Sequence record: NC_017969.1
DNA from: Escherichia phage vB_EcoS_AKFV33
DNA: 64,000 nucleotides
Strand: one strand, 5' to 3'
Position numbers and translations under genes: made by a program
Shown here: piece by piece, positions 1 to 64,000 of the stretch
How the letters are laid out: each line of letters opens with the position of its first letter
Position numbering within the stretch: the stretch's first letter is position 1
Notes under the pieces: generated by a model
Databases searched by the model: none
The model's input: the letters and a program-made list of their open reading frames with translations, nothing else
Told to the model about the DNA's origin: nothing

Positions 1-120
1 CCAGTGGGTTGGGGGAGAATACTTAGTCTGCTAACCGCCACCCCCGTTACTATTAGCAAGGTAATTGTTTCATCCTGCAACCATTTTAATTGCAGGATGA
101 AACTATTTCAACTTTAATTA

Positions 121-855
121 TTACGCAACTTTTAATTTCTCCATGTATTGTTGCGGGCTGCAACTATATTCTGCGCGTTCTTCCTCGGTCATACCTTCCC
201 AACATAATTTCAAACGATCAGCTAGGAATTGATAATCATTATCATCATCGAGGGATTCATCAATAAAGGTTTCACCTATTAATGCCACGCCGATTGATAG
301 AATATCGTTAACGGCTTGTGCGTCCAGTGTTTTAAATCCGTATGACGCTGCCGCTGATAGCACGCCTTTATGATCATCAATCATTGTAAAATCAGCGTTC
401 GGATATAACTGTTTAAATAACTCAAAATAATAAGATTTATACACTGCGTCCTTGCTGTGGTATATTTCGCTAACCTTATCAGCTTTAAAATATTTATGCA
501 GTGTGTCGCGGGAAAACACGCGGATATTGCTTTTATCACGACCACGCAAGCCTTGTTTGCGCAGGAAGTAATAATCTGATTTGCTCATTAGTCGAGCGGT
601 GCAAATAATGTTTAAAGTATTTGAGTCATTCATGCACTGGCGCATGTATTCAACTAATGGTAATAAAGTATCTTGCATTATTAAATGATGTTTGCAGGCT
701 TCATTTTTATACTTATTTAAATCTAAATTACCCTCATTATCAAAGCAAGGCGCTACACGATGGAAAGAATTAATGATAGTGCCGTCTAAATCCCAAATCA
801 TGACGCGGGAAATATGCGGGAAGCTGCGGGAAATATTCATAATAGCTTTATTCAT
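121..855 (-). CDS. dmp: 5'-deoxyribonucleotidase, HAD-family phosphatase (pre-early)
   Basis: 244 aa ORF; N-terminal HAD motif I (WDLDGTII); first gene of leftward pre-early operon as in T5-like phages. Confidence 0.8.
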   Translation of the reverse strand: MNKAIMNISRSFPHISRVMIWDLDGTIINSFHRVAPCFDNEGNLDLNKYKNEACKHHLIMQDTLLPLVEYMRQCMNDSNTLNIICTARLMSKSDYYFLRKQGLRGRDKSNIRVFSRDTLHKYFKADKVSEIYHSKDAVYKSYYFELFKQLYPNADFTMIDDHKGVLSAAASYGFKTLDAQAVNDILSIGVALIGETFIDESLDDDNDYQFLADRLKLCWEGMTEEERAEYSCSPQQYMEKLKVA

Positions 856-941
856 TTGTTACGTTCTCCATTTAAGGGATTAGATTAATTCAATCTAGCC
901 CACTAATTATATTTTATTAGTGGGCTATGTTCAATTAACTA

Positions 942-1343
942 TTAGAACACCAGACCAAAAGCAAGAGCATCAGCGATAAAACTAACATCCTCACCTGATA
1001 CATGGGAACGAATACCCGCGCAGGTATATACTTTTGCACTGATCAATTGATCATCGAGGCAAGCGAGGCAAGGCGCGACAACTGCAAAGGCTAGGCCGGA
1101 TTTTACGGCGTCGATGATAATCGTTTCTTGTTTCACAGTGTCAACATAAACACCTTTTGCTTTAATATGGCTGGTTAGTTTACCTTGCATATATGCAAAG
1201 GTAGTAACCTGCAAGGCGTCGTTAAAGTCCAATAGCTCATCAATAACGTGCCCCGCCTCGACGTGGTAACGTTCGCCATTAGAATAAACCAGAACAATTG
1301 AGGATTGAGCGCGATCGAATGGAATGCGATTAGATTTAGCCAT
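942..1343 (-). CDS. hypothetical pre-early protein
   Basis: 133 aa ORF; conserved AATCCC..GGAG-type leader upstream. Confidence 0.5.
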   Translation of the reverse strand: MAKSNRIPFDRAQSSIVLVYSNGERYHVEAGHVIDELLDFNDALQVTTFAYMQGKLTSHIKAKGVYVDTVKQETIIIDAVKSGLAFAVVAPCLACLDDQLISAKVYTCAGIRSHVSGEDVSFIADALAFGLVF

Positions 1344-1379
1344 GTTTATAACTCCAATTAGTTTAATAAGGGGTTTAAT

Positions 1380-1637
1380 TTATTTGATAATAATCTGCAT
1401 CTGGTACGGCGTTAATTCACCGTTTACGGGTAAGTTATTATCGCTTAGCCACTCATAAAAAGCACCATCATCATCAAAAGGGACAATATCGTTATCACGG
1501 GAATCGACGGAAATAATACCATCCGTATTAGTTTTGGCGGCTAGGATAGGTCCGAAGCTGTAAACTTTATCGGATTCCATTTCATCCGGTGAAATGAATA
1601 CTTTTTCGTCCAATGTTTTGGGTAATGTAACTTTCAT
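1380..1637 (-). CDS. hypothetical pre-early protein
   Basis: 85 aa ORF, acidic, SD upstream. Confidence 0.45.
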   Translation of the reverse strand: MKVTLPKTLDEKVFISPDEMESDKVYSFGPILAAKTNTDGIISVDSRDNDIVPFDDDGAFYEWLSDNNLPVNGELTPYQMQIIIK

Positions 1638-1694
1638 TCTAATTTAGCTCCTATAATAGCGGCTATATTTCAAGCCGCTAGGGTAATAATTTAA

Positions 1695-3359
1695 TTATGC
1701 AAAGAATTTACCGTTTTTAAAGTCAATCAAAGTGCGCTGACCGTTTGCATAGGTAATTAAATGCGTTTGCGTCCAGCTTGACGCGCCAACGTTGTAACCC
1801 ATGTCCAGACTACCAGCTACGCCAGCGGTGTATACGCCACCGTAAATGCTGGCGGTATGAGTGTGTCCAGTGTTCAGTTTACCCAATTTCTTAAACTGTT
1901 TCGGATTGCCACGGCTGCCGTTAATGCCGTTGTGACCGTGTACGCCGCATTCAATGCCTGCAATCTTGAAAGATTGATCAGTAGTCAGGAAAATGGCGTT
2001 AAATTCACAACCTGCAACCTTGCGCAGCGCATAATCTAGCACGTTGAAGGTGTCGTCTTTTTCTGCAATAGCTCCATAAATCGCGGCATTTAGGCGGTGA
2101 TATAGTTCGGCGTTGGCGGGATCGTCTTTGATGTTAGCATTACGATCATCCAGCCAACGGGATAACGCCAGATCATGGTTAGATTCAACAATGATTGTTT
2201 GAGAAAAATCGCGCTCCATTGACTCCAACACGCGCCCCGTATCGATAAGATCATCCAGAACTTTATCACGTCCGGCGGCATACTGTTTTGCTAGGAATAC
2301 ACCGGATGCGCGGTTATGATGATTGCGGGATGTAAAATCATGCACGTCATGCACAAACTGATATTTTGGTTTAAGAATATCAAGCAAGCTATTTTCGCCA
2401 GCCCATGACGCAACGGCACAATCATCATCCAGTTTTTCGGCGTGAATATCGCCATATTGCAAGCCTAAAACATGCCCCGACGTTTCATAGCATCCGGCAG
2501 GAGTAGCGCAAACATTCAGATCATAAAATACCCCGCTTTCATCCATCGTTTCAAGCTGGCGAACAAAAAACTCACCGTCTTCGTCGAACTCGACAACAAG
2601 CGCACCGAAATTATGCAATGCTTCGGCTTTTTGTCCTGCCTTCTGCTGAATGTAGTTTTTGAGCGTTGCCGTTCCAGTTGAATACATACGGCGCACTACT
2701 TCACCTTTTAAAGCTGGCACGCTTTCGGCGGTAATTTTAGCGTGACCAATTGCCAGACCTTCCAGATTAAGCGCCGTTGCAGTTTCAGCGAATCCAGAAA
2801 GCGGATAATCTGCGGTGGGCAAAACGTTAATTTCAGCCATGAAAGCAAAACGGCGGTTATTTAAAAACACGTTTTTGCTGCAAATATATTTATCGAATGC
2901 GGAATCATATTTTATCCCATCCGCGCCCTCGCCATTTTGGAATCCGTTTTTATTATAAATATACTTAGAAACAAGCAAATCAGCACCGATAAATTGGGCA
3001 TATTGCTCCAGACTTGCTAAAAAGTTTTTATGCGGGAAAGTATTATTCTGAATCGATGTAATAATAAAGCGTTTGCCCTGCTTTACTTCCCAGCTTTCCA
3101 CCGTGCTAGAAACAATCCCCGCCGCTTCTGGGCGCTCATCGTTTTTAATGGCTTTTGCTACTTTTGCCGCTTTTGGTTTGACTGGTTTATTTGCTTCCAG
3201 CCAATCACAAATGGCGGTGGAGTGTTTAGTAGTATCGTATACCGCTTTCGAAATATCGTCACAAACTTCCAATTTAGTGGCGCGCAGACGTTTACCGTAG
3301 AAATTGAAGTCAGCGGCCATTTTCAGGATAACGGTTTGTTTTTCTGCGGAAATAATCAT
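1695..3359 (-). CDS. A1: A1-like pre-early protein with C-terminal calcineurin-like metallophosphoesterase domain
   Basis: 554 aa ORF; phosphoesterase motifs (GDIH, HGHNG, GHTH) in C-terminal half; lies between dmp and A2 as in T5. Confidence 0.8.
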   Translation of the reverse strand: MIISAEKQTVILKMAADFNFYGKRLRATKLEVCDDISKAVYDTTKHSTAICDWLEANKPVKPKAAKVAKAIKNDERPEAAGIVSSTVESWEVKQGKRFIITSIQNNTFPHKNFLASLEQYAQFIGADLLVSKYIYNKNGFQNGEGADGIKYDSAFDKYICSKNVFLNNRRFAFMAEINVLPTADYPLSGFAETATALNLEGLAIGHAKITAESVPALKGEVVRRMYSTGTATLKNYIQQKAGQKAEALHNFGALVVEFDEDGEFFVRQLETMDESGVFYDLNVCATPAGCYETSGHVLGLQYGDIHAEKLDDDCAVASWAGENSLLDILKPKYQFVHDVHDFTSRNHHNRASGVFLAKQYAAGRDKVLDDLIDTGRVLESMERDFSQTIIVESNHDLALSRWLDDRNANIKDDPANAELYHRLNAAIYGAIAEKDDTFNVLDYALRKVAGCEFNAIFLTTDQSFKIAGIECGVHGHNGINGSRGNPKQFKKLGKLNTGHTHTASIYGGVYTAGVAGSLDMGYNVGASSWTQTHLITYANGQRTLIDFKNGKFFA

Positions 3360-3449
3360 AGTAATAAAACTCCATTAAAGGGATTAGGTTAATAACGGCA
3401 ATATTGCCAAATATAACGCCTCGAACAATAGGCGTTATAATTTGCAACA

Positions 3450-3647
3450 TTAATTTAAAGGCATAAGGCTAGAACTAACACCACAAGCAACGGCGGCAAT
3501 AAAACAAATCAGACCTAAACGTTTTGCTAATTTAGATTTACGTTTAAAATAATACGAATCTAAATCATTTTGAAAATAAGCGAACAATAACGAGGCCGCC
3601 ATAATAAATAAGCCTAGAATTAAAGATTCAGTAGGGAAGAAAACCAT
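3450..3647 (-). CDS. small membrane protein
   Basis: 65 aa ORF with hydrophobic segments; conserved leader motif upstream. Confidence 0.4.
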   Translation of the reverse strand: MVFFPTESLILGLFIMAASLLFAYFQNDLDSYYFKRKSKLAKRLGLICFIAAVACGVSSSLMPLN

Positions 3648-3738
3648 TTTTTAAAACTCCTGATTTAAGGGAAGAAAATAACTATCGCTAAACAGTTATA
3701 TTATTGCCCCCTCACTAGAAGGGGGCAAGGTATAACTA

Positions 3739-4146
3739 TTATTCCCCTGCGGCTTGTTTTACTTCATCGGCAACGCCTAGCAGTTGCGCTACGGCGTCCA
3801 GCGTTTCAAGTTTTGCACTTTCCAGACTTGCCAGATCATCGGCGTCTTTGATAATGCCGGAATCAATAGCATGTTTAGCGATAACGCGCACATAGTGAGC
3901 TTTACGCACAGAGCTACCGCCGCCAACTTTACGCGGCTTATCGCTTTTTTGATAGGCTTTTGCACTGGTCAATTTTGACCGAACGGATACGGGAGAAGCC
4001 GCGCCTACTGCTTTTGCAATCTCTTTTAAACCGTCGCTATTTGCGAAATCTAAACCGTTTTCATTGATTAACTGCTGGTACATAGAAACAGCTTTCTGAG
4101 TGTTTTCTTCGTTCCATGCGAATTTTGCGGTTTTTGCGTTAGTCAT
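3739..4146 (-). CDS. A2: A2-like pre-early protein
   Basis: 135 aa ORF directly upstream of A1 in operon order; size and position match T5 A2. Confidence 0.65.
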   Translation of the reverse strand: MTNAKTAKFAWNEENTQKAVSMYQQLINENGLDFANSDGLKEIAKAVGAASPVSVRSKLTSAKAYQKSDKPRKVGGGSSVRKAHYVRVIAKHAIDSGIIKDADDLASLESAKLETLDAVAQLLGVADEVKQAAGE

Positions 4147-4247
4147 GATTGTAGCTCCTGTTAGTTTAATTTAAGGGATAAGATTAACATAATGTTAATC
4201 GTTATATACCCCGAACTACTGGGGTATATAAAGTTAACACTATAAAT

Positions 4248-4499
4248 TTATGCTACGGCTTCCCATTTTTCGTTGCGTTGAACAACCTTTACAACGTCGC
4301 CGGATTTAACGCGAACGCTAAAAACGGTTTTGCCGTTGTTACTACGTTCATTTTCAGCGTATACCGCGTCGATTGTATCAAATGGCATAAGCGCCGCGCC
4401 TTTAATGCGTTCGGCCTTTCCGGTTAATTCATCCGTTTTAGTAACGAAAGGAATAAAAACGGATTGACCAATTTTAGGCGCGGTAATAACGTTTTGCAT
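4248..4499 (-). CDS. hypothetical pre-early protein
   Basis: 83 aa ORF; conserved leader motif upstream. Confidence 0.45.
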   Translation of the reverse strand: MQNVITAPKIGQSVFIPFVTKTDELTGKAERIKGAALMPFDTIDAVYAENERSNNGKTVFSVRVKSGDVVKVVQRNEKWEAVA

Positions 4500-4732
4500 A
4501 GTATAAACTCCAGTTATTTAGGGGATTGTTCCGCATTACCTGCTAGAAAAGTAGTGGCAGGTAATAAGTAACAATCCGCTCGCCAATATAATCAATTTAA
4601 AGAACTCCACGCAGGCTGCTATATCCCAGTTAGGGGGCAGGATGATTTATGGGGAATCACCTAACCGTCAAATTTTATCAAGTTATCGCTCTTTTCGAAC
4701 TGGGTACATCTTAAAACCTATCGGCTAGGTTG

Positions 4733-4936
4733 TCAAACGGTTTTTTGCAGTTTTTTATGATTTTCTTTTAGGTCAATCATAATATTTCGCCAGATCATTT
4801 CCAGACCTTGCTGGCGACCTTTCTTGTACTGCGTGAATCGGTATTTTACCGATCTTTGCGCTACTGTCAACAAATTTTTTGTTTTGCTATCTAGTGCCTT
4901 AATAGGCTTGCCAGTGATCAAAAGCGTTTGTTTCAT
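4733..4936 (-). CDS. hypothetical protein
   Basis: 67 aa basic ORF. Confidence 0.3.
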   Translation of the reverse strand: MKQTLLITGKPIKALDSKTKNLLTVAQRSVKYRFTQYKKGRQQGLEMIWRNIMIDLKENHKKLQKTV

Positions 4937-5223
4937 ATCGTCGATTCCTTATAATGAATAAGTTTACCGCCGATAGGCTTTAAGATATACCCAATTTTTA
5001 AAGAGCGTGGCGGTAAACTTCCCGCCGTGTAGTTCGTCATTGCCGCCCTACGAGATAAATAATAGGGGATTCCCGAAAATGGCGCAACCTTATTTTTGTA
5101 AAGAAACGTAAAGACACGATCCACCGAACGGCGTGCGGCGACCTGGGCGCGGCGCATTAAAATTAAAAGAAACGGGCGCGCGAATACCACAAAACAAAGC
5201 AAATAGGCAAGTAATTTTTTCAT
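4933..5223 (-). CDS. hypothetical protein with N-terminal signal/TM segment
   Basis: 96 aa ORF, N-terminus MKKLLAYLLCFVVFA. Confidence 0.35.
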   Translation of the reverse strand: MKKLLAYLLCFVVFARPFLLILMRRAQVAARRSVDRVFTFLYKNKVAPFSGIPYYLSRRAAMTNYTAGSLPPRSLKIGYILKPIGGKLIHYKESTI

Positions 5224-5393
5224 TTATATTTGCTTTCCCCTACTTGACAAAATCTAAAAAGCTCGTGGTAGCGATAAACGGCTTATCCCCTTATGATGGG
5301 ATGGCTAAAAACTTCATCGCGTTCTAGGGCGTTTTAGACGTGTTCTAGCCCTGTTGATAACTTATCCCCAAAAGCAAAAATGAAATTTTCCTA

Positions 5394-5429
5394 GTTATCC
5401 ACTTGACTTTTATTTTCCAGTGGATAACT
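5394..5429. promoter_or_regulatory. inverted pair of DnaA-box-like sites (AGTTATCCAC / GTGGATAACT) with 16-bp spacer
   Basis: perfect 10-bp inverted repeat containing TTATCCAC. Confidence 0.45.
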
Positions 5430-5678
5430 ACTTATTTTATAAAATTAATTAATTGACTTTTATTTGTTAGTATGTATCGGAAAGATAGCAGACTAATAAT
5501 TACTAGAATAATAACCATGCTGGTGGATTGTAACGGCCTAAACTATCAGCAGACTATTAATCACGAAAAATCTCGTTAGCTAACTAACTATTTCATGATG
5601 TATAATATACATATAAATTAATGAGAAATAATAACTATAAGAAACTATCGGCCTAAGTGAGAACCACTATCATTTAAG

Positions 5679-5771
5679 TTATCCACAAGTTTATTAACAG
5701 CACAAAATGATTTGACACGATAGGCGGCGATATAAAGACTTATCCACAGACTTATCCACAGGTTATCCTAC
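5679..5771. promoter_or_regulatory. cluster of DnaA boxes (TTATCCACA x3 plus TTATCCTAC)
   Basis: exact matches to DnaA box consensus at about 5679, 5740, 5752. Confidence 0.5.
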
Positions 5772-5786
5772 TGTATAAATATACAG
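5740..5786. repeat. left arm of inverted repeat (CTTATCCACAG..TTATCCTACTGTATAAATATACAG)
   Basis: reverse-complement copy found at 8876-8911. Confidence 0.5.
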
Positions 5787-6053
5787 GGTAGAAAGGTAGT
5801 GTTAACAACTGCAATCAATTTTAAGCGGCCTAAAACGCTTTCTAACGAGCTAAATGCGGTGGGATAATATTAAAGTAAAGCCTTCACCCGTCGCCCTGGT
5901 GGCTTCGCCGTGGTTTGCTCTTTATTACACCGCTGCGCGGTTAGCATAAAACTAGGCGCTAGGCAAGGAAAATAAAAAGGTAAAATAATATTTGCCCCTA
6001 GAAAGAAAATACCTTTATCATTCACTCACCGATTAACGAGGGAGGCCGAACAA

Positions 6054-7046
6054 ATGAGGCTTTATAAACCTGATAATGCCACCGTTTTAAAAGGTGCATT
6101 GCGTAACCTGCTGGACGGTAGCAGGTCAACCAGCATCAAACATTTTGTTTTCAATATTGAAACTATTCATCGTAATTTTATTGATGATTATGATGCTTAT
6201 AATATGAATAGTTTTCTACCGTTATATAAACAAGGGGCAACGCTTGTTTTATATAATCAGGATTATCAATTGCTTACTAGCAGGGGGTCGGATACTGATT
6301 TCATAATCGTAAAAGGTAGCACAGTAAAAGCCTATGATACCGGGGCGGGCTTAGAAGTTTTCACAATAGAAAACTATGAGGCTAATGATAATGATCTTTA
6401 TGATGTAGAAAATTTTCTCGATTCATTTTGGCGTTATTTATCAGTTGGCTGGAATCGATCAGATTATGACGGGTATCGTTTTGCGGCTGTAATGGCTTTT
6501 GATGATAACGGTAATTTTTTGTTACCGTCGGAATTATGCCCTTATGTATATAATGATCTAATAGAAGAGGCTGGTTTTTCTTTCTGGAAAGATGATGATC
6601 AGCCCATTGACAATACAGAAAAACATGCTGTAAATTCTAACACTCAAAGCGTTAATACTCAAATCACTGAAAACAAAGGAAAAAACACCATGACCAAGAT
6701 CGCTAATATTGTTGCCGCTAATAAATCCGCTGTTGTAAATGCTGCAAAACTGGAAGCGGGTAAAATTGCACTGACTCAAATCACGAAAGTAGCGGCTAAA
6801 AAAGCACCGTTTATTATCAAGGGTTATATTGATACGCCGATTGGTCGGGTAGTGATTGCCAACCTGCTGAGCGTAGCGGTTGACCAGTACGCCCCTAGCA
6901 ACCAAAAAGCGAAAGCGGTAGCGGGCGCAGCTATGGAAGCGGCCATGTTAGAAATGGTGCAATCTTTTAACATTGCTGAGATGATTGATGAAATGGTGAA
7001 AGGTATTGATATTTCTACTTTTACCGTTAACAACGAAAGCGAGTAA
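6054..7046 (+). CDS. hypothetical protein (rightward pre-early cassette)
   Basis: 330 aa ORF with strong SD (GAGGGAGG) 7 nt upstream of ATG; Ala/Lys-rich C-terminal half. Confidence 0.6.
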   Translation: MRLYKPDNATVLKGALRNLLDGSRSTSIKHFVFNIETIHRNFIDDYDAYNMNSFLPLYKQGATLVLYNQDYQLLTSRGSDTDFIIVKGSTVKAYDTGAGLEVFTIENYEANDNDLYDVENFLDSFWRYLSVGWNRSDYDGYRFAAVMAFDDNGNFLLPSELCPYVYNDLIEEAGFSFWKDDDQPIDNTEKHAVNSNTQSVNTQITENKGKNTMTKIANIVAANKSAVVNAAKLEAGKIALTQITKVAAKKAPFIIKGYIDTPIGRVVIANLLSVAVDQYAPSNQKAKAVAGAAMEAAMLEMVQSFNIAEMIDEMVKGIDISTFTVNNESE

Positions 7047-7073
7047 TAGCTAACCTAGTGTAAAGTTTTGTAA

Positions 7074-7100
7074 AGGTCGCCTTTTATGGTGGCCTTTTTT
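7074..7100 (+). terminator. rho-independent terminator candidate
   Basis: hairpin AGGTCGCC/GGTGGCCT (with G-U pairs) followed by TTTTTT. Confidence 0.45.
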
Positions 7101-7162
7101 GTTATAATGCCTTTACACCAAAACGGTGGATTGAAAATTTCCCAAAAAATTGGAGGCTTATA

Positions 7163-7393
7163 ATGGTTGCTTACTCTTCTGCTAGTCATCTGTTCACCGC
7201 TCAAGGCTGGGTATCTAACCGCGTTATTATTCACGAAATGGTGCAAGAATATGGCATTGCTAAAACTTATAACACCATTCAGGAATTATATAACGCTGAT
7301 AAGATTGATCAGCAAACGGCTGGCTTTTTGCTAGATACCCTGAAAGCTGAACATTGCACTAAAAAACAAGCCGCTAAAATTGTTTTAATGTAA
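7163..7393 (+). CDS. hypothetical protein
   Basis: 76 aa ORF, SD GGAGG upstream. Confidence 0.45.
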   Translation: MVAYSSASHLFTAQGWVSNRVIIHEMVQEYGIAKTYNTIQELYNADKIDQQTAGFLLDTLKAEHCTKKQAAKIVLM

Positions 7394-7400
7394 TTAATAA

Positions 7401-7421
7401 CGGGGGATATTATATCCCCCG
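7401..7421 (+). terminator. stem-loop (CGGGGGATAT/TATATCCCCCG), terminator-like
   Basis: perfect 10-bp palindrome just after stop of 7163-7393. Confidence 0.3.
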
Positions 7422-7442
7422 ATAACTAGGAGGCTATCACAA

Positions 7443-7592
7443 ATGGTTATTTTTCGAGCTATTTTAGCGGGTATCTTGGGCGCTATTTTATCTTTGTTTG
7501 CAATAGCTTTCGGCGTTCACGCGGTTATTATCGGCGCGGGTATCGCTGTATTTTCTTATCTGCTGGGCTGCATGACTAGTAAAGGAGAATAA
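7443..7592 (+). CDS. small hydrophobic peptide (49 aa)
   Basis: ATG preceded by SD AGGAGG; product MVIFRAILAGILGAILSLFAIAFGVHAVIIGAGIAVFSYLLGCMTSKGE; below ORF-track size cutoff. Confidence 0.4.
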   Translation: MVIFRAILAGILGAILSLFAIAFGVHAVIIGAGIAVFSYLLGCMTSKGE

Positions 7593-7594
7593 AA

Positions 7595-7807
7595 ATGATC
7601 CGCAACGTTTCTCTTGCACGTTCGAAAGGCTTTAAGCTGGTGGATGCTAACACGTTCGAGCGTCCAGATTGTAAAATCGAATATGTAGCACGTAATAAAA
7701 ATGCCTTTCGTGTTACCGAGAAAAAATTCGACAAGCGCGGCAACGTGATCGCTGAAACGGTTAAACACTTTGCCACCTTTTACGCTGCGTTTCGTGGGGT
7801 ACTATGA
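7595..7807 (+). CDS. hypothetical protein
   Basis: 70 aa ORF, SD AAAGGAG upstream. Confidence 0.45.
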   Translation: MIRNVSLARSKGFKLVDANTFERPDCKIEYVARNKNAFRVTEKKFDKRGNVIAETVKHFATFYAAFRGVL

Positions 7808-7947
7808 AAAGCGTTATTGTTATTATCCTTGCAATGGTTAGCGGTTTTACCGCCACCTTATTTAAAAATGACCCCATTTCGTTGGGGATCTTTATGCTTT
7901 TATCTGGCTATCTGATCGGGAGGCTAACAAATGATTCAGCAAATTAA
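7804..7947 (+). CDS. small membrane peptide (47 aa)
   Basis: ATGA start/stop overlap with upstream gene; hydrophobic product MKSVIVIILAMVSGF... Confidence 0.35.
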   Translation: MKSVIVIILAMVSGFTATLFKNDPISLGIFMLLSGYLIGRLTNDSAN

Positions 7948-8053
7948 AACGGCTTTTCGTTTTTGGGGCGTCCTGCCTTCAATCGGTTTTATTCTGATAA
8001 TCATTAGTCAGCTAATGATTATAGGAGGAACTATTTGGGAGCTATGCAAATGA
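7931..8053 (+). CDS. small membrane peptide (40 aa)
   Basis: ATG with SD GGGAGG upstream; hydrophobic product MIQQIKTAFRFWGVLPSIGFILIII... Confidence 0.3.
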   Translation: MIQQIKTAFRFWGVLPSIGFILIIISQLMIIGGTIWELCK

Positions 8054-8394
8054 TAATTTATGAAGGCAATCGCTTTGTTGCTAATTGCCGTACGGCATTA
8101 CTAGCAAATTACTTAAATCAGCTTTCCCCAGCTTACAAGGGCGTTATTAATATTTATGAGGGCAAGGCGCATTATAAAATCAATGCGGTCGTTGCCCGTG
8201 AACTAGCGTTTCAATTTTTGACCTTTGCATCTTGTGACGTTCAGGTTATGGGTGAGGCATTAATTGCAGAAAATGAAGATGATTTTATTAATATTTTCCG
8301 CAAGATATGCACCGAGCGGCTGATAATGAAAGGCGCATATATTCAATCCACTGCGGATAGCATTGAAACAGCATTTCGAAAGGTGGCGCAGTGA
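8044..8394 (+). CDS. hypothetical protein
   Basis: ORF track 8035-8394 begins at a TTG; ATG at 8044 has SD AGGAGG upstream. Confidence 0.5.
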   Translation: MQMIIYEGNRFVANCRTALLANYLNQLSPAYKGVINIYEGKAHYKINAVVARELAFQFLTFASCDVQVMGEALIAENEDDFINIFRKICTERLIMKGAYIQSTADSIETAFRKVAQ

Positions 8395-8422
8395 GATAAT
8401 CAACTAATAACGGAGCGTTATT

Positions 8423-8617
8423 ATGAGCAATAAAATTATTGTAACCAAAACTAGTACAATGGTTGATATTTTTTACGTGCCCGATACGCCGGAAAACCGA
8501 CAAGCGGTCGAGCGTGGCGAATATGATAAAGTGATTTATGATCACGATGGTTATTATCATTATTTGGTAGATTCCTATGGGGAGGAGGAAAAAATCACGC
8601 ACCGACTACCGGACTAA
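8423..8617 (+). CDS. hypothetical protein
   Basis: 64 aa ORF, SD GGAG upstream. Confidence 0.45.
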   Translation: MSNKIIVTKTSTMVDIFYVPDTPENRQAVERGEYDKVIYDHDGYYHYLVDSYGEEEKITHRLPD

Positions 8618-8658
8618 TAATCACGGGGCGCAACTATCAGGAAGTGCCCCCAATTCTC

Positions 8659-8679
8659 AAATGAGAATGATTCTCATTT
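8659..8679. repeat. perfect palindrome AAATGAGAATGATTCTCATTT
   Basis: operator-like dyad symmetric site. Confidence 0.5.
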
Positions 8680-8875
8680 GACCGCGCTCGCGATGGTTAG
8701 CCTGCTAATGGTTAGGGTGTTACGTGTCGCCTTGTGTGATCGTTAGCGGGCTAACTAATTTTCAAGCCTCCTCCAATTTTGCCCTTGTTTTAGTATCTCC
8801 ACCAAAATTAAACGCGTTAGAATGCGATCTAGGACGTTTTAGCGGTATATTAGAATTATTCACTACATAGGAATA

Positions 8876-8911
8876 CTGTATATTTATACAGTAGGATAAG
8901 CTGTGGATAAG
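8876..8911. repeat. right arm of inverted repeat with DnaA box (CTGTATATTTATACAGTAGGATAAGCTGTGGATAAG)
   Basis: reverse complement of 5740-5786 region. Confidence 0.5.
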
Positions 8912-9002
8912 TCTGTTAATAACGCTTCAAAATGGCTAGGATTCTGTCAAATCAAATCGTGCTGTTAATAAGTCTGAGGATAACTTAAATAATAGTGTTT
9001 CT

Positions 9003-9175
9003 CACTTCCATTCTTAAATGCGAATCATTATCATTCGCATTTCACTATCTAACCGATAATCACTCCACTTTTTAAATGAGAATCATTTCACTTTTTGAAT
9101 AGCTCTCATTTCACTTCTTAAATGAGAATAATTATCATTTGCATTCCACTTCTTAAATGATAATGATTCTCATTC
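9003..9175. repeat. four direct copies of ~22-bp motif CACTTCTTAAATGAGAATCATT (some internally palindromic)
   Basis: copies near 9003, 9063, 9107, 9148. Confidence 0.5.
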
Positions 9176-9180
9176 AAAGT

Positions 9181-9200
9181 CGCAGGGCAATTGCCCTGCG
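9181..9200 (+). other. perfect 20-bp palindrome CGCAGGGCAATTGCCCTGCG (hairpin, terminator-like)
   Basis: followed by CTTTTG. Confidence 0.35.
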
Positions 9201-9205
9201 CTTTT

Positions 9206-9943
9206 GTGCAAATCCGACATTGCTCCACGGGTGTTACGTGCGGGCATGTATGTGCGAATCCGACAATTTTTGGTAGTGTGCAAATCCGACCCGAAAAATT
9301 TTTATAGTGTGCAAATCCGACAATGAATTTTCCCAAAAACTCCAGCAATCCGATGCTGCGCATCAATCCTGTGGAATTAGCTAGAATATGTGCAAATCCG
9401 ACATGGGTTTATTTGTGCGAAACCGACAAGATTTTTGTGACTTCGATTGGAGGGTGTGTGATTGTATGGGTTTGGGGAGAAGATAAGAGAGCGAGAGAAA
9501 TTTGGGAGGCTAGAAGGATGGGGCGCATGTTTGGTGCGGAGCACCTGATTTGCGGGGATTTTGGGGAAGAGTTGAGAAGATTTGGGTTAATTTGAGATAA
9601 GTGCAGAAAAAGTAAAATTTTATTAGCAAAATGGGGCAAAATAGCTTGACAAGTGAAAATTTCTGTGGCTCTAAAAACTCAGGCAATCATGGGCCTTCGG
9701 CCCGAAATAATGCTGCCATTTTCAGGAGATTATGTGTCCATGAAAACTTAGGCAATTGTGCAAATCCGACCAGTTTTTAAACTTATGTCAGTGTGCAAAT
9801 CCGACAGTAATTTCTGTAAATGTGTTTTCAAAAAATGTCTCCTAGAAATAACCGCCCTCCCAATAACCGCCCTGTATAGGAAAACCGGCCTAGGATATTT
9901 ATAGCAGGAGAGAAACTGCCCTATAATATGTGCAAATACGACA
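9206..9943 (+). repeat. array of nine direct 14-bp repeats GTGCAAATCCGACA (iteron-like)
   Basis: copies at about 9206, 9251, 9277, 9308, 9389, 9414, 9767, 9792, 9930, all in the same orientation, 0-2 mismatches. Confidence 0.6.
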
Positions 9944-10281
9944 GGATTTTCCTAGAAACTTAGGAGTCTACTAGAAAGTGTTGTGCCATCCTAGGAAGAG
10001 CGGTGGCAACAAGTGTATCATCTTGAATGTAAATTATGTGGTCAAAAGTTTTACCTTTAATTTAAGTATAAGATCCCCCAAAGATTGGAAGAGATGCTCC
10101 ACCCCTGGGATACGAATTGCGTGAGATGGTACAAAACTTCTTAAGATTTCCCTAGCCCTTCGACAAGCTACGGGGGAAATAGAAGTTTCCCATCCACTAT
10201 CCGTATCCGGGTGGATCTCTTTATTCTATGTTATTTCATAGAGTTATTATAACATGCAGAAATCATAACGTCAAGTAGAGT

Positions 10282-11172
10282 TTATTCATCGAACATGAGA
10301 TTTCCTTTCATCCCCATCTCCGCATACTCCATGAGTTCTTTGATGGATCTCACGGGGTAATCTACTTTACTAAAGTTATCATAGATCTTGCACGAACTCT
10401 CGTACAACTCGTTAGGTATCTGCAATTTGTTATCTGTTAGCTTCTCATAACGTGCAGAAGAATTTGTACCCTCAAATAGAACTGCGATAACTGCGGCGAT
10501 TTGTTTAGTAAGATCATCTGCTCCTAGAATTATTCTATTAATAGCAATCGTTACTTCATGCTTAGGTTTAGCAGGCGGAAGGATAGGTTTGAGATCCTTA
10601 GGTAAAGGTTCTGTTCCTAGGAATCCTTCTTTTGTGCGGAACCAATAATTATCTAGATCAGATATCGTCTTAGACTTATTCCAAATAGTAAAGCAGGGTT
10701 TATTTCCTTCACGATCTCTGTATTCACGAACTGGAAGGTAATGATCAGGGAATGAATTGAGTGCATCATGCATCGGTGAGCCTGTCTTTTTGAAGGACAA
10801 ACCATATAACTCATTATAATTCATAACTTCATCTTCGTAAACATGGAAATCTTTATATGCTGGAAGATTAAACCATTCCTGAAGTGAATGAACTGCAAAA
10901 CGTTGTGCCCAAGCATGCATCACTAGAACTCTGTATTCTTTTACTTCATCTTTTGGAGAAGTACCTTTAGCTGTTCTAGCTGAACGAATACAGAACATCT
11001 CAACAACACGTTTCTCATTTAAAGAGAGTTCAGAATAACAACGTTCATGGCAGCCTTCTAGCATTTCTAGAAGTTCACGTAGTTTCTCTACATCGACCGG
11101 TGGAAAAGGTCTTTCTTCAACTGCGAATTTACCAGTTACACCTTTTGGTTTTCTATTACTATAAAATCCCAT
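10282..11172 (-). CDS. hypothetical protein
   Basis: 296 aa ORF; translationally coupled (ATGA overlap) with upstream ORF. Confidence 0.55.
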   Translation of the reverse strand: MGFYSNRKPKGVTGKFAVEERPFPPVDVEKLRELLEMLEGCHERCYSELSLNEKRVVEMFCIRSARTAKGTSPKDEVKEYRVLVMHAWAQRFAVHSLQEWFNLPAYKDFHVYEDEVMNYNELYGLSFKKTGSPMHDALNSFPDHYLPVREYRDREGNKPCFTIWNKSKTISDLDNYWFRTKEGFLGTEPLPKDLKPILPPAKPKHEVTIAINRIILGADDLTKQIAAVIAVLFEGTNSSARYEKLTDNKLQIPNELYESSCKIYDNFSKVDYPVRSIKELMEYAEMGMKGNLMFDE

Positions 11173-11771
11173 TAATTACCTCTCTTATCTTCATTAATAG
11201 CAGCTCCCAACGCCTCCATAATAGCATCCTCTAAACTTCCATGTTTACTAGGATTATTAAAATGAATAGTACAAACAGAACTCCTAGAAACTCCAGCATC
11301 CACAGGTGCTACGCTTCGCATATCAGATTCAAAAGCTTCTTGAGTATGTTTCAACTGCACAGAAGGGCCGTAATCTTCACCAACTCGATAGGACTGATTA
11401 GATGACAGCGTACCACCACATGGAATATTGTGCAAATCCGATGATTTATTTAGCATTGCGATTGGTCCGGACGGCCATGAATCTCGAATAGTTACTGGAG
11501 CACTAGGACGGTTCACCTCAGTCTTCACGAGTTTATAACCAGCGTCTATTAGTGCATTAATCAGGTTATCAGCCGGGATGCGAGCCGTGCCAAAAATCTT
11601 ACGAGCATCTTCGAGCTTACTTTCAAGATCTTTACAGGCTTTAAGGTCGGTGTGTGCAAATGTTAGCTTCATAGATTTGAATTGTACAGTAGCAGTTAAA
11701 TCTTTAAAGCTATAATCCCATGTGTTCAGTTCATGGTCTGGTACTACTTGAATAGGTTGTTGTGTAAACAT
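11172..11771 (-). CDS. hypothetical protein
   Basis: 199 aa ORF; contains one copy of the GTGCAAATCCGA repeat within the coding sequence. Confidence 0.55.
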   Translation of the reverse strand: MFTQQPIQVVPDHELNTWDYSFKDLTATVQFKSMKLTFAHTDLKACKDLESKLEDARKIFGTARIPADNLINALIDAGYKLVKTEVNRPSAPVTIRDSWPSGPIAMLNKSSDLHNIPCGGTLSSNQSYRVGEDYGPSVQLKHTQEAFESDMRSVAPVDAGVSRSSVCTIHFNNPSKHGSLEDAIMEALGAAINEDKRGN

Positions 11772-11956
11772 TATTTATTCTCCAGTTTGTCTAACAGTTT
11801 ATGGGCTGCTAGATTATATTGTTTGAGTTCACGATTAAGGATTTGGTTCTCACACTTTAGCTCTAGATTCTTATTATTAAGAATGTTGCAGATTAGTAGA
11901 AGTGCTAGTATTAATAATAGAGAACCTACGAGCATTAAAAGAAAAAGAGTTTCCAT
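11771..11956 (-). CDS. small membrane protein
   Basis: 61 aa, single TM segment. Confidence 0.35.
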   Translation of the reverse strand: METLFLLMLVGSLLLILALLLICNILNNKNLELKCENQILNRELKQYNLAAHKLLDKLENK

Positions 11957-12189
11957 TATTTGATTCCCATGTAACGTTTGAGATATACGATGAAGTCTTC
12001 CGCTGTATGCTCTACGCTACCTTGAGCTACGAATAGCTTGAGAGCTTCACGTTGTAGTTTGATAGCAGCCAACTCACCACGCAATTTTATTAGATCTTCT
12101 GCTAGTTCTCTAGCTCTACGCATAATAGCAAAAGATATAAGTACTACGATGAATAACATAACTACTAAAATAATTGCTATGATTTCCAT
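11956..12189 (-). CDS. small membrane protein
   Basis: 77 aa, N-terminal TM segment then coiled coil. Confidence 0.4.
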   Translation of the reverse strand: MEIIAIILVVMLFIVVLISFAIMRRARELAEDLIKLRGELAAIKLQREALKLFVAQGSVEHTAEDFIVYLKRYMGIK

Positions 12190-12467
12190 ATTAACATCCA
12201 GCTTTTATCGCACATTTGGGCATATTCTATCAGTTCATTCATTGATGTATTGTTATCATAAATGCACTCTAGTATATACCTTCTGTCAAATTCGTCAACT
12301 AAATATTCTACGCTATTTATTACTACTTTATACAGATCTGGAACTAGAGGGCATGTATTTGATATTGGGCGACTGCTTAAGTCTATCTCATTATAGCCCC
12401 ATGTTGTTTTAAATAGTTTGTTACTAAGTGCTGCTAATGGATTTGACCATATAATATAGCTACTCAC
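12177..12467 (-). CDS. hypothetical protein
   Basis: 96 aa ORF. Confidence 0.4.
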   Translation of the reverse strand: MSSYIIWSNPLAALSNKLFKTTWGYNEIDLSSRPISNTCPLVPDLYKVVINSVEYLVDEFDRRYILECIYDNNTSMNELIEYAQMCDKSWMLIWKS

Positions 12468-12906
12468 TATTTATCTCCATTCTTAACTTTGAAAACTTAT
12501 TATACCAAACTATATGATTATCGTCAACTACAAATTTATGATAACATGCTGGTACGGTATAAGTTCCATAATCCGTGACACGCTGCACAACCTTGTGTGC
12601 GCACAGTCGACAACCATGCCCCTCTAAATGAGATCTAGCAGTTTGCCAGTAATAACCACCATGGTCCGGGCAGTAGATCTCGACTTGCTGTTGCATTGTT
12701 TTATAATTTACACGCTCATATCCAAAGAAAGCTCCATGAACTGTAACAGCTTTCTTGATAAATATAAGGTTTAGTGCTTCTTGCTGAAAATCGGGATGTA
12801 GCTGCTTAATCTTAGTTCTATTAATAGATCCATCTGATTTGATAAATCTATTTATTGGAAAGTTGTTAGCTTCCTCGATTAATAATTCATTTACTTTCTC
12901 TCTCAT
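12460..12906 (-). CDS. hypothetical protein with Cys/His-rich C-terminal region
   Basis: track ORF 12460-13008 trimmed to internal ATG abutting the upstream gene; CPDHG..HLEGHGCRLCAH motif. Confidence 0.45.
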   Translation of the reverse strand: MREKVNELLIEEANNFPINRFIKSDGSINRTKIKQLHPDFQQEALNLIFIKKAVTVHGAFFGYERVNYKTMQQQVEIYCPDHGGYYWQTARSHLEGHGCRLCAHKVVQRVTDYGTYTVPACYHKFVVDDNHIVWYNKFSKLRMEINSE

Positions 12907-12907
12907 A

Positions 12908-13132
12908 TTAGATATTCTCACAGCTAAGGTAAAAACATTCGTAAGCGTCTCCAGTAAACTCTTTATTTTGTAGTATACACTTAGCCTGGTCTTCTGGTAC
13001 TCCAGCATCTAATAATTGTTGTTTACTTGGCTTTTCAGCGAATACTTTTACAAAATACTCTCCATCCTGATTATACTCATTTATATCTCTAGTAAGGACA
13101 TATACTTGCATTTGAAGTTCCTTGAAACACAA
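12908..13132 (-). CDS. hypothetical protein
   Basis: 74 aa ORF. Confidence 0.4.
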   Translation of the reverse strand: MCFKELQMQVYVLTRDINEYNQDGEYFVKVFAEKPSKQQLLDAGVPEDQAKCILQNKEFTGDAYECFYLSCENI

Positions 13133-13165
13133 AAGGCCAGAACAATTAAGTCCTGGCCTCTAGAA

Positions 13166-13537
13166 TTAGTGGAGTTGTTTACCACTTCTTAAAATAGTGG
13201 CCGTTTCCATAAGATTTAACGTTGTATCACGCTTTTTGATTTGTTTGTCCAGCTCATCGGTACGTTTGCCAATGTAAGCGTTAATAGCCATATTCATAGC
13301 TGAGGCGAGATCTTCTTTGGTTATCTCTTCATTATCTAAAGCTAATTTAGCTAAAGAATCGAAAGTACTAGAAAGTCCTATAAGATCTGAGGTTTCACTG
13401 GCCAAAATAGGATTAATATTATCTACTGTTACTTCTAGCATAGAGTTAACAATATCTTCACCGTCTATTAGGCCAGATTCAATATTACTCTCCCATTCCT
13501 TCATCTGCTCCAGCAATGGATTTTTCTTTTCTGTCAT
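13166..13537 (-). CDS. hypothetical protein
   Basis: track ORF 13166-13603; start uncertain. Confidence 0.4.
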   Translation of the reverse strand: MTEKKNPLLEQMKEWESNIESGLIDGEDIVNSMLEVTVDNINPILASETSDLIGLSSTFDSLAKLALDNEEITKEDLASAMNMAINAYIGKRTDELDKQIKKRDTTLNLMETATILRSGKQLH

Positions 13538-13946
13538 GGTAAAGGTTTCCTGTGTCTGTTGGTAAGAAGGACGATTGAGCTTTAGGTGGATGTTGTTTAG
13601 CAATCCAGTTAAGAATTAGTACACGACTAGGAACAATATCAGTGTTGTACCAGAAATCATGAACCCATTGACGAGCATCCTCAAACTTACCAAATTTATA
13701 CGCTTTCTTAAACAACTCAAACCCAAAACAATCTGGTGTAAAGTCTACTTCACGATACTGAATTACTTTAGAACCAGTTAGGTCTTGGATCGCTGCATTA
13801 ATTTCTGTATGGGAGAATTTTGTTTCGTGAAACTTATTAAAGAATCGGTAGTTGAAGCGTCCGTTCGTTTCGACAAATAACTGGATAAAGAGATCGTTAA
13901 ATTGGTTATCAAACCAGTAATTCTGTAGTTGTTGTAGTGCTGTCAT
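13485..13946 (-). CDS. hypothetical protein
   Basis: 153 aa ORF. Confidence 0.45.
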   Translation of the reverse strand: MTALQQLQNYWFDNQFNDLFIQLFVETNGRFNYRFFNKFHETKFSHTEINAAIQDLTGSKVIQYREVDFTPDCFGFELFKKAYKFGKFEDARQWVHDFWYNTDIVPSRVLILNWIAKQHPPKAQSSFLPTDTGNLYHDRKEKSIAGADEGMGE

Positions 13947-14143
13947 TTACGAACTCCGTTAATTGCCACGATGATGCCTTCGTACATAAAAGGAAGTAGT
14001 TCAGAAGTGTAGAAGATATTCTCCGTTATTCCTAGATGTCGAAAAAGTATATTAAATAACGCTGTTAGAAATACAATCTGAGGCAGTAATACAAAATACT
14101 CAGTTACAATCTTTGGTGCCTGATAAACAAGACGTTTTATCAT
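13943..14143 (-). CDS. small membrane protein
   Basis: 66 aa, hydrophobic. Confidence 0.35.
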   Translation of the reverse strand: MIKRLVYQAPKIVTEYFVLLPQIVFLTALFNILFRHLGITENIFYTSELLPFMYEGIIVAINGVRK

Positions 14144-14242
14144 TGTTTTTAAGTCTCCTTATTACTTTGGCCTGCTCCACAATAATAAAAACTGCAAGCA
14201 CTAATAGTGCTATTAGCCCCGCAGTAATTGGTACTAAATCAA

Positions 14243-14569
14243 TCATGGGAGACGCCATACGTAATTAGCTGTCTGTAGAGTCTTAGCGGTATCATCATGG
14301 TACATTACTACAGACTTTGGTGAATAGCTATCAGCTAGTTCTTTACGAATCATTTCACACTCTTCACCAGTATCAATATTTTTAACTATCACTTTCATAT
14401 TAAGTGGTGTTAATACAGAAAGTGGTTTCCAAGAGTCCTCAATCTCAATTCCTACCTTTTTCTCGATTAACATGAGAACTTCTAACGTATCATCTGGAAT
14501 ACTAATGTTATTATTCACAAACTGTAATATCTCATGTAAGGTATTTAATTCATTAAAATTAAGCTTCAT
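14243..14569 (-). CDS. hypothetical protein
   Basis: 108 aa ORF. Confidence 0.45.
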   Translation of the reverse strand: MKLNFNELNTLHEILQFVNNNISIPDDTLEVLMLIEKKVGIEIEDSWKPLSVLTPLNMKVIVKNIDTGEECEMIRKELADSYSPKSVVMYHDDTAKTLQTANYVWRLP

Positions 14570-14804
14570 CTTTAATAATATCCTCTACCATATCACAAGA
14601 CTGTTGCAATTCATCAGCAATACGTTTAACATTGGTTTTTGTTACTTTACCGATTAGCATTACCAGTAACATAGAGAGGATAATAAAAGGTACTGGAATA
14701 ATAAACAAAGCTACCTTAACAACATTCTTTGGCGTCCATGTGTGGTACTTAGTAACTAGTACACCAACCACAATTAGATAAAACGCTAGAATAAACATCA
14801 TCAT
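14559..14804 (-). CDS. small membrane protein
   Basis: 81 aa, two TM segments. Confidence 0.4.
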   Translation of the reverse strand: MMMFILAFYLIVVGVLVTKYHTWTPKNVVKVALFIIPVPFIILSMLLVMLIGKVTKTNVKRIADELQQSCDMVEDIIKDEA

Positions 14805-15082
14805 TTTTTAATCTCCGTAATTATCTGTGCACGCATTACTTTATTAGGTAATTTTGTATTCCCAGCTATTGCTTCAATATTGTTTAGTTTTTCTTTTAGA
14901 ATATCTGAGCGTCTTTGTGCTAATTCAATATCTTGTTCTTGTTCTATTAAGCGGCAGTGAAGTCCACTATTAGTAATAAGCATACTCTCCATATTTTTTC
15001 GTATGCTTACAATACCAATAACCCCACCAATCGCTGCTAGTGTCATAAGCACTAGCAATCCAATGAGAATTTCAATTAACAT
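14801..15082 (-). CDS. small membrane protein
   Basis: 93 aa, N-terminal TM then coiled coil. Confidence 0.4.
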   Translation of the reverse strand: MLIEILIGLLVLMTLAAIGGVIGIVSIRKNMESMLITNSGLHCRLIEQEQDIELAQRRSDILKEKLNNIEAIAGNTKLPNKVMRAQIITEIKK

Positions 15083-15245
15083 TAAATACCCCTACATTTT
15101 TCGTTATTTGGAGTTACTTTGCAAATCTCTACGTTTAGCTCATGAAGAGACTTGTCTACTTCAGTTAAGCGTATGTTAAGAGAAACCATATTATATATTA
15201 GTATTCCTATAAGGAATGACAGTATTGAAATTGATACTCTTTCCA

Positions 15246-15515
15246 TTATTTCTTACCTTTCAGTTGCTTAACTTCACACTCAAAAGATGCTGCACGGCGT
15301 TCGGCAGTCGCCTGATGCTCTTTAGCAAAACGTGCTTCCTGTTTTGCAAGGTTGAATGCCATAGCATTCTTATTCAGAGAATCATACATCTTTTTCATTG
15401 CTGGAATAGACATCTTCATGAGCTGACCCTCAAAACCCTGCATGTCGAGGAGAATTGCCAGAACGTTAGCCATTTCATTTTTAGTCATGTTTTCCATTAG
15501 AATTTCCTCTCTCAT
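15246..15515 (-). CDS. hypothetical protein
   Basis: 89 aa ORF; early promoter motif upstream. Confidence 0.45.
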   Translation of the reverse strand: MREEILMENMTKNEMANVLAILLDMQGFEGQLMKMSIPAMKKMYDSLNKNAMAFNLAKQEARFAKEHQATAERRAASFECEVKQLKGKK

Positions 15516-15575
15516 TAATTTATGAACTTATTATACAGAATTTTAAGGCTTAAAGCAACTGAATTTTTTAATTAC

Positions 15576-16007
15576 TTACCAATCGTTAACAACGCCGGAG
15601 AACTCAGAAGCAAAAACTTTTTCAAATTTCTCTGCAATTTCAGGATGATCTTTGCAGATCAGCTCAATACAGGCTTCTGGAGTCATTCCTTCATCTTCAG
15701 GATCACCATAGTATTTATCCCAAAGATCATCAGGAATGATATGCTCCGCCAAATCTTGGAAAGAGATTAACTGATAACGTTCTGCCTCCTCAGCGATAAG
15801 AATTTCGCACAGATCTTTATCTATATCGCTACGATAATCCGCAATTAATAGGGCATTGCAAGCATGACATTCCCAGACCATCAAACGTTCAGAGATAGGA
15901 TTAGACTTATCTTGAACGTAAGACTGGAACAAGGTTCGGAAAGTTGCCTTAACTTGTTCAAACTTATCTGCTGCTGCGAAAACTAGAGCTTTATCAACTT
16001 TGTTCAT
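15576..16007 (-). CDS. hypothetical protein
   Basis: 143 aa ORF; early promoter motif upstream. Confidence 0.5.
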   Translation of the reverse strand: MNKVDKALVFAAADKFEQVKATFRTLFQSYVQDKSNPISERLMVWECHACNALLIADYRSDIDKDLCEILIAEEAERYQLISFQDLAEHIIPDDLWDKYYGDPEDEGMTPEACIELICKDHPEIAEKFEKVFASEFSGVVNDW

Positions 16008-16174
16008 TTTGATTCCTTCTCATCAATTTATAAAGTAATTATACAGAAACTTAAGCATTTTAGCAAATAAAACTTTTAATTAAAATGCCTAATCCCGTAC
16101 CAATAGCAATACAAAGGATTATAAGTATTGCTATCGCTTGTATGATTCGTTTAATAATAGCCCCAGCTATATAC

Positions 16175-16765
16175 TCAGACATTTATATCACCACGTAATA
16201 CAGCAGCTACATCTTCCCCTATTTGTAATACTTCGCCGGTAGTACAATTAACTACTCTGTCATAGCTAGTAAACTTACCAGACACAATATCCTCTAGTGG
16301 AACTGGAGTTTTACTCATTTCAAATGAGACATTAATATAACGTGGGTCACGTAAAGAAATAGTATGTACATGTCCGTGAATATTTAATTTGCCACGAAGT
16401 TCATTAGGATGTAAAGGGCAGTGAGATAGCCAAAACTTTTTGCCACCTCCAGTCTGTTTACCTAGAGCCTGAATATCATCATAAACTTCTGCTAAGTCCC
16501 TAATGCTCAGTCCTTGACGTTCCGCATCATGATTACCCATAATAAGTTGGTTAGGAACATTGTGGATAACCGACTTTAATTTGGCCAGACCTTCACGACC
16601 TACTGCAATATCCCCTAGCAAAATAAGTTTTGTTCTTTTACCAATATGCTTGGACAAAGTGTCTAGAATATACTCATCGTGCTCCTTCATGTTCTTAAAC
16701 CACGGACGGAAACGTAACGCTCCAGGGTGGTCTAAGTGCAAGTCTGACCAGAATTTAACTTTCAT
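16175..16765 (-). CDS. metallophosphoesterase (calcineurin-like)
   Basis: 196 aa; motifs DLHLDH, GDIAVG, GNHD, GHVH. Confidence 0.65.
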   Translation of the reverse strand: MKVKFWSDLHLDHPGALRFRPWFKNMKEHDEYILDTLSKHIGKRTKLILLGDIAVGREGLAKLKSVIHNVPNQLIMGNHDAERQGLSIRDLAEVYDDIQALGKQTGGGKKFWLSHCPLHPNELRGKLNIHGHVHTISLRDPRYINVSFEMSKTPVPLEDIVSGKFTSYDRVVNCTTGEVLQIGEDVAAVLRGDINV

Positions 16766-17054
16766 TACTCTTTTCCTTATTCTGTATTAAATTATCAGCC
16801 CAAGAGGTTAACACTTTGGTTTTAAACTCCTCTAGAGTCTCTCCTTCCTTAAGATCTACCTCATTAAGGTAGGTAGTAAGCCTTGTTTCTATCTCTATTT
16901 CAGCAGGAGAATTAAAACAAAAATTGACTGCTATTCCAGAATATATTACTCCGGTATCTCCTTTGACGAAAGCATTAACTAATGCCCTCCAACGAAGGGC
17001 ATCAATATGCATGGATTGTAATTCTTCTCGTACCTCTTTCATTCTATCATTCAT
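16755..17054 (-). CDS. hypothetical protein
   Basis: 99 aa ORF. Confidence 0.45.
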   Translation of the reverse strand: MNDRMKEVREELQSMHIDALRWRALVNAFVKGDTGVIYSGIAVNFCFNSPAEIEIETRLTTYLNEVDLKEGETLEEFKTKVLTSWADNLIQNKEKSNES

Positions 17055-17929
17055 TAAAGAATCCTCTGTACACCGCAGCTATTATTTTTGTCTGTAGTAA
17101 ATGTGGTGATTTTGCCAGTTTCATCGTTAACTTGCGCAACCGTCAGCTGCCCGTTGAAAACACCACCAGTATCAAGATAAACACGGTTTTTATAGAGTAT
17201 TGGGTAAGGAACCCCAGTGTGTCCGTGGAACACAAAATTTACCCCTTTAACTTCGGGCACTTCTACCATGTATTTTTCTTTAAATCCTGCATAACGCTGA
17301 AAATACGGATGTTCCTCACCGTTTTTGGACAAGTAGAAGCCTATTTCTTGGATTACATCTCGATCCCATAAATATGGTTCAATATGGTACCCAGGATGGT
17401 CATGTGGGTCTTCCTTAGCTGCTTCTACTTGTGCAATAAGATTATCCCATACTGGGGTTTCTACCTCATTACCGCATTCTTTGTATGTAAAAGGTACACC
17501 ACCGTGAACAACACCATACTTCTTACCACGATGTCTAACAGTTAGGAATACTGGCATTTTTTCAGCCATATCTTCGGCGATATTTTTAATGGTGTCTGCA
17601 TCCAGCTCTTCCATAGCCCATATACCACCGTTATACATCCAATTAGCCCAATCTCCTGCAATCATAAATTGGTCGTGATTACCACGGACACTGATAAAAT
17701 GTGGATTATACAGGAATTTGGCTAAAACTTGTAGGTTTTGTGTGCCTCGGTCAATTAAGTCACCAACACATACTAAGCAATCTTTCTTGCTATTATACCC
17801 AGCTAATTTCAACGCATCTTCCAGCAAATCATTGCATCCATGAATATCACCGACGAAAAACAAGTCGGCGTCATCCGGCACTACTAGAGTTTTATGTACA
17901 TTAAATTCTTTTTTCATAATTATTCCCAA
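17054..17929 (-). CDS. serine/threonine protein phosphatase (PPP family)
   Basis: 291 aa; motifs GDIHG, GDLIDRG, GNHD. Confidence 0.75.
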   Translation of the reverse strand: MGIIMKKEFNVHKTLVVPDDADLFFVGDIHGCNDLLEDALKLAGYNSKKDCLVCVGDLIDRGTQNLQVLAKFLYNPHFISVRGNHDQFMIAGDWANWMYNGGIWAMEELDADTIKNIAEDMAEKMPVFLTVRHRGKKYGVVHGGVPFTYKECGNEVETPVWDNLIAQVEAAKEDPHDHPGYHIEPYLWDRDVIQEIGFYLSKNGEEHPYFQRYAGFKEKYMVEVPEVKGVNFVFHGHTGVPYPILYKNRVYLDTGGVFNGQLTVAQVNDETGKITTFTTDKNNSCGVQRIL

Positions 17930-18165
17930 ATAACAGTTAAAATAGTTGTGCCATACTCATTAGATAGTTGGAGAGTATAACCCTCTTTATAGATGGCTTT
18001 TATAGCTTCATAACTAATTTCATCACGATTAAACTGTACAAAAGAACCTCCAATCTCCACAGAAGAAACTATTCTCTTTTTAACATACTTATACGTTTTC
18101 TTCTTGCTCTTAAGGAGTGCAGCTCTATTTATCCTGGCTAAACGTTTTGCTTGTTCCGCTAACAT
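17920..18165 (-). CDS. hypothetical protein
   Basis: 81 aa ORF. Confidence 0.4.
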   Translation of the reverse strand: MLAEQAKRLARINRAALLKSKKKTYKYVKKRIVSSVEIGGSFVQFNRDEISYEAIKAIYKEGYTLQLSNEYGTTILTVIWE

Positions 18166-18169
18166 TTAA

Positions 18170-18550
18170 TTATCTCCAGTGGTTAGTATGCTTCTCAGCT
18201 TCCTCATCGTTAGGCTCAAAGACAACATGGCAGTCAACTGCTTCCCAAAAAGCCTCACGGATTAAAGAGTTTTTAGCTGAAATGTCTAATTCTCCCCACT
18301 CTTCTAAAGTCTCTAGGTCTGTATCAACTTCGGTATCACAGCCAACCAGCCCCAAAGAAACAACAATAGTAACGCGATCTTCACGTTGTTCGGGATAAAC
18401 ATCAGCATATTCCCAAGCAGCTTCTTCAACATAATATTGTTGTTCCTTTTCTGGAAGTGACTTATACTTTTCTTCTGTAATACCCATCTCAACGGCGCGA
18501 GTACCACAAACTACATTGTTATTAATAATTAGATATGCATAGTTCATCAT
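18170..18550 (-). CDS. hypothetical acidic protein
   Basis: 126 aa ORF. Confidence 0.45.
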   Translation of the reverse strand: MMNYAYLIINNNVVCGTRAVEMGITEEKYKSLPEKEQQYYVEEAAWEYADVYPEQREDRVTIVVSLGLVGCDTEVDTDLETLEEWGELDISAKNSLIREAFWEAVDCHVVFEPNDEEAEKHTNHWR

Positions 18551-18690
18551 AATACTCCTACTTCTTGAGTGGCAAAGATGGCCATTAATATGACTAAAAT
18601 CCCTACAAAGATAGGAGATGTAAGCATATTAATGGCTCTTCTCTCAAATTTATATAACTATTATACCAAAATTTTTAGCAAAAAGCAAGT

Positions 18691-18721
18691 AAAATAAAAG
18701 CCTGATCAGCTAAGATCAGGC
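18691..18721 (-). terminator. rho-independent terminator candidate
   Basis: hairpin GCCTGATC/GATCAGGC followed by a U-run on minus strand. Confidence 0.45.
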
Positions 18722-18729
18722 TTTGTTTA

Positions 18730-19020
18730 TTAGTCCTCTGGGTTATCATCCAGGAAATTTTTAATAGCTTCGTGCATAGTTTCTTTACGAAGCTGACGTC
18801 CAATCAGAATATGATTAGCTTCTACTCGACCATTAGGTAAGCGATCTGCCAGAACTACTACAGGAACTTGGCGCACACCAAATTTCTGCATTAATTCTGT
18901 ATTATCAGTCTCTTTGTGGACTTCCAAATTATAGTCATTGACTACTTTATCAAATACTGGCTCAAACATTTTGCAAGGGTTGCAGGTGGAACCTTTCAAT
19001 AGATATACTAATTTACTCAT
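18730..19020 (-). CDS. thioredoxin/glutaredoxin-like protein
   Basis: 96 aa; CxxC motif (CNPC) in thioredoxin-fold context. Confidence 0.6.
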   Translation of the reverse strand: MSKLVYLLKGSTCNPCKMFEPVFDKVVNDYNLEVHKETDNTELMQKFGVRQVPVVVLADRLPNGRVEANHILIGRQLRKETMHEAIKNFLDDNPED

Positions 19021-19444
19021 AGTTATTAATGGCCTCTAAGAAGTTTTTCATAGTTTTTACGGTTGCGGTGCTCAGATCAAGATTTACACCCAAACACTCG
19101 GTTAATGCTTCCTGATAAGGAGCCTTTAATCTGCCTTCCGGGACTTCTACCTTCTTATATTCTTTATTTTTGACCTTTTTAATCATAGTCTCTAGTACAA
19201 GAAGCGGTAATTTAGCACCTTCAATATCAGTACCCAAAAGTTCAGTTAAAATTTTATTAAGATCAAGACGAGTTAACTTTTTGCCCTTAGACATAGATGC
19301 ACCTACCTTTGTATCAATAGATTTTTCCGCTTTCTTTTCGAGCTTTTTGTACTCAGGAGAGTCATGATCACGGAGTGCAATGTTTAGCTCGTAATGTGGT
19401 ATACGAAAATGTTCCGCCATTTGAGTATAGAAACGATCAGACAT
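19013..19444 (-). CDS. hypothetical protein
   Basis: 143 aa ORF. Confidence 0.45.
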   Translation of the reverse strand: MSDRFYTQMAEHFRIPHYELNIALRDHDSPEYKKLEKKAEKSIDTKVGASMSKGKKLTRLDLNKILTELLGTDIEGAKLPLLVLETMIKKVKNKEYKKVEVPEGRLKAPYQEALTECLGVNLDLSTATVKTMKNFLEAINNYE

Positions 19445-19519
19445 AATATATACCTCTCTTAACTAATTTATGTATATATTATATAATAACTAGGGCTAAA
19501 AGTCAACTACTTTTTTATC

Positions 19520-19936
19520 TTAATCTACTGCATGTATAAATTTTTTCCTAACTAGATACATAGTTATTGGGTAAATTGAGTACATAAGTATCGGGGAGAA
19601 AAGGGTGAAATACGCTGTAACTCCCCCAGCTAACATCAAAGGTATTAATGCTAGAGTAAGGGCCATAAGAATCATACCGAATGAAACAGCCAAAGCTATG
19701 GATATAGGATTCTCTAGTTCCATCCATAACCAACAATATTTCGTATCTCTATGGCAATTGCATTTACAAACGCCGAATGAACCCATAATTGTATACTCTA
19801 GTCCGTGAATAACCTTTATTAATAAGCTATTTCGGGTAGTTAATGCAATGATAGTAAAGACTATCATTAAAACGAATACTACTAGACTTATTTTCCAGAT
19901 ACCTAGCAGCATCATAGTGAATAGTTCTGCAAACAT
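19520..19936 (-). CDS. integral membrane protein
   Basis: 138 aa, several TM segments. Confidence 0.45.
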   Translation of the reverse strand: MFAELFTMMLLGIWKISLVVFVLMIVFTIIALTTRNSLLIKVIHGLEYTIMGSFGVCKCNCHRDTKYCWLWMELENPISIALAVSFGMILMALTLALIPLMLAGGVTAYFTLFSPILMYSIYPITMYLVRKKFIHAVD

Positions 19937-20013
19937 GGCTTTCTCCTATCTTCAAAAATTATTAAAGCCCCCTTTGCCTAAAAAGGCGGGAGTATTCCCG
20001 CCTAAGTTATTAA

Positions 20014-20427
20014 TTAAACTAGTTCGACATGACCGCCATCATAGGTACCACGTTTTATTTCATCGTGATAGTCTCCCGAAGCATTCCAATCAGCACCAAA
20101 ACGAAGTTTAATGCCTAGTTCTTTACCTGCTTGTTCAAAAGCCTTTTTAACTGCCCAAAATGCTTCTAAGTCATTCCAATCAATTTTGCCATTAATGTAT
20201 GGAGCAAAATCAAGAGCATCCCCAGTAATATGCTTGCTTTTACTAGGATCTTTTAAAAATGAAGTGCCATTAGCAATATTCTGGGCACTTTGTGCTACTG
20301 TACGAATACCCTGTACGATCGTGAAATCATATGGAGATAATTCTAAAGCTCTACGAGCTACTTTTTGTAGCTCTGGCTTAACGGTAGCTAATTGTTTTTC
20401 GCTATTTTTACCAAATTTAAAACTCAT
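20014..20427 (-). CDS. lys: endolysin, L-alanyl-D-glutamate peptidase (M15 family)
   Basis: 137 aa; matches size and sequence character of T5 endolysin; immediately downstream of holin. Confidence 0.8.
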   Translation of the reverse strand: MSFKFGKNSEKQLATVKPELQKVARRALELSPYDFTIVQGIRTVAQSAQNIANGTSFLKDPSKSKHITGDALDFAPYINGKIDWNDLEAFWAVKKAFEQAGKELGIKLRFGADWNASGDYHDEIKRGTYDGGHVELV

Positions 20428-21080
20428 ATTGATCTACCTAAAGATCTCTGTTGTGGTGAACAGAGCTTTGTTAAATATTCCTTAAATTTCTCAGAATCGG
20501 CTGCATCTACAGGATTATCTTTCCAAGCAATACCAATATACCCAGCATAGATATTGTTTAGATTGAAATATGGACAAGTGTATATGTAATTAAAAGTAAC
20601 GTTCTTAAACGCAGGTATATTTAACCCCGTATATTTATTTACTCTTACACTTAAATCCGATGCGTAGTTAAAGCCCTCTAAGTGACGTCTGTATAGCTCA
20701 GACGTTTTATTTACTGCTTTATCGGCCAAGTCAGCCCTATCTAATTGCGCATTGCTTTCCCATGCAATAATGTTAGAATAATCATTAATGGCATCGGGTT
20801 TATACTTGACTACAAAAACAGCATCCGCACCCGTTTGAGAAAAGAGTACCATGCTCTTTTCTCTAGCTACATTAGGAAAGTTATCTATCCTTTGAGTTTG
20901 AACATCCTGTAGAACCGCAGACGTGGAGAAAGTCTTTAAGAATGACATCACCTCGCTAGTATTACTAACAAATAAGAAAATAATGACAGCAACTAAGATA
21001 GTTAGCAGACGTTTAAGAAGCGATGCTGGATCTTTCGCTTCTTGGAGCAGTACCGTTAATAATTGTAAGAACTTTTCCAA
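20424..21080 (-). CDS. hol: holin
   Basis: 218 aa with N-terminal TM segment; ATGA overlap with endolysin gene. Confidence 0.7.
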   Translation of the reverse strand: MEKFLQLLTVLLQEAKDPASLLKRLLTILVAVIIFLFVSNTSEVMSFLKTFSTSAVLQDVQTQRIDNFPNVAREKSMVLFSQTGADAVFVVKYKPDAINDYSNIIAWESNAQLDRADLADKAVNKTSELYRRHLEGFNYASDLSVRVNKYTGLNIPAFKNVTFNYIYTCPYFNLNNIYAGYIGIAWKDNPVDAADSEKFKEYLTKLCSPQQRSLGRSI

Positions 21081-21186
21081 TTGTAACCTCCTCTAACCAG
21101 TACCATTATACTAATTTTTGAGGAAAATTACAATGGGTTTTTAAAGATCACTTCTGGAGCACAAAATTTTGTCGTTGTCAAGAAGA

Positions 21187-21216
21187 ATTTTAGATAAAAG
21201 AAAAGCCAGGGTCGTT
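21187..21216 (-). terminator. rho-independent terminator
   Basis: hairpin GCCAGGG/CCCTGGC with U-run on minus strand, downstream of ClpP-like gene. Confidence 0.5.
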
Positions 21217-21236
21217 AAACCCTGGCTTAAAATTAC

Positions 21237-21833
21237 TTACTCTTCGTTGTGCTCCTCGGATTGAGGTAACTGGGCTTTATTATATTGCTCAGATCGATAT
21301 TTCGCCAAGATTTCAATACGCTTATGGATTTCCTTGCTATCTAGATAGATATTTTTGTTGTCTTTTACCATCTCGTCGATTTCATCTATTGAGAAAAATG
21401 GATAGTAGACATCTAGCATCATATCTTCTACAAACTTGTTGTAAGATTCATAGGCTTTCTTGATTTCCTGACCTTTCTCACAGAACCCACCAGAGAACGT
21501 GTGGCCCATTAGCGTAGCATGTGGATGTACTACCCATCCATGACAGGATAGAAAAATTGTGCAGTAAGCAGAAGCACTAGGACCAACCAGATGTCCTATA
21601 ACTGTTCCACGGCAATTAGCAATTAAGTTAGATAACTGTGCAGCAGTATCAACATAACCACCAGGGCCATTAATCATCAGATTAATTTCGTCGTCCTCAT
21701 TTGCTTGCATAAGTACCATTGATAAATCACGGTATTCATCCGGCGGGCCTAATTCTTCATCAAAGAAAAAGGTATACTCATTAGATTGGCGAATGGAGTG
21801 AAACAGGTTAGTCTTTTCTTCTTTTTTAGTCAT
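21237..21833 (-). CDS. ClpP-like protease subunit
   Basis: 198 aa; ClpP-fold-like sequence (GPGGY, GPSASAY); call from motif recognition only. Confidence 0.55.
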   Translation of the reverse strand: MTKKEEKTNLFHSIRQSNEYTFFFDEELGPPDEYRDLSMVLMQANEDDEINLMINGPGGYVDTAAQLSNLIANCRGTVIGHLVGPSASAYCTIFLSCHGWVVHPHATLMGHTFSGGFCEKGQEIKKAYESYNKFVEDMMLDVYYPFFSIDEIDEMVKDNKNIYLDSKEIHKRIEILAKYRSEQYNKAQLPQSEEHNEE

Positions 21834-21845
21834 AGCGATCCTTGA

Positions 21846-22598
21846 TTATCCAACTAGTGGTTCTAGCTCTAAGTCACAGAAGTTATAAACTTCTAGTTTA
21901 AGGTTATTGATACCATCGAATTTATTAACTAATTCGTGAGTAATATATTTTGCAGGAATACCACTTTCAGATGGATGATCTGATTTAATAGTGAACTTCT
22001 GCTCAGCTGGTACTACATTTACTATCAAAGAATCCATATCTAAATGGTTTGTTTCTCTGAGTAGCTCTCCTTCATTGGGGAATCTAACATCTGTTATTAC
22101 GGCGACATCTGGGTCGTCTTTAGCGATGGATTGCTCCAGAATTATGAGCCAAATGCGTTCATGCACCAGCTGCCTTCCTAGCTCTGTTCCTATGAGCTGT
22201 AACATTTTTCTCGGAGAAATAAATAAGCTATAAAGACCATCTTCTTTATTCTCTGAGATAAGTTGTTGAGGATTAAGATACTTTTCCTCAAAAATAGGCC
22301 AAACGTACGAGAAGTCTTCAAACTTATCGATACCGTACTTAAACCACACATCTCTGGCTCGCTCCAATTGAGATTGTGTGACCGTAAACCATTGGTCAAT
22401 CTCTTTTCCCCTGCGCTCTCCTAGAAACTCTGGAGTTACACCGAGGATTACGGATGCAAGTTCATAAACGGGCTTAGCAAAACTGTAACGACGTGATAAA
22501 CACGTTGGATACGTGTCATTACACCAATCGATAATTAATTTTGCAACGGTATCTTTTCCCGAACCAGCTTCACCATGTAAACCGACTAATACTGACAT
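21846..22598 (-). CDS. dnk: deoxynucleoside monophosphate kinase
   Basis: 250 aa; P-loop GEAGSGKDT. Confidence 0.7.
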   Translation of the reverse strand: MSVLVGLHGEAGSGKDTVAKLIIDWCNDTYPTCLSRRYSFAKPVYELASVILGVTPEFLGERRGKEIDQWFTVTQSQLERARDVWFKYGIDKFEDFSYVWPIFEEKYLNPQQLISENKEDGLYSLFISPRKMLQLIGTELGRQLVHERIWLIILEQSIAKDDPDVAVITDVRFPNEGELLRETNHLDMDSLIVNVVPAEQKFTIKSDHPSESGIPAKYITHELVNKFDGINNLKLEVYNFCDLELEPLVG

Positions 22599-22951
22599 TA
22601 ATCTTTCCTATTTGTAATGGGTGGATAGTAAACTAAGCAACGTTTTTCTTGTAAATCTTGACGATAGAAGCAAACCATACTTGTCAGTCGTGAAATATAT
22701 GAATATTCTGCCTCACGGCATTTTGCCAACATATTCCAATCTTTATATGGTACAACAACTACTACGCCATCTTCCCCATTTGTAGCTAATTTCTTTTCAA
22801 ACTTAAAGTCAAAGCTACAAGGTTGAAGTCCTTTAGGCCAATCTACATGAGCTGTTGGTAGCTCATGTGTGGGTTCTGACTCTATTTCTTGTGCACAGCC
22901 TGTGATTGTGATTGCGGCTGCGAGCAGTACTCCAAGTTTCCAGTTAAACAT
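22598..22951 (-). CDS. lipoprotein (outer-membrane spanin candidate)
   Basis: 117 aa; lipobox LAAAITITGC; 5' end overlaps 3' end of upstream i-spanin-like gene. Confidence 0.45.
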   Translation of the reverse strand: MFNWKLGVLLAAAITITGCAQEIESEPTHELPTAHVDWPKGLQPCSFDFKFEKKLATNGEDGVVVVVPYKDWNMLAKCREAEYSYISRLTSMVCFYRQDLQEKRCLVYYPPITNRKD

Positions 22952-23331
22952 GCTAATCTTTCCTCGAACTCTTTATTCTGCTTTTTAGCAATTAATGTTA
23001 CCAATCCAGGCTTTGCAGCGATAACATCTTGACGACTAAGAGCTTTATCTAGCTGCTTAATCTTTTTGTCTAGATCTGCTTGCGAAATATTATTCATTGT
23101 GAAATACTGGTTCATTCGAGTCTCACGAAGTTCGCTTTCAGCTTTCACCTTATTAAGGGAAGTCTCTAGAGAGGAAATCTTTTTAGTAGCTACCGCAAGA
23201 TCTCCCGCTAAAGTCTCTACTTTATCTACTAAGTGATAAGCACCTAACCCAATGCCTATCGCTAGACCTGCTCCCAGGATATACCACTTACCGTGCCATA
23301 TTCCTGAAAGAAGTTTTTGTATCAAATCCAT
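22882..23331 (-). CDS. inner-membrane spanin-like protein (N-terminal TM, coiled coil)
   Basis: 149 aa; architecture typical of Rz-like i-spanins. Confidence 0.45.
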   Translation of the reverse strand: MDLIQKLLSGIWHGKWYILGAGLAIGIGLGAYHLVDKVETLAGDLAVATKKISSLETSLNKVKAESELRETRMNQYFTMNNISQADLDKKIKQLDKALSRQDVIAAKPGLVTLIAKKQNKEFEERLACLTGNLEYCSQPQSQSQAVHKK

Positions 23332-23986
23332 GCGCTGCTAACCTATCTTTATCTGATACTTTAATCATATCAGGCTCACCAGTTCCTAGTACACCAAAGA
23401 TATACTGTTCGAGAACTTGGTGTAAACGGTATAAGTTACTTTCAATTTCCTGCCACGGAATACCTGACTGATGGAAACGAATGTTAGTCTGAATCACGAA
23501 GTTACGAACATCATCGTTATCGTTCTTTTTAATACCTTTCACATATGCAATCGGTACACGCAGTTCGGATAAGATACGTTCTGCTTTAGGTTTTGCTTCA
23601 GCGAGCAAATCACGCATTGTTTCACGAACATCTCCACGACTCTTATCCATTAAGTAAGAGCGAGCATGCAATCCCATCTCTTCCATTTTATCGAACATAG
23701 TGTCGAGGTTGAACGTTTTGAAGCTAAACGCTGGATGCCAGCAGTACAGCTCGTGTAACCAGTAAACTTCACCTGCAACAAATAGTGGGTTTACAAAATA
23801 TTCGAAATCACCACGAAAAGATAGCGAACCATCACGAAATACCTGGCGAGTATGCACAATGTTCTTTTCTGCATCATCGGTTACTTTAACCAGTAACTCC
23901 TCAGTTTTACGTTCCCACACACGATCTGGGTCGAACAAACTGTTCTGCAAATCATACACATCGGCGAACTTAGAAATAATCCTCAT
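23288..23986 (-). CDS. hypothetical protein
   Basis: 232 aa ORF; early promoter motif upstream. Confidence 0.5.
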   Translation of the reverse strand: MRIISKFADVYDLQNSLFDPDRVWERKTEELLVKVTDDAEKNIVHTRQVFRDGSLSFRGDFEYFVNPLFVAGEVYWLHELYCWHPAFSFKTFNLDTMFDKMEEMGLHARSYLMDKSRGDVRETMRDLLAEAKPKAERILSELRVPIAYVKGIKKNDNDDVRNFVIQTNIRFHQSGIPWQEIESNLYRLHQVLEQYIFGVLGTGEPDMIKVSDKDRLAAHGFDTKTSFRNMAR

Positions 23987-24061
23987 ATTTAATCCTCTTG
24001 CCTCAATCTATAAACATATTATACAAAAGTTTGGGCATCTAAGCAACTAAAATTTTATTAT

Positions 24062-24096
24062 AAAAATAGCCCAGTCGCAAAAGTGCAGGCTGGGCT
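24062..24096 (-). terminator. bidirectional terminator-like hairpin
   Basis: AGCCCAG/CTGGGCT stem flanked by A-run and T-run. Confidence 0.45.
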
Positions 24097-24140
24097 TTGT
24101 CATTATTTGCTTTTGCTAGTAAGTTGACTTAGTGTCAATC

Positions 24141-24521
24141 TTATGTAATATTAGTTTTTCTAGCTTTGTACAGTACCCCTGCATTTCTCCACAATTTGAT
24201 GTCAGCAACTGTTTCCTTATATGGAACAATGGTAGGACCAATTGGGCCAGCAACTAATAGTCCAAAGAACCCTACAATACGCATATAGAACAAACATTCT
24301 TTGGCTGTCATATTATTTACTGCTTTTTTCTGTCTTTCATCTTTAAACTTCTGTTCTTGATCATCAATACGCAGATACTTAACAAACCATTCAGCAGAAT
24401 ATTCATCCAAATGTCTAATAATAGCTATCGCATATCCAGCACCGATTAAAAACCAGGTTGTAACAAGAATTAGTAATATAGTCATATTATCTCCAGTTAG
24501 GGCTAGCAGCCACCTCACCAC
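24141..24521 (-). CDS. membrane protein
   Basis: 126 aa, TM segments. Confidence 0.45.
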   Translation of the reverse strand: MVRWLLALTGDNMTILLILVTTWFLIGAGYAIAIIRHLDEYSAEWFVKYLRIDDQEQKFKDERQKKAVNNMTAKECLFYMRIVGFFGLLVAGPIGPTIVPYKETVADIKLWRNAGVLYKARKTNIT

Positions 24522-24595
24522 TTACCGCACTAAGGGGCACGACTCCCTTATCCGTAACAGTTGCAGGTGACGCAACTCGGTCCTACGCGAGTTCT

Positions 24596-24880
24596 TTAGG
24601 TATTCTGCATTTCAGCTTTAAATTTTTTCATATTACGAGTTTTTCTATAAAAGAAGAATACAGATGCTGGGCCTAGCAGAATATCCACAATAAATATCAT
24701 AGATCTAGCACATCTGAGTAATGTTTTATCATCAAGAGGTGGCAGATCTAACTGTCGAGTTTTATGTATAACGTATAATATTACATCTTTATTCTTAGAA
24801 ATATACAGATCATCAACCAAGCTGTAAATAGCAACCACAGACCCAATGACGAACCAAAGAGCAAACGGAGAAATAATCAT
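24596..24880 (-). CDS. membrane protein
   Basis: 94 aa, TM segments. Confidence 0.4.
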   Translation of the reverse strand: MIISPFALWFVIGSVVAIYSLVDDLYISKNKDVILYVIHKTRQLDLPPLDDKTLLRCARSMIFIVDILLGPASVFFFYRKTRNMKKFKAEMQNT

Positions 24881-25173
24881 TTCAGATCCTTTTCATTAAT
24901 TAGAATATTAGTAAACAGTGGAGTAACTCCTAGACTCATAGTGGGTCCAAACGTATTCATGGCTACCCACAATTGCATAGTAATCATCCCATCTTTAATC
25001 TCTGGATCTTTATATTCTTCGATACGTTTCTTGGCAAAAGAAACTATGCCTGGATTATTTTTATTTTCCTGAATATAGTCATGCCAAAATTGGGTATTCT
25101 CACTACGTAGGAATGTTAAAACATCCTTAGTTGCTGGAATCTGCACTGTGCTATTGATGTTTAGTCTTTTCAC
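24877..25173 (-). CDS. hypothetical protein
   Basis: 98 aa ORF. Confidence 0.4.
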   Translation of the reverse strand: MKRLNINSTVQIPATKDVLTFLRSENTQFWHDYIQENKNNPGIVSFAKKRIEEYKDPEIKDGMITMQLWVAMNTFGPTMSLGVTPLFTNILINEKDLK

Positions 25174-25570
25174 GTTCTTCTCTCCTACGTTTACTTTCTT
25201 TCATCATATGAGCTGCTACAACTTCATGGTAGTAGTCATTAATGTTACCTTCTGGCAAGAAATGTTTAATAGTCTCTAACTGACAAATAACTCGATGGAG
25301 ATGGTTATTTGGTAGACACAATTTTATACCTGCGACAAATCCTGAGAAGCCTGGAACACTGAACATGGGTTGGGCCTCTACCCTACCTTCAGAGTTGATA
25401 TTAAGCTCAATTGAGATACCCATTTTCATGCTATAAAGCTGGCAATATTCTCCATTACCAGACCTTGACCAAACAGTAAAATCCTCATCAATTTGATCTT
25501 GGATTTCTGTAATTGCAAATTTAATTCTAGGGTCTAAATTATTCATCTTCACCTTCAAAGTCGCAATCAT
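25151..25570 (-). CDS. hypothetical protein
   Basis: 139 aa ORF. Confidence 0.45.
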   Translation of the reverse strand: MIATLKVKMNNLDPRIKFAITEIQDQIDEDFTVWSRSGNGEYCQLYSMKMGISIELNINSEGRVEAQPMFSVPGFSGFVAGIKLCLPNNHLHRVICQLETIKHFLPEGNINDYYHEVVAAHMMKESKRRREEREKTKHQ

Positions 25571-25841
25571 AACGACAAGTAAAAGAATCAGAACTATTAG
25601 TACGTTGAGTGGTTATTTCACCGCGTTTGCTAATAGTAACGGCTGGAGTAGAGAAATTTTTATTAGTATATATTTCTACTTTACCATTACGTTCCTTAAC
25701 ATCACGAACTTTACCATACTCGGTAATAATGCCGTTCTGTTGAACTTTAACATTACCATTTTTCATAGAAACTTTGGTAGATGCCAGAGAGCCGAAACTA
25801 ACTGCGGAGATCATCAGTGCAATAATAAACTTATTCATCTT
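25539..25841 (-). CDS. secreted/periplasmic protein
   Basis: track ORF trimmed to internal Met giving signal peptide MKMNKFIIALMISAVSFGSLAS. Confidence 0.4.
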   Translation of the reverse strand, partial: KMNKFIIALMISAVSFGSLASTKVSMKNGNVKVQQNGIITEYGKVRDVKERNGKVEIYTNKNFSTPAVTISKRGEITTQRTNSSDSFTCRYDCDFEGEDE

Positions 25842-26112
25842 CATCCTCCCCACTACAATCACGACATACATCATAATCATTGAAAGAGTGTTCGTGAGCT
25901 TCGCACCACCAAGAACAAGAATCGCAGAGGAACATTTCGGTTTTCTCAATTGCTTGGCCTAAAAGATCATCAGCTTCCTCAGCAGTAATCTTCAATCCGC
26001 ACACATCTGCCACACGTTCTTTAATTAAACGACCTGCTTCATGGTAAGACATACAGGTTCCAGCAACATCATGTTCAAGAACATGAATGGCACAGTCTAG
26101 GCGATTTTTCAT
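25831..26112 (-). CDS. Cys-rich hypothetical protein
   Basis: 93 aa; early promoter and SD upstream. Confidence 0.45.
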   Translation of the reverse strand: MKNRLDCAIHVLEHDVAGTCMSYHEAGRLIKERVADVCGLKITAEEADDLLGQAIEKTEMFLCDSCSWWCEAHEHSFNDYDVCRDCSGEDEDE

Positions 26113-26142
26113 TTCAAACCTCTCTCATCAATTTATAAATAT

Positions 26143-26172
26143 ATTATAGCAAGAAAAGAGAGGTTTAGCAAA
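26143..26172 (-). promoter_or_regulatory. sigma70-type early promoter (-35 TTTGCT, extended -10 TGCTATAAT)
   Basis: reverse complement shows TTTGCT-n17-TATAAT with A-tract upstream; member of a family repeated more than 20 times. Confidence 0.55.
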
Positions 26173-26188
26173 TGAATTATTTCAGAAT

Positions 26189-26536
26189 TTAGTCATAGCA
26201 CCACCATAATCCACGCTTACGCATGTCATGATCGCGATTATAGTCATAATTTTCTGGATCTTTCATCACGCGGTGGAGTTCTTGACGATTCCCTTGACGA
26301 ACCATTTTATTAGAATGCCACTTAACATTCTTACTAATAGAATTCCAGCTATAACCATCCTTTTTCTCATTACGAATGGTTGCTTCCTTCATTTCCTGTT
26401 CTACATCATCCCAGGATTTAGCATAAATAACACGAATCCAGTAGCCATTTTCTTTGAGGAAAGAATATTCTTGAGAGAATTGTTCTTTAGATTTCCACCA
26501 CTGATCACCAGATTGTTTACGATAAGTACGGCTCAT
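26189..26536 (-). CDS. hypothetical protein
   Basis: 115 aa ORF. Confidence 0.45.
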   Translation of the reverse strand: MSRTYRKQSGDQWWKSKEQFSQEYSFLKENGYWIRVIYAKSWDDVEQEMKEATIRNEKKDGYSWNSISKNVKWHSNKMVRQGNRQELHRVMKDPENYDYNRDHDMRKRGLWWCYD

Positions 26537-26613
26537 ATTACCTCCATTAAGTCTTTTAAATTAACCTAATGTGGATGAATTTTATTATACATATATTATG
26601 TACCTTTATACAG

Positions 26614-26646
26614 AAAAACCCCAGACTACTTATTCAATAGCTGGGG
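26614..26646 (-). terminator. rho-independent terminator
   Basis: CCCCAG/CTGGGG hairpin with U-run on minus strand. Confidence 0.45.
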
Positions 26647-26657
26647 TTTGTTATTAA

Positions 26658-26972
26658 TTACAGATCGGGGCGTTCATCTTCGAAACAGCCTGAGCTGATT
26701 CCTTCTCCGAATCCTACAAAGCCATCAAATTCATCATTTGAGGTGCTCATAATCATTGCTTCCATTTTCCGGATCTCCGAGGTTTTCATGCCTGCTTTAC
26801 TATTCTTATAGTACTTGTGAGGGTTCCCACACATCCAACAAGAACAGATGCAAGGAGTAGTAGTGATGATACCTAACCGCTTAGGGCTTTCTTCATGTGG
26901 AAAGACTGTCCAGTACTTCTTGCGGTTGTTCTTCACACGTTGCCGGTGATGACGTCTTAATGCTCGATCCAC
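26658..26972 (-). CDS. Cys-rich hypothetical protein
   Basis: 104 aa; CICSCWMCGNPH cluster. Confidence 0.45.
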   Translation of the reverse strand: MDRALRRHHRQRVKNNRKKYWTVFPHEESPKRLGIITTTPCICSCWMCGNPHKYYKNSKAGMKTSEIRKMEAMIMSTSNDEFDGFVGFGEGISSGCFEDERPDL

Positions 26973-27053
26973 ACATTTCTCCTAAAACTTGGGAGATAAA
27001 CGGAGTTTGCTCGACTACCTTGCGTAGCTGGGAGAAATCGTATCCAAACCCCA

Positions 27054-27422
27054 TTACATCGCCTGAGTAAATGTACGACTAATAACGTCGTTCTGTTGTT
27101 CACGAGTCAGTGCATTAAATCGAACAGCGTAGCCAGAGACACGGATGGTCAACTGAGGATATTTTTCAGGATGTTTCTGCGCATCCAAAAGCTGGTCACG
27201 GCTTAATACATTAACATTTAGGTGCTGACCACCTTCGATTTGAGGGGCGATTTCCACTTTGACCTCACGGAAGGCTTCGGGATCGAATTGTGGTGTGATA
27301 CCTTCTAGATCTTCAACTAGAACTTTCTGTTTAAGTTCACCGTTATCGGAGTATAGCTGAATGATCTGATTTTCATGAACGAGGTTGATTACGCCAGATT
27401 TAAGATTTTGATAAGCTTTCAT
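27054..27422 (-). CDS. grcA: autonomous glycyl-radical cofactor protein (GrcA/YfiD-like)
   Basis: 122 aa; C-terminal [31 protein letters not shown] glycyl-radical signature. Confidence 0.7.
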
Positions 27423-27607
27423 TAGATCTCCCTGATGTTAGAATTTGGCTCAGCTTTTTGTTAACCCAGAAGCAAGATAAAAACTGGAAGGCAGGCTGTT
27501 TATTAAGTGAATACCCGATAATCGCTCGTAGTCCGGCTTGTGGATTGATAGTCCCATTCAGCTTAATAAACATAGAGATCAGGCACAAAGGCCTGATATT
27601 TTATTCT

Positions 27608-27802
27608 TTATACTTTTCCATAGTATACGGAAACTGTCTTACCAGTTTGGTTCATGACATATGCTACTTCATCTTCTTTTAAAAAGATGGCTTGGTCTAC
27701 TCCAACTATAGCCAATCTTTTATTTCTAGGATTAAAGCTTACACTTTTTCCTGTATGAATCTGCTCCCCATTCTTGGCTGACATTATTTTAATTGTTAAC
27801 AT
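27608..27802 (-). CDS. hypothetical protein
   Basis: 64 aa ORF. Confidence 0.4.
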   Translation of the reverse strand: MLTIKIMSAKNGEQIHTGKSVSFNPRNKRLAIVGVDQAIFLKEDEVAYVMNQTGKTVSVYYGKV

Positions 27803-27839
27803 AGCTGCTCCTAAATTTAGCTATCTCTAGCTATTTTAA

Positions 27840-27915
27840 TGGTAATTAGTAGTGGATTTGAACCACTGTAGTCGCTCCGTATGAAGGAGGTGCATAACCA
27901 CTCTGCCAACTAACT
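27840..27915 (-). tRNA. tRNA-Met or Ile2 (anticodon CAT)
   Basis: hand-folded cloverleaf; T-arm AGTGG-TTCAAAT-CCACT; anticodon loop TTCATAC; CCA encoded. Confidence 0.7.
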
Positions 27916-28011
27916 GTTATGTTTTACTAGACTAAGTAAGTATTCTTTATACTCTTTAGACCAATTAGCTTTTTTAAACTTTCCTGGACGCATAGTCTTA
28001 ATTCCTAAATT

Positions 28012-28088
28012 TGGTACTCCGGGAGGGATTTAAACCCCCGATCTCTCGGTTATCAGCCGAGTGCTTTAGATCGCTAAGCTACCGAAGC
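28012..28088 (-). tRNA. tRNA-Ile (anticodon GAT)
   Basis: anticodon stem CTCGG/CCGAG, loop CTGATAA; CCA encoded. Confidence 0.75.
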
Positions 28089-28089
28089 A

Positions 28090-28317
28090 TTAACATTTCA
28101 CAGCAGAACGTTTGCCATTTCTAGGTGCACCTGGAAGTCGTGCACGTTCTGCCATTCTTCGCTTAATCTTTGAGATATTTTCTAGTGTTTGTTCTTCAGG
28201 CTTAATACCTGAAACACTACACCACTGATTACCGTCCCATGCGGTAATGATCATAACACCATTACTCATGATCTTTTCTGTAAAAGTAATCCTCATTATA
28301 GCAACTCGTCTAAGCAA
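28090..28317 (-). CDS. hypothetical protein
   Basis: 75 aa ORF. Confidence 0.4.
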   Translation of the reverse strand: MLRRVAIMRITFTEKIMSNGVMIITAWDGNQWCSVSGIKPEEQTLENISKIKRRMAERARLPGAPRNGKRSAVKC

Positions 28318-28589
28318 GAGGTATATTTAAGTTTACCATCTTTATCTACTTTGATTTCGACTTCCGCCCGTGGTACTTGACGAACTACACCATGAATCAT
28401 CTTATAGCGAATGCCTTTAGCTAATTCATGATCTTTTGGAAAGACTTGCTTAACCGTTACTACCTTGTACCCATCACGCGGTGTTAATACAACTACTTGA
28501 TCACCTTCTTTGATTTTCCAAGAGCCAGGAAATTCGTAAGTATAGCGTTGACCACCAGTTTGGAACACAACAGAAAGATAACGTTTCAT
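28296..28589 (-). CDS. hypothetical protein
   Basis: 97 aa ORF; early promoter upstream. Confidence 0.45.
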   Translation of the reverse strand: MKRYLSVVFQTGGQRYTYEFPGSWKIKEGDQVVVLTPRDGYKVVTVKQVFPKDHELAKGIRYKMIHGVVRQVPRAEVEIKVDKDGKLKYTSCLDELL

Positions 28590-28619
28590 TTGGCTTCCCT
28601 CTCATTAATTTATATAAAT

Positions 28620-28649
28620 ATTATAACAATAAATAAGAGAGAAAGCAAA
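28620..28649 (-). promoter_or_regulatory. sigma70-type early promoter
   Basis: conserved ATTATAACA..AGCAAA (reverse complement TTTGCT-n17-TATAAT). Confidence 0.5.
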
Positions 28650-28663
28650 TGAATTTTTAAATT

Positions 28664-28738
28664 TGGTGCTCCCACCAGGAATCGAACCCGGTTCAGATGC
28701 TTACAAGGCAACTGCATCGCCAACAATGCTTTAGGAGC
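28664..28738 (-). tRNA. tRNA-Thr (anticodon TGT)
   Basis: T-arm with TTCGATT loop; anticodon loop CTTGTAA; CCA encoded. Confidence 0.7.
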
Positions 28739-28747
28739 GATAGCCCG

Positions 28748-28912
28748 TTATTTCAACGGGATTTCTTTTTCAATAACAGGAGACTTATCAGTCATGACTG
28801 TCATTGCCATTTGTTGTAGAAATTCAAAGGTGAAGGCTACACGTTCTTCACCAATCTCTACTTCGACACGTTTCTTTTGTTTATCGATCTTGACTTTTAG
28901 GTTATCAGCCAT
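28748..28912 (-). CDS. small hypothetical protein (54 aa)
   Basis: unlisted ORF MADNLKVKIDKQKK... between tRNAs. Confidence 0.3.
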   Translation of the reverse strand: MADNLKVKIDKQKKRVEVEIGEERVAFTFEFLQQMAMTVMTDKSPVIEKEIPLK

Positions 28913-28928
28913 CTTCGGGTTCTCGTTG

Positions 28929-29126
28929 CTACGCTACTTCTAGCCAGTCTGGTAGAAGAAACTTTGTACGAAATTCTTCGTAAGTTTCTTTGGGATAAAA
29001 GCTAAAACCTCCTTTCTCGTCATTCAGGATAACAGAGCCGTCAGTTTGTTCGTATGCTCGGTATGTTTCTCCAATAACAATAACTCGTTTATCGGTACTT
29101 TTATTACGAAATTCAAAAACGTGCAT
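28929..29126 (-). CDS. hypothetical protein
   Basis: 65 aa ORF. Confidence 0.4.
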   Translation of the reverse strand: MHVFEFRNKSTDKRVIVIGETYRAYEQTDGSVILNDEKGGFSFYPKETYEEFRTKFLLPDWLEVA

Positions 29127-29142
29127 AACATTTCCTTAAAGT

Positions 29143-29218
29143 TGGAGCGGCTAGAGGGAATCGAACCCTACTCGGCGAGGCTTGGAAGGCCTGCGACACA
29201 ACCCGTGTGCTTAACCGC
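29143..29218 (-). tRNA. tRNA-Gly (anticodon TCC)
   Basis: anticodon loop CTTCCAA; T-loop TTCGATT; CCA encoded. Confidence 0.7.
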
Positions 29219-29226
29219 TTATTGTT

Positions 29227-29302
29227 TGGCTGGAGAAGGAGGAATCGAACCTACCATTAACGGAGTCAAAGGCCGTTGTGCTAACCGTTACACTACTCTC
29301 CA
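29227..29302 (-). tRNA. tRNA-Gln (anticodon TTG)
   Basis: anticodon loop CTTTGAC; CCA encoded. Confidence 0.7.
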
Positions 29303-29308
29303 ATTATT

Positions 29309-29384
29309 TGGCTGGAGTGCCTGGGATCGAACCAGGAACCTTCGGAGTCAGAGGCCGACGATCTGCCAATTGATCTACACTCCA
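29309..29384 (-). tRNA. tRNA-Gln (anticodon CTG)
   Basis: tandem paralog of previous; anticodon loop CTCTGAC; CCA encoded. Confidence 0.7.
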
Positions 29385-29396
29385 ATAATTTTTATT

Positions 29397-29591
29397 CTAC
29401 GGAAAAATTGTTGTTGGCTCAGATTCTTCTAAACGTTTGCCTTCATGATCTACTCGAATAACTCCGCATCCTTCGCAAATCACAACTGCACCATAACCTT
29501 CTTTGACCTCAGCTTCTGTAATCAAACCAGAAAGATCACCAGTATCTCTGCCCCACATATCAATGGAGCATTGTTTGCAGAAATCAGCCAT
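29397..29591 (-). CDS. small zinc-ribbon-like protein
   Basis: 64 aa; CKQC...CEGC. Confidence 0.4.
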   Translation of the reverse strand: MADFCKQCSIDMWGRDTGDLSGLITEAEVKEGYGAVVICEGCGVIRVDHEGKRLEESEPTTIFP

Positions 29592-29616
29592 ATTTTATTT
29601 CCTATTTAAGTTAATT

Positions 29617-29693
29617 TGGGGTGGCTAGTGGAATTCGAATCCACATAGGCCTGATTCACAATCAGGATCATTAACCAATTATGATATAGCCAC
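29617..29693 (-). tRNA. tRNA-His (anticodon GTG)
   Basis: anticodon stem CCTGA/TCAGG, loop TTGTGAA; C73 discriminator; no G at position -1 encoded. Confidence 0.75.
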
Positions 29694-29922
29694 AATTGAA
29701 AACTCGCAGGGTTAGCGAAACCTTCCTCAATTAGCATGTTCTAGAATACTAATCAAGTTATCTCCTATTGCACGCAGCTCAAGACGAGTACGAATTTTCA
29801 ATTGTGGCGGCTCTCAGAAACTCTTCTACTCTAGCCTTAGCAGCTTACTCCCGAACGCATGTCGGGGAAGTCTTACTAAGAGCTTCGAATAGCACCGTTA
29901 CACTTTGAGCCATAGATGTATC

Positions 29923-30054
29923 AAGAAGTAGAAGGACTTGAACCTTCACGAGATAGACCATTTATCTCAGCCGCTTTATGAGGTATGTTGCGGGGAGTGG
30001 ATGTTCCCCATAAACCTTTTAGGCAGCCCCGTCTACCAATTCCGGCATACTTCA
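29923..30054 (-). ncRNA. atypical tRNA-like element (T-arm-like hairpin with extra hairpins)
   Basis: T-arm GAAGG-ACTTGAA-CCTTC, 6/7 complementary acceptor-like ends ~130 nt apart; no canonical anticodon loop found. Confidence 0.25.
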
Positions 30055-30059
30055 AGATT

Positions 30060-30154
30060 TGGAGGTAGGTAAGGGGATCGAACCCTTACACCGTATCACT
30101 ACGATCAACCGATTTCAAGTCGGAGTCCAGCGCCAGCCATTGGATTGACCTACC
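30060..30154 (-). tRNA. tRNA-Ser (anticodon TGA), class II
   Basis: long variable arm; anticodon loop CTTGAAA; CCA encoded. Confidence 0.7.
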
Positions 30155-30165
30155 ATTAAGTTATT

Positions 30166-30256
30166 TGGCGGAAGAGGAGAGATTTGAACTCTCAAGCCGT
30201 TTTACCAGTCAGCCACTTTCCAAGTGGTTTTCGTCGCCAATTCGATTTGCTCTTCC
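30166..30256 (-). tRNA. tRNA-Ser (anticodon GGA), class II
   Basis: perfect 7-bp acceptor stem; anticodon loop TTGGAAA; long variable arm. Confidence 0.65.
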
Positions 30257-30292
30257 AATAATAAGATGATGCCTCTATCACACCAGGCAGTT

Positions 30293-30367
30293 ACGCCTCG
30301 CTGGGATTCGAACCCATTAAAACAGCTCAACCGAGATAGTAGGTTTAATTTACTCTGACCATCAAAT
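30293..30367 (-). ncRNA. tRNA-like fragment (T-arm and 3' acceptor half without matching 5' half)
   Basis: TTCGAAT T-loop with flanking stem, but no complementary acceptor 5' strand. Confidence 0.25.
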
Positions 30368-30368
30368 T

Positions 30369-30445
30369 TGGTGCGTGACAAGGGATTCGAACCCTCAAAA
30401 CCCGACTTCTAAGGACGGTATGTATGCCCATTCCATCAATCACGC
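30369..30445 (-). tRNA. tRNA with anticodon TAG (Leu-type anticodon, class-I architecture)
   Basis: anticodon loop CTTAGAA; short variable loop; A73 discriminator; CCA encoded. Confidence 0.6.
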
Positions 30446-30450
30446 GTATT

Positions 30451-30529
30451 TGGTGGAGAATAACGGAATCGAACCGTTCTGATGTCCTCGGTGCAAGCGA
30501 GGTGTCCACTCCATGCAGACCCATTCCCC
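30451..30529 (-). tRNA. tRNA-Ala (anticodon TGC)
   Basis: anticodon stem CCTCG/CGAGG, loop CTTGCAC; G3:U70 identity pair present. Confidence 0.75.
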
Positions 30530-30767
30530 AAATTCTTTAGTTTACTAAGGCTATTAGCTCGGCGTAACTACAGCACCTTCGCTTAGAGCGGAAGGAACTA
30601 CGTCATCTCGCAAACCCAATACACTATTCAGTTGCCGCTGAATCTAGTGGACCAATCTAGAACTTCTCCCGAATCGTAGGGATCGTGCTTTTTGGCAGCC
30701 AGTCCTAGGTCGAGCTAATACCTTAGTGAACTATGATGAGGATTTCTCCTCATCAATTTATATAAAT

Positions 30768-30797
30768 ATTATAACAAGAAATTAAGCATCAAGCAAG
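30768..30797 (-). promoter_or_regulatory. sigma70-type early promoter facing a non-coding island
   Basis: conserved promoter motif; only a 12-codon ORF, then ~200 nt of GC-richer non-coding sequence downstream. Confidence 0.45.
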
Positions 30798-31142
30798 TAC
30801 ATTTTTGCAGACTTCTTGTATTTCCTTAACATCGCTAATGAAAAGGTAATCGGAACTTCCAGAGTGCATACTAGACATTAGTACACCACTATCTGGTGCA
30901 TCTTCTTTTAACGTAATGCCTAACCAGAACTCGGCAAAACTAGGTGTTACCTCACCTTGACTTGCCTTGAATACATCGGCTTCTGTGATCTCCTGACCAG
31001 TAGAAAGTCCCATGTACGGTACGTTCAGATCAATATCTTTGTAGAACTCAGCTAAATCTTGTTCGAAGTCCCAACCTTTAGAGATAGCGAACTCCATTGT
31101 CACATGACCGAAATAACCTTGAATCTTGCTTGATAATTGCAT
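30789..31142 (-). CDS. hypothetical protein
   Basis: track ORF starts at a TTG (31148); first ATG at 31142. Confidence 0.45.
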   Translation of the reverse strand: MQLSSKIQGYFGHVTMEFAISKGWDFEQDLAEFYKDIDLNVPYMGLSTGQEITEADVFKASQGEVTPSFAEFWLGITLKEDAPDSGVLMSSMHSGSSDYLFISDVKEIQEVCKNVLA

Positions 31143-31167
31143 TTGCAATTCCTTATTTTGAGTTAAT

Positions 31168-31241
31168 TGGTACCCGGTGATAGAATCGAACTATCTCAAC
31201 CGCCATGTAAAGACGGGGTTCTCCCATTAAACTAACCGAGC
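31168..31241 (-). tRNA. tRNA-Val (anticodon TAC)
   Basis: anticodon loop TTTACAT; CCA encoded. Confidence 0.65.
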
Positions 31242-31245
31242 AAAT

Positions 31246-31324
31246 TGGTAGATCGCCTGGGACTTGAACCCAGAACCTTCCGATTAAAAGTCGGATGCTA
31301 CTAAACCTATTGAGCTAGCGATCT
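31246..31324 (-). tRNA. tRNA-Lys (anticodon TTT)
   Basis: perfect anticodon stem TCCGA/TCGGA, loop CTTTTAA; CCA encoded. Confidence 0.75.
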
Positions 31325-31513
31325 ATTAGTAACCATTGTATACTTCTTTAATAGAGTGAACTTTCAAGTAAGGGTGATTAGTACTAAACTCTGCCATTAC
31401 TTCATCCCAATTTCTACCATAATGAGCAAGTAAGGATTTTGATGTATTCTTACCTAAGCGTTTGTCACTTACTACTAATCGAAATACTTTCATTTCGAAA
31501 TCCTCTATTAAAA

Positions 31514-31591
31514 TGGAAGCGGGTGCAGGAATCGAACCTACCTCTTTCTAGCTTATGAGACTAGCGATCTCTACCAGAGATCTAACCCGCA
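31514..31591 (-). tRNA. tRNA-Met (anticodon CAT)
   Basis: anticodon loop CTCATAA; position 1:72 mismatch; CCA encoded. Confidence 0.7.
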
Positions 31592-31597
31592 ATTGTT

Positions 31598-31675
31598 TGG
31601 TCTCCGTGGGAGGATTTGAACCCCCGACCCTATCGCCCCAAACGAAACGCTCTGGCCAAACTGAGCTACACGGAG
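31598..31675 (-). tRNA. tRNA-Pro (anticodon TGG)
   Basis: perfect acceptor stem; anticodon loop TTTGGGG; CCA encoded. Confidence 0.75.
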
Positions 31676-31679
31676 AATA

Positions 31680-31838
31680 TTATTTCTTCAACCACAACAA
31701 AGATAAGCCAAGCATACTAAAGCCACTAACTAATCCGATACATTTTTCTTCTATAGTAAAAGTATCTAGATTAAATGCTGTTATAGCTATTGGCATACAC
31801 CATAATGCCATAAAAACTTGAGCTATCTTGTGTTTCAT
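31680..31838 (-). CDS. small membrane protein (52 aa)
   Basis: unlisted ORF MKHKIAQVFMALWCMPIAITAF... directly downstream of early promoter. Confidence 0.3.
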   Translation of the reverse strand: MKHKIAQVFMALWCMPIAITAFNLDTFTIEEKCIGLVSGFSMLGLSLLWLKK

Positions 31839-31870
31839 TTTGCTTTCCTTCTCTTCACTTTATAAAATAT

Positions 31871-31900
31871 ATTATACAGATAGTTAAGCAGAATAGCAAA
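31871..31900 (-). promoter_or_regulatory. sigma70-type early promoter
   Basis: ATTATACAG..AGCAAATGAATTTTT motif. Confidence 0.5.
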
Positions 31901-32048
31901 TGAATTTTTAATAAATTTACTTATTGTGTAGGCCACCTGGAGGCTACCAACCCCACGGCTGACAAAGAAGTTTGCGAGACCTCTCTTAAATGCCAGAATA
32001 GACCCGCCGATCTATCGGAACCTACATAATAAGTAAACTTTATAGTGT

Positions 32049-32169
32049 CATTCTAGACAGGACTCGAACCTGTTATCACTTGTGCGGACTTACGAGAACC
32101 ATTCTTTCACTCGAATCGAACGAGCTTCTGCCCTCGCCAAGCTGGTTTCCCCACCAACCACGCTAGAAT
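32049..32169 (-). ncRNA. long tRNA-like RNA (~121 nt): perfect 7-bp acceptor-like stem, D-arm, T-arm and an extra internal TTCGATT hairpin
   Basis: ATTCTAG/CTAGAAT ends, T-arm ACAGG-TTCGAGT-CCTGT; no canonical anticodon loop. Confidence 0.35.
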
Positions 32170-32291
32170 GTTTGATTGTTTTCAGTGCAAGAGTCCGAGT
32201 CTTGGACACGACCGCTTTGCAAGTACATAGGCAGCTTATCATGAGTCAGCACTTCCGAATTGCTAGCTCCGTGTTCTGCACTGAAATTTTA

Positions 32292-32639
32292 TTAGTTTAA
32301 CCTTAAAGTATTATCTACTTCACCATTAATTGTTCGGCATTCCTCTGGAATTGCTGGAGTAGCCTTGTATTCCCACCACTCAGCTCCATCATATTCCCCA
32401 CGTTCTAGCCAGGTTCCATCGGCAAACCATACATTACCATAAAGTAGTTGTCCACCATAACCAGAATCATACTCAAAGTCTAGGTTATTAAGAAAATCCC
32501 CAATATCTTCTTCTGTATACCCCAGAGGTAATACCCAAACTTTTTTGTCCCCATAATACCCGAATTCTATTTTAATACACTTAACTTCAGAATTAGTATT
32601 TTTTAAGGCAAGTAACAACTCTTCTTTAGCATTACGCAT
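32292..32639 (-). CDS. hypothetical protein
   Basis: 115 aa ORF. Confidence 0.45.
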   Translation of the reverse strand: MRNAKEELLLALKNTNSEVKCIKIEFGYYGDKKVWVLPLGYTEEDIGDFLNNLDFEYDSGYGGQLLYGNVWFADGTWLERGEYDGAEWWEYKATPAIPEECRTINGEVDNTLRLN

Positions 32640-32665
32640 AGTATATTTCTCGTGCTAGTTTAGTT

Positions 32666-32741
32666 TGGTACACCCACTAGGACTTGAACCTAGAACCCTC
32701 CGCTTAAGAGGCGGTAGCTCTAACCATTGAGCTATGGATGT
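32666..32741 (-). tRNA. tRNA-Lys (anticodon CTT)
   Basis: anticodon loop CTCTTAA; CCA encoded. Confidence 0.65.
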
Positions 32742-32918
32742 ATTAAATTACTTTTTCCAGTTCATCAGCTATGGCTTTGATTTTTTCAAAGTTTACATCA
32801 CTAATAATGATACCTTCTAGTGACAGAGATATTCTAGCATTTTTCGTAGCAGATTCTTTTATCTGCTCTATCTCTTCTGGAGTAAACTCTCTACGTTCCA
32901 TAGCTAACCTACCTTATT

Positions 32919-32995
32919 TGGCGCGACCGATGGGATTTGAACCCACATTCCCTCCCGTGACAGGGGAGTACCATTACCAAGCCAGCCCCGGTCGC
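32919..32995 (-). tRNA. tRNA-Asp (anticodon GTC)
   Basis: perfect acceptor and anticodon stems; loop CTGTCAC; position cross-checked against ORF-track frame. Confidence 0.8.
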
Positions 32996-33004
32996 ATAAT
33001 TCAT

Positions 33005-33190
33005 TTACTCAGCTTTGAGTTTTTCAATAGCTGCATTAAGTTCTTTAAGAAACTCTTTTCGTACATTAAGACGGTTGAGACTTACTAGTATATCATGTTT
33101 AAGTTCTTCGATGTATTTCTTCTCAACTTCAATATTGTTGATAGTGCTATCACGATGAACTTCTAGCTGCGCAATTACATTCTTGGACAT
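33005..33190 (-). CDS. hypothetical coiled-coil protein
   Basis: 61 aa ORF. Confidence 0.4.
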   Translation of the reverse strand: MSKNVIAQLEVHRDSTINNIEVEKKYIEELKHDILVSLNRLNVRKEFLKELNAAIEKLKAE

Positions 33191-33292
33191 GCTTGTTTCC
33201 TCAGTTATTAATGAAAATGGTATCTGTGGCTGAATTCGATGTCAGCAATGATAGCTGGTTGGCTACCGGTTTACTTAACTCTACACAGAATT

Positions 33293-33375
33293 TGGCGGGC
33301 CGTGTAGGATTCGAACCTACGTTGTCTTTCGACATGGATTAACAGTCCACCGCCAAACCGCTTGGCTAACGACCC
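33293..33375 (-). tRNA. tRNA-Asn (anticodon GTT) with extended variable region
   Basis: D-stem GCCA/TGGC, anticodon loop CTGTTAA; 83 nt. Confidence 0.6.
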
Positions 33376-33381
33376 TGAATT

Positions 33382-33456
33382 TGGAGCACCCTGCTGGAAT
33401 TGAACCAACCTAGACGATTTTGCAGACCGTCACCTAAGCCACTCGGACAAGGATGC
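33382..33456 (-). tRNA. tRNA-Cys (anticodon GCA)
   Basis: anticodon loop CTGCAAA; CCA encoded. Confidence 0.65.
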
Positions 33457-33458
33457 AA

Positions 33459-33647
33459 TTATTCTTTATCTTCCGGCCATGAAAAGTGGATTAGATTTGC
33501 TGGCCCAAGAGTCCTGCAATAATATCCATCACCATGATCATAACCACATGTTCCACATTCACACATCTTAAATTCACCAAACTTAGTGAATAAGATTTCT
33601 GTGTCACAACAGTCGAACTTAACTAATTTAGCTTTTGGCTTCTTCAT
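33459..33647 (-). CDS. Cys-rich small protein
   Basis: 62 aa; CCDTE..CECGTCGYDHGDGYYC. Confidence 0.4.
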   Translation of the reverse strand: MKKPKAKLVKFDCCDTEILFTKFGEFKMCECGTCGYDHGDGYYCRTLGPANLIHFSWPEDKE

Positions 33648-33886
33648 TTAACACGCTCCGGTAGATCTTCGAGGTTATATTCCGTTGCTACACCAGCAGC
33701 ATCTAATAGTAAACCCATATGTTTAAGGATTTTAGTGATAGATTCACCTTCTGCTTCTTCTACAAAAGAACGTAGATGAACAAAGTCAATACCCCCATCC
33801 ATACCAGAGAAAATGTTTAGTAAGCGGAGCATTACCAGCTTACGTTCATTCAATTCTTGTTCTGTCATGTTGCTTCTCCAGTTCAA
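33644..33886 (-). CDS. hypothetical protein
   Basis: 80 aa ORF; early promoter upstream. Confidence 0.4.
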   Translation of the reverse strand: MNWRSNMTEQELNERKLVMLRLLNIFSGMDGGIDFVHLRSFVEEAEGESITKILKHMGLLLDAAGVATEYNLEDLPERVK

Positions 33887-33918
33887 TTTATGTAATTATT
33901 ATACAGAACTTTTGGAAA

Positions 33919-34206
33919 CTAAGCAACTACATTTTTTAAGAATTTGATACCTTTCTTTTTCTTCTTATATTTCCACGTTAATGGATTCTGTCGATTGTGA
34001 ACGCTTGAGATCTTTGTCTCGTCAAAGTTCTTCAATATCATGTAATCACAGGATAATTGTTCTAATGGAATGTGATTACCGTCAAAAGCATATACATAAG
34101 GCTGTTGACTAGCACGATAATGATAGACTTTGTTAATTCTACGTTTCAGCGACTTATCCGCGCAGTAAATAAAGAAGTTTTCAGGATGCATCAGCAGCTC
34201 CTTCAA
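33919..34206 (-). CDS. hypothetical protein
   Basis: 95 aa ORF (TTG start in track). Confidence 0.4.
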   Translation of the reverse strand: MKELLMHPENFFIYCADKSLKRRINKVYHYRASQQPYVYAFDGNHIPLEQLSCDYMILKNFDETKISSVHNRQNPLTWKYKKKKKGIKFLKNVVA

Positions 34207-34208
34207 TT

Positions 34209-34284
34209 TGGTGCACCCTGTTCGTATCGAACGAACCTCTCAAGCTCTTCAGGCAAGCGCTAATCCATCTCAGCTAAAGGTGCA
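34209..34284 (-). tRNA. tRNA-Phe (anticodon GAA), tentative
   Basis: anticodon loop CTGAAGA with weak stem; T-stem GTTCG/CGAAC. Confidence 0.5.
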
Positions 34285-34289
34285 AATTT

Positions 34290-34366
34290 TGGCAAACCTA
34301 CTAGGACTCGAACCTAGACCGTACGGTTTTGGAGACCGACATGCTGTCCAGTAACACTCTAGGAAT
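34290..34366 (-). tRNA. tRNA-Trp (anticodon CCA)
   Basis: anticodon loop CTCCAAA; two mismatches in acceptor stem. Confidence 0.7.
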
Positions 34367-34374
34367 GCAGAAAT

Positions 34375-34451
34375 TGGCGTCCTGTGCGGGGATCGAACCC
34401 GCAAATCCTACCTTGAAAGGGTAGTGACTTTACCAGTTTGTCTAACAGGGC
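34375..34451 (-). tRNA. tRNA-Glu (anticodon TTC)
   Basis: perfect anticodon stem CTACC/GGTAG, loop CTTTCAA. Confidence 0.75.
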
Positions 34452-34458
34452 TTAAATT

Positions 34459-34549
34459 TGGTGTTGGATGATGGAGTCGAACCACCCGAGACCCTTCCGA
34501 GTCGGCAGATTTACAGTCTGCTTCGCTACCTCTACGATACTAATCCAAC
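34459..34549 (-). tRNA. tRNA-Tyr (anticodon GTA), class II
   Basis: perfect acceptor and anticodon stems (GCAGA/TCTGC), loop CTGTAAA, long variable arm. Confidence 0.8.
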
Positions 34550-34677
34550 ATATTTAAAAATACTAAAATACTAGTTTAAACACTTTTAAATATGTTTCCA
34601 AATTAGATAACTATTATACCAAGTTTTAAGGCACTGAGCAAGTCAAATTTTAAAGAACTTGCTCAGTGCTGTATTAG

Positions 34678-34953
34678 TTAGTCGAACTTAGGAGTGACAG
34701 CTAAGGAGAATGGAAGTTCGAAAACTTCTTCACCCTCATCACTAACAGTAATTACACGGCCTTTAAGTTCAGACATTGAAATATCAATATCAGCTTTTGC
34801 ATCTGGAGCCATTCCAGCTTCAACACATTTAGCTTTAACTTCCGGCAGAAGTTCTACATCGTAGAAATAAAGCCATTCAATCTCACCTTCCCAGCCTTCC
34901 CAGGATTTACAGATTGCACTTTCAATACCAGTTGCTATAACACGATTTTGCAT
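34678..34953 (-). CDS. hypothetical protein
   Basis: 91 aa ORF. Confidence 0.45.
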   Translation of the reverse strand: MQNRVIATGIESAICKSWEGWEGEIEWLYFYDVELLPEVKAKCVEAGMAPDAKADIDISMSELKGRVITVSDEGEEVFELPFSLAVTPKFD

Positions 34954-35043
34954 TAGTTAACTCCTTCATCAATTTATATAACTATTATATCAGAAATTTA
35001 AAGCAAAAGGCAAGTACATTTTTAAAAATTCTATTTGGAGGAG

Positions 35044-35250
35044 CTAAACTCCAGATTCTTCAGCCAAGTCTAGACTAATAAGAGATATAGCCATAATTGC
35101 TGCTGTGTGCTCTTTTTCTCCAGTCTCTTTAGCTAGAGTTATAATATCAAGAATTTGCTTATGAAAGTCTGCAACCTCTTGAGTCATACCTGCTTCAGCA
35201 ATCATGCCTTTAAGCATGAAACGTTGTGCGGTAATTTCAGGATTAGCCAT
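35044..35250 (-). CDS. hypothetical protein
   Basis: 68 aa ORF. Confidence 0.4.
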   Translation of the reverse strand: MANPEITAQRFMLKGMIAEAGMTQEVADFHKQILDIITLAKETGEKEHTAAIMAISLISLDLAEESGV

Positions 35251-35425
35251 GTTGTTTCTCCAGTTTCATCTTTAATAGTCTACAAATAAAATCAATGTCT
35301 TCATCCGTGCCTAAATCTCTATCTTCAAGAGTTGCCTTGAAGTTTTTAGTCAATTCCATGAGGATAACTTCTCTAGAACGACGTGTTGGCGGAGGTGGAG
35401 GTCTATACATCTTATTTCCTTAATT

Positions 35426-35502
35426 TGGTAGGGGTGGTGGGATTCGAACCCACAAAACCTGAATTTTAAGTCCAGTACCTATGCCAATTCGATTACACCC
35501 CC
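35426..35502 (-). tRNA. tRNA with anticodon TAA (Leu-type anticodon, class-I architecture)
   Basis: anticodon stem CTGGA/TTCAG, loop CTTAAAA; A73; CCA encoded. Confidence 0.6.
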
Positions 35503-35603
35503 GTGTAATCAGTTTATTAGTTGATACATATTATAGCCTAGTGAAAATCCTACTACTAGTCCCACAAACCAACCAATATAATAATCTTTTAGTTTCACAG
35601 ATA

Positions 35604-35789
35604 TTACCCTCTTTCAATATCTAGAGAAATACCACAGTTAGGATTAATACCTGTACCATTGCAATTTGGGCAAACCCAGATATTGCAAAAAGTATCTCCT
35701 GCTTCTGCATCAGAACTTTCACCAATTCCCCTACACTCAGGGCAGGCACATTCTTCTAGCTCTTGCTTGAGTTCTTGAAACTTGGACAT
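35604..35789 (-). CDS. DnaJ-type zinc-finger small protein
   Basis: 61 aa; CPECRGIG and CPNCNGTG repeats. Confidence 0.45.
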   Translation of the reverse strand: MSKFQELKQELEECACPECRGIGESSDAEAGDTFCNIWVCPNCNGTGINPNCGISLDIERG

Positions 35790-35798
35790 ATAGTCTCC

Positions 35799-35987
35799 TT
35801 AGTCAATTACTTTTGAGGCCTCAAGGTAGTCGATATAGTGTACGTTTTCTACCGTAATCATATAATCTGCCACTTTATCCATAGCTTGGGCTTCAGAGGT
35901 AGCTCTGGCTAACCTATATCCTTTTTTATATTCATCAGGGTATTCTCTATCTTGAATAAACACAACATAAACTATGTATAATTCCAC
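35799..35987 (-). CDS. small hypothetical protein
   Basis: track ORF 35799-36134 reads through a tRNA gene; trimmed to GTG with SD AGGGGA. Confidence 0.35.
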   Translation of the reverse strand: MELYIVYVVFIQDREYPDEYKKGYRLARATSEAQAMDKVADYMITVENVHYIDYLEASKVID

Positions 35988-36007
35988 TTGTAATCCCCTA
36001 ATTAAGT

Positions 36008-36085
36008 TGGTGGCTCCCCGAGGATTCGAACCTACGTACCTTCCAGTTATGAGCTGGGTGCTCATACCATATGAGCTTGAGAACC
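36008..36085 (-). tRNA. tRNA-Met or Ile2 (anticodon CAT)
   Basis: D-stem GCTC/GAGC, anticodon loop CTCATAA; position cross-checked against ORF-track frame. Confidence 0.65.
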
Positions 36086-36091
36086 AGAATT

Positions 36092-36180
36092 TGGCGGAAG
36101 AAGTGGGAATCGAACCCACAAGGCTATATTTCAAACCGACAGATTAGCAATCTGCTGCAATACCGTTATGCTATTCTTCC
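36092..36180 (-). tRNA. tRNA-Ser (anticodon GCT), class II
   Basis: perfect 7-bp acceptor stem; anticodon loop TTGCTAA; long variable arm. Confidence 0.75.
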
Positions 36181-36201
36181 GAATTTATAAGATATATTAT
36201 A

Positions 36202-36720
36202 TTAGAAATTTAGCTTCATAGCAAGAAAATTTTTCAAGTTTTCGGTAGACATCTCATCCACATCTACAGGAGAAACAAAGCCGTTTAATTTTCTAGCAAA
36301 TTTTTCACCCGCAGGATCGTTATTCCCGACAGCTACCAATTTAAAAGGTAATAATTTCAGTTGCTTTAATAACGCTTTTCCTGGAGAAGAACCCAACATT
36401 GCTAGGGCTGGATAACCAGCGTTATGTAACGCAACTGCCTTAAATACAGATTCAGCGATCAATACTACTTTTTCATCTCCATTGAGAGTTTCTAATCCCC
36501 ATACACACTGGGTAGTAGAATAGGTAAAATATTTAGCTTCAAAGGGACACTTACCATGACCTTTTGGAGCAGAAGGATTATAAGTTTGATAGCCTCTCAA
36601 CATCCCAGAGAAATCATACAACGGGACTGTTAGCCATCCTTCCGGACTTAACCAGCAATGATATTTATCTGCATCAAATCCTCTAGATAGAAGATGTTGT
36701 GTTAATTCATCAACACCCAT
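36202..36720 (-). CDS. small TOPRIM-like domain protein
   Basis: 172 aa; VVLIAESVFKA..YPALAMLGSS..LVAVGNNDPAGEKFARKL resembles the TOPRIM acidic motif arrangement; call is low-certainty. Confidence 0.5.
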   Translation of the reverse strand: MGVDELTQHLLSRGFDADKYHCWLSPEGWLTVPLYDFSGMLRGYQTYNPSAPKGHGKCPFEAKYFTYSTTQCVWGLETLNGDEKVVLIAESVFKAVALHNAGYPALAMLGSSPGKALLKQLKLLPFKLVAVGNNDPAGEKFARKLNGFVSPVDVDEMSTENLKNFLAMKLNF

Positions 36721-36816
36721 GTTTAATCTCCTAGTTAGTTTTATAATTACATTATATAGAAAAGCCCTGCGCTCTCCAGGAAACGCAGGGCTTACTTTAG
36801 ATGTTACATGCGGGTA

Positions 36817-37764
36817 TTATTTATTACGCATATCCATGATCATTTGGCCATCATAACCAGTACCAACTACCGTCTGTGGTACACCACCTTGATACTTCTG
36901 AGCACGGATCATTTCAACTTCCAGTTGCTTCCAGCGAATCATCTCAGGAGTAATGGTACGTTGCAATGCGGCGTTAGCTTCAGCTTCTTTCTTAGCTGCG
37001 TACAGTTTAGCATCTGCGTCACGTTCATTAGCAATAGCTTGGTTGTTGCGAGCTTCACGATCTGCTTCTGCTTGTTTAACTTTTTGCTGTGCTTCCTGTT
37101 CAACACGAGCTAATTCAGCTTTAGCAGCATTAACCTGTTCTTCACGAACTTTGGTATTCTGTACCTGTTCCATGATTACCGGTGGCAAAGTAATATCCTG
37201 AAGGAACACCTGCTTAACTGTGTAACCATATGGGCGTGCATACTCTTCAACTTCCTGTTGAATTGCAGTTTGCAATTGAGCCTGAATTTTAGCATCAAAT
37301 AAATCTTGTGCTTTAGGTACAGACTTACCAAACTCACGAATAGTAGACAGTAATTTTTCAGTTACATATTTGTCTAACGCTTGATCCTGAGTACCTGCAT
37401 TAATACGGTTAATCGGTGCTTTAGAACCATCAAACTGCAACATAACAGTCAGGTCAACAGTGGATTTAAACTTATCCTGACTAGGAACCTGAAGTTTATC
37501 TAATTTTAGAGCAATATCTTTAGTACTAAAAGTATCAAAAGAAGCAAAAGGATTTACAATATGGAAACCAGGTAATACTGGATTAGGATCAACTTTACCC
37601 AAGAAAGTCTGGGTCTTAACAGTACCGTCTTGAACAACGGTATAGGAGTTAAGAGCTAGAACTAAACCTGCTAAACCAACTACAGCACCAATCCCCCAAC
37701 GTTTAATAGTACGAATTACTTTCTGCTCAGAAGTCAGTTCTTTCATATTTTTAGTATTAAACAT
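36817..37764 (-). CDS. SPFH/band-7 family membrane protein (prohibitin/HflC-like)
   Basis: 315 aa; N-terminal TM segment, SPFH-like core, C-terminal Ala/Glu/Gln-rich coiled coil. Confidence 0.65.
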   Translation of the reverse strand: MFNTKNMKELTSEQKVIRTIKRWGIGAVVGLAGLVLALNSYTVVQDGTVKTQTFLGKVDPNPVLPGFHIVNPFASFDTFSTKDIALKLDKLQVPSQDKFKSTVDLTVMLQFDGSKAPINRINAGTQDQALDKYVTEKLLSTIREFGKSVPKAQDLFDAKIQAQLQTAIQQEVEEYARPYGYTVKQVFLQDITLPPVIMEQVQNTKVREEQVNAAKAELARVEQEAQQKVKQAEADREARNNQAIANERDADAKLYAAKKEAEANAALQRTITPEMIRWKQLEVEMIRAQKYQGGVPQTVVGTGYDGQMIMDMRNK

Positions 37765-37798
37765 ATATTTCCTTTGTTTTAGTTACAGTTAATAAAAT

Positions 37799-37873
37799 TG
37801 GCCGAGGTGACAGGATTCGAACCTGCATAAAGGAATTTAGAAGACTCCTGCCTCTCCCTTAGACTACACCCCG
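37799..37873 (-). tRNA. tRNA-Arg (anticodon TCT)
   Basis: anticodon loop CTTCTAA; CCA encoded. Confidence 0.7.
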
Positions 37874-38375
37874 TTTAAGTATTTTTAAGAACTCTCGTAA
37901 AAACTCTTAAAAATACAGACGATACCGGGAGAGTCATAAGTCTCACTCATTAAGTATTTCAAGACAAAATACAGTAACGTCTATTATTTTCCAGTTTAAG
38001 TCAGGGTGACTTAGTGGTTATGTCCTGCGGTATATTGAGGACTCGGTTAGGCTTGGGGTCATGACTTCCCGCCTTTTGCTGCTACTCAACAGGAATTATC
38101 GCGAATTACCTGTGCTATTGTGCACCATTAGTGACATCTCTCATGTCAGCATTTCCCACTTTGTGGATAGCTTGAAAAACTACTCCGATGTGGAGAAAGA
38201 ACTTCACTATCCTAGAATACCTTCTAAAGTTCTTCTTTAGCCTGGACATAGTTAAACCGTAATAAAACTATTCAGCAGACTGGTTGGTTAGTCTGGAACC
38301 AACTACCGCGTGGTTTAGGCAGTGCGCAACTAACCTCGGAAGCTTTTACGTTAAAAGCATCAGTTATCCAGTTCT

Positions 38376-38447
38376 TACCGACCGTAGGATTCGAACCTAC
38401 ATCTTCCACCAGTTACGGCTTGATAATACCAATTATACTAGGACGGC
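38376..38447 (-). ncRNA. tRNA-like element with canonical T-arm but no resolvable anticodon arm
   Basis: T-arm GTAGG-TTCGAAT-CCTAC; acceptor pairing 6/7. Confidence 0.3.
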
Positions 38448-38525
38448 AGTGTTACTACATAAGTGATTTCCACACCCCACTATTTATAAATTAGATGCCT
38501 AATTATCATCTAATTTATGAATATA

Positions 38526-38554
38526 TTATATAGAATTTATAAGCATTTAGCAAA
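38526..38554 (-). promoter_or_regulatory. sigma70-type early promoter reading into the tRNA cluster
   Basis: ATTATATAG..AGCAAATGAATTTTT motif. Confidence 0.5.
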
Positions 38555-38561
38555 TGAATTT

Positions 38562-38996
38562 TTAGAAAAATTCGCTAGCAATCAAAGCAGTTGTTTTACC
38601 TTCATAACGCCCTGGAAACTCTGCCTTAATGGTTTTCATTAAGAGAGCTTTGGTAATGCCGGGGTTTAGCTTAACCAGTTCTGCAAAGTATTTACGAATT
38701 TCAGTTTCAGTCAGTTGACTTGGCTGATACTCTTGCAGCATGGAATAAAGCAGTTGCTCATAGTCTACATCAGTAGGAACTTTCGTACCAACTTTAATAG
38801 CGCGCTGCTTTGCATTTTCTAGAGCCTTAATCTGAGCTTTCAGATAGGCTACGAACTCGGTTCGAGTAACAATATCTTTATCAATACGTTGCAGGTCGCC
38901 AATCATGGTCTGAAGATTAAGCGCCCGCTCTTTATCACCGTGAGTACGTGCTAGACTAAGCAGTCCACGAAGGGTCATTAGGATATTTTCACCCAT
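38562..38996 (-). CDS. hypothetical protein
   Basis: 144 aa ORF. Confidence 0.45.
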   Translation of the reverse strand: MGENILMTLRGLLSLARTHGDKERALNLQTMIGDLQRIDKDIVTRTEFVAYLKAQIKALENAKQRAIKVGTKVPTDVDYEQLLYSMLQEYQPSQLTETEIRKYFAELVKLNPGITKALLMKTIKAEFPGRYEGKTTALIASEFF

Positions 38997-39234
38997 TATT
39001 TCATCCCCAGTGCTTGGTTAAAAGATTGCTCTGTCATAACTGCTGAGACTTTGGCGAAATCAAACTTTTTAGGGTTCGTAGTGATTTCAGCAACGTTAGA
39101 AGTTTTAACAGTTTTCGTAGTACGAATACCGCGAGTGTTAACACCAATAATTACAACTGATTTCATATTTCGCTTCCTCTCATTAATTTATGAAAGTATT
39201 ATACAGAAATTTAAGTAGTTAAGCAAGTAACTTT

Positions 39235-39702
39235 TTAAGTTTTAGTGACAACAGGTTTATAGAATGTATGTCCCTTAATCTTAGTTGTTTTCTTAAATTT
39301 CTTTGTCCAGTAAGGTTTATCTTTACCACTATGGAAGTATAGTGCTCCATGTGTAGGATCTTGTGGTAAATCAACGTAGTATATCACTCTAGCTAAATTC
39401 TTAGCGGTTTGCCAAGCCTCATCAGTTTTATCAACTTTTGGTCTCTTAGATACCCAAGAGAACTGGTTAGACTGATATACTACTTTACAGTAGGAATCTG
39501 GGAATTTACCGGAGTTTACACGGTTTTTAGTAACATGTGCAATTGCCGTCATTCCCTTTATGCCCTCACCACGACTCTCGAAATAGATATTTTTAGCAAT
39601 GCAATCTATTTCTTTTGCATCGTGCGATGCCTGACTACTAAAGCTGAAGGTAAGGGCAGCTACTAAAAGCAAAGCTGCCTTCATTCTTTTTACTCCTGCC
39701 AA
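39235..39702 (-). CDS. cell-wall hydrolase, SleB/Hydrolase_2-like, with signal peptide
   Basis: 155 aa; signal peptide; NIYFESRGEG..VTKNRV..QFSWV motif. Confidence 0.6.
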   Translation of the reverse strand: MAGVKRMKAALLLVAALTFSFSSQASHDAKEIDCIAKNIYFESRGEGIKGMTAIAHVTKNRVNSGKFPDSYCKVVYQSNQFSWVSKRPKVDKTDEAWQTAKNLARVIYYVDLPQDPTHGALYFHSGKDKPYWTKKFKKTTKIKGHTFYKPVVTKT

Positions 39703-40007
39703 TCATATTCAACACGATTGGGATTTTCTTTATACCCTAAGTCAAGCAAATCATTACGCATATTTTGCTTAGCTACTGGGTTCGAGGTTACTAGTACCAC
39801 TTTCTTTGGTCTCTGCCCAAATTCTAAGAGTAAACGAAGAATTTGATAACCTTCCATACCATCTACAGCCAAGTCATTATCCATATAAACGAAATGGCCG
39901 GTGGTATCAGTTTTATTCAGAAACTCTACAGCGGCTTCTGGGGTTCGAATGATAATGTCCATTCCGTGAAGATTACGCACATCATCAATCAAAATATGAA
40001 AAGTCAT
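39690..40007 (-). CDS. receiver (REC)-like domain protein, tentative
   Basis: 105 aa; acidic pocket LIDD, central D, LVTSN. Confidence 0.35.
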   Translation of the reverse strand: MTFHILIDDVRNLHGMDIIIRTPEAAVEFLNKTDTTGHFVYMDNDLAVDGMEGYQILRLLLEFGQRPKKVVLVTSNPVAKQNMRNDLLDLGYKENPNRVEYDWQE

Positions 40008-40449
40008 AATAGCCTCGTTTCATCAATTTAAAAATATATTATACATATAATTTAGTAGATTAGCAAATACATTTTTAAATTGTGAAACTAGTAAACCGAT
40101 AAACAGCCTAGAGGCGCCACAGGCCATATCTTATGAGCCATGTACCTTTGATCTAGGGTTTGAATCATCAACGAATACTTTGCATCTTTTAGCTTTAGAA
40201 GTTTAGAAGTTTGAGTTCTTTAAACTTTTCAGCTTTCATACTTAAATGTTGATCTTTGAAGTTGTGTCGGTAATATCAACGACGCTTTGTTCTTACGTGT
40301 CAGCTTAAAAGGCTGGTGTAATAAACATAATCTCCAATAGATTATACTTTATAGTATGGTCAGCGGTCTTATTTAACCTCGTATTTCAACCGCTGCTGCG
40401 AGGTAAGATGCTTGGGCTTTCGTCTACCGATTTACTAGCTTTTAAATTA

Positions 40450-41088
40450 TTACTCTACTTCAATGAAGGTAGAAGCGTTAGACTCGGACAGAACAAAGTC
40501 AACATTTGTTGCAAAGTCCTGATATTCCTCGTCATGCTGCTTAATCAGCTTTTCCAGTTCCAGCGGATCAATCAAGAATGGAGTATTCTTGAGTTCCAGC
40601 AGGTTGAGCTGCATTTTAACTTCATCTTCGGAAGTTTTCTTATCGCGGGTAGCCATGCTATCCTGCAAACGCTCATATTTAGCATCAAACTGTGCTTTCT
40701 GCGTATTAAACTTAACCGTAGCGGCATGGAACTGCTTACGCATGTTAGCCAGTAGTTGGGCTTTAAGTTCCATAGAACGCTTAGCTTCAATTGCTTCCGC
40801 AACAGTCATCTTACGAGAGCCAATCTCAACGATTGTTTCCGCATTGCTTTTAATCAGAGCAGCTTTGATACGATCACGCTGGGACATCATATCCAGCAGA
40901 GACTGGAAATCAGTCTTAATACGAGTAGACAGATCAGCTACTTCGATTGCAGCGCCAACTACAACTTGGTTTTTATCCTTACCTTCACCAACAGCGATCA
41001 GAAGCTGCTGTTCAGTAGCTTTACGGATTTTAGCTTCCAGAGATTTGATAGTTGCCAGAGCGCGAGTTTTAGAAATACGAGTAGTCAT
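40450..41088 (-). CDS. coiled-coil protein
   Basis: 212 aa ORF. Confidence 0.5.
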   Translation of the reverse strand: MTTRISKTRALATIKSLEAKIRKATEQQLLIAVGEGKDKNQVVVGAAIEVADLSTRIKTDFQSLLDMMSQRDRIKAALIKSNAETIVEIGSRKMTVAEAIEAKRSMELKAQLLANMRKQFHAATVKFNTQKAQFDAKYERLQDSMATRDKKTSEDEVKMQLNLLELKNTPFLIDPLELEKLIKQHDEEYQDFATNVDFVLSESNASTFIEVE

Positions 41089-41141
41089 TATTTGCTTCCT
41101 TATATGAAGTTTGAGATTTGAATTTGTTTAAAGTTGGTCTA

Positions 41142-41324
41142 TTACAGACCAATTGCCAGCAGAGTGCGTAGAACAGTATCATTACTGTTATCAATTTTAG
41201 GATTAGCACGATTTAGCAGATCAAAGATTTTCTGGATACCTGATTGACGTTCAGCCATACGACGGATACCCAGATTACGAGTAGCTTTCTTACCATTTTT
41301 ACGAACATTTTTAGATACTGGCAT
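41142..41324 (-). CDS. small basic protein
   Basis: 60 aa ORF. Confidence 0.35.
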   Translation of the reverse strand: MPVSKNVRKNGKKATRNLGIRRMAERQSGIQKIFDLLNRANPKIDNSNDTVLRTLLAIGL

Positions 41325-41394
41325 ATATGTTTTCCTTTTATTGTTTTCTCAAATTTATGAATATATTATACAGAATTTTGGGGCCGGAAGCAAA

Positions 41395-42096
41395 TCAAAT
41401 TTTCATTTTTTCGATCATAGCTGCAACACAATAGCTTTCAACTAAGGCATCAAATGCAGGATCATGCTTAACCGGATAGATCCCATAACGAATAGTGTCC
41501 ATCTTCTCCATTTTAGCTATTGCCCAGCTAATACCTTCGGTCTCTAGAGCCTTATAACTGTATCCAGCTTGCATCCAGAGATTACGAAGAGATCGAACAT
41601 TGCCCAAATTCCAGAATTTCCACGGAACTACCTCTTCATTGGTTCCAGCATGGAACGTGTTTGCAGAGTAGATAGTCATATCAAACTCTGGGCCATTGCC
41701 ATAATACAAAGCATTTTCACCTAGAGCCAACTCCATAATATTTTGAGCCATAGAGAAGGCAGCATAGTTTGAGCCTAATTTATTAGTGCAATGATGTTTA
41801 CCATTTTGGAAGGCAATCAGTTTTGGATTACGTTCCTTCATGGCTTCCATAATGTGGATAGCAGACGGGCTATTTTTAGCTTGATCCATCCAGAATGCTA
41901 GAGTAGATGCTGTAACTTTGGCACCAGAATTAAGCTGATCCTGCACATCCAAAGTAGCAAATACTAAGTCAGGGTCTTTATCAATCCCATGCATAGCCAC
42001 AAAAGCGAAAGAAGGCATTGCGATATGAGTAGTACCACAATCTCCTGGAGTTCCTAGAGATTCAATATCTAGCATACCAAATGGTTTTACTTTCAT
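41395..42096 (-). CDS. DEDDh-type 3'-5' exonuclease (DnaQ/RNase T-like), tentative
   Basis: 233 aa; Exo I-like LDIES and Exo III-like HDPAFDAL motifs. Confidence 0.5.
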   Translation of the reverse strand: MKVKPFGMLDIESLGTPGDCGTTHIAMPSFAFVAMHGIDKDPDLVFATLDVQDQLNSGAKVTASTLAFWMDQAKNSPSAIHIMEAMKERNPKLIAFQNGKHHCTNKLGSNYAAFSMAQNIMELALGENALYYGNGPEFDMTIYSANTFHAGTNEEVVPWKFWNLGNVRSLRNLWMQAGYSYKALETEGISWAIAKMEKMDTIRYGIYPVKHDPAFDALVESYCVAAMIEKMKI

Positions 42097-42124
42097 AACT
42101 TATCCTTTATTGTGTAGAAAACTA

Positions 42125-42361
42125 TTAAAGAGCTGTCTCTTTAATAGACTCCCACTTCTTGGGGTCTTTAAAACCAGGAAGCATATCCTCACTGACATCC
42201 CAGTTCTCTTCCATAGAGAAGTCGGGCCAGTCATTCCAGCTACCTTCCAGCTCTTCATAACAGGTATCCATTACTTCATGACTAGAAAGTCGTATATAAT
42301 CCCTAGCTGACTTATGGGTGCTAGCACGGTTAAAATCATTCTTTGCTACAAAATTACGCAT
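42125..42361 (-). CDS. hypothetical protein
   Basis: 78 aa ORF. Confidence 0.4.
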   Translation of the reverse strand: MRNFVAKNDFNRASTHKSARDYIRLSSHEVMDTCYEELEGSWNDWPDFSMEENWDVSEDMLPGFKDPKKWESIKETAL

Positions 42362-42402
42362 AGTTTCTCCAAATAAGAGGGGCTTTCGCCCCCTGATTTA
42401 AA

Positions 42403-42618
42403 TCACTTGCCCAGCAGTTTAAGGATATTTTCCATAATAGTTTGGGCAGATTTTTCGCTCTTGTTGGTTTCAGCCAACTTTAAAGCGAGTTCTTCCTGCT
42501 GTTTCTGAATATCCGCAGCAATTTTTTGATCAGCCTCAATACGAGCTTGAAGCTCATCAGTGATAGTGGTAAAGGAAGCAACGATTTCAGTAACGGAACG
42601 TGGTTTCTTAGAGAACAT
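42403..42618 (-). CDS. hypothetical coiled-coil protein
   Basis: 71 aa ORF. Confidence 0.4.
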   Translation of the reverse strand: MFSKKPRSVTEIVASFTTITDELQARIEADQKIAADIQKQQEELALKLAETNKSEKSAQTIMENILKLLGK

Positions 42619-42681
42619 AAAAATATCCTTGATTAGTTAGAGAATTAGTAGATTGTAGGGGCTTCTGCCCCTATTTATCTA

Positions 42682-43197
42682 TTACTTCGCTTTACGCTTG
42701 CGAGCTGGTTTAGCAGATTTACGAGCAGAATCACCCGTGAACTTAATGCCTACACCGTAACACAGAGCACGAACATTATCTTTACTATACTCTACGCCAA
42801 AGATATTTGGCTTAACAGAACCAAACTGTCCACGAGTATCACGCAATACATCTGCTGTTGGTTTACGCTTCTGGTTAACTGCCTTCTCATAGTCTTTCAT
42901 AGACATACCATTACGAGAGAACAATTCAGCCCCAGCGTTGAAGCTCAGGGAAACTGGGACAGATTTGTGGCCGTAATTTTCTACATACATAACCATTTTG
43001 TAGGATTTACGGGTGGCATTTTTAGCTTTAGGCTTCTTACGAATCGGAGCCGGATTATTCAGTGCTTGCGCAGCCTGAGCATCGGTAGGATGCTTACGCA
43101 GGTGGCGTTCCAGACGAGCTTTGCGATTAGCCTCGGTCTGCGGGAAAGTTTTAACTGCCGGAGCTGCTTGAGTTTTTGCGTTTTTCTGCTTAGCCAT
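42682..43197 (-). CDS. basic (putative nucleic-acid-binding) protein
   Basis: 171 aa; Lys/Arg-rich termini. Confidence 0.45.
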   Translation of the reverse strand: MAKQKNAKTQAAPAVKTFPQTEANRKARLERHLRKHPTDAQAAQALNNPAPIRKKPKAKNATRKSYKMVMYVENYGHKSVPVSLSFNAGAELFSRNGMSMKDYEKAVNQKRKPTADVLRDTRGQFGSVKPNIFGVEYSKDNVRALCYGVGIKFTGDSARKSAKPARKRKAK

Positions 43198-43280
43198 TAT
43201 TTGTTTTCCTTTTTGTTTATCAATTTATGAAGTATATTATACGAGAATTTGAAGCGTTTAGCAAATGAATTTTTTAAAAA

Positions 43281-43559
43281 TTATCTACCAACCATCTTAG
43301 CTTGTTCGGCATCTGAGACATATTGATACGCTCCTTTATTATACGCTGGAGCAGTACACATTTTCTTACGCTCAATCTCTTCTTGAGCTTTTCTTTCGCG
43401 TTCAGCTAATTCTTCATCCAGGTAAACTAAACGTTGCTCTGGAGGAGGTGGGAGACGTGTTTCTGGCTCACCAATATTAGCCTTTCTTATTTGACGAGGT
43501 GATTGTGCACGTTTTCTCAATGGCTTAAATCCTAATGAATTTGAGTTATAAATCCGCAT
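43281..43559 (-). CDS. hypothetical protein
   Basis: 92 aa ORF. Confidence 0.4.
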   Translation of the reverse strand: MRIYNSNSLGFKPLRKRAQSPRQIRKANIGEPETRLPPPPEQRLVYLDEELAERERKAQEEIERKKMCTAPAYNKGAYQYVSDAEQAKMVGR

Positions 43560-43635
43560 AAAGCCCTCCTCACTTTCAATACGAATATTATACTAAATTA
43601 GAGGGCTTTAAGCAAGAAAATTTTTAATTTATTTA

Positions 43636-44112
43636 TTACATCTCGGCAAGTTCTTGCTCGGTAATAACTGTGTTACACAATGCATCTACAGCTTCATTAC
43701 CACTAATACCAGAATGACCTTTAACCTTAATAAAGGTAGGGTTAGTATTATGAAAGTTGATATACTGCTGTGTTAATTTAAATGCTTCCTGCCAAAGTTC
43801 TAGATTAAGAGGGACTTCACCATCTGCTTTCTTCCAGCCTTTCCTTTGCCAAGAAAACATCCAACTTTCCATACCATTTTTGCAATAAGCAGAGTCAGTA
43901 TAGATAGCAATTGGTCTATTATCTTTTTTAACAGACCAACGTAGAGCTTCTACAATAGCTGTGAGTTCCATCTCATTATTTGTAGTTTTAGGATTATAAC
44001 CAGATTTAGAACCCAAACGATCGTCGTTATCATCATAGACAATAAAACCCCAAGCACCTGGACCTGGGTTAGACTTACAAGCACCATCTGTGTAAATGTG
44101 GAAAACCGACAT
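43636..44112 (-). CDS. rnh: ribonuclease H
   Basis: 158 aa; RNase H1 motifs (YTDGAC..GPG, TNNEMEL, HSG). Confidence 0.75.
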   Translation of the reverse strand: MSVFHIYTDGACKSNPGPGAWGFIVYDDNDDRLGSKSGYNPKTTNNEMELTAIVEALRWSVKKDNRPIAIYTDSAYCKNGMESWMFSWQRKGWKKADGEVPLNLELWQEAFKLTQQYINFHNTNPTFIKVKGHSGISGNEAVDALCNTVITEQELAEM

Positions 44113-44375
44113 TATTTTTCACCTTCTGTTACAACTCTAGTTTTTGGCGGAATTGGAGGCATTGGTGGAACTCTTGGGTACTCTCTTTGTGGACCATTTG
44201 ATGCTAAAGACGGCTCAGGAGGCTTAGGTTTTATAGCCTCTAATTCCCTATCCAAGAATTCCTCTATTGCTCTATCTACAAAGTAGTCATAAGGTAAATG
44301 ATAGTATTCTGATAGAGTAAGAAGTTTGTGTTCTTGCCTTTCTGTTAAATAAATTTTCTTTCTAAAGAGTCCCAT
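44112..44375 (-). CDS. hypothetical Pro-rich protein
   Basis: 87 aa ORF. Confidence 0.4.
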   Translation of the reverse strand: MGLFRKKIYLTERQEHKLLTLSEYYHLPYDYFVDRAIEEFLDRELEAIKPKPPEPSLASNGPQREYPRVPPMPPIPPKTRVVTEGEK

Positions 44376-44469
44376 ATGTATACCTCCAATTTATAAAATA
44401 TATTATATTTAAATTTCACTAAATAAGCAAATGAAATTTAAATATAATAGCCCCGAAGGGCTATTTGAG

Positions 44470-44823
44470 TTAAATTATAATCAAGATTATGAGAGCATAG
44501 GTTAAGTAATGGAGTAACTGATCAAATCCTAAAGCTATCCAAAACTTGGAATCACTTATATCGTATTTACAGCGTTGTGCTTTCCAGTAATCTATGATAA
44601 AGTGTAGGATTAATTCCATTATAGCTAAAGTTATAGCCATTCCTAGTGATGTGAACATAGTAAGAATTATAAAGGTTAGTCCAGCATGTACTAGAGAATG
44701 GGTTAGTAATGGAAGTTTCCATCCTATTTTGTGAGTCTTCCTTAACATGTATGGAGTTTGGAGGGGATAATCAGCCATAAAATGTTTCAGGAAGAATATA
44801 ACAAATAATAATATTGTAAACAT
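44470..44823 (-). CDS. membrane protein
   Basis: 117 aa, multiple TM segments. Confidence 0.45.
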   Translation of the reverse strand: MFTILLFVIFFLKHFMADYPLQTPYMLRKTHKIGWKLPLLTHSLVHAGLTFIILTMFTSLGMAITLAIMELILHFIIDYWKAQRCKYDISDSKFWIALGFDQLLHYLTYALIILIII

Positions 44824-44826
44824 ATA

Positions 44827-45681
44827 TTATACCGTAAAGGGGTATGCAATAGCAGGATGGTGTTTGTAACCACGAACAGTAAAATCATCCTTACTTACCC
44901 AGGTCAATACATCCTCCAGAGTTCGGATATTTGGATTGATTTCTAGAGTAGGATGTGCAAAAGGTTCACGATCGAATTGCTTATGCTCCATCAAAACATT
45001 ATACTGATCCTCATAGATATGAAGATTGATAATCTTCTGGCGTGCAATTCCTGGTTTAAGGCCTGTAATCTGTGCCATTAATGCTAGAAGCGTATAGCAC
45101 TGAACCATGTTAAATACTTGGCCTAACAGGAAGTCATTAGATCTCTGAAAAGAGTTCAGGTATAATGTATCTCCCAAAATAGAGAACTGATGAGTGTGCA
45201 TACATGGACGTAAGCAACCTTTCGAGAACTCTCCAGGATTCCAGAAGGTTAGAATTTCCCCACGATCATCAATGCCCTTCTTCAGGTTATGATAAATCTT
45301 GGCTAGTTGGTCAAACATAAGACCATCGGAATTAGTCCACTGACGTCCTTGAACACCATAGACTCGTCCCATATCATCCTCACCTTTGCGATATGGATTG
45401 TCTAGCCAAGCTAAGTTTTCATTTGCATTAGCATTCCATGTGTTAACACCAATAGCGCGGAATTGTGCTGCTGAATCATACCCACGCAGATACCCAATCA
45501 TTTCCATTATTGCTTGTTTTGCAAACGCCTTACGAGTAGTAATAAGGGGGAATTCCCCTGCACCTACGTTAAAAGTAAAGTCTGCGTCAATAATGGTGAG
45601 GCAACGAACCCCCGTTCTAGGATTCGTTACCCACTGACCCTCTGATAGAATATGTTTTCCAACTTCGATATACTGATCCAT
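44827..45681 (-). CDS. thyA: thymidylate synthase
   Basis: 284 aa; catalytic-region motif RPCMHTHQF and overall ThyA pattern. Confidence 0.85.
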
Positions 45682-46214
45682 TAATAGGTAACCAATTCCT
45701 GTACAAATCGCAGGCTGTTATCACTGTTTGCGCCAGTTGCGTAAACTAAACGAGTAGATTCATAGTTGTAATCTAGAATCGTATTATCCAGATGTACATC
45801 TGCCTCTAGTTTTTGATCACTAAAGATTGTGGATACGAAAGCACTTTCAATATGACCATGAATATACATTTCGTACAGTAATGTTGCGCCACCTAAAACC
45901 ACTGTCTGTTGATCTTTTAAGAATGTAGGCAATGTATCCCCAATCTTAGAAATTGGAATGTAAATATCATGCGTAATATCGTCTGGCAGTGGACGATCAG
46001 CACGAATAAATAGATCAGAAGCCCCAATCATACGTTCCCTAACGGCGTATGGAAGAGCTAAATAAGTACCAGCACCAATGATGATGTTATCTGGATTCAA
46101 CACGTCCAGTTGAGAATAGAAAGCATCTAGTTCTTCTTTGAAGGAACCCCATGGAAGTTTACCGTGGAGGCCGAACTCCCCATTCGGCCCAACTGCATAC
46201 ATTGCTGTAATCAT
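45681..46214 (-). CDS. frd: dihydrofolate reductase
   Basis: 177 aa; DHFR-like N-terminus; adjacent to thyA; ATGA overlap with nrdB stop. Confidence 0.7.
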
Positions 46215-47356
46215 AAGAAATCTCCAAATTCATTACCCAGATCTTTCAGAGTATCAGTAGAGGTTTCGGTGACTTGACCTACACGATATGCTGCACCAAT
46301 CTGGATTTCTTGTGGAGCAGGCTGTAAAGAAGTGGTATCCAACCAGTTCATGATCCACGGAATAGGGTTTTTGGTGATTACTGGTAAATGACTAGGCCAT
46401 TCTACACCGATGTGCATAAATGCATTACGTCCCACAAAATACAGATATTCTTCTAGAAGTTCTGCATTTAAACCAATCAGACTACGACCTTTGAAAATGA
46501 AATGACCCCATTCAATTTCAGTTTTCAGAGTTTTCAGAAGCTGTGCGGGTGCTTTAGCCAATGCTTCATCCACCAGATCTTTGTCAAACTGCTGGAACAT
46601 AATCTGGATGATTGCTTTAGACATCTGAGTGTGTAGAGCTTCATCTTTAGCGATTAGTTGTAGGTTTTTAGCAATACCTTGCAGAATATCGTTCTCTGCT
46701 AATGCAAAGGTACATGCAAAGGATGCGTAAAACTGCATTGCTTCCAGACCGTAGATTGCAAAGTAAGCGTCTAATAGCTTAGCCTGAGTTTCACGTTTAA
46801 CTTCAGGGAACTCAGTTTCTGGATACGTATTGTCGCCACGATGATCGCGTACTGCGATGAAATACTGACCTAACTGATATAGCTCATCAAATAGCTCAAC
46901 AGAATCAGCGATGCGTGCGAATGCTTCCTGGTTTTTGGTTACAGAATCAATAAATTCTGCTGGATCAGTCAGCACATTACGAATAATATTGCTATAAGCA
47001 CGACTATGCAGATCTTCAAAATAGCTCCACTGCTTGAGCATACCTTCCAATTCTGGGCGACTTACAAGTGGCATAATAGCTGCTTCAGGGGCACGACTGA
47101 TAAAGGAGTCAGTTTGAGTTTGCCATGCTAAGTTCAGGAGTGTAATTTCCTGAATTTCACGCGGGAGATTACCCCACTGCTTTTTATCAGCTTCAAGACT
47201 AATTTCAGTTTCAGTCCAGAACTGGGAACGCTGCAACAGAGCTAATCGCTCTAGTTCGGGGTGTGCCACACGCACATAATCTGCGATACCCAAAGAATCA
47301 CCTAGGAAAAGATCAGCGTTAGTATGGTCCCATTCTAAGTTAAGTAAAGTAGTCAT
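46211..47356 (-). CDS. nrdB: ribonucleotide reductase class Ia beta subunit
   Basis: 381 aa; di-iron ligand motifs, C-terminal tail. Confidence 0.85.
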   Translation of the reverse strand: MTTLLNLEWDHTNADLFLGDSLGIADYVRVAHPELERLALLQRSQFWTETEISLEADKKQWGNLPREIQEITLLNLAWQTQTDSFISRAPEAAIMPLVSRPELEGMLKQWSYFEDLHSRAYSNIIRNVLTDPAEFIDSVTKNQEAFARIADSVELFDELYQLGQYFIAVRDHRGDNTYPETEFPEVKRETQAKLLDAYFAIYGLEAMQFYASFACTFALAENDILQGIAKNLQLIAKDEALHTQMSKAIIQIMFQQFDKDLVDEALAKAPAQLLKTLKTEIEWGHFIFKGRSLIGLNAELLEEYLYFVGRNAFMHIGVEWPSHLPVITKNPIPWIMNWLDTTSLQPAPQEIQIGAAYRVGQVTETSTDTLKDLGNEFGDFL

Positions 47357-47850
47357 TTAGCTTCTCCGTTGTTTGCAAAGTCCCCATGAAGTTCTAGTAG
47401 TTTGATGTCTCTCCATTCTATAGCTTCTTCTAGGGTTTTAAAAGTTTTTGTGTAAGATTTGCCGTCTTTGCCTATCCTAACCTGAAATGAAGTGCCTTTT
47501 ACACGAATATTTTTCATTCCAAGCTGGTTATCCGCTCTTGCACACGAGTTCATAGAATTTTGAGAACTCGTGGCTTCACGGAGATTATCCCAGGCACAGT
47601 TGGACGGATTAGTATCTTTATGGTCGATTTTTCCTTCTGGTATTTCTCCAGTCATATACAAGAAGGCTAGGCGATGAGCTAAATATTGAACTCCTTCAAC
47701 TTTTATACGAAGATACCCTAATTTATCGTAGGTTCCTGCTTTAGCGTTCCATAAATGCTTTGCTAAAGTTTTTCTTGGGAGCCAGGTAAATTCGCCAGTT
47801 TCAGGGTCATAGGAGATTAGCTCTTTTAATCTACTCTGTGTTAATTTCAT
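47353..47850 (-). CDS. HNH homing endonuclease-like protein between nrdA and nrdB
   Basis: 165 aa; HNH-type motif (YLRIKVEGVQYLAHRLAF..IDHKD..N) plus C-terminal AP2-like region. Confidence 0.7.
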   Translation of the reverse strand: MKLTQSRLKELISYDPETGEFTWLPRKTLAKHLWNAKAGTYDKLGYLRIKVEGVQYLAHRLAFLYMTGEIPEGKIDHKDTNPSNCAWDNLREATSSQNSMNSCARADNQLGMKNIRVKGTSFQVRIGKDGKSYTKTFKTLEEAIEWRDIKLLELHGDFANNGEAK

Positions 47851-47896
47851 ATAGATATTATAGCAAATCTGGTAGCGATTAGCAAGTAAAATTTCA

Positions 47897-47930
47897 AAGA
47901 AAAAGGAGACCCGAAGATCTCCTTGTTTTT
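47897..47930 (-). terminator. bidirectional terminator hairpin
   Basis: AGGAGA/TCTCCT stem flanked by A-run and T-run, downstream of nrdA. Confidence 0.45.
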
Positions 47931-47931
47931 A

Positions 47932-50262
47932 TTAAATAGTACAACCACCGGATGCACAACCGGCTGCTTCTTCTCCAGCACCTCCACCATTTGCGGTATT
48001 GAAGTTAGCGTAATACCAAGTTTTCCACCCATACTTAACAGCAGTCATGAAATCACGAACTACTACTGGGCCAGGAATGATTTCATTCTCAAACTTGGTG
48101 TAGTCATAGTACATATTCGTACTGATAGACTGACTGAAGAATTTCTGCATAGTTGCTACCCATTTGATCCACTCGATACGATCTACATCATAAGCCAGTT
48201 TATAGCTCATTAACGTTTCCCAATCGGTTGCACCTGGAGCAATTGCAATTACTTTATTTACTGCACTACCTTTAATAGATACAATCTTACGAGGCGGTTC
48301 GATAGAGTTAGTAACTCCTAGCAGAACAGAAGAACTTTCTCCTGGCATCTGAGCAGTCAGAACAGAGTTACGCATACCATATTTCAGAATATCTGCACGC
48401 AGAGACTCCCAATCCATTTCTAGACCTACGGATACCAGTTCATCAACAGTTTTCTTGTACGTGTCGATTACCAGAATTCCTTTAGATGGTTTAGTGCGAT
48501 CAAACCACTCGCATGCACCCTGTTCTTTAGCTAGGCGTACAGAGGCTTTATGCAGGAAGTAAGACAGTTTTTCAGCCTCACGGTGAATCCAGTTACGGGC
48601 TTCAATACCTTCATAAGCCAGACCTTCTGCTGCCATTGCACCTGCTGCGTTCATTAGTCCAATACCAACATTACGACGTTTCTTAGCCGTATATTCCATA
48701 GTTGGGAACGGATAATCCTGAATTTCAATAATTGTATCAACGAATTTCAGAAGGATGTAGCAAGTTTTTTCCCACTCAGCCAGAGATTCCATGCGCCCAA
48801 GTACAACACCACCTAAGTTACACAGAGATACTTCACCAATATCCTCCGGCTTCATTTGATCAAGCTGCTCTTTTGTCTTATACAGCTCTGTGATATGATG
48901 GAACGGGCGTGTAGGCTGAGTAATTTCAACACAAAGGTTTGTCATACGGATCGGATCAAGGAAGTTACCGTGACGATTAGATTCCCCGATGTGATGAGCA
49001 TACATACGTCCTGTTTCCATTCGGATACGTAGCCAAGTATCTAGGATTTCTTTTGCAGAGACTTTAGGAGCTGCAGGAACTGTTTTTCCTTCGTGGTCGA
49101 TCTTTGTAAGAGATGCCACACGTTTCTCCGCTGCCACGTAGATTTCTTCAAATTTAGCCTCGTCATCACTATAAAACGCTTCATGAACTTCTGGAGCATA
49201 GAAGTATGACATTAGCGTAATATCTTCGTTTTTAAGATAACGTTTTAACAAAAGATTGTTAAAGCTCAGAGAATAATCCATCTTATCGATTTTATTCTCA
49301 TCTGTAGCACGTTGTTGCTTAACCTGCATCAATTGAATGATTTCAGGGTCGAAGTATGGATAAGACACTGTAGCAGAACCACCACGAGTTTGCTGAGTAT
49401 TGGCCTTTACTGAGCGGTCAATGTGTCGATAATATGGTAGTTTTCCGGAATGCGGGAATGCCCCATTTCGCACCGGATCAGCAATTGATCGGCTTTCAAG
49501 ATGATACCCGATTCCCGCTCTGGCTGCGACCATTTTGAAGACGATGTGCTCGGCGGTGTCGATTGAATCCAACGTGTCAGTGGAATCCACGAGGCAGCAA
49601 CTAGCAAATCCACGGTCACTAGAGCGCAGACCAACCAGTGGCGGCGTAGGAACGTTGATTTTGTGGAGTGACATTGCGTTGTAGAGGTCGATTGCATCTA
49701 GAATTGTCCAGTTAGGTTGAGATAACATCGCCATTGCCATACCCATGTAGGCAAACTGCGGAGTTTCATAAATTTCACCAGTGGCTATGTTACGACGGGA
49801 ATACTTATCAAAGAACTGCTTCAGTCCACCACTAGTAAAAAGACGGTCACGATCATGGTCGATAACCTGATTCAGAGCTTCAAATTGCTCATCGGTAATC
49901 CATGCACTCATGTCTTCCCATGCACCTACGCTAACCATGTGGTCATGGAAGAAGCGCAGAGAAGGCGGTTCGAAGGAATCATAAAGGCGTTTACGCATTT
50001 GCGCAAGACGTAATTCCTTTGCTGGCACATCATATGCTGGATTATCTTTAATAAGACTTTCAGCAGCTTTAATTAATGCATCCATCAGAGTGTCGGAATC
50101 TACAACCCCTTTAGGCAGAGTTTTTTGAGCAGCCATAGTAATGGCTGACCAACTTACATCAACTGTTTTGCAACCATACTCTGCCCAACCATTTAGTTTT
50201 TCAGGAGCAAAGTCTTCTACAGTACCGTCACGTTTAATTACTTTTTCAATGCGATGGCTCAT
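47932..50262 (-). CDS. nrdA: ribonucleotide reductase class Ia alpha subunit
   Basis: ATP-cone N-terminus (MSHRIEKVIKRDGT); track ORF extends to 50367 but ATG at 50262 has SD AAAGGAAAG. Confidence 0.85.
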   Translation of the reverse strand: MSHRIEKVIKRDGTVEDFAPEKLNGWAEYGCKTVDVSWSAITMAAQKTLPKGVVDSDTLMDALIKAAESLIKDNPAYDVPAKELRLAQMRKRLYDSFEPPSLRFFHDHMVSVGAWEDMSAWITDEQFEALNQVIDHDRDRLFTSGGLKQFFDKYSRRNIATGEIYETPQFAYMGMAMAMLSQPNWTILDAIDLYNAMSLHKINVPTPPLVGLRSSDRGFASCCLVDSTDTLDSIDTAEHIVFKMVAARAGIGYHLESRSIADPVRNGAFPHSGKLPYYRHIDRSVKANTQQTRGGSATVSYPYFDPEIIQLMQVKQQRATDENKIDKMDYSLSFNNLLLKRYLKNEDITLMSYFYAPEVHEAFYSDDEAKFEEIYVAAEKRVASLTKIDHEGKTVPAAPKVSAKEILDTWLRIRMETGRMYAHHIGESNRHGNFLDPIRMTNLCVEITQPTRPFHHITELYKTKEQLDQMKPEDIGEVSLCNLGGVVLGRMESLAEWEKTCYILLKFVDTIIEIQDYPFPTMEYTAKKRRNVGIGLMNAAGAMAAEGLAYEGIEARNWIHREAEKLSYFLHKASVRLAKEQGACEWFDRTKPSKGILVIDTYKKTVDELVSVGLEMDWESLRADILKYGMRNSVLTAQMPGESSSVLLGVTNSIEPPRKIVSIKGSAVNKVIAIAPGATDWETLMSYKLAYDVDRIEWIKWVATMQKFFSQSISTNMYYDYTKFENEIIPGPVVVRDFMTAVKYGWKTWYYANFNTANGGGAGEEAAGCASGGCTI

Positions 50263-50404
50263 TTGGCTTTCCTTTTTATAGTTATCAGGATTTAAGGAAT
50301 ATTCTACTTTATTATCGGTCATTAGGCAAATAAAATTTTCTGATAGAAAAGGCCCGAGTATTTTCATACCCAGGCCCTGTATATTACCAGTCTAGCTTTT
50401 TAGC

Positions 50405-50626
50405 TTATTCAATTACTTTAGCTCTAGCTACTTCTTTTAATAGAATATCTATGGAGGTGCTCAGCTCGTTATAATTGAATGGTTTATTTGGATTTGAGGT
50501 TACAATTTTCCACGCTAGGGTTGTCTTAGGACTTTCTTCCCCTTCCTTACGTGTAATCATATTAGCAGCACTCAGTGAAGTACGATGTATTTTAGTTTTA
50601 CGGCTCAGATGAACGACGTTTCCCAT
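50405..50626 (-). CDS. hypothetical protein
   Basis: track ORF trimmed to ATG abutting phoH stop. Confidence 0.4.
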   Translation of the reverse strand: MGNVVHLSRKTKIHRTSLSAANMITRKEGEESPKTTLAWKIVTSNPNKPFNYNELSTSIDILLKEVARAKVIE

Positions 50627-50627
50627 A

Positions 50628-51380
50628 TTACACCTTCCCCATGTCTTTAAAGATGTCATAGAATGCTTTAGACTCAACAGAACGAACGTTATCAATCAAT
50701 TCGATCATTGAGAATGGGGCATTTTCGTATTTCTCATAGACTTCCATAAGGAGTGCTAGACCTGAGTCACCTTTAATGTCTTTCTGAGCTATATCTCCGC
50801 AGATAATTAAACGGCAGTCTTGTCCTACACGAGTTAGAAGACAAATCATTGCCTCAACGGAAATATTCTGAGCTTCATCGACAATTACATAGGAGTTGTT
50901 GAAAGTTCTGCCACGAGCATGTTCGACAGCCAAAAATTTAATTTTCTGACGTTCGACATATCCCTTATAGGCATGATCGCCGATGGCCCATTTCATACCA
51001 TCAGCTATTGGCTCCAACCAAGGCTCTAGCTTTTCTGCTAGATCACCAGGAAGCATACCAAGAGACTTACCTAGAGGTTCATTAGGACGTACGAGGATAA
51101 CTTGCTCAATATCTGAGTGAATGTCTACGAGTTCCTGAGCTGCAAGAACGGACGGAATAAAGGTTTTACCAGTACCTGGCTCACCGATACCCACAGTCAC
51201 TGTGTTGTTCTTGATCATATTGATATATGATTTTTGCTCGCGGTTTTTACCTACTAGGGATTTAGCAACTGGGTTAGCGTAATCATTAGAAAAATCAGCC
51301 TGAATTACGTTATTCTCATACTTGTTGCCACGCTTTCTTGAACCATTGCGGTTCTCTCTTTTTTGACGTGCTTTTCCCAT
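50628..51380 (-). CDS. phoH: PhoH-like ATPase
   Basis: Walker A GEPGTGKTF; ATG at 51380 has SD AGGAG upstream (track starts at a GTG). Confidence 0.8.
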   Translation of the reverse strand: MGKARQKRENRNGSRKRGNKYENNVIQADFSNDYANPVAKSLVGKNREQKSYINMIKNNTVTVGIGEPGTGKTFIPSVLAAQELVDIHSDIEQVILVRPNEPLGKSLGMLPGDLAEKLEPWLEPIADGMKWAIGDHAYKGYVERQKIKFLAVEHARGRTFNNSYVIVDEAQNISVEAMICLLTRVGQDCRLIICGDIAQKDIKGDSGLALLMEVYEKYENAPFSMIELIDNVRSVESKAFYDIFKDMGKV

Positions 51381-51682
51381 AAATAACACTCCTATAGTGT
51401 ACTTCGCTAACAGAGGATCAACAAAAAGATCTTGTTTATCAACTTACAAATATATTATACCAATATATACAGTAAAAAGCAACTACAATTTTAAATAAGC
51501 CTATGATATTGCATTTAAATAAAAAATTTGCTTGCTTTTAACGTGAGATGTGTGATACTAGATAATCATTTTATATCGCGTACACGAGTGCGTGATTATA
51601 CAATCTTTAATAGAAATTGGCAAATAAAATTTTTTCAAAAATTGATTAAAGTCAAGTTATTTAAGAATGCTAAAAAATTTTA

Positions 51683-51712
51683 TTGACATAGTGGTATTTT
51701 TATATTATACTA
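51683..51712 (+). promoter_or_regulatory. sigma70 promoter (-35 TTGACA) for rightward genes
   Basis: consensus TTGACA followed by TATATTATAC, about 25 nt upstream of the SD for gene 51735. Confidence 0.5.
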
Positions 51713-51734
51713 TGTACTAAATAGGAGAAATAAA

Positions 51735-52403
51735 ATGCCAAAGAAATTGAGTACGGAAGAAGTCAATAATAGACTTTTAGATAGAGGAATTGTCTTAGTT
51801 GGGGAGTATATAAATGCTAATACTAAGGCTAGTTTTAGATGTTCAGTGGGGCATGTATGGGAAACAAAACCATCAGTGTTACTTAACATGGGATTTGGAT
51901 GTCCATATTGCAGTGGGAAAGCTAAACTAACTCCTGAAGTAATAAACCAGGAATTAAGTAATAAAGGAATACAAATAGTAGGCAAATATGTAAATAATAG
52001 AACTCCGACCCTTTTTAGGTGTGAAAATGGCCATGAGTGGAATACTACTATTAATGCAGTGAAAAATTTAGACAGTAATTGCCCGATATGTAAAAAAGAA
52101 GGCAGGTCTAAAACAAAACTATATGTTATGTATAGTGAATCTTTAGGTACTAAGATTGGTATCTCTAATAAACCGGGAACTAGATTAGGAAAAATTAGCA
52201 GAAATGCTAATATACCAGATCTTAAATTATTTAAAGTATTTGATATCTTAGATTATACTAAGTGCCGTAAAATTGAGAAAGCAGCACATGAGCATTTTAA
52301 AGAATGGAACTGCTATTATAAGGATTTTGATGGTGCTACAGAGTTTTTTGATATTGAACCAGATACAGCAGTAAAATTTATTGAGGAAAATATTAATGAC
52401 TGA
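51735..52403 (+). CDS. T5orf172-domain protein (GIY-YIG-like superfamily) with N-terminal zinc-ribbon repeats; homing-endonuclease-like
   Basis: 222 aa; repeated FRCSVGHVW..CPYC and FRCENGHEW..CPIC units; call from domain recollection. Confidence 0.55.
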   Translation: MPKKLSTEEVNNRLLDRGIVLVGEYINANTKASFRCSVGHVWETKPSVLLNMGFGCPYCSGKAKLTPEVINQELSNKGIQIVGKYVNNRTPTLFRCENGHEWNTTINAVKNLDSNCPICKKEGRSKTKLYVMYSESLGTKIGISNKPGTRLGKISRNANIPDLKLFKVFDILDYTKCRKIEKAAHEHFKEWNCYYKDFDGATEFFDIEPDTAVKFIEENIND

Positions 52404-54243
52404 AGCTGAATTATTCGATAATATCTATGGTATTACAGATGGCTTTGCAGACTCTACCCTAAAGCATAATAATGCTAATAAACCCTCTGAGCGTTTTCCT
52501 ACTCAGCGGGATATGATTGCAGGTGAACTAAGTAAATTTTTAACCTTGCAAGAAATGCCCGTACAGATCAGGACAGCACACTCAATCGGAGATATTCATT
52601 TCCATGACTTGGATTATTCCCTTTTGGGCATGACTAACTGTTGTCTAGTAGCTCTGGAAGATATGCTAAAAAATGGTATGAAGGTTGGTAATGCTGAAAT
52701 TAGCACTCCAAACTCTATCACTACTGCGGCGGCTATTACTGCTCAGATTATCACTCAGGTTAGCTCCCATCAGTATGGTGGTACTTCTGTAGATCGCCTT
52801 GATGAAGTATTAGCCCCTTATGTTCGTAAATCCTATGACAAAAATCATGCGTTTGCAAAACGTTGGACTAAGGATGAAGCCAAAGCATCAGTAATGGCTA
52901 CGGAGATGACTGAAAAAGAAGTCTATGACGCTTGTCAGGGTTTAGAATATGAAATCAATACCATGTTCAACTCTAATGGTCAGAGTCCATTTATTACCTT
53001 TGGTTTTGGTCTAGGAACTTCCTGGGAAGCACGTCTAGTACAGAAAGCAGTACTGAAAGTACGCATGGATGGTTTAGGTATCAATAAACGTACAGCTATC
53101 TTCCCGAAACTGGTATTTGTACTTCGCGATGGCGTAAATATGAAACCAGGAGATGTTAATTATGACATCAAGAAGTTAGCTATGAAATGTACTGCTGAAC
53201 GTATGTATCCAGATTATATCAGCTATGACAAGGTTGTAGAAGTTACTGGAGACTATAAAGTTTCTATGGGCTGCCGTTCATTCCTAGCTGCTGCAGAAGA
53301 TGGTGAAACTGCTGGCCGTAATAACTTAGGTGTTGTTTCTGTAAACTTGCCTAGAATTGCTATCGAAGCTGAAGGAAATATTGATCTATTCTTTGATTTG
53401 CTTGAGCTACGTGTGGATACAGCGTTAAAAGCATTGGAGTGGAGAGTTGATCGCTTAAAATACATCCAAGCTAAAGCTGCACCCATCCTCTATATGTCAG
53501 GAGCCTTTGGGTTACGCTTGGAGCCTGATGAATATGTATTCGATCATTTCTATAACCGTGCTTCTGTATCTCTAGGGTATATTGGTTGCCATGAAATGCT
53601 ACAGTTCATGTTCGGCAAAGATGTAGACACAATGTCAGAGACCTGCATCAAGTTTGTTCAGCGTGTATTGCAGTACATGCGAGATAGAGTCGATCAGAAG
53701 AAGGAAGAGACTAAGTTAGGTTATAGCCTGTATGCTACACCGTCAGAGTCCCTATGTGATAGGTTTTGCCGTTTAGACCGTGAATATTTCCCAGAGCATG
53801 AAGATATTCTGTCTAAAGGATACTACACTAACTCGCACCACCTTGATGTAGAGCGTAAAGTTGCTCCTAACGTGAAATTTGATTATGAATCTAACTTTAC
53901 GCCTATTGCTTCTGGTGGGTGCATTTCCTATGTAGAACTACCGGATATGAAACGATTCCCAGATGCACTGGAATGGGTTATTAATTATGCTGCTAGTAAG
54001 GTTCATTACTTCGGTATTAATACCCCAGTGGATTCTTGTGGTAAATGTGGATTCTTAGGTGAAACAATAGCATCCGAAGATGGATTCAAGTGCCCTATCT
54101 GTGGTAATCATGACCCCGAAACTCTTGAAGTAACTCGTCGAGTTTGTGGGTATCTTGGAAATCCAGGTGCTCGTCCGTTTAACCCAGGAAAACAACATGA
54201 GGTTATGGGCAGGGTGAAACATCAGGATATTCGAGCTAAGTAA
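52396..54243 (+). CDS. nrdD: anaerobic ribonucleoside-triphosphate reductase (class III)
   Basis: C-terminal glycyl-radical motif RVCGYLG and Cys-rich zinc site; ATG at 52396 with SD GAGG (track starts at a TTG). Confidence 0.85.
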   Translation: MTEAELFDNIYGITDGFADSTLKHNNANKPSERFPTQRDMIAGELSKFLTLQEMPVQIRTAHSIGDIHFHDLDYSLLGMTNCCLVALEDMLKNGMKVGNAEISTPNSITTAAAITAQIITQVSSHQYGGTSVDRLDEVLAPYVRKSYDKNHAFAKRWTKDEAKASVMATEMTEKEVYDACQGLEYEINTMFNSNGQSPFITFGFGLGTSWEARLVQKAVLKVRMDGLGINKRTAIFPKLVFVLRDGVNMKPGDVNYDIKKLAMKCTAERMYPDYISYDKVVEVTGDYKVSMGCRSFLAAAEDGETAGRNNLGVVSVNLPRIAIEAEGNIDLFFDLLELRVDTALKALEWRVDRLKYIQAKAAPILYMSGAFGLRLEPDEYVFDHFYNRASVSLGYIGCHEMLQFMFGKDVDTMSETCIKFVQRVLQYMRDRVDQKKEETKLGYSLYATPSESLCDRFCRLDREYFPEHEDILSKGYYTNSHHLDVERKVAPNVKFDYESNFTPIASGGCISYVELPDMKRFPDALEWVINYAASKVHYFGINTPVDSCGKCGFLGETIASEDGFKCPICGNHDPETLEVTRRVCGYLGNPGARPFNPGKQHEVMGRVKHQDIRAK

Positions 54244-54250
54244 GCTAATC

Positions 54251-54285
54251 AGCCGGGTTGCTAGTCGACCTGGCTTTTATTTTAT
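54251..54285 (+). terminator. rho-independent terminator after nrdD
   Basis: AGCCGGG/CCTGGCT hairpin followed by TTTTATTTTATTT. Confidence 0.5.
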
Positions 54286-54314
54286 TTGCTTTCAGCCAAA
54301 AATTTATATATAAT
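54286..54314 (+). promoter_or_regulatory. sigma70-type early promoter (TTGCTT-n17-TATAAT)
   Basis: A-tract, -35 TTGCTT, -10 TATAAT upstream of gene 54344. Confidence 0.55.
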
Positions 54315-54343
54315 AGATTTATAAATTTGAGGAGGTAGGAATT

Positions 54344-54724
54344 ATGACTTTAAAACCGTATATAGTGGAGTCTACGTGTGGCAGTTTCCACCTGGGTGTG
54401 GATGATATTGCTGAGGCTGTCTTTGCTGCCACAGGTGATTACTCTCATATAGGGGGTGCTGGGTACCCCACCGTTATTGGCGATTGGGTGGAAACAAATC
54501 TAGATGTGTCGCCTTATAACCCGTATTGCTTGTTTGATGAAGACAGAGATGAGGTAAAGTGTAATCTTGAATTTGTGTATAATAGAGTATTAAAAGTATA
54601 CCAACGTAGTCCCGAGGGGTACGAAGATATTACTTGTAGTATTAAACAGTATCTTAAAGATGTATACTCTAGTTTTTCTGACGAAGGCCTAGAAACAGTT
54701 GCAGTGGAGTTTAATAATGACTAA
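54344..54724 (+). CDS. hypothetical protein
   Basis: 126 aa ORF with SD GGAGG. Confidence 0.45.
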   Translation: MTLKPYIVESTCGSFHLGVDDIAEAVFAATGDYSHIGGAGYPTVIGDWVETNLDVSPYNPYCLFDEDRDEVKCNLEFVYNRVLKVYQRSPEGYEDITCSIKQYLKDVYSSFSDEGLETVAVEFNND

Positions 54725-54923
54725 GAATGTGAAACACCTTAAATATCGCTTAATCTATAACGGACGTATGGAAACAGAAGATCTGGCCCAATTAGCTATT
54801 AATTCTAATGAGGTTATGGTGCGTGCGCTAGCAATTGAAAAGTTGCGTGCTTCTTATGAAAATCATGTTATGGAACTAGAGGAGAAACTGTATGGACTTC
54901 TTGAATCAGAGTCTAAAAAGTAA
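54717..54923 (+). CDS. hypothetical protein
   Basis: ATG overlapping upstream stop. Confidence 0.4.
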   Translation: MTKNVKHLKYRLIYNGRMETEDLAQLAINSNEVMVRALAIEKLRASYENHVMELEEKLYGLLESESKK

Positions 54924-55086
54924 TCCAGAAAACATGCTTATTGAGCAATGGAACTTTGGTTATAATGCCGGTATAGCTACTTGTATTGCTAGATTGGATA
55001 TGCTTATTAAGCAAGAAAAGGTACGCCCGGAGGAAGCAATTTTACTCCGAAATATTATCGAAGGATTTAAGCAAGGAATCGTATAG
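54892..55086 (+). CDS. hypothetical protein
   Basis: 64 aa ORF with SD GAGGAG. Confidence 0.4.
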   Translation: MDFLNQSLKSNPENMLIEQWNFGYNAGIATCIARLDMLIKQEKVRPEEAILLRNIIEGFKQGIV

Positions 55087-55904
55087 TGCGTAGATTAATT
55101 ATTATTAGCGGTGCAGGTTTGAGTGTTGAAAGTGGTGTACGAGCTTTTCGTACTGATACTGCTAGTGGTAAAGCACTGTGGGATGATTATGATCTAGAAG
55201 AAGTATGTAATATTCATGCCTTTCGTGGTAATTTTTATCATAAAACCCATATGTTTTACAACAAGCGTCGTGAAGAGCTAAAAACTGTTGAACCCAATCT
55301 TGCACACTTGCGTATTGGTGAATGGTATAAACAATATCCAGGTCAAGTAGTAAACTTGACTACCAACGTTGATGACCTTATTGAGCGTGCTGGCGTTCCA
55401 CATAGTGACATTCTGCACATTCACGGATATTTAAAAGAGGTTGTTGTAGCTGATAGCTACAATAGTAGCAATAAACGGATTATTGATGTAGGGTATAATT
55501 CTATTGATCCAGATGATTATAAATGGGTTAAACCTAATGTTATCTTCTTTGGTGAGGTTGCTCCTGCCTATAAAACAATGTATGAGGTTTTTGATGGTAT
55601 CACCAGTCATGATATGATCATCATTGTTGGGTGCTCTAACCAAGTAATTAACTTCTACTGGGAGCTATTTCCTATTCTGAATCTTACTGCTGCAAAACTT
55701 ATGGTAGTTAACTATTACGATAGTGCAGTAGCTATGGAACCAGGCTATCAGGGCATGACTCGTAGTGAAATGTATCAGTTAGAAGAACGTGGTATTCCTT
55801 ACTGGAGTAAAGGTGCTGTGGATGCCTTTAGTGATCCCGATTTTATTGCTCGTGTGGAAGCTCATCTAGAAGGTAAACCCTATGTCCAACAAAAGCATGT
55901 GTGA
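55086..55904 (+). CDS. Sir2-like NAD-binding protein (sirtuin family) without zinc-ribbon cysteines
   Basis: 272 aa, GTG start; motifs GAGLSVESGVRAFR, TTNVDDLIERAG, HIHG, KPNVIFFGE, IIVGCS. Confidence 0.7.
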   Translation: MRRLIIISGAGLSVESGVRAFRTDTASGKALWDDYDLEEVCNIHAFRGNFYHKTHMFYNKRREELKTVEPNLAHLRIGEWYKQYPGQVVNLTTNVDDLIERAGVPHSDILHIHGYLKEVVVADSYNSSNKRIIDVGYNSIDPDDYKWVKPNVIFFGEVAPAYKTMYEVFDGITSHDMIIIVGCSNQVINFYWELFPILNLTAAKLMVVNYYDSAVAMEPGYQGMTRSEMYQLEERGIPYWSKGAVDAFSDPDFIARVEAHLEGKPYVQQKHV

Positions 55905-56044
55905 TCTTTTAGTGTGGCCGGACGGTAGTTGGTGCTACCGTTTCGAATTTGCTACCGATGATTTCTCATGGAAGAGTGATGATTTCTGTGTTATCTATGA
56001 AGATACAGCAGAATGGAAAGAGTTCCTTATTAAGGAGGGAGAAT

Positions 56045-56230
56045 ATGGTGAAGAAGATTTTTAAGGGTATCTGGAAAGGTCTAGTATGGTTTGTCAACCT
56101 AATCGGTATGATTACCATTTATTCTCTGTTCCTATCTGTTATGTGGGGTAAAGGTGAATTGAAGGTTCCAGTTCCTTTTACTGATGAAGTTAAAGTCTGG
56201 ACGTGGGATGCTACTGGTGGAAATAAGTAA
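56045..56230 (+). CDS. small membrane protein
   Basis: ATG with SD AGGAGGGAG; hydrophobic product MVKKIFKGIWKGLVWFVNLIGMITIYSLF... Confidence 0.35.
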   Translation: MVKKIFKGIWKGLVWFVNLIGMITIYSLFLSVMWGKGELKVPVPFTDEVKVWTWDATGGNK

Positions 56231-56723
56231 TACTCCTGTGATTTTCCTGGATATTGATGGGGTGCTCAATTCGAGCATCTCCCACCATCATGCACCTGAT
56301 GATGAAAAGATTTTCTTTGGGAGTGACTGGGTTTTCAAACCGCTTCTCAAGGCTTTTCAAGATTTTATTCGTCCTTCCTCGATAATGATTGTTGGGGTAT
56401 CCTCATGGTTCTCTGTCAGGAATGAGATGGAGAACGTTCAGATTATGACCGGATTAGGTCTTATCGATCGTTTTCTTGGTACAACGGATTTTACTGGTGG
56501 TGGATTATCTAGGGGTAATTCTGTTCTTCGCTTCGTTGAAAAGCATAAGCTCAAACATTGGTGTGTACTGGATGACGCTGGTGCTATGATGTATCAGTAT
56601 CCAACGGTTATAGTCAATGGTAGAACTGGAATAAATCTTCAAGATTTAAAAGCTGTTAGCTATATGCTAGAATTTAGCCCAGATCTTGAAATGTGTAAAT
56701 CCTTACAACAATTTAAGGTGTAA
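56184..56723 (+). CDS. HAD-like hydrolase (phosphatase)
   Basis: 179 aa; HAD motif I VIFLDIDGVLN. Confidence 0.5.
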   Translation: MKLKSGRGMLLVEISNTPVIFLDIDGVLNSSISHHHAPDDEKIFFGSDWVFKPLLKAFQDFIRPSSIMIVGVSSWFSVRNEMENVQIMTGLGLIDRFLGTTDFTGGGLSRGNSVLRFVEKHKLKHWCVLDDAGAMMYQYPTVIVNGRTGINLQDLKAVSYMLEFSPDLEMCKSLQQFKV

Positions 56724-56725
56724 AT

Positions 56726-57154
56726 ATGTTCAATAATGTATTCTCTAAAGAAGCTAACCCAATTTTGGTTAACTTTTGGCGTACTCTCCCAGCTAGCCTG
56801 TATAATGAGGCTATTAACTCTTTGAAAATATGGTGTGAGAATAACGAAATCTCCTTTGCTTTTAAAGATGATATTGATGAGGCTCCCTGTATTGGTTTAA
56901 TTGTGCAGGTAGAGGAGGGTCTTGAAGAGATTGTGGGCTGGAAAGAGTTAGACGAAATGGGCTTAGTTTTTGCGTTAAATTATAAACTGTTTATGCCTGC
57001 TAAGCATCGCCTTGTTGTTAACTATAAAACTAGTGAATCTCCTGGTTTTCAGGTTAATGAACGTTATGGTTGGTCTTACTCACCGGAAGAAGTAAATGAG
57101 GGGATTCAGAAACTTCGACGTTTCGGGTATATGATCCCGGGTTTAACTGCTTAA
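56726..57154 (+). CDS. hypothetical protein, paralog A
   Basis: 142 aa; shares DDPCIG..ALN..LF.P and C-terminal G-x-x-I/V-PGL with the next ORF. Confidence 0.5.
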   Translation: MFNNVFSKEANPILVNFWRTLPASLYNEAINSLKIWCENNEISFAFKDDIDEAPCIGLIVQVEEGLEEIVGWKELDEMGLVFALNYKLFMPAKHRLVVNYKTSESPGFQVNERYGWSYSPEEVNEGIQKLRRFGYMIPGLTA

Positions 57155-57163
57155 GGAGGCAGG

Positions 57164-57556
57164 ATGGAACAAGTATATTGGCGTCAGATTGACCCTAGTT
57201 TGGTGAAACGTGCGGAGAAGCTGCTACAACGTTGGTTGGGGGTAAGGCAAGCCTCCTTCTCTTTTCCGGAGCAGCAAACGGATGATCCATGCATTGGCGT
57301 TTTCCTGTCTGGATATGCCGGGGAATGGGAGATGGATTGGAATGAATTGTCCGCTATGAGTTTAATTGTTGCCCTAAATTTCTCTTTGTTCCATCCACGT
57401 GGTTTGGCCATATGTCGTGTGCCTGATGACGGTTGTTCGCCCCATCTTTTACAGGTGGAAGATGATATTTGGGAGTACACTCCAGATATTCTCAAAGAAG
57501 CTAAAGAACAATTAAACCGTGTTGGGATTTATGTTCCAGGCCTAAATGATGAATGA
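57164..57556 (+). CDS. hypothetical protein, paralog B
   Basis: 130 aa; tandem paralog of the previous ORF. Confidence 0.5.
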   Translation: MEQVYWRQIDPSLVKRAEKLLQRWLGVRQASFSFPEQQTDDPCIGVFLSGYAGEWEMDWNELSAMSLIVALNFSLFHPRGLAICRVPDDGCSPHLLQVEDDIWEYTPDILKEAKEQLNRVGIYVPGLNDE

Positions 57557-57695
57557 TTTTTATTAGCTGAAATTTGTAATCCGGGCTATTAGTGCTCGGA
57601 TTATTACATAATCTTTCCAGTCGATTGACAGTCAAAATAAATTGTCGTTGACAATTTGGATGGATTATGTAATAATATATGTATTGGAGGTGAGG

Positions 57696-58148
57696 ATGTC
57701 ATTCACACAGCAAGAACTTTTAGATAACTTCCGATATGAAGATGGTAAGTTATTTAGAACTACAGGAAGAAATGCAGGGAAAGAATGTTGTGTTTCTACG
57801 GGTAACGGATATTATCGTATATCTCTAGGGAATAGGACTATGCTTCGGCATAGAGCAATATTTTTAATGCATCATGGATACTTACCTGATTTAGTAGATC
57901 ATGTGAATACTATAAAAGGTGATGATCGTATTGAAAATCTTAGAGAGCAGACAGTGTCCGGTAATCTAAGAAATATCAAATATAAGAAAGGAATGCATGT
58001 TTACCCTTCTGGTAGTAAGAACTGGCAAGTAGTATTTACTATTAACCGTAAACGTATAGTTAAAGGAACATATGACAACTATGAGGTTGCATGTTCTATG
58101 GCCAAGATGTTTAGAGGTCAATTATACGGTAGGGAATCAATCCAGTAA
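57696..58148 (+). CDS. HNH homing endonuclease-like protein
   Basis: ATG at 57696 with SD GGAGGTGAGG; HNH-type motif (YYRISLGNRTMLRHRAIF..DHVN..N) with AP2-like C-terminus. Confidence 0.65.
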   Translation: MSFTQQELLDNFRYEDGKLFRTTGRNAGKECCVSTGNGYYRISLGNRTMLRHRAIFLMHHGYLPDLVDHVNTIKGDDRIENLREQTVSGNLRNIKYKKGMHVYPSGSKNWQVVFTINRKRIVKGTYDNYEVACSMAKMFRGQLYGRESIQ

Positions 58149-58155
58149 AATTTCA

Positions 58156-58186
58156 TTTGCAAGGGAGTATTATTTTATAGTATAAT
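58156..58186 (+). promoter_or_regulatory. sigma70-type early promoter (TTTGCA-n19-TATAAT) at the start of a ~0.5 kb leader
   Basis: -35 and -10 hexamers with A/T-rich upstream region. Confidence 0.45.
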
Positions 58187-58681
58187 ATTCCCATAAATGA
58201 GAGACATTAGTAAAAATTGATTTTGCTAATTTTTCTTGTTTACAATCCGCGATACGGAACAGTTAGGCTGCCCCATTAAGGGTTGTTTTAACTATTACTA
58301 GTGTTTATATTGCATTAGTTAATCTTCAATTAAGTGATCTGTGTACCCTGAATTCGGAAAGGTAAATCCAAACCGTGCATATTTAGCTCGTTATATAGGC
58401 AGAGCTTTATATGGGGGTGCGAACGAAAAGAGCAGCGAATGGCGGCACGTACAGTAGTCACCTACCAATAGGATAGTGAGGACAAATAGAATCGGCTTAG
58501 CGGCCAATGACCTAGGTTCTATTCTGTATATGAGCGAAGAGAGCACAGCACTGAGATATGATAACTTATTCATATTGTTTGATGATAATTGATGTTTACG
58601 TAAATAGTAGTAATAGTTGTTCTATTCTTTCTGAATAGTCCTAAAGAAAAGATTTCTATTAATCAACACAGGAGTATTGTT

Positions 58682-61471
58682 GTGTTTTCTATCCTCCAAG
58701 GTCACGCCGGGTTTTCTCGTGATTTAGCAACAGGTATTTGGCGAGAAATCAAAGCGGAAGATTATACCTTTGCCAAACGATTCTCGAAAGAGCATCCAGA
58801 AGGTAAACCAGCTTCTATGCCCTTCAAATTTGATGTAATAGAAGAGCACGACCCACAAAGCCTTGCCGAAATGTTACCACTTATGAGACGTTTAACGTCT
58901 GACCCTCATATCGTTGCGGTACGAGGTCGATGTCTTGCACCTAAAAATAATGTGCGACGTAAGAAAGGTAACTTTAATGTATCCAACCCTAGCAATATTA
59001 TTGCTATGGACGTGGATGGTATCCTAGATACCGGTGGGTATGACAAGTTTAATCTTGTAGGTATGGCTCGACATATTATTAGGATGTTAAATAGTATTAG
59101 TGAGGATATGTTTCCTCTTGATGCAGGGTTTATCGCTCATGCATCGTCTTCGGCTGGGCTAAAACCAGGTATCCGAATGCACTTAATACTAGAATCTAAT
59201 GTTAAGGTAACTCAGGGTCAAATCAAATTCTTATTTACATCTATCAACGAAAGTAGTAGACAAAAGTATGGCTTTGATATTGCCGACTTAGCTTATTACT
59301 CTTCCGTACAGCTCCATTATTTTGCAGATCCGTTATTTACCGATGGTATAGTAGATCCGTTTAAAGCGGAGAGTAAGCCACGTCTGGTATATGTTAAAGG
59401 TTCGAAGGTAAATTTGCCCAATAATCTGGTTGACTATGAAACAACTAGAGGGGAATTTAAGGAAGAGTTTTATTCTTTACTTGATCAAATTAAAGGCAAA
59501 AAGATTGCTTCTGATAAAGTAGAAGAAACCATCAGCGAATTGGAAGAAGCCGAGGATGGGGTGTACTTGCGTATTATCCCCAAACTCTACCATAGAGCAT
59601 TAGAGGATGGTGTTGATTTCGCATGGCTAGAACGTGAGATTAAACCCGCTTTATCTGAATATATTGCAACTAAAGATAACAGTCGTAATATTCAAGATTA
59701 CTTTAATAACGGTCGTAAGCAGGCTCTCAAAGCGTTTGTTAATAATTCTAAACGTGAGATCCCATTAAATCTGAAGGGTGTTCCACTCAAGAAATTAGAA
59801 GTGGATTCTCCACCAGAAGTTCCGTACCTGAAGATTAACATTGTGCCTCCAAAAGGCCATATAACATTTGTTAAGGCAAGTCTTGGTACTGGTAAGACTA
59901 CGGCAGTAACTAAATGGCTGGACGCAGGTGTTCTTCCTGGCAACTTTTTAGCAGTTACAAATACTAGAGCACTGGTATCTTCAAACGCTAAGAAATTTAG
60001 CGCAGGACAATATGATAAGTCTGTAGATATGCTCAACTTTAAACGTGGAGCTATTGATCGTATGTCTACAACTATCCACTCTTTGCATAAGTTCAAAAGT
60101 TTTATTGGTCAAATAGATACCATTTTTATTGATGAATGTGATGCTGTAATGAATGATCTATTATTCGCACCTGTTGTTAAGCAACGTCGCGAATGTATTC
60201 AAGTTCTACGTGACATCCTCATGACAGCTAAAACTGTAATTCTATCTGATGGGGATATTAGTGCAGAAACAATTGAAGCATATGGTTCTCTAATTGATTT
60301 TGATAAACCAGTAGCATTTTATAATCATCACCGTAAGATGCTGTCAAAAGCTCATGCTTATGAGTTCCCGGATGAATCCAGTATTTGGGTTGCACTTCAG
60401 ACCTCTCTAGAGATGGGTGAGAAATCTATCCTAGTATCTGATTGTGGGCCGGATGAACTGAATGAGAAGGGCATGGCGTTGCGTCGTAATACGGGTGCGT
60501 TAGTTAAGGAAATCCACTCAAACTCTACGTCTGATGTAGATATTCGACGTATTCTGGATTACACAACTAATGAGCTAATTGACCAACAAATTGATTGCTT
60601 ATTATGTAGTCCATCCGTAACTAGTGGTGTTGACTTCAACTATTTTGATAACGTATTCGTTATTACTAGAACCAGCAACCAAGCGCCAAACATGCGTTTC
60701 CAAGCAATCAGGCGCGACCGTGGTGCTCAGAACATTTATTATTTTATTGATAAATCTACGAGTGGATTCTCCGCAGGTTCTGAACAATATAATATTGATG
60801 AGGGTTGGCTGGAGTTAGCACAGCAATTATACGCACGTCGTAGGGAGCTGGAATCTAGGAATTATACTAGTACCTTACGTTATTACTTGCTTGATCAGGG
60901 TGCAACTATTGATATTTTCAGTGAAAGCTGGGGAACTATCGAAGGTGCAGGCAAAGAGTATACAGAAGAGCGAATCAAAGCCATTTTGTATTCAACTCCT
61001 GATTATTGCGCTCCACGTCATGCGGATGCGTATGAAGCTAAACTACTTCTTGTTCGCTACTATCATCTTGAGTCTATTAAAGATGTAACAGTTGAGCATG
61101 TTGAACAATATATCAAGGATAAACCTAATGATCGGGCTGCATTCTTCCATAAAATGCACGAGATGTTCTGGGAAGATATTAAGAAGTGTTCAAATGTCAC
61201 TATCAAACCATTCATAGAAGCTCTGAAAGGTAAGAAGAAAGATTTCTTCCTTAAAACAGGTCAGAGTGCTAACCCAAAATATGCCAGAATGTATCTTGGT
61301 ATGATGGGTATTGGTAAAGATATGAACACGGAGAATATTGTAGACTGGTACAGAACTTATTGTAAAATCGAGTGTATGCCAATCCCATATAAGTTTATGA
61401 CTGATGAGGAGAAACATATGCATGATGAAGCAATGGCAGAGCTAGGTGCTAGAAATGACAGTGAAGAATAA
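58682..61471 (+). CDS. large SF2-type helicase/ATPase; putative replication origin-binding/initiator helicase
   Basis: 929 aa, GTG start with SD AGGAG; Walker A ASLGTGKTT and DExD-type FIDECD. Confidence 0.7.
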   Translation: MFSILQGHAGFSRDLATGIWREIKAEDYTFAKRFSKEHPEGKPASMPFKFDVIEEHDPQSLAEMLPLMRRLTSDPHIVAVRGRCLAPKNNVRRKKGNFNVSNPSNIIAMDVDGILDTGGYDKFNLVGMARHIIRMLNSISEDMFPLDAGFIAHASSSAGLKPGIRMHLILESNVKVTQGQIKFLFTSINESSRQKYGFDIADLAYYSSVQLHYFADPLFTDGIVDPFKAESKPRLVYVKGSKVNLPNNLVDYETTRGEFKEEFYSLLDQIKGKKIASDKVEETISELEEAEDGVYLRIIPKLYHRALEDGVDFAWLEREIKPALSEYIATKDNSRNIQDYFNNGRKQALKAFVNNSKREIPLNLKGVPLKKLEVDSPPEVPYLKINIVPPKGHITFVKASLGTGKTTAVTKWLDAGVLPGNFLAVTNTRALVSSNAKKFSAGQYDKSVDMLNFKRGAIDRMSTTIHSLHKFKSFIGQIDTIFIDECDAVMNDLLFAPVVKQRRECIQVLRDILMTAKTVILSDGDISAETIEAYGSLIDFDKPVAFYNHHRKMLSKAHAYEFPDESSIWVALQTSLEMGEKSILVSDCGPDELNEKGMALRRNTGALVKEIHSNSTSDVDIRRILDYTTNELIDQQIDCLLCSPSVTSGVDFNYFDNVFVITRTSNQAPNMRFQAIRRDRGAQNIYYFIDKSTSGFSAGSEQYNIDEGWLELAQQLYARRRELESRNYTSTLRYYLLDQGATIDIFSESWGTIEGAGKEYTEERIKAILYSTPDYCAPRHADAYEAKLLLVRYYHLESIKDVTVEHVEQYIKDKPNDRAAFFHKMHEMFWEDIKKCSNVTIKPFIEALKGKKKDFFLKTGQSANPKYARMYLGMMGIGKDMNTENIVDWYRTYCKIECMPIPYKFMTDEEKHMHDEAMAELGARNDSEE

Positions 61472-61688
61472 AAAATGGGAAACAAGGAAGTTCCCAGTAA
61501 AAGAACGTAAAGTTCCTGTTTACGACACTTCGGAAAAGCTATGTAGGGTGGTACCGCCCAGATTAGCTGGCATCCCTAACATATCCGAATGGTTACTTAA
61601 ACAACGGAAAACCAACGTGTCTCTTCGCATCGGCTTTGAGTTAGATAAAGTCTATGCTGAACTTGCTTCTTTGCTCAAGGAATCGTAA
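61455..61688 (+). CDS. hypothetical protein
   Basis: track ORF 61446-61688; overlaps helicase 3' end. Confidence 0.4.
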   Translation: MTVKNKKWETRKFPVKERKVPVYDTSEKLCRVVPPRLAGIPNISEWLLKQRKTNVSLRIGFELDKVYAELASLLKES

Positions 61689-61696
61689 AAATTTAT

Positions 61697-61725
61697 TTGC
61701 TTTCAGGAAAATTTTTCTGTATAAT
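61697..61725 (+). promoter_or_regulatory. sigma70-type early promoter (TTGCTT-n17-TATAAT)
   Basis: upstream of gene 61757. Confidence 0.55.
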
Positions 61726-61756
61726 AGATTCATAAATTTGAGAGAGGAGTTTAAAT

Positions 61757-62461
61757 ATGGCCGGTTCTCGCAGAAAGAAACATATCCATGAAATCCCGGA
61801 TGAAGTCTTCAAAAAAGTTATAGAGCATCTAGAGAACGGTGGTACTAAGAAAGCAGCATGTGAAATGCTTGGCGTATCATCCAATCCAACTATGGAAAGG
61901 ATGATTGAAGAATGGCAAGACCGCCAGATTCAAGTTGCCGAAATGAAGAAAAAGAAACGTGGCACACTCATTGAAGGCATTGAGTTAGCTAACGTTATTG
62001 AGCAGTATTTATCTGGTGATTCTTTTGAAGAGATTGCCGATCGTAATTATCGATCTGTAGCAATGGTTAAATCTGTTCTGGAACGCTATGGTGCTTTGCT
62101 TCGTTTGAACGATATTGTAGACCCATTGAATCCTCCAATTATTCCTGATGATGCTGTAGCAGAAGAATTTGCAGTTGGTGAGCTTGTTTGGGTTCCTGGA
62201 TACCAGTGTATCGGTGAAATCAAAAAAGCAATGGATAATCCTGTTGGTTGTTACCGTGTATGGCTTCTATCAGAAGGCAAACAACAGAACGTTCATTATA
62301 TGAATTACGAGCTGGCTTCTGTTAAACATCTGGAAAAGCTAGGGGTTGATGTAAAATCTCTGGGATACAAGTGGACTCGTGAAGAAGTAATTTCGTTGAT
62401 TAACGAAGCTGTTAAGGCTGCCCTGAAACTTGATAAAGAAAAAGGAAAACGCCGTGAGTAA
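61757..62461 (+). CDS. putative HTH DNA-binding protein
   Basis: 234 aa; N-terminal helix-turn-helix-like segment (GGTKKAACEMLGVSSNPTMERMI). Confidence 0.5.
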   Translation: MAGSRRKKHIHEIPDEVFKKVIEHLENGGTKKAACEMLGVSSNPTMERMIEEWQDRQIQVAEMKKKKRGTLIEGIELANVIEQYLSGDSFEEIADRNYRSVAMVKSVLERYGALLRLNDIVDPLNPPIIPDDAVAEEFAVGELVWVPGYQCIGEIKKAMDNPVGCYRVWLLSEGKQQNVHYMNYELASVKHLEKLGVDVKSLGYKWTREEVISLINEAVKAALKLDKEKGKRRE

Positions 62462-62705
62462 ACTAACAGATTTGCTTAAAGATGGGGAAGTAAAAACTCT
62501 GTATCGTAGAAGCTGGGATAATGACAATAATGGCTTAGTGTTACTAACTTTAGACGCTGACTCAGATGTAGTTACCCAACATACCTGGGTAGCTGGTAGT
62601 TATCCCTATAGTGAGGTTGTTACGTTAACAGTATGCGAAGCTATTGCTGACGATTGGGAGATTGCCAGCATTGATGATATGCTTGCTGTTGGCCTGGTGG
62701 AGTAA
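62454..62705 (+). CDS. hypothetical protein
   Basis: GTG start with SD AAGGA; track ORF begins at an upstream TTG. Confidence 0.4.
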   Translation: MSKLTDLLKDGEVKTLYRRSWDNDNNGLVLLTLDADSDVVTQHTWVAGSYPYSEVVTLTVCEAIADDWEIASIDDMLAVGLVE

Positions 62706-62722
62706 CTACAGAAAAATTTCAG

Positions 62723-62751
62723 TTGCTTAATCCTATAATTCTTGATATAAT
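62723..62751 (+). promoter_or_regulatory. sigma70-type early promoter (TTGCTT-n17-TATAAT)
   Basis: upstream of gene 62809. Confidence 0.55.
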
Positions 62752-62808
62752 ATTCTCATAGTTTGAAAGAACTATTCTGTTTAATTCTTAATTAAGGAAA
62801 TATAAAAT

Positions 62809-63219
62809 ATGACTACTCCAACTCAGTGGACTGATGAACTGTTCGAAAAAATGTCTTCCGAATACGTTGCTCGTATGGAGCAATTCCCAGAGGATGAACG
62901 TCCGGGTGTTAGCATGGAAATTGTTAGCGAAATTGCCCAGGAAAATGGTGTAACTCCGAACGGTTTTCGTATGAAGCTGACTAAAGCAGGTTTGTATATC
63001 AAGAAAGCTGCTGGCTCTGCTTCTAAATCTAGCGCATCTACTGGAGAAAAAGCTTCCGGTGGTTCTCGTACCTCCAAAGCCCAAGCTCACGCCGATCTTC
63101 GCTCAGCATTCTCTGATGCTGGCCTAGCACCAGATTTTCTGGATGATGCAATTATCGACAAACTGACCGGTAAAGCGGCTGCTCATCTGGCAGAAGCAAT
63201 CCGAGCTATCACTAAGTAA
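62809..63219 (+). CDS. hypothetical protein
   Basis: 136 aa ORF with SD AAGGA. Confidence 0.45.
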   Translation: MTTPTQWTDELFEKMSSEYVARMEQFPEDERPGVSMEIVSEIAQENGVTPNGFRMKLTKAGLYIKKAAGSASKSSASTGEKASGGSRTSKAQAHADLRSAFSDAGLAPDFLDDAIIDKLTGKAAAHLAEAIRAITK

Positions 63220-63255
63220 TTTTTAGATAAATCCACCAACAAAAGGAACACAGTT

Positions 63256-63552
63256 ATGACCAAAGCTGAAATTATCGCACAATGTGAAAAATTTGGTGAG
63301 TTTTATCTTCATTACGAGAAACTTCGTCAGAAAGGAACCACGTACCTTCAGGGTACGATGGAATTTGATCCAGCCCAAGATAAATATCTAGCTGAGCGTA
63401 TTAAACGTGAACGTATTCGTAAAGCGAAAGATGATGAGATCCTTGTCTTCTCTCGTACTAATGATAGCTTCCGTTTTATTCCTGTCGAGAAAGTCCGTCG
63501 TGTGACCAGCCTCCAATCAGAGTTAGATCGTGCTTCTCCAGTAGGCCGATAA
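63256..63552 (+). CDS. hypothetical protein
   Basis: 98 aa ORF with SD AAGGA. Confidence 0.45.
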   Translation: MTKAEIIAQCEKFGEFYLHYEKLRQKGTTYLQGTMEFDPAQDKYLAERIKRERIRKAKDDEILVFSRTNDSFRFIPVEKVRRVTSLQSELDRASPVGR

Positions 63553-63562
63553 GAAACCAATT

Positions 63563-63586
63563 AGCCCCTATATGGGGCTTTTTGTG
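63563..63586 (+). terminator. rho-independent terminator
   Basis: AGCCCC/GGGGCT hairpin followed by TTTTT. Confidence 0.5.
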
Positions 63587-63602
63587 TATTTGGGATATGT
63601 AA

Positions 63603-63911
63603 ATGAGCGAACAGGTAAATCAAAACTATGAAGGACACGTTGATGACCAGTCCATCATACTTTGGGAGAAGGAGGGGGAACAAGTAAGATTAACAGTATC
63701 TGAATTTCGTGGGAATCTATACATGGGTATTCGTTACTGGCTTCTTGATATTAATGATGAATGGTTTCCAACGAAATCTGGCTTCTCTTTTCCTTACACC
63801 CTAGAAACAACATCACAGCTTTTCTATGCGTTTACACAGATTCTTAGCGAATCTGAGGTTTTACATGAAGTACAGAAACGAGCTGAAGAACTCAAAGCCA
63901 AGAATGCCTAG
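63603..63911 (+). CDS. hypothetical protein
   Basis: 102 aa ORF. Confidence 0.45.
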   Translation: MSEQVNQNYEGHVDDQSIILWEKEGEQVRLTVSEFRGNLYMGIRYWLLDINDEWFPTKSGFSFPYTLETTSQLFYAFTQILSESEVLHEVQKRAEELKAKNA

Positions 63912-63938
63912 TTCTTGGCTTTTTCTTTATAAATGTAC

Positions 63939-63967
63939 TTGCTTTCAACTCAGTTTTGTTATATAAT
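63939..63967 (+). promoter_or_regulatory. sigma70-type early promoter (TTGCTT-n17-TATAAT)
   Basis: at window edge; drives a gene beyond position 64000. Confidence 0.5.
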
Positions 63968-64000
63968 ATTTATATAAATTAACGAGAGATATAAATAAAT

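What the first reader, a model, noticed from the sequence alone, without database searches (positions are those of the whole stretch)
856..4530. Conserved leader motif (A/T)ATCCC(T/C)T(A/T)AA..GGAG upstream of leftward pre-early genes
The 5' leaders of dmp, the 942-1343 gene, A1, the 3450-3647 gene, A2 and the 4248-4499 gene all carry an AATCCCTTAAAT-like element ending in the SD GGAG, 7-12 nt before the start codon. The rightward pre-early genes lack it. It may be a shared translational enhancer, RNA processing site or regulator binding site specific to this operon.
Basis: seen in the sequence. Interest (0 to 1): 0.4.

Follow-up and report, generated by a model that had tools for sequence, protein, structure and literature searches.

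The report
Conserved leader motif of T5 pre-early genes
Six of the seven genes in the first operon that this T5-like phage switches on carry the same short sequence (ATCCCTTWAAT) just ahead of their ribosome-binding site; the sequence is real and conserved, probably governs translation of these first genes, but its mechanism is unproven.

Summary
The window is the left end of a T5-like phage (Demerecviridae). AATCCCTTWAAT-like elements sit 9-20 nt upstream of a GGAG Shine-Dalgarno in six of the seven leftward pre-early leaders. The pattern CCC(Y)TWA is found at 6/7 of these starts versus 1/87 other gene starts in the window (p=6e-8).

The element is not SD plus AT-rich background. The CCC is kept in 89/89 distinct dmp, A1, A2 and T5.005 leaders of relatives, although the upstream hairpins are swapped. 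C-rich variants recur in Klebsiella, Pectobacterium, Proteus and Vibrio relatives.

It follows gene orientation and lies in a G-free stretch that is no more paired than chance, at -23 to -31 from the start codon.

Tested and rejected:
- an anti-SD hairpin (no excess pairing over swapped or shuffled controls);
- a sigma-70 promoter;
- an Rfam family;
- a BoxA site (8/11 match to the consensus).

Best reading: a single-stranded element of the translation initiation region, specific to the pre-early class. It is most likely a 30S/S1 landing site. The main rival is an operator for an unknown trans-acting factor. The mechanism is inferred, not shown.

Side finding: perfect rrn-type BoxA elements head this operon across the family.

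The parts
870..888 (-). dmp leader motif TTAATCTAATCCCTTAAAT (core AATCCCTTAAAT at 870-881). It abuts the SD GGAG at 866-869; ATG at 853-855.
   Evidence: CCC kept in 24/24 distinct orthologous leaders
1365..1376 (-). Leader motif of the 942-1343 gene (T5.002 homologue): AAACCCCTTATT. SD at 1352-1355.
   Evidence: CCC kept in 22/26 distinct orthologous leaders
3374..3392 (-). A1 leader motif TTAACCTAATCCCTTTAAT (core at 3374-3385). SD GGAG at 3370-3373; ATG at 3357-3359.
   Evidence: CCC kept in 25/25
3663..3674 (-). Leader motif of the 3450-3647 gene (T5.005 membrane protein): CTTCCCTTAAAT. SD at 3657-3660.
   Evidence: CCC kept in 14/14
4169..4187 (-). A2 leader motif TTAATCTTATCCCTTAAAT (core at 4169-4180). 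SD at 4155-4158.
   Evidence: CCC kept in 26/26; unpaired in the consensus fold
4516..4527 (-). Leader motif of the 4248-4499 gene (T5.007): AATCCCCTAAAT. SD at 4508-4511. Here AATCC is also the 3' strand of an extended stem with GGATT (hairpin 4523-4577).
   Evidence: the third C is kept in only 12/24 relatives while AATCC is kept
896..927 (-). Intercistronic stem-loop upstream of the dmp motif. It has no U-tract and is replaced by different hairpins in relatives.
3397..3439 (-). Intercistronic stem-loops upstream of the A1 motif: TATAACGCC..GGCGTTATA, plus the palindrome TTGGCAATATTGCC.
3691..3740 (-). About 20-bp interrupted stem-loop upstream of the 3450-3647 gene motif.
4182..4230 (-). 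Two stem-loops upstream of the A2 motif. The proximal one (GATTAAC..GTTAATC, 4182-4200) shows compensatory changes in relatives.
4708..4870 (-). The two strong sigma-70 promoters that drive the operon: P-H22-like at 4870-4843 and P-D/E20-like at 4736-4708.
   Evidence: 11/12 and 10/12 matches; T5 annotation; 10.64898/2026.04.02.716235
7138..7156 (+). Weak copy of the element in a rightward pre-early gene: TTTCCCAAAAAATTGGAGG, ATG at 7163.

Best explanation
The motif is a cis-acting, single-stranded RNA element of the translation initiation regions of the pre-early mRNAs.

Anatomy. The leftward operon is transcribed as a polycistronic RNA from P-H22 and P-D/E20. Its cistrons are separated by 40-100 nt spacers. 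All but one spacer carry stem-loops without U-tracts. Each spacer ends in a G-free A/U-rich tract that starts with the pyrimidine core (A/U)AUCCCUU, and this tract runs into a GGAG SD 8-10 nt before the AUG.

Proposed mechanism (inferred, not shown). The CCC lies at -23 to -31 from the start codon. From general knowledge, this is the 5' part of the stretch covered by a 30S initiation complex, where ribosomal protein S1 and the platform proteins contact mRNA. I propose that the pyrimidine core plus the A/U tract acts as a landing or standby site. It would let 30S subunits load independently and efficiently at every cistron, at a time when only host machinery is present and host mRNAs compete for ribosomes.

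Because the element is confined to the pre-early class, the same site could also serve as the handle by which this class is later switched off.
For: - Orientation and position are tied to the gene. Every copy is in sense, 9-20 nt upstream of GGAG, including the one rightward copy.
- It is far more than chance or AT-rich background.
- Purifying selection is evident. Motif columns show 0.89-0.97 pairwise identity, versus 0.75-0.79 for the other intergenic columns and 0.60-0.83 for third codon positions. CCC is kept in 89/89 distinct dmp, A1, A2 and T5.005 leaders while the upstream hairpins are exchanged.
- The same architecture (CCC, then a G-free A/T tract, then GGAG) recurs before A1, A2, dmp and their neighbours in relatives whose A1 is only 42-74% identical.
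- The region is unpaired. The consensus fold leaves the motif and spacer single-stranded. T5-like leaders have fewer SD-region stems than shuffled controls, z=-3.35.
- A/U-rich, S1-dependent enhancers directly upstream of the SD are an established class (PMC2176067; 10.1101/808485).
- In the unique 110.5 kb of the T5 genome the pattern is restricted to pre-early genes, apart from one terminator arm.
Against: - S1 and standby sites are not known to need a specific sequence, so the invariance of CCC is stronger than this model requires.
- Highly expressed early and late T5 genes lack the element.
- The exact motif+SD 16-mer is used as an RBS only in T5-like contigs of IMG/VR, not by other coliphages.
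- The distance from the motif to the SD varies from 9 to 20 nt.
- There is no experimental evidence; binding and enhancement are inferred.
Confidence: 0.4

Rival explanations
1. The motif is an operator for a trans-acting factor: a phage pre-early or early protein, a host protein, or a small RNA. The factor would recognise AUCCCUUWAAU next to the SD and time the translation, decay or shutoff of the pre-early class. This would be analogous to T4 RegA/RegB acting on early mRNAs.
For: - The element is class-specific: pre-early genes only in T5, and FST genes of both orientations in Vibrio relatives.
- The core is invariant beyond what a generic enhancer needs.
- All seven leaders use GGAG as the SD, versus 39/87 elsewhere. 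GGAG is the RegB target in T4 (from memory).
- The exact motif is lineage-restricted.
- Shutoff of pre-early genes requires A1, and the mechanism is unknown (PMC10644984; 10.64898/2026.04.02.716235).
Against: - No candidate factor was found. The small operon proteins have no RNA-binding family hits. gp007 folds as a small beta-barrel with no significant structural match.
- No complementary sequence, and so no candidate sRNA, exists elsewhere in the window at up to 1 mismatch, other than a coding-region chance hit at 11165.
- A1 homologues outside the family lack the motif.
- The published A1 effect is on transcription.
Confidence: 0.25
2. The motif is an endonuclease processing site (for example RNase E) in the single-stranded tract between the hairpin and the SD. 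Cleavage would cut the polycistronic RNA into monocistronic mRNAs whose upstream halves end in protective 3' hairpins, like the RNase III sites of the T7 early operon.
For: - The layout is a stop codon, then a hairpin without a U-tract, then an A/U-rich single strand, then the SD.
- The hairpins show compensatory changes.
Against: - The motif lacks the G/A-N-A/U-U-U features recalled for RNase E sites.
- In T5-type alleles the hairpins are only 10-12 bp, too short for a classical RNase III site.
- The leader of the 942-1343 gene has the motif but no hairpin.
- No end-mapping data were found.
Confidence: 0.1
3. The motif is a degenerate BoxA. It would recruit NusB/NusE (S10) next to each SD, as the suhB BoxA does 6 nt from its SD, linking the Nus-modified polymerase to ribosome loading.
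For: - Perfect BoxA elements (GYTCTTTAANA) head this operon across the family, with 141 sense versus 7 antisense hits.
- The leader motif shares C-CTTTAA with BoxA.
- The suhB precedent places a BoxA next to an SD (PMC5725501).
Against: - TCCCTTTAATG matches the consensus at only 8/11 positions, with G1, T3 and A11 wrong.
- Single substitutions in BoxA abolish function, and a cryptic hisG BoxA that differs at one critical position is not bound (PMC5725501).
- Klebsiella and My1 variants such as ACCCAATAAAC diverge further.
Confidence: 0.07
4. The motif has no function of its own. The leaders would be paralogous copies of one cassette, kept alike by recombination or gene conversion, and serving at most as linkers for module exchange.
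For: - The sequence upstream of the motif is mosaic, with breakpoints at the motif.
- Some A1 alleles share 23 nt with the dmp leader.
- In two phages the motif of the 942-1343 gene is replaced by the hairpin of the 1380-1637 gene leader.
Against: - The core is only 11 nt, too short for efficient homologous exchange.
- The CCC architecture persists in clades where the flanks are unalignable.
- Motif columns are more conserved than their neighbours.
Confidence: 0.08
5. The motif is an anti-SD element: CCC pairs with the Gs of GGAG to form a small hairpin that gates the SD.
For: MFE folds often pair (U)CCC with GG(A)G. By eye, Vibrio relatives seemed to co-vary (CACU/AGUG, CGCA/UGCG).
Against: - Predicted SD pairing is not higher than for other genes (0.47 versus 0.36, p=0.10).
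- Each leader's own upstream half pairs with its SD no better than swapped halves do (-3.74 versus -3.82 kcal/mol, p=0.68). Shuffled halves pair better.
- Best local stems equal the controls in distant clades (z=0.0 and -0.7) and are weaker than controls in T5-likes (z=-3.35).
Confidence: 0.04
6. The motif is an internal sigma-70 promoter, or a sigma-dependent pause element that uses TTAAAT/TTTAAT as a -10-like hexamer.
For: TTWAAT resembles TATAAT. A motif-like AATCCCCTATTAT sits in a possible promoter spacer at 5059-5074.
Against: - The promoter scan finds nothing at the six sites.
- There is no conserved -35 at a fixed distance.
- The critical A at position 2 of the hexamer is missing.
- A start site 7 nt downstream would remove the SD.
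Confidence: 0.03

Closest known systems
A/U-rich, S1-dependent translational enhancers and standby sites upstream of the SD (E. coli TIR enhancers, PMC2176067; manY enhancer, 10.1101/808485; standby tails, PMC5934652)
   Same: Single-stranded and G-poor; lies directly 5' of the SD within the 30S footprint; acts only in sense orientation.
   Different: This element has an invariant CCC core and a defined 11-nt consensus. It is restricted to one temporal gene class of one phage family. S1 binding and enhancement are untested.
suhB-type BoxA next to an SD (Nus factor complex; PMC5725501)
   Same: A pyrimidine-rich element with CTTTAA lying 6-10 nt from the SD in a 5' leader. Genuine BoxA elements occur in the same transcription unit.
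   Different: It fails the GYTCTTTAANA consensus at three positions. The suhB element represses translation. No binding data exist for this motif.
T4 early-gene GGAG Shine-Dalgarno sites cleaved by RegB, and the RegA translational operators (recalled from memory)
   Same: A temporal class of phage mRNAs marked by a shared feature in the ribosome-binding site. GGAG is used by all seven leaders here.
   Different: No RegB or RegA homologue was looked for or found. The extra CCC element has no T4 counterpart.
T7 early operon with intercistronic RNase III hairpins (recalled from memory)
   Same: A host-polymerase polycistronic first operon with a stem-loop between most cistrons, followed closely by the next RBS.
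   Different: The hairpins here are shorter and variable, and there is no evidence of cleavage. The conserved part is the single strand after the hairpin, not the hairpin.
C/A-rich enhancer motifs upstream of the SD that are targets of the sRNA GcvB (PMC3879156)
   Same: A short C-containing motif immediately upstream of the SD that can both enhance translation and act as a regulatory target.
   Different: The sequence is different (ACA repeats versus AUCCCUU). No complementary sRNA was found in the window.

Membership tests
BoxA (NusB/NusE binding site) | Match to the gamma-proteobacterial consensus GYTCTTTAANA | tested here: not met
   The best leader (A1, TCCCTTTAATG) matches 8/11, with positions 1, 3 and 11 wrong. 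By contrast the hdi leader at 4996-5006 matches 11/11.
BoxA (NusB/NusE binding site) | Binding of NusB/NusE and recruitment of SuhB | not testable with these tools
   Needs EMSA or ChIP.
A/U-rich S1-dependent translational enhancer / standby site | Single-stranded, A/U-rich, G-poor tract immediately upstream of the SD | tested here: met
   G-free tracts of 18-39 nt contain the motif. The consensus fold leaves it unpaired. SD-region stems are weaker than in shuffles, z=-3.35.
A/U-rich S1-dependent translational enhancer / standby site | Raises translation; binds S1 or the 30S subunit | not testable with these tools
   Needs reporter fusions, toeprinting or filter binding.
SD-sequestering hairpin (anti-SD, RNA thermometer-like) | Complementarity between the upstream element and the SD beyond chance, or covariation | tested here: not met
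   Own versus swapped halves, p=0.68. Shuffled halves pair better. Local stem z=0.0 to -3.35.
Sigma-70 promoter | -35 and -10 hexamers with 16-18 bp spacing | tested here: not met
   The scan lists no site at any of the six motifs. The upstream sequence is not conserved at a fixed distance.
Intrinsic terminator (for the hairpins that precede the motif) | G+C-rich stem followed by a U-tract | tested here: not met
   No terminator-like site was reported at the intercistronic hairpins on the minus strand. The tails read GAUUGAAU, AUAUAACG and similar.
Any curated RNA family (Rfam 15) | Covariance-model match | tested here: not met
   Only chance-level hits (E>=0.11, far below the gathering scores) in window 1-10500.
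RegB-type GGAG cleavage class (T4) | GGAG as the SD of the earliest gene class | tested here: met
   7/7 versus 39/87, p=0.005.
RegB-type GGAG cleavage class (T4) | A RegB-like endoribonuclease encoded by the phage, and cleavage within GGAG | not tested
   The phage proteome was not screened. Cleavage needs experiments.

The most novel reading that the evidence does not exclude
The element is the operator of a dedicated, still unidentified system that gives Demerecviridae class-specific post-transcriptional control of their first-step-transfer genes. One version is a trans-acting protein or RNA that reads AUCCCUUWAAU next to GGAG to boost and then shut off pre-early translation. The other is a BoxA-derived site through which the Nus-modified polymerase, loaded at the genuine BoxA elements at the head of the operon, hands each cistron to the ribosome.
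Probability: 0.25. Interest if true: 0.65.

Novelty: new variant of a known kind. Interest (0 to 1): 0.35.

Why it matters
T5 is the classic two-step-injection phage. How its pre-early genes are expressed so strongly within minutes, and then shut off, is still not understood at the molecular level. A defined 11-nt element conserved across the family, sitting in front of A1, A2 and dmp, gives a concrete handle. Point mutations in it can test whether pre-early expression and shutoff have a translational component. The motif, together with the BoxA elements found at the head of the operon, points to host factors (S1, Nus factors) that the phage may depend on. It may also be useful as a compact ribosome-binding cassette. 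If it turns out to be only a good RBS context, the finding is of modest, local interest.

Tried and rejected
1. Anti-SD mini-hairpin (CCC:GGAG). MFE folds and eyeballed "covariation" in Vibrio relatives looked promising. Three controls showed no excess pairing, so it was rejected.
2. Internal promoters. The scan found none at the motifs, and a start site there would delete the SD.
3. BoxA membership. The motif matches 8/11 of the consensus; rejected as a member.
4. Complementarity of the dmp leader to the 16S 790 loop (GGAUUAGAU, recalled from memory). The upstream half of that match is not conserved among orthologues, and a 9-mer match is expected by chance; dropped.
5. DnaA-box or IHF-site readings. 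Checked by eye only, with poor matches; dropped.
6. A trans RNA in the window. No complementary site at up to 1 mismatch except a coding-region chance hit at 11165.
7. Rfam. Nothing.
8. Small operon proteins as RNA binders. Pfam, PHROGs and PDB searches were uninformative. The gp007 model had no significant fold match; afdb50 was unavailable.
9. Use of the exact motif+SD by other phages. Found only in T5-likes.
10. blastn of the dmp leader against E. coli genomes. No match, but the search is insensitive for short sites.
11. Literature. No paper in the library mentions the motif or high-resolution T5 pre-early transcript maps. Davison 2015 was not held, and Wang 2005 was not looked for in the library, so prior description cannot be excluded.


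Full report
**What the window is.** The first 6 kb match T5-like phages: 547 records, best 92% identity to Escherichia phage DaisyDussoix and 88% to T5. In the T5 record this is the left terminal repeat, which is the first-step-transfer (FST) DNA. It carries the leftward genes dmp, T5.002, T5.003, A1, T5.005, A2 and T5.007, downstream of promoters P-H22 and P-D/E20. The consensus scan finds both promoters in the window, at 4870-4843 (TTGACA-16-TAAAAT) and 4736-4708 (TTGACA-17-TAAGAT). A 2026 preprint treats these genes as one operon driven by those promoters (10.64898/2026.04.02.716235).

**The observation.** I read the minus strand upstream of each start codon.

| Gene | Leader sequence |
|---|---|
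| dmp | TTAATCTAATCCCTTAAAT-GGAG-N10-ATG |
| A1 | TTAACCTAATCCCTTTAAT-GGAG-N10-ATG |
| A2 | TTAATCTTATCCCTTAAAT-TAAACTAACA-GGAG-N8-ATG |
| 3450-3647 gene | CTTCCCTTAAAT-CA-GGAG-N9-ATG |
| 4248-4499 gene | AATCCCCTAAAT-AACT-GGAG-N8-ATG |
| 942-1343 gene | AAACCCCTTATT-AAACTAATT-GGAG-N8-ATG |

The 1380-1637 gene has GGAG but no motif next to it.

- WATCCCYTWAA occurs four times in 64 kb, all in these leaders and all on the minus strand. 0.64 are expected, and no shuffle reaches four.
- The 12-mer with up to 1 mismatch gives five hits, four of them in these leaders. With two mismatches the count is at chance level.

**Is it only SD plus AT-rich sequence? No.**
- I took every SD+start with an ORF of at least 60 codons in the window (94 sites). 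CCC within 26 nt upstream of the SD is present at 6/7 leftward pre-early starts and at 12/87 others (p=1.4e-4). CCC[TC]?T[AT]A is present at 6/7 versus 1/87 (p=6e-8). GGAG itself is the SD at 7/7 versus 39/87 (p=0.005).
- In the 110.5 kb unique T5 genome, 56 starts have the form GGAG-N5-10-ATG. Six have a CCC inside the G-free tract upstream. Four are leftward pre-early genes, one is the rightward pre-early gene T5.012, and one is the 3' arm of a terminator hairpin.
- The early genes carry a different, well-known shared leader (TATAAT...CATAAATTGA-GAGAGG).

**Conservation.**
- From 56 A1-centred IMG/VR loci plus GenBank relatives, I located orthologous start codons by tblastn and compared distinct leaders. 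Counts of leaders that keep CCC within 30 nt of the SD:

| Leader | CCC kept |
|---|---|
| dmp | 24/24 |
| A1 | 25/25 |
| A2 | 26/26 |
| T5.005 | 14/14 |
| T5.002 | 22/26 |
| T5.007 | 12/24 |
| T5.003 | 0/10 |

- The consensus is A-T-C-C-C-T-T-W-A-A-T.
- The start of CCC lies 9 nt before GGAG in dmp and A1, 10-11 in T5.005, 12-15 in T5.007, and 17-20 in T5.002 and A2.
- Motif columns have a mean pairwise identity of 0.89-0.97. Other intergenic columns have 0.75-0.79 and third codon positions 0.60-0.83.
- The sequence upstream of the motif is mosaic. The dmp hairpin has at least three unrelated versions, and the T5.002 leader has four or five contexts. The motif stays in place.

**Distant relatives.**
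- Phages whose A1 is only 74% (Klebsiella), 66% (Pectobacterium My1) and 42% (Proteus) identical keep "CCC, then a G-free A/T tract, then (N)GGAG". Examples are TAACCCTTAAATAAAACTGGAG, TATCCCATAATTTGATAATTTGGAG and TTTTCCCTTTAATTAGGAG.
- In Proteus-type loci, 11/17 sense RBSs and 0/11 antisense RBSs have the element (p=6e-4).
- In Vibrio/marine relatives there is no strand bias. There, genes on the opposite strand carry TTACCCTTACT-GGAG.
- The element is therefore a feature of the pre-early region of the family rather than of a single operon.
- A1 homologues in unrelated phages lack it.
- The exact 16-mer AATCCCTTWAATGGAG is followed by a start codon and a long ORF only in T5-like contigs, where the gene is always A1 or dmp. 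About 40 other IMG/VR hits have no RBS context.

**Anatomy of the leaders.**
- All but one spacer run: stop codon, one or two stem-loops, a short linker, the motif, an A/U spacer, GGAG, then 8-10 nt to ATG. The 942-1343 gene leader has no hairpin.
- The stem-loops have no U-tracts and are not reported as terminators.
- Several extend to about 20 bp with internal loops.
- The A2-proximal hairpin GATTAAC..GTTAATC keeps its pairing through compensatory changes (2 of 7 pairs), while the motif and spacer are unpaired in the consensus structure.
- In the T5.007 leader, AATCC is also the 3' strand of an extended stem with GGATT. This explains why AATCC, but not the third C, is kept in that leader.
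- The CCC lies at -23 to -31 from the A of the ATG (coordinates). From general knowledge, this falls in the 5' part of the 30S footprint.

**Hypotheses tested and rejected.**

*a) Anti-SD hairpin.* MFE folds often pair (U)CCC with GG(A)G. By eye, the Vibrio relatives seemed to co-vary (CACU/AGUG, CGCA/UGCG, CCGU/ACGG). The controls do not support it:
- Predicted SD pairing is 0.47 versus 0.36 for the other genes (p=0.10).
- Each leader's own upstream half pairs with its SD region no better than halves swapped between leaders (-3.74 versus -3.82 kcal/mol, p=0.68). Shuffled halves pair better.
- The best local stem that includes the SD equals the controls in distant clades (z=-0.7 and 0.0). It is weaker than controls in T5-likes (z=-3.35 and -1.7).
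- The leaders therefore look selected to keep the SD region open.

*b) Promoter.* There are no scan hits and no conserved -35, and a start site there would remove the SD.

*c) Rfam.* Nothing.

*d) BoxA.* The motif resembles BoxA (C-CTTTAA) but matches GYTCTTTAANA at only 8/11 positions. Single changes inactivate BoxA (PMC5725501).

*e) Trans-acting partner.* No complementary sequence occurs in the window. The small operon proteins have no informative family, PDB or fold matches.

**Best explanation and its limits.**

What is shown:
- The element is conserved.
- It is orientation-bound and single-stranded.
- It is specific to the pre-early class.
- It sits directly upstream of the SD.

What is inferred: it works on the RNA at the step of ribosome loading. 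I rate a 30S/S1 landing (standby or enhancer) function as the most likely single mechanism (0.4). A pyrimidine core in a G-free A/U tract at -20 to -35 is the place where such enhancers act (PMC2176067; 10.1101/808485; PMC5934652). The operon also needs independent initiation at each cistron after long structured spacers.

The strict invariance of CCC, the restriction to one temporal class and the restriction to one lineage fit a specific trans-acting reader at least as well. That rival is rated 0.25. The remaining rivals are a processing site (0.10), a functionless cassette (0.08), a degenerate BoxA (0.07), an anti-SD hairpin (0.04) and a promoter or pause element (0.03).

**Side finding.**
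- The leader of hdi (4733-4936), upstream of P-H22, carries a perfect BoxA (GCTCTTTAAAA, 4996-5006, minus strand). It lies just after a small hairpin at 5009-5026.
- Perfect BoxA matches occur upstream of the A2-A1-dmp genes in 101 of 128 A1-centred loci fetched (about a dozen are A1 homologues in unrelated phages). There are 141 sense hits versus 7 antisense, often 2-4 copies per locus, in every clade of the family including the Vibrio phages. Some copies read GCTCTTTAACAATTT, which is the E. coli rrn BoxA plus three bases as recalled from memory.
- No paper in the library links BoxA to T5.
- This suggests that these phages load the host Nus antitermination complex on their first transcripts. 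In the window, the two strong promoters lie downstream of this BoxA, so its role there needs transcript mapping.

**Verdict.** It is a lineage-specific variant of a known kind of element, a leader or TIR motif upstream of the SD. Its mechanism is unresolved but directly testable.

Noticed in passing
window 4996-5006 (-), hairpin 5009-5026 (-); loci L002-L131: A perfect rrn-type BoxA (GCTCTTTAAAA, matching GYTCTTTAANA) sits about 60 nt before the hdi start, just after a small hairpin. Perfect BoxA matches lie upstream of the A2-A1-dmp genes in 101/128 A1-centred loci fetched (about a dozen from unrelated phages), with 141 sense versus 7 antisense hits, often 2-4 copies, in all clades of the family including Vibrio phages. 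No paper in the library links BoxA with T5.
   Followed up: partly
window 4684-4735 (+): CGCTCTTTTCGAACTGGGTACATCTTAAAACCTATCGGC is an inverted, degenerate copy of the BoxA segment on the other side of hdi (minus strand 5008-4957). The two copies flank hdi and the two strong promoters.
   Followed up: no
window 4645-4657 (-) and 5059-5074 (-): There are two motif-like copies without an SD, in the leftward sense. ATTCCCCATAAAT lies in the roughly 200-nt 5' UTR downstream of P-D/E20. GGGAATCCCCTATTAT lies upstream of the BoxA hairpin.
   Followed up: no
window 3397-3410 (-): The palindrome TTGGCAATATTGCC in the A1 leader is conserved in T5, Epseptimavirus and Klebsiella relatives. In the MFE fold it can instead pair with the stop-codon region of the upstream gene, extending the hairpin to about 21 bp.
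   Followed up: partly
window 906-934 (-): A near-consensus promoter (TTGAAC-17-TATAAT) is embedded in the hairpin upstream of dmp. It is present in this phage and in Epseptimavirus-type alleles but absent from the T5-type allele.
   Followed up: no
window about 5390-5775: A cluster of DnaA-box sequences (TTATCCACA and variants such as TTATCCCC) lies in the untranslated repeat region. This was described before for T5-like phages (Davison, bioRxiv 10.1101/866236).
   Followed up: no
L007 about 4400-4480; also L008, L118, L120-L125: Vibrio-clade relatives carry a repeated palindrome, TTTACA(C/G)TGTAAA, one to two copies upstream of A1 and of the neighbouring gene. It looks like an operator for a dimeric DNA-binding protein.
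   Followed up: no
L020, L032 (leader of the 942-1343 gene homologue): In two phages the motif is replaced by the hairpin that normally precedes the 1380-1637 gene, and that gene is absent. This looks like a deletion by recombination between leaders.
   Followed up: no
[not shown]
   Followed up: yes
window 15497, 16007, 19444, 23986, 26112, 28589, 33868, 34953, 40007, 54344, 61757 (gene starts): Early genes share their own leader, TATAAT-N-(T/C)ATAAATTGA(T)GAGAGG, which is the known T5 early promoter plus its conserved initial transcribed region. The early and pre-early classes therefore have distinct RBS contexts.
   Followed up: no
L132, L135, L146, L148, L165, L174, L175, L181, L195: The 16-mer recurs in unrelated metagenomic viral contigs in one fixed context, TTAGCTTTATACCACGTTTTATAGAAAAAT-AATCCCTTTAATGGAG-CGTAT. 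No ORF of more than 29 codons opens after it. Its nature is unknown.
   Followed up: no
window 853-872 (-): In the dmp leader the sequence TAAATGGAG creates a stop-start overlap (UAAAUG). A 7-codon mini-ORF (MENVTNE) ends 4 nt past the dmp AUG. The A1 leader also has an AUG inside AAUGGAG. Neither AUG has its own SD.
   Followed up: no

What the first reader, a model, noticed from the sequence alone, without database searches (positions are those of the whole stretch)
5394..8911. DnaA-box cluster and ~45-bp inverted repeats bracketing the rightward pre-early cassette
Consensus DnaA boxes (TTATCCACA) occur at about 5679, 5740 and 5752, plus an inverted pair at 5394-5429. The segment ACTTATCCACAG..TTATCCTACTGTATAAATATACAG at 5740-5786 recurs as a reverse complement at 8876-8911, so the 3.1-kb rightward cassette (6054-8617) is bounded by inverted repeats carrying DnaA boxes. 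Possible roles are host DnaA recruitment, an injection-stop or origin function, or a recombination/inversion substrate.
Basis: seen in the sequence. Interest (0 to 1): 0.55.

Follow-up and report, generated by a model that had tools for sequence, protein, structure and literature searches.

The report
T5 injection-stop repeats with host-protein sites
The two inverted repeats are the already-described DnaA-box repeats that flank the variable pre-early genes of all T5-like phages, but each copy also carries a near-perfect binding site for the host SOS repressor LexA, which no paper I could search mentions and which gives a new handle on how T5 pauses its DNA injection.

Summary
The window is the left end of a T5-like phage. 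The repeat is larger than reported: 147 nt, 78% complementary (5655-5801 / 8861-9007). It carries eight DnaA-type boxes in four pairs separated by 3 bp.

It is not new. It aligns column for column with T5's annotated IR C/D and D'/C'. Davison (bioRxiv 2020) described the eight boxes in 25 T5-like phages and proposed that membrane-bound DnaA holds the injection-stop region. That remains untested.

What I add:
1. T5's "palindrome D", inside each arm, is a LexA operator. The distal copy, TACTGTATATTTATACAGTA, outscores eight genuine E. coli SOS operators. The DnaA-pair plus LexA-box module persists in Vibrio phages, and its family consensus equals the canonical LexA box.
2. The cassette between the arms was inverted at least once in evolution, with breakpoints inside the arms. 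Orientation is fixed within genera, so it is not a switch.
3. Primer mapping shows a viable published T5 mutant lacks the whole proximal arm, so arm pairing is dispensable.

An origin function is not supported. The best reading is a landing pad for host DnaA and LexA at the boundary of the first-transferred DNA. Protein binding and the pause role are inferred, not shown.

The parts
5655..5801 (+). Proximal (A2-side) arm of the inverted repeat, equivalent to T5 IR C - spacer - IR D
   Evidence: 147-nt inverted repeat, 78% complementary (I1). Aligns column for column with T5 6005-6170.
5679..5699 (+). Outer DnaA-box pair: TTATCCACA-AGT-TTATTAACA
5740..5760 (+). Inner DnaA-box pair: TTATCCACA-GAC-TTATCCACA (two consensus boxes). 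It belongs to the most conserved block across the family.
5763..5771 (+). Third, degenerate box TTATCCTAC, overlapping the first 3 nt of the LexA-like 20-mer
5769..5788 (.). LexA-operator-like palindrome TACTGTATAAATATACAGGG (3 mismatches to consensus, PWM 20.8 bits)
6054..8617 (+). Variable pre-early cassette of 8 ORFs. The first is a 330-aa DUF7566 protein, homologous to T5 gene 011. The segment is inverted in some genera.
8861..9007 (-). Distal arm, equivalent to T5 IR D' - spacer - IR C', at the left edge of the non-coding injection-stop region
8874..8893 (.). LexA-operator-like palindrome TACTGTATATTTATACAGTA, equivalent to T5 'palindrome D' (1 mismatch to consensus, PWM 25.0 bits). It is the best-scoring site in the 64-kb window.
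8902..8922 (-). Inner DnaA-box pair of the distal arm: TGTGGATAA-GTC-TGTTAATAA
8963..8983 (-). Outer DnaA-box pair of the distal arm: TGTTAATAA-GTC-TGAGGATAA
5352..5427 (.).
   Evidence: (I25). The motif TAGTGGATAACTA also occurs beside the proximal arm of Klebsiella phages.

Best explanation
WHAT IT IS. The two arms are mirror-image copies of the T5-family element IR C-spacer-IR D / IR D'-spacer-IR C'. Each copy is a roughly 150-bp landing pad for DNA-binding proteins already present in the host. It holds two tandem pairs of DnaA boxes 61 nt apart. Abutting the inner pair is a LexA (SOS) operator.

WHERE THE COPIES SIT. The distal copy (8861-9007) opens the non-coding injection-stop region. 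It is the copy that matters. The proximal copy (5655-5801) sits between the leftward A2/A1 operon and the rightward cassette and is an accessory duplicate.

WORKING MODEL. When the first 8% of the genome enters, DnaA (largely membrane-associated) and LexA occupy these sites before any phage protein exists. They build a stable nucleoprotein complex that marks or holds the boundary of the first-step-transfer DNA. The complex contributes to the pause in DNA transfer, or acts as a barrier at that boundary, until phage A1/A2 act. Homology between the two copies has also let the intervening cassette flip during evolution. The element is neither a replication origin nor a programmed switch.

SHOWN: identity with the T5 element; the match to the host consensus sites; deep conservation; the evolutionary inversion; dispensability of the proximal copy.

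INFERRED: that DnaA and LexA actually bind, and that binding contributes to the pause.

MY ESTIMATES: identity with the known element 0.97; binding of DnaA and/or LexA about 0.75; a role in the pause about 0.35-0.4.
For: IDENTITY. The arms align with T5's annotated repeats at 79% mean column identity. The architecture matches Davison's description of eight boxes in pairs separated by 3 bp.

ENRICHMENT. There are 5 exact DnaA boxes against 0.74 expected, and 4 of them lie in the arms. Two LexA 20-mers with 3 or fewer mismatches are present against 0.00 expected, one in each arm.

QUALITY OF THE LEXA SITE. The distal box scores 25.0 bits. Eight real E. coli K-12 operators (recA, lexA x2, sulA, umuD, ssb/uvrA, recN x2) score 18.1-24.4. 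The next-best site in the 64-kb window scores 15.2.

CONSERVATION.
- The module 'DnaA pair + about 8 nt + palindrome' is kept in Tequintavirus, Epseptimavirus, Sugarlandvirus, Eos, My1, UViG57 and PR1 (weaker palindrome). It is also kept in Vibrio phages Ceto and PG07, whose A2 is only about 40% identical and whose flanks are unalignable; D386 keeps it with a rearranged box pair.
- In an 18-arm alignment this block is the most conserved, and the consensus of the palindrome is exactly TACTGTATATATATACAGTA.
- The two motifs are present together in nearly all of L012-L058 and absent together in L059-L091.

POSITION. The distal arm lies immediately left of the annotated injection-stop region of T5.

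LITERATURE.
- An older report of a second FST band near 5.8 kb, close to the proximal arm, is quoted.
- PR1-type phages have only the distal arm.
- The viable T5 mutant DLDR deletes about 5393-9081 of AY587007. That removes the whole proximal arm and keeps the distal one.

PRECEDENT. DnaA and LexA act together on overlapping boxes at the E. coli uvrB promoter.
Against: - No binding or functional experiment exists for any of these sites.
- T5-like phages are propagated on recA1 hosts such as DH5a (host field). LexA cleavage therefore cannot be required for infection.
- It is physically unclear how proteins bound to DNA that has already entered would stop the DNA behind it.
- The proximal arm is dispensable, so any model that needs both arms to pair, such as the 'Gordian knot', is weakened.
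- Conservation of a palindrome is equally compatible with recognition by a conserved phage protein.
- The loci used for conservation are phylogenetically related, so counts of loci overstate independent support.
Confidence: 0.45

Rival explanations
1. Transcriptional control module. DnaA and LexA bound at the arms act as co-repressors of arm-embedded promoters, or as orientation-symmetric roadblocks or insulators. In this reading they confine pre-early transcription to the cassette and keep RNA polymerase out of the injection-stop region and the A2/A1 operon, as at the E. coli uvrB promoter.
For: - uvrB shows DnaA and LexA repressing together, with an overlapping DnaA box and LexA box. Here a third, degenerate box overlaps the LexA 20-mer.
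- A 10/12 promoter-like match on the minus strand has its -10 inside the proximal LexA box: TTAACA at 5805-5800, 16-nt spacer, TATATT at 5783-5778.
- The mirror symmetry of the arms means outward-moving polymerases meet the same box orientation at both ends (read directly from the sequence).
- The cassette works in either orientation between the arms, as expected of symmetric boundaries.
Against: - Promoter-like matches in 5100-9400 are not enriched: 14 found against 14.2 expected.
- By eye, the 5805-5778 match is not conserved in T5 or Sw2 (alignment).
- The experimentally characterised T5 promoters lie elsewhere: P-D/E20 and P-H22 to the left, and one just upstream of gene 011.
- The proximal arm sits between divergent promoters, where there is little transcription to block.
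Confidence: 0.25
2. Phage-protein site. The palindrome, and perhaps the box pairs, are recognised or cut by the phage's own A2 dimer or A1/A2 complex to restart transfer or join the terminal repeats. The likeness to host LexA/DnaA sites is incidental or mimicry.
For: - A2 is a dimeric DNA-binding protein essential for second-step transfer, and Davison listed palindrome D among candidate A1/A2 cleavage sites.
- A1 is now reported to be a nuclease sufficient for host DNA degradation.
- A1 and A2 are conserved in every phage that carries the module.
Against: - Two independent motifs in the same block match two different host consensus sequences. The family consensus of the palindrome equals the LexA consensus exactly.
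- The sites stay at host consensus in Vibrio phages although A2 has diverged to about 40% identity.
- The A2 model is an all-helical protein with no significant structural match and no resemblance to the LexA winged helix. The model is only moderate, though: pLDDT 76, pTM 0.41.
Confidence: 0.15
3. DnaA-dependent replication origin located in the terminal repeat.
For: Tandem high-affinity DnaA boxes resemble oriC and plasmid origins. AT-rich stretches of 75-76% lie at 5400-5500 and 5600-5700.
Against: - No oriC-type 13-mers and 0 GATC in 5224-6053.
- No iterons or initiator gene nearby.
- T5 origins were mapped near the genome centre, and the replication genes are not expressed while only the FST DNA is inside.
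- The whole proximal arm can be deleted.
Confidence: 0.03
4. Programmed invertible segment: a switch that flips the cassette within phage populations.
For: The cassette is flanked by inverted repeats and has inverted during evolution, with breakpoints inside the arms.
Against: - All of the roughly 40 Tequintavirus/Epseptimavirus loci share one orientation, and each other genus is also uniform.
- The arms are only 78% identical.
- None of the eight proteins scanned (five of the eight cassette ORFs, A2 and two neighbouring ORFs) has a recombinase or invertase domain.
Confidence: 0.03

Closest known systems
T5 inverted repeats IR C / IR D and IR D' / IR C' with 'palindrome D' (GenBank AY587007 annotation; Heusterspreute 1987; Davison 2015 and bioRxiv 2020, 'IRCspacerIRD')
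   Same: It is the same element. It has the same position in the left terminal repeat and the same eight DnaA or DnaA-like boxes in pairs separated by 3 bp. The spacing is the same, and the arms align column by column.
   Different: This is a different phage, about 92-93% identical to the nearest database records. [quoted passage not shown] All eight boxes are intact, whereas T5 lost one. The LexA identity of palindrome D and the inversion of the cassette are absent from the literature I could access.
E. coli uvrB promoter region (DnaA and LexA co-regulation; PMC6015884)
   Same: High-affinity DnaA boxes lie next to and overlap a LexA box. The two host proteins act on one short stretch.
   Different: uvrB is a chromosomal promoter. 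Here no conserved promoter could be shown. The module is duplicated in mirror image 3 kb apart and lies on DNA that enters the cell from a virion.
Tandem DnaA-box arrays of oriC and plasmid origins, and non-origin DnaA-binding loci such as datA (from general knowledge)
   Same: Clusters of consensus TTATCCACA boxes in fixed register.
   Different: No unwinding element, GATC cluster, iterons or initiator gene. The known T5 origins are elsewhere.
Invertible DNA segments bounded by inverted repeats (Mu G, P1 C, Salmonella hin; from general knowledge)
   Same: A gene cassette bracketed by inverted repeats that exists in both orientations across lineages.
   Different: No invertase gene was found. 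The repeats are long and diverged (147 nt, 78%). Orientation is fixed within each genus, so this is rare homologous recombination and not a switch.

Membership tests
T5-family IRC-spacer-IRD / IRD'-spacer-IRC' repeats | Two inverted copies of about 130-150 bp in the left terminal repeat, flanking the variable rightward pre-early genes | tested here: met
   147-nt inverted repeat at 5655-5801 / 8861-9007 around ORFs 6054-8617
T5-family IRC-spacer-IRD / IRD'-spacer-IRC' repeats | Sequence homology to the T5 repeats themselves | tested here: met
   Four-way alignment with T5 6005-6170 and 9315-9480: 79% mean column identity, with boxes and palindrome invariant
T5-family IRC-spacer-IRD / IRD'-spacer-IRC' repeats | Eight DnaA / DnaA-like boxes in four pairs, 3 bp between the boxes of a pair, constant spacer between pairs | tested here: met
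   Pairs at 5679/5691, 5740/5752, 8902/8914 and 8963/8975; 61 nt start to start in both arms
T5-family IRC-spacer-IRD / IRD'-spacer-IRC' repeats | Distal copy adjoins the non-coding injection-stop region, and the phage shows two-step DNA transfer | not testable with these tools
   The position is met: repeat families homologous to T5's follow at 9000-9945. Two-step transfer of this phage cannot be tested in silico.
DnaA box (high-affinity R type) | 9-mer TTATCCACA / TT(A/T)TNCACA | tested here: met
   Four exact boxes in the arms. The window has 5 exact boxes against 0.74 expected.
DnaA box (high-affinity R type) | Bound by DnaA | not testable with these tools
   Needs a footprint or ChIP. The literature states that no experiments exist.
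LexA (SOS) operator of Gammaproteobacteria | Palindrome CTGT-N8-ACAG with an AT-rich centre; consensus TACTGTATATATATACAGTA | tested here: met
   5769-5788 has 3 mismatches and 8874-8893 has 1; 0.00 such sites expected by chance
LexA (SOS) operator of Gammaproteobacteria | Scores within the range of proven operators | tested here: met
   25.0 and 20.8 bits against 18.1-24.4 for eight E. coli K-12 operators taken from NC_000913.3
LexA (SOS) operator of Gammaproteobacteria | Overlaps or adjoins a promoter that it represses | tested here: inconclusive
   One 10/12 promoter-like match overlaps the proximal box, but such matches are not enriched and this one is not conserved
LexA (SOS) operator of Gammaproteobacteria | Bound by LexA; derepressed on SOS induction | not testable with these tools
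   No experimental data found
DnaA-dependent replication origin | AT-rich unwinding element with 13-mers, GATC cluster, or iterons plus an initiator gene next to the boxes | tested here: not met
   No 13-mer match within the non-coding arm regions, 0 GATC in 5224-6053, no initiator gene
Programmed invertible segment | Site-specific recombinase nearby, and both orientations present among close relatives | tested here: not met
   No recombinase domain in the eight proteins scanned. A single orientation in about 40 close relatives.

The most novel reading that the evidence does not exclude
The long-sought host 'stop' factors of T5 two-step DNA transfer are abundant host global regulators acting together. 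The injection-stop region would then be a composite of their operators: eight DnaA boxes, two better-than-chromosomal LexA operators and possibly a run of Fur-like boxes. The incoming DNA is seized by pre-existing DnaA, LexA (and Fur) until A1/A2 release it. Because DnaA is essential and the factors are redundant, host genetics would never have found them. LexA occupancy would also couple the pause to the SOS state of the cell.
Probability: 0.2. Interest if true: 0.8.

Novelty: already known. Interest (0 to 1): 0.42.

Why it matters
How T5 stops DNA injection after 8% of its genome and then restarts has been open for more than fifty years. No host factor is known. The DnaA-box repeats themselves are a rediscovery.

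Recognising the conserved 'palindrome D' as a top-quality LexA operator fused to the DnaA boxes names a second, non-essential and easily manipulated host protein. That makes the question directly testable with lexA(Def), lexA(Ind-) and scrambled-site phages.

The evolutionary inversion and the viable proximal-arm deletion also narrow the models. The distal arm is the candidate. Pairing of the two arms is not required.

Tried and rejected
- Co-variation test. I hoped distant A1-encoding metagenomic phages would carry DnaA boxes next to a different LexA motif. Loci L059-L091 have neither DnaA-box pairs nor the palindrome, so the test was not possible.
I used an A1 profile instead.
- A2 as a LexA mimic. 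A2 has no Pfam family and no PDB relative; PHROGs lists it only as 'DNA binding protein'. The single-sequence model (pLDDT 76, pTM 0.41) gave no Foldseek hit with E below 0.4. Result: inconclusive.
- The 59-nt core module was searched in plasmids and in 5,426 E. coli genomes: no match. It is specific to these phages.
- A promoter explanation for the LexA box: promoter-like sites are not enriched (14 against 14.2), and no conserved -35/-10 could be found by inspection.
- Origin hallmarks are absent.
- An IHF site in the spacer: inspection found no WATCAANNNNTTR match conserved between arms. The invariant TTGACA in the spacer remains unexplained.
- Davison's 2015 review (PMC4743489) and the 1987 and 2005 primary papers are not held. 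I cannot exclude that one of them mentions LexA.


Full report
**What the window is.** The first 10 kb have the gene order of the left terminal repeat of phage T5. The genes dmp, A1 and A2 lie on the minus strand (121-5223). A non-coding gap follows (5224-6053), then a rightward cassette (6054-8617), then a long non-coding repeat-rich region. The nearest records in the phage collection are Tequintavirus-type phages at about 92-93% identity. No record holds this genome as a whole; the single ≥99% match was not identified.

**Checking the observation.**
- Exact TTATCCACA occurs at 5679, 5740 and 5752 (+) and at 8902 (-). The window has five in all against 0.74 expected.
- The 'inverted pair' at 5394-5429 exists, but its boxes are one-mismatch variants, TTATCCACT.
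- The near-perfect core of the repeat is 5750-5788 against 8874-8912, 36 of 39 positions.
- The repeat really extends over 147 nt at 78% (5655-5801 / 8861-9007) and has no rival in the region.
- Each arm contains two tandem box pairs. Boxes within a pair are 3 bp apart, and pairs are 61 nt apart start to start.

**It is a known element.**
- T5's GenBank record annotates inverted repeats C (6022-6060), D (6112-6152), D' (9332-9372) and C' (9424-9462), and a 20-bp 'palindrome D' at 9330-9349.
- The window's arms align with these column for column.
- Davison's 2020 preprint compared 25 T5-like phages. It described the eight DnaA or DnaA-like boxes in pairs separated by 3 bp with a constant spacer. 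It argued against an origin role.
- The preprint proposed that membrane-bound DnaA holds the injection-stop region until an A1/A2 nuclease cuts the DNA free.
- Later papers repeat this as an untested idea.
- The finding as handed to me is therefore a rediscovery.

- The 20-mers at 5769-5788 (TACTGTATAAATATACAGGG) and 8874-8893 (TACTGTATATTTATACAGTA) differ from the canonical SOS box TACTGTATATATATACAGTA at 3 and 1 positions.
- They are the only two sites in 64 kb with 3 or fewer mismatches, against 0.00 expected.
- I fetched eight genuine operators from E. coli K-12 (recA, lexA x2, sulA, umuD, ssb/uvrA, recN x2). They have 2-6 mismatches and score 18.1-24.4 bits on a matrix built from themselves.
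- On that matrix the window's boxes score 25.0 and 20.8 bits. The next-best site in the window scores 15.2.
- Neither 'LexA' nor 'SOS' occurs in Davison's preprint or in the BF23 paper.
- Four full-text searches found nothing linking T5-type phages to LexA.
- The 1987, 2005 and 2015 papers are not held, so an older mention cannot be excluded.

**Conservation.** I retrieved first-step-transfer regions through the A2 and A1 proteins, not through the motif.
- The module 'DnaA pair, about 8 nt, palindrome' is present in Tequintavirus, Epseptimavirus, Sugarlandvirus, Eos, My1 and an IMG/VR lineage with A1 at 43% identity. PR1 keeps it with a weaker palindrome.
- It is also present in Vibrio phages Ceto and PG07. 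Their A2 is only about 40% identical and their surrounding DNA no longer aligns. D386 keeps a similar module with a rearranged box pair.
- In an alignment of 18 arms the most conserved block is GAGTTATCCACAG-ACTTATCCACAGGTTATCC-TACTGTATAWWTATACAGTA.
- The majority consensus of the palindrome is exactly the canonical LexA box.
- More distant A1-like metagenomic loci lack both motifs together.
- The core module is absent from plasmids and E. coli genomes.
- Two different host-protein consensus sequences are thus held side by side across phages of Enterobacterales and Vibrio. That is most simply explained by selection for binding host DnaA and LexA, whose specificities are shared by these hosts. 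This last step is inference from general knowledge.

**The cassette has been inverted in evolution.**
- The 330-aa cassette protein (DUF7566, homologue of T5 gene 011) lies on the strand opposite A1 and next to the A2-proximal arm in the window. The same holds in T5 and about 40 Tequintavirus/Epseptimavirus loci, in PR1-type phages and in L057/58.
- In Sugarlandvirus, Eos and My1-type phages it lies on the same strand as A1 and next to the distal arm. The homologues of the 119-aa and 64-aa proteins are in reversed order too.
- The 90-nt inner flanks of the arms are swapped between the two groups, while the outer flanks keep their positions. The proximal inner flanks of Roth37, K32PH164C1 and Eos score 36, 32 and 28 against the window's distal inner flank and 15, 13 and 13 against its proximal one. 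Shuffles average 8.7, with a maximum of 16. The signal is weaker for the distal inner flanks and for My1.
- The breakpoints therefore lie inside the arms.
- Davison had noted the opposite reading direction but described it as replacement by unrelated DNA.
- Orientation is uniform within each genus, so this reflects rare recombination between the arms and not a switch.

**Is pairing of the arms needed?**
- A 2026 preprint built a viable T5 mutant, DLDR, that lacks hegG to 017 and forms smaller plaques.
- Mapping its published primers on AY587007 puts the deletion at about 5393-9081. This removes the entire proximal arm (6022-6152) and keeps the distal arm.
- PR1-type phages also have only the distal arm.
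- The proximal arm, and hence any obligatory arm-to-arm complex, is therefore dispensable. The distal arm, at the edge of the annotated injection-stop region, is the functional candidate.

**Mechanism.**
- My best reading is a host-factor landing pad that pre-existing DnaA and LexA occupy as soon as the first-step DNA enters. It would contribute to the pause or act as a barrier at that boundary until A1/A2 act (confidence 0.45).
- LexA cleavage cannot be essential, because T5-like phages grow on recA1 hosts.
- The main rival is a transcriptional role modelled on uvrB, where DnaA and LexA share overlapping boxes. I found no conserved promoter in the arms, and promoter-like matches are not enriched.
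- Recognition by phage A2 or A1/A2 remains possible. A2 has no informative relatives, and its single-sequence model gave no significant structural match.
- An origin is disfavoured.

**Verdict.**
- The element is already known.
- The LexA operator and the inversion are modest new points.
- The LexA operator makes an old question easier to test.

Noticed in passing
window 8651-8680, 9008-9037, 9066-9095, 9112-9141, 9147-9176; also 225-249: The 30-nt repeat family just beyond the distal arm (T5 'direct repeat C' / palindromes E-I) resembles the Fur box GATAATGATAATCATTATC; for example AATGATAATGATTCTC is 14/16 in register. The window has 16 sites with 5 or fewer mismatches, 15 of them in the first 9.2 kb and 7 in 8600-9200, against 0.07 expected at local composition. 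The best is GATAATCATTATCATCATC at 231 (2 mismatches, inside the 3' end of dmp). Over 58 related loci such sites are about 7-fold denser within 700 nt outward of an arm, but those loci are not independent. 'Fur' does not occur in Davison's preprint.
   Followed up: partly
window 9205-9945: Nine copies of TGTGCAAATCCGACA-like 17-mers at irregular spacing (T5 'direct repeat D') fill the right part of the injection-stop region. I could not match them to any binding protein.
   Followed up: no
window 5313-5337, 5830-5854 (inverted), 8815-8839: A further conserved motif of the type GCGTTCTAGGGCGTTTTAG (part of T5 IR B/B') lies on the cassette side of both LexA-like boxes and again near 5320. Related versions flank the palindrome in Klebsiella, My1 and Vibrio phages. 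Its function is unknown.
   Followed up: partly
window 5711-5716 and 8945-8950: TTGACA is invariant in the four window and T5 arms and present in most arms across the family, in the spacer between the two DnaA-box pairs. No conserved -10 follows it, so it is probably not a promoter -35. It remains unexplained.
   Followed up: partly
window 9181-9200: A GC-rich perfect hairpin, CGCAGGGCAATTGCCCTGCG, followed by a T run (terminator-like). It lies at the position of T5 'palindrome J', next to the major 7.9% nick.
   Followed up: no
window 4687-4725 and 4969-5007: A second inverted repeat (39 nt, 85%) brackets the 67-aa ORF at 4733-4936. It corresponds to T5 IR A/A' around gene 008 (hdi) and the strong promoter P-H22.
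   Followed up: no
loci L059-L091 (IMG/VR metagenomic contigs): Distant A1-like metallophosphoesterase genes (36-46% identity, GC 34-67%) occur on viral contigs that have neither DnaA-box pairs nor the LexA-like palindrome. The A1 family is therefore wider than the phages that carry this module.
   Followed up: partly

What the first reader, a model, noticed from the sequence alone, without database searches (positions are those of the whole stretch)
6054..8617. Rightward pre-early cassette: a 330-aa unknown protein plus three tiny hydrophobic peptides
Opposite in orientation to dmp/A1/A2, this cassette encodes a 330-aa protein with no recognisable domain, followed by small ORFs including three unlisted hydrophobic peptides of 40-49 aa (7443-7592, 7804-7947, 7931-8053) with good SD sequences. 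Pre-early genes act immediately after DNA entry, so these are candidates for host takeover, membrane-acting or anti-defence functions.
Basis: partly seen in the sequence, partly recalled or inferred. Interest (0 to 1): 0.5.

Follow-up and report, generated by a model that had tools for sequence, protein, structure and literature searches.

The report
T5-type rightward pre-early gene cassette
This is the already-studied "right arm" of the first DNA a T5-like phage injects (homologues of T5 genes 011-017, some shown elsewhere to poison E. coli), here carrying two extra tiny membrane-protein genes; sequence comparison also suggests the 330-aa gene makes a second, shorter protein from an internal start.

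Summary
The ORFs are real and lie at the stated coordinates. The window is the left terminal repeat of a T5-like phage, most likely vB_EcoS_AKFV33. Region 6054-8617 is the counterpart of T5 pre-early genes 011, 012, 013, 014, 015 and 017; 016 is absent. Two 40-47-aa hydrophobic ORFs, S1 and S2, are inserted between 014 and 015.

Much of this is published for T5. Genes 011 and 015 are toxic, 013 was toxic in one of two studies, 015 is an Ung-dependent nickase of abasic sites, and the whole block can be deleted. The "unknown 330-aa protein" is Pfam DUF7566, with no fold relative.

Three observations I did not find in the papers searched:
1. The 014|015 junction is a swap site for tiny membrane ORFs. 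They are under purifying selection and chained by overlapping stop/start codons.
2. Gp011 has a fast-evolving acidic N-domain and a strongly conserved helical C-domain. That C-domain is shared by hundreds of proteins with unrelated N-termini. A conserved in-frame Met with a Shine-Dalgarno motif at the domain boundary argues for internal initiation.
3. PHROG and RefSeq label the 70-aa 014 as the Ung-dependent endonuclease. The characterised protein is the 114-aa 015.

Verdict: an ordinary member of a known kind, of modest interest.

The parts
5655..5801 (.). Left arm of a 147-nt inverted repeat that brackets the cassette. It carries DnaA-box sequences (TTATCCACA at 5679, 5740, 5752).
   Evidence: the repeat finder pair I1, 78% complementary to 8861-9007. 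DnaA-box pattern: 5 matches in the window against 0.74 expected. Corresponds to Davison's repeat regions flanking the T5 6209-9194 block.
5992..6021 (+). Sigma-70 promoter of gene 011: -35 TTGCCC, 18-nt spacer, -10 TATCAT, preceded by an A-rich stretch at 5960-5990.
   Evidence: Promoter scan. The stretch aligns almost base for base with the promoter annotated at 6411-6489 of T5 NC_005859. Annor et al. list it as experimentally characterised.
6054..7046 (+). Gene 011 homologue, 330 aa, Pfam DUF7566. Acidic alpha/beta N-domain (residues 1-187), disordered linker (188-212), helical C-domain (213-330).
   Evidence: 262/330 identical to T5.011. PF24450 at 374 bits, phrog_4263. AlphaFold2 model, mean pLDDT 83.5. 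N-domain pI 4.3, net charge -15. pN/pS 0.42 for the N-domain against 0.07 for the C-domain.
6607..6636 (+). Promoter-like element inside 011 (TTGACA, 18 nt, TAAATT), 53 nt upstream of the internal ATG. Weak inference.
   Evidence: One of the two best matches (10 of 12) in the 4-kb scan. TTGACA is kept in 19 of 24 distinct upstream sequences from relatives, including divergent ones whose -10 reads TACAAT, TACCAT or TAAACT. Absent from distant family members.
6676..7046 (+). Proposed nested in-frame gene: SD-like AAGGA (6676-6680), ATG 6690 (Met213), same stop as 011. Predicted product is the free 118-aa C-domain of about 12.4 kDa.
   Evidence: Met lies 6-16 residues before the invariant Asn in 91% of 127 family representatives, against 9-15% in four control windows. 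AAAGGA/AAAGGG plus ATG is constant in 24 alleles. An SD-like motif precedes the same Met in distant lineages. Stand-alone C-domain proteins start at that Met. Not shown experimentally.
7072..7108 (+). Rho-independent terminator after 011 (stem 7072-7097 plus T-run), immediately followed by an extended -10 sequence TGTTATAAT (7100-7108).
   Evidence: Terminator scan. Same position as the terminator annotated in T5 at 7534-7559. The -10 is read directly from the sequence. Its promoter function is inferred.
7163..7393 (+). Gene 012 homologue, 76 aa, function unknown; SD GGAGG at 7152-7156.
   Evidence: 63/76 identical to T5.012; phrog_5145. T5.012 was not toxic in either screen.
7401..7421 (.). 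GC-rich perfect hairpin (CGGGGGATAT-A-ATATCCCCCG) between 012 and 013.
   Evidence: No T-run follows it on the + strand. Function unknown.
7443..7592 (+). Gene 013 homologue, 49 aa (short allele), predicted two-helix membrane hairpin.
   Evidence: phrog_5607. 41 identical residues to the 59-aa T5.013, which has a 10-residue longer loop. GRAVY 1.74. pN/pS 0.13. T5 Gp013 is annotated with two transmembrane segments and caused lysis on expression in one study.
7595..7807 (+). Gene 014 homologue, 70 aa, basic (pI 10.2), function unknown. Widely mislabelled as the Ung-dependent endonuclease.
   Evidence: 68/70 identical to T5.014. phrog_4227 carries the endonuclease label. That label fits only the 114-aa protein. 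pN/pS 0.09, the most constrained small gene of the cassette.
7804..7947 (+). S1, a 47-aa accessory ORF absent from T5; two hydrophobic segments separated by a KNDP turn. Its start overlaps the 014 stop (ATGA).
   Evidence: phrog_19184. Exact sequence equals AKFV33 gp014. 15 alleles, pN/pS 0.27. Most of the 143 GenBank records matching the S1-S2 DNA carry the S1 half, usually alone.
7931..8053 (+). S2, a 40-aa accessory ORF absent from T5; one transmembrane segment after a basic N-terminus. SD GGGAGG at 7918-7923. Its stop overlaps the 015 start (ATGA).
   Evidence: No PHROG, Pfam or NCBIfam match. 7 alleles, pN/pS 0.30. Occurs with or without S1. The exact sequence is held from 31 contigs.
8050..8394 (+). 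Gene 015 homologue, 114 aa: the Ung-dependent nickase of abasic sites.
   Evidence: 104/114 identical to T5.015. Same length, with Lys85, Lys94 and Lys111 (the residues mutated in the inactive T5 protein) present. phrog_4379.
8423..8617 (+). Gene 017 homologue, 64 aa, acidic, function unknown. Last gene of the cassette.
   Evidence: 56/64 identical to T5.017; phrog_6973.
8861..9007 (.). Right arm of the 147-nt inverted repeat, with a DnaA box at 8902-8910 on the - strand. It lies at the start of the non-coding injection-stop region.
   Evidence: T5 annotates the injection stop signal from just after T5.017.

Best explanation
Region 6054-8617 is the rightward pre-early operon set of a T5-like phage, most likely AKFV33. 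It is homologous gene for gene to T5 011, 012, 013, 014, 015 and 017.

How it most likely works. Host sigma-70 RNA polymerase reads it within minutes of first-step DNA transfer. Transcription starts at the conserved promoter at 5992-6021, and probably again just after the terminator at 7072-7097. The products are accessory host-takeover factors, not essential replication functions.

1. Gp011 is a two-domain cytoplasmic protein that is toxic and disturbs the nucleoid (shown for T5). I infer that its rapidly evolving acidic N-domain is the effector. I infer that the strongly conserved helical C-domain is a common targeting or assembly module, and that this module is also made alone from an in-frame internal start (ATG 6690).
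2. Gp015 (8050-8394) binds host Ung and nicks the abasic sites Ung creates (shown for T5).
3. Gp013, S1 and S2 are tiny inner-membrane proteins: two helical hairpins and one single-pass peptide. They are translated as a coupled chain with 014 and 015. I infer that they act on the cytoplasmic membrane or on membrane proteins. S1 and S2 are interchangeable accessory cassettes, which points to a strain-specific role such as exclusion of competing phages or interplay with membrane-bound defences.

Homology, expression signals and coding constraint are shown here. Toxicity and nickase activity are shown only for the T5 homologues. Internal initiation and the membrane roles are inferred.
For: Identity of the region:
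- Megablast finds 527 Demerecviridae-type records.
- Gene-by-gene identities to T5 run from 41 of 49 residues (013) to 68/70 (014).
- The exact protein sequences of 011 and S1 are those of AKFV33.
- The promoter and terminator coincide with those annotated in T5.

Published function of the T5 homologues:
- 008, 011 and 015 were toxic, and 015 is the Ung-dependent nickase of abasic sites (PMC8201957).
- 011 causes nucleoid disorganisation, 013 causes lysis, and the hegG-017 block can be deleted (bioRxiv 10.64898/2026.04.02.716235).
- In the related phage Bas33, pre-early transcripts of 011-015 are abundant (PMC13250531 dataset).

Small ORFs:
- They are conserved and under purifying selection in frame only.
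- Each module ends in an SD for the next gene, and stops and starts overlap.
- Six junction states were seen between 014 and 015 across relatives.
- At least eight families of 31-62-aa transmembrane-like ORFs populate this operon in relatives.

Gp011 architecture:
- The AlphaFold2 model has two domains and a disordered linker.
- 676 cluster representatives match, mostly over the C-domain only and always at their C-terminus.
- HIRAN N-domains occur in 6 of 74 members.
- In L054 and L063 the family member carries a HIRAN-type N-terminal motif (recognised by eye) and sits in what I read, from ORF sequence motifs without a family search, as DNA replication/recombination modules.

Internal start:
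- Met enrichment is 91% against 9-15% in control windows.
- An SD-like motif precedes that Met in about 11 independent lineages.
- Synonymous divergence is lowest in the linker (pS 0.20, against 0.49 in the N-domain and 0.30 in the C-domain).
- The wild-type T5 011 gene could not be cloned, whereas a recoded gene could.
Against: - No experiment has been done on this phage. All functional data come from T5 or Bas33.
- 013 was not toxic in Mahata et al..
- In the Bas33 RNA-seq table the S1 homologue has almost no assigned reads (1.6, against 594 and about 325 for its neighbours). This is probably a counting artefact for a 126-nt gene that overlaps both neighbours, but I could not check it.
- The SD-like motif before the internal Met sits in a Lys/Glu/Gly-rich linker. 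Its purine-rich codons favour such motifs by composition, and each site ranks only in the top 2-16% of its own ORF.
- The internal promoter-like element is confined to tequintavirus-type alleles.
- No fold or family match gives Gp011 a biochemical activity.
- Distant C-domain proteins are not next to A1, A2 or dmp, so the family is not specifically pre-early.
Confidence: 0.8

Rival explanations
1. S1 (7804-7947) and S2 (7931-8053) are chance open frames in a variable spacer between 014 and 015. They are not genes.
For: They are very short. S1 lacks a strong SD. T5 itself has nothing at this junction. S2 has no PHROG family. The S1 homologue has almost no assigned RNA-seq reads in Bas33.
Against: - 15 S1 alleles and 7 S2 alleles all keep the frame open.
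- pN/pS is 0.27 and 0.30 in frame, against 0.57-1.34 out of frame, with variable sites concentrated at third positions.
- The modules begin and end exactly at coupled stop/start overlaps and carry the SD of the next gene.
- A divergent S1 relative in an Epseptimavirus keeps the same hairpin pattern.
Confidence: 0.05
2. The cassette is mainly an anti-defence island (anti-restriction, anti-RecBCD, anti-CRISPR or anti-abortive-infection) rather than a set of general host-takeover toxins. The toxicity seen on over-expression is then a side effect.
For: - The block is dispensable on laboratory strains.
- It is highly mosaic between relatives.
- The N-domain of 011 is acidic and fast evolving.
- Tequintaviruses resist restriction through an unassigned pre-early function (PMC10644984).
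- Annor et al. raise the possibility themselves.
Against: - No similarity to any known anti-defence or defence protein.
- 015 has a demonstrated host-DNA-damaging activity.
- Davison's candidate for restriction insensitivity is T5p007 in the leftward operon, not this block.
- According to the BF23 paper, insensitivity to nuclease-based defences is not characteristic of the genus Epseptimavirus, although Epseptimavirus loci carry 014 and 015 homologues.
Confidence: 0.25
3. The conserved Met at the N/C domain boundary of the 011 family is only a scar of ancient gene fusion, or a structural helix-capping residue. No separate C-domain protein is made.
For: - The stand-alone C-domain entries could be truncated gene calls on short contigs (one search shows P0127 on a 1-kb contig).
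- The SD-like motifs are encoded by Lys/Glu/Gly codons that the linker may need anyway.
- Each site is only in the top 2-16% of its ORF for anti-SD pairing.
- Mahata et al. were able to clone wild-type 011 in pBAD33.
Against: - Met is present in 91% of representatives that are less than 50% identical to each other, at a solvent-exposed, low-confidence boundary (pLDDT about 60). Flanking control windows show 9-15%.
- A scar would be expected to decay. An SD-like motif at 7-9 nt recurs in about 11 lineages with unrelated linkers.
- Synonymous divergence is lowest in the linker.
Confidence: 0.35
4. Gp011 is a virion structural protein, as one GenBank record annotates its homologue.
For: Phage HMD-P3 labels the homologue 'putative virion structural protein'.
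Against: - The gene sits in the first-step-transfer DNA behind a pre-early promoter.
- Every other record seen calls it hypothetical.
- Virion mass spectrometry of AKFV33 found only capsid, tail tube, tail fibre and pb2 (PMC3326045).
- The T5 protein is toxic when expressed alone in the cytoplasm.
Confidence: 0.03

Closest known systems
Bacteriophage T5 pre-early genes T5.011-T5.017 (NC_005859, left terminal repeat)
   Same: Same position between the two DnaA-box repeat regions, same orientation, and the same promoter and terminator. Orthologues of 011, 012, 013, 014, 015 and 017, from 41 of 49 residues identical (013) to 68/70 (014).
   Different: 016 is absent. 013 is the short 49-aa allele. 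Two extra micro-ORFs (S1, S2) sit between 014 and 015. hegG upstream is absent. The N-domain of 011 is only moderately conserved.
T5.015, the Ung-dependent nickase of abasic sites (Mahata et al. 2021, PMC8201957)
   Same: 8050-8394 encodes a 114-aa protein 91% identical to T5.015, with Lys85, Lys94 and Lys111 conserved.
   Different: Activity has not been tested for this allele. Here the gene is translationally coupled to S2 rather than following 014 directly.
In-frame nested genes made by internal initiation (lambda C/Nu3, T7 gene 4A/4B, Tn5 transposase/inhibitor); named from my own knowledge
   Same: A conserved in-frame ATG with its own SD at a domain boundary would yield the C-terminal domain as a separate polypeptide alongside the full-length protein.
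   Different: No sequence or fold relationship to any of these. The short product is not demonstrated. Its role (assembly partner, regulator or competitor of the long form) is unknown.
HIRAN-domain proteins (PF08797)
   Same: A minority of DUF7566-family members carry an N-terminal HIRAN domain fused to the same C-domain. In two metagenomic contigs (L054, L063) the family member carries a HIRAN-type N-terminal motif recognised by eye and sits in what I read, from ORF sequence motifs, as replication/recombination modules.
Small phage inner-membrane proteins (T4 Imm and Sp, HK97 gp15 in superinfection exclusion) and bacterial type I toxins (Hok, TisB); named from my own knowledge
   Same: Size of 30-60 aa, one or two transmembrane helices, toxicity on over-expression (shown for T5 Gp013 only), and accessory, patchy distribution.
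   Different: No sequence similarity. No antisense RNA or exclusion phenotype is known. They are expressed before most of the genome has entered the cell.

Membership tests
T5-type first-step-transfer (pre-early) rightward cassette | Lies in the terminal repeat, opposite in orientation to dmp-A1-A2, between the two DnaA-box repeat regions and upstream of the injection stop signal. | tested here: met
   dmp, A1 and A2 are on the - strand at 121-4146. Inverted repeat arms with DnaA boxes lie at 5655-5801 and 8861-9007. The repeat-rich non-coding stretch starts after 8617.
T5-type first-step-transfer (pre-early) rightward cassette | Orthology of the genes to T5.011-T5.017. | tested here: met
   Global alignments: 262/330, 63/76, 41/49, 68/70, 104/114 and 56/64 identical residues. 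016 is absent; S1 and S2 are extra.
T5-type first-step-transfer (pre-early) rightward cassette | Expression before second-step transfer. | not testable with these tools
   Only the conserved promoter and RNA/protein data from the relative Bas33 bear on this.
Pfam DUF7566 (PF24450) | Score above the curated gathering threshold over the full model. | tested here: met
   374.4 bits against a cut-off of 27, covering residues 2-329 on model positions 5-335 of 336.
Ung-dependent AP-site nickase (T5.015 of Mahata et al.), applied to ORF 8050-8394 | Orthology to the 114-aa T5.015, with the lysines whose mutation inactivates it (K85, K94, K111). | tested here: met
   104/114 identical with no indels. 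K85, K94 and K111 are present.
Ung-dependent AP-site nickase (T5.015 of Mahata et al.), applied to ORF 8050-8394 | Binds Ung and nicks abasic sites; toxicity is abolished in a strain lacking ung. | not testable with these tools
   Biochemistry and genetics exist only for the T5 protein.
Ung-dependent AP-site nickase label as applied by PHROG/RefSeq to ORF 7595-7807 (014, phrog_4227) | Being the protein characterised by Mahata et al., which has residues K85, K94 and K111. | tested here: not met
   014 has only 70 residues. The gene list in the paper follows NC_005859 numbering, and the triple mutant fits the 114-aa T5.015 exactly.
Nested in-frame gene (internal translation initiation) in 011 | Conserved in-frame start codon at a domain boundary. 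| tested here: met
   Met lies 6-16 residues before the invariant Asn in 91% of 127 representatives, against 9-15% in control windows.
Nested in-frame gene (internal translation initiation) in 011 | SD-like sequence 5-10 nt upstream of that start. | tested here: met
   AAAGGA/AAAGGG is constant in 24 alleles. AGGAG, GAGGA, AAGGA or GGAG occurs in about 11 distant lineages, with anti-SD duplex energies of -4.3 to -6.6 kcal/mol, in the top 2-16% of each ORF. Linker composition may contribute.
Nested in-frame gene (internal translation initiation) in 011 | The short polypeptide is detected in vivo. | not testable with these tools
   No ribosome profiling or N-terminal proteomics was available.
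Holins | A small membrane protein encoded next to an endolysin and expressed late to time lysis. | tested here: not met
   013, S1 and S2 have transmembrane-like segments. They lie in the pre-early operon next to 014 and 015, with no lysis gene nearby.
HIRAN domain (PF08797), applied to the N-domain of the window's Gp011 | Pfam HIRAN match or HIRAN fold. | tested here: not met

The most novel reading that the evidence does not exclude
The DUF7566 family, of which Gp011 is the T5-type member, may be a modular effector system. In this reading, many unrelated N-terminal 'warheads' (the acidic T5-type domain, HIRAN DNA-end binders and others) are fused to one conserved helical C-domain. That C-domain is also produced on its own from a conserved internal ribosome-binding site. 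Full-length and short forms would then co-assemble or compete, as in lambda C/Nu3 or Tn5 transposase/inhibitor, to target or regulate a DNA-directed toxic activity. Alongside it, the 014|015 junction would act as a plug-and-play slot where T5-like phages exchange tiny membrane proteins, each bringing the ribosome-binding site for the next gene.
Probability: 0.45. Interest if true: 0.55.

Novelty: new member of a known kind. Interest (0 to 1): 0.35.

Why it matters
T5 pre-early genes are the first tools the phage uses after DNA entry, and most of them still lack a mechanism.

- Gp011 is one of the few that is reproducibly toxic, yet the most recent study says it "resists functional predictions". 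The two-domain dissection and the internal start give testable handles: express the N-domain, the C-domain and a Met213 mutant separately.
- Recognising the 014|015 junction as an exchange slot for micro membrane proteins identifies a set of natural variants (none, S1, S2, S1+S2, S3). These can be compared for host range, exclusion or membrane effects.
- Correcting the 014/015 label matters in practice. The wrong 70-aa family (phrog_4227) now carries the "Ung-dependent endonuclease" name into many new phage annotations.

None of this changes the general picture of T5 biology.

Tried and rejected
- Family scans of all eight ORFs against NCBIfam and PADLOC gave no real hit.
- An Rfam scan of 5200-10300 gave only sub-threshold noise.
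- A homology search with the C-domain alone returned only 8 close fragments and was uninformative.
- The search for related loci with the C-domain alignment failed for lack of a conserved stretch. A degenerate DNA pattern for M-x-R-G-Y-A-D-T worked instead.
- I looked for A1, A2 or dmp next to distant family members and found none. The idea that the family is always pre-early is rejected.
- I tested whether an internal promoter is a family-wide feature. It is not.
- I considered an Ocr-like DNA mimic for the acidic N-domain. The charge (-15 over 187 aa) is unremarkable and there is no fold support, so I did not pursue it.
- I looked for proteomic evidence for the small peptides in the Bas33 dataset. 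The held text contained only RNA tables.
- The AKFV33 record itself is not in the annotated collection. That S2 is unannotated there is therefore inferred from the ORF numbering.

Full report
**What the window is.** Megablast of 5500-9000 finds 527 phage records, almost all Tequintavirus and related Demerecviridae, at 80-95% identity. Comparison with the annotated T5 genome (NC_005859) shows that the first ~10 kb of the window is the left terminal repeat. This is the first-step-transfer DNA that enters the cell first. dmp (121-855), A1 (1695-3359) and A2 (3739-4146) lie on the - strand. An exact-sequence look-up assigns the window's 330-aa protein and its 47-aa peptide to Escherichia phage vB_EcoS_AKFV33, as gp010 and gp014. 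The window is therefore most likely that phage. Its record is not in the annotated collection.

**Check of the observation.** Global alignment with the T5 proteins gives this map:

| Window ORF | T5 counterpart | Identity |
|---|---|---|
| 6054-7046 | T5.011 | 262/330 |
| 7163-7393 | T5.012 | 63/76 |
| 7443-7592 | T5.013 | 41 of 49; T5 has a 10-residue longer loop |
| 7595-7807 | T5.014 | 68/70 |
| 7804-7947 (S1) | none | - |
| 7931-8053 (S2) | none | - |
| 8050-8394 | T5.015 | 104/114 |
| 8423-8617 | T5.017 | 56/64 |

T5.016 has no counterpart. So two of the three "tiny hydrophobic peptides" are additions relative to T5, and the third is the known T5.013, which T5 annotates with two transmembrane domains. 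PHROG families exist for all ORFs except S2. Pfam recognises the 330-aa protein as DUF7566, a family without known function (374 bits).

**Are the small ORFs genes?** All three are strongly hydrophobic. They rank 2nd, 4th and 8th of the 86 ATG-ORFs of 40-60 aa in the 64-kb window.
- I fetched 35 related loci through the 015 protein and further GenBank loci.
- From these I collected 28 distinct nucleotide alleles of 013 (17 of them the short form), 15 of S1 and 7 of S2.
- In the annotated frame, pN/pS is 0.13 (short-form 013), 0.27 (S1) and 0.30 (S2). In the two other frames it is 0.57-1.95. Variable sites pile up at third codon positions.
- The neighbouring 014 gives 0.09.
- These are coding sequences under purifying selection, not chance frames.

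**Anatomy of the chain.**
- The S1 start overlaps the 014 stop (ATGA at 7804-7807).
- S2 starts inside the S1 tail, behind a GGGAGG at 7918-7923.
- The S2 stop overlaps the 015 start (ATGA at 8050-8053).
- Across relatives, each module ends in codons that double as the Shine-Dalgarno (SD) sequence of whatever follows: GTGGGG for 014, GGGAGG for S1, GGGAG for S2 and GAGGA for a third family, S3.

**A swap site.** The 014|015 junction takes at least six states in relatives:
- nothing, as in T5;
- S1 only, the commonest state;
- S1+S2, as in the window and in 14 GenBank records;
- S2 only;
- S2 followed by a divergent S1-like ORF;
- a 35-aa S3.

More widely, this operon holds at least eight families of 31-62-aa transmembrane-like ORFs in relatives. 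The junction thus behaves as a plug-and-play slot for micro membrane proteins. Davison had already noted that this block is the most variable part of the terminal repeat (bioRxiv 10.1101/866236). I found no description of the small-ORF slot itself.

**Expression signals.**
- The promoter-like site at 5992-6021 (TTGCCC, 18 nt, TATCAT, behind an A-rich stretch) aligns base for base with the promoter annotated upstream of T5.011. Annor et al. list that promoter as experimentally characterised.
- A terminator at 7072-7097 matches the one annotated in T5. It is followed at once by TGTTATAAT (7100-7108), a possible restart promoter.
- In the relative Bas33, RNA-seq gives high values for 011 and 012 and lower ones for 013, 014 and 015 (3540, 2363, 537, 594 and about 325).
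- The 126-nt S1 homologue has almost no assigned reads (1.6) (PMC13250531 dataset). I suspect reads spanning the overlapping neighbours were discarded, but I could not verify this.

**What is already known.**
- Mahata et al. cloned 13 T5 genes of unknown function. They found 008, 011 and 015 toxic, and showed that 015 binds Ung and nicks the abasic sites Ung makes (PMC8201957).
- Annor et al. (bioRxiv 10.64898/2026.04.02.716235) found seven toxic pre-early genes, including 011, 013 and 015. Gene 011 gave slightly elongated cells with uneven nucleoid staining. Gene 013 gave shrunken, lysed cells.
- Wild-type 011 could not be cloned in pBAD24, whereas a synonymously recoded gene could.
- A phage lacking hegG through 017 is viable, with smaller plaques when that deletion is combined with left-arm deletions.

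**An annotation error found on the way.** RefSeq and phrog_4227 give the name [quoted passage not shown] to the 70-aa 014. Mahata's gene list follows NC_005859 numbering. Their inactive mutant is K85A K94A K111A. Those lysines exist only in the 114-aa T5.015, and all three are conserved in the window's 8050-8394 product. The nickase of this cassette is therefore 8050-8394, not 7595-7807.

**The 330-aa protein.** An exhaustive profile-free search of 1.84 billion representatives finds 676 relatives at E <= 1e-3.
- Only a handful align over the full length.
- Most match residues ~200-325 only, always at their own C-terminus, behind N-terminal parts of very different lengths.
- In a sample of 74, six carry an N-terminal HIRAN domain and one an ExoX-like C domain.
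- In two metagenomic contigs (L054, L063) the family member carries a HIRAN-type N-terminal motif, recognised by eye. It sits among ORFs that I read, from sequence motifs alone and without a family search, as polymerase, nuclease, ATPase and helicase genes. No A1, A2 or dmp lies nearby.

AlphaFold2 with this alignment gives a confident model (mean pLDDT 83.5):
- an alpha/beta N-domain, with helices and strands spanning residues 9-177;
- a disordered linker (188-210);
- a six-helix C-domain (212-327).

**A probable internal start.** At the linker/C-domain boundary the window has Met213 (ATG 6690), preceded by AAGGA at 6676-6680.
- Among 127 representatives that have an N-terminal part, 91% have a Met 6-16 residues before the invariant Asn223. 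Four equally wide control windows further upstream show 9-15%.
- Stand-alone C-domain proteins begin exactly there.
- AAAGGA/AAAGGG plus ATG is constant in 24 related alleles.
- I obtained DNA of distant members through a degenerate pattern and from GenBank.
- In that DNA the same Met is preceded at 7-9 nt by AGGAG, GAGGA, AAGGA or GGAG in about 11 independent lineages. Anti-SD pairing there is in the top 2-16% of each ORF.
- Synonymous divergence is lowest in the linker (pS 0.20).

I infer that the family makes two products from one frame: the full-length protein and a free C-domain of about 12 kDa.

A promoter-like TTGACA-18-TAAATT at 6607-6636, one of the two best matches in the 4-kb scan, lies 53 nt upstream. 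It is largely conserved in tequintavirus-type alleles but absent from distant lineages. It may explain why wild-type 011 resisted cloning in a high-copy vector, but that is speculation.

Caveats: the linker's Lys/Glu/Gly codons favour SD-like strings by composition, and nothing has been shown at the protein level.

**Mechanism, with steps marked.**
- Shown here: homology, operon anatomy, coding constraint, and the domain architecture of 011.
- Shown elsewhere for T5: toxicity of 011 and 015, toxicity of 013 in one of two studies, nickase activity of 015, and dispensability of the block.
- Inferred: the N-domain of 011 is the effector; the C-domain is a shared targeting or assembly module, also made alone; 013, S1 and S2 insert in the inner membrane as two hairpins and one single-pass peptide; their patchy distribution reflects strain-specific roles such as exclusion or interplay with membrane-bound defences.
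- I could not assign a biochemical activity to 011, 012, 014, 017, S1 or S2.

**Context noticed.** The cassette is bracketed by a 147-nt inverted repeat (5655-5801 and 8861-9007, 78% complementary) that carries DnaA boxes. These are the repeat regions Davison ties to the injection stop. Nine copies of TGTGCAAATCCGACA follow at 9205-9945.

**Verdict.** The cassette is an ordinary member of a known kind with published functional data. Three modest additions come out of this work: the micro-ORF slot, the bipartite 011 with a likely nested gene, and the 014/015 mislabel. Interest 0.35.

Noticed in passing
window 7595-7807 versus 8050-8394; T5 NC_005859 T5.014 versus T5.015 (L002 8086-8298 / 8300-8644): RefSeq and phrog_4227 attach 'endonuclease nicking abasic sites generated by host uracil glycosylase Ung' to the 70-aa 014 family. 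The inactive mutant of the characterised protein (K85A K94A K111A) fits only the 114-aa 015 family (phrog_4379, labelled 'unknown function'). The label appears to be off by one gene and is propagating into new phage records.
   Followed up: yes
window 5655-5801 and 8861-9007: A 147-nt inverted repeat (78% complementary) brackets the whole rightward cassette. It contains DnaA-box sequences TTATCCACA (5679, 5740, 5752 on +; 8902 on -): five in the window against 0.74 expected. It matches the repeat regions Davison links to the injection stop signal.
   Followed up: partly
window 9205-9945: Nine copies of a 17-mer (TGTGCAAATCCGACA-like), plus several AT-rich 30-mers (8651-9176), fill the non-coding stretch after gene 017. 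This is presumably the injection-stop region.
   Followed up: no
window 5224-6053: About 830 bp upstream of 011 hold no convincing gene. The T5 homing-endonuclease gene hegG (T5.010) that occupies this position in T5 is absent here.
   Followed up: partly
window 7401-7421: A perfect GC-rich hairpin (CGGGGGATAT-A-ATATCCCCCG) sits between 012 and the SD of 013, with no T-run on the + strand. In Bas33 the RNA value drops about four-fold between 012 and 013. I did not check whether Bas33 has the same hairpin or whether it is a processing or attenuation site.
   Followed up: no
window 7443-7592; L002 7904-8083 and other loci: Gene 013 exists in two allelic forms across relatives. The short form (47-49 aa, loop 'GVH') is the one in the window. 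The long form (59-60 aa) has an inserted loop TAYGIQDSYCGLVNTKPMV, as in T5. The two forms are mixed among otherwise close phages.
   Followed up: partly
L013 and L023 (IMG/VR UViG_2974620381, a 121,040-bp contig), about 2545-2755: In this relative the 014 homologue is interrupted: a 34-aa ORF is followed by an out-of-frame match to residues 27-70. S1, S2 and 015 downstream are intact. This is either a pseudogene or a sequencing error.
   Followed up: no
L078 1788-1883 (Vibrio phage 2.275.O) and L076 1764-1862 (Enterobacter phage KKP_3711): In two distant phages the DUF7566-family gene is followed closely by a 31-32-aa transmembrane ORF: its start overlaps the stop in the Vibrio phage, and it begins about 50 nt downstream in KKP_3711. 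This hints at a recurrent pairing of this family with a tiny membrane protein.
   Followed up: no
PMC13250531 Dataset S1, gene bas33_0173 (S1 homologue of phage Bas33): The S1 homologue has an expression value of 1.6, while its overlapping neighbours have 594 and about 325. This is probably an artefact of read assignment for a 126-nt gene that overlaps both neighbours, but it is unverified.
   Followed up: partly
window 16060-16182 (-) and 3450-3647 (-): Two other small hydrophobic ORFs lie outside the finding. One is a 40-aa ORF with the highest hydrophobicity of its size class in the window (GRAVY 1.81). The other is the 65-aa homologue of the two-transmembrane T5.005, in the leftward pre-early operon.
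   Followed up: no
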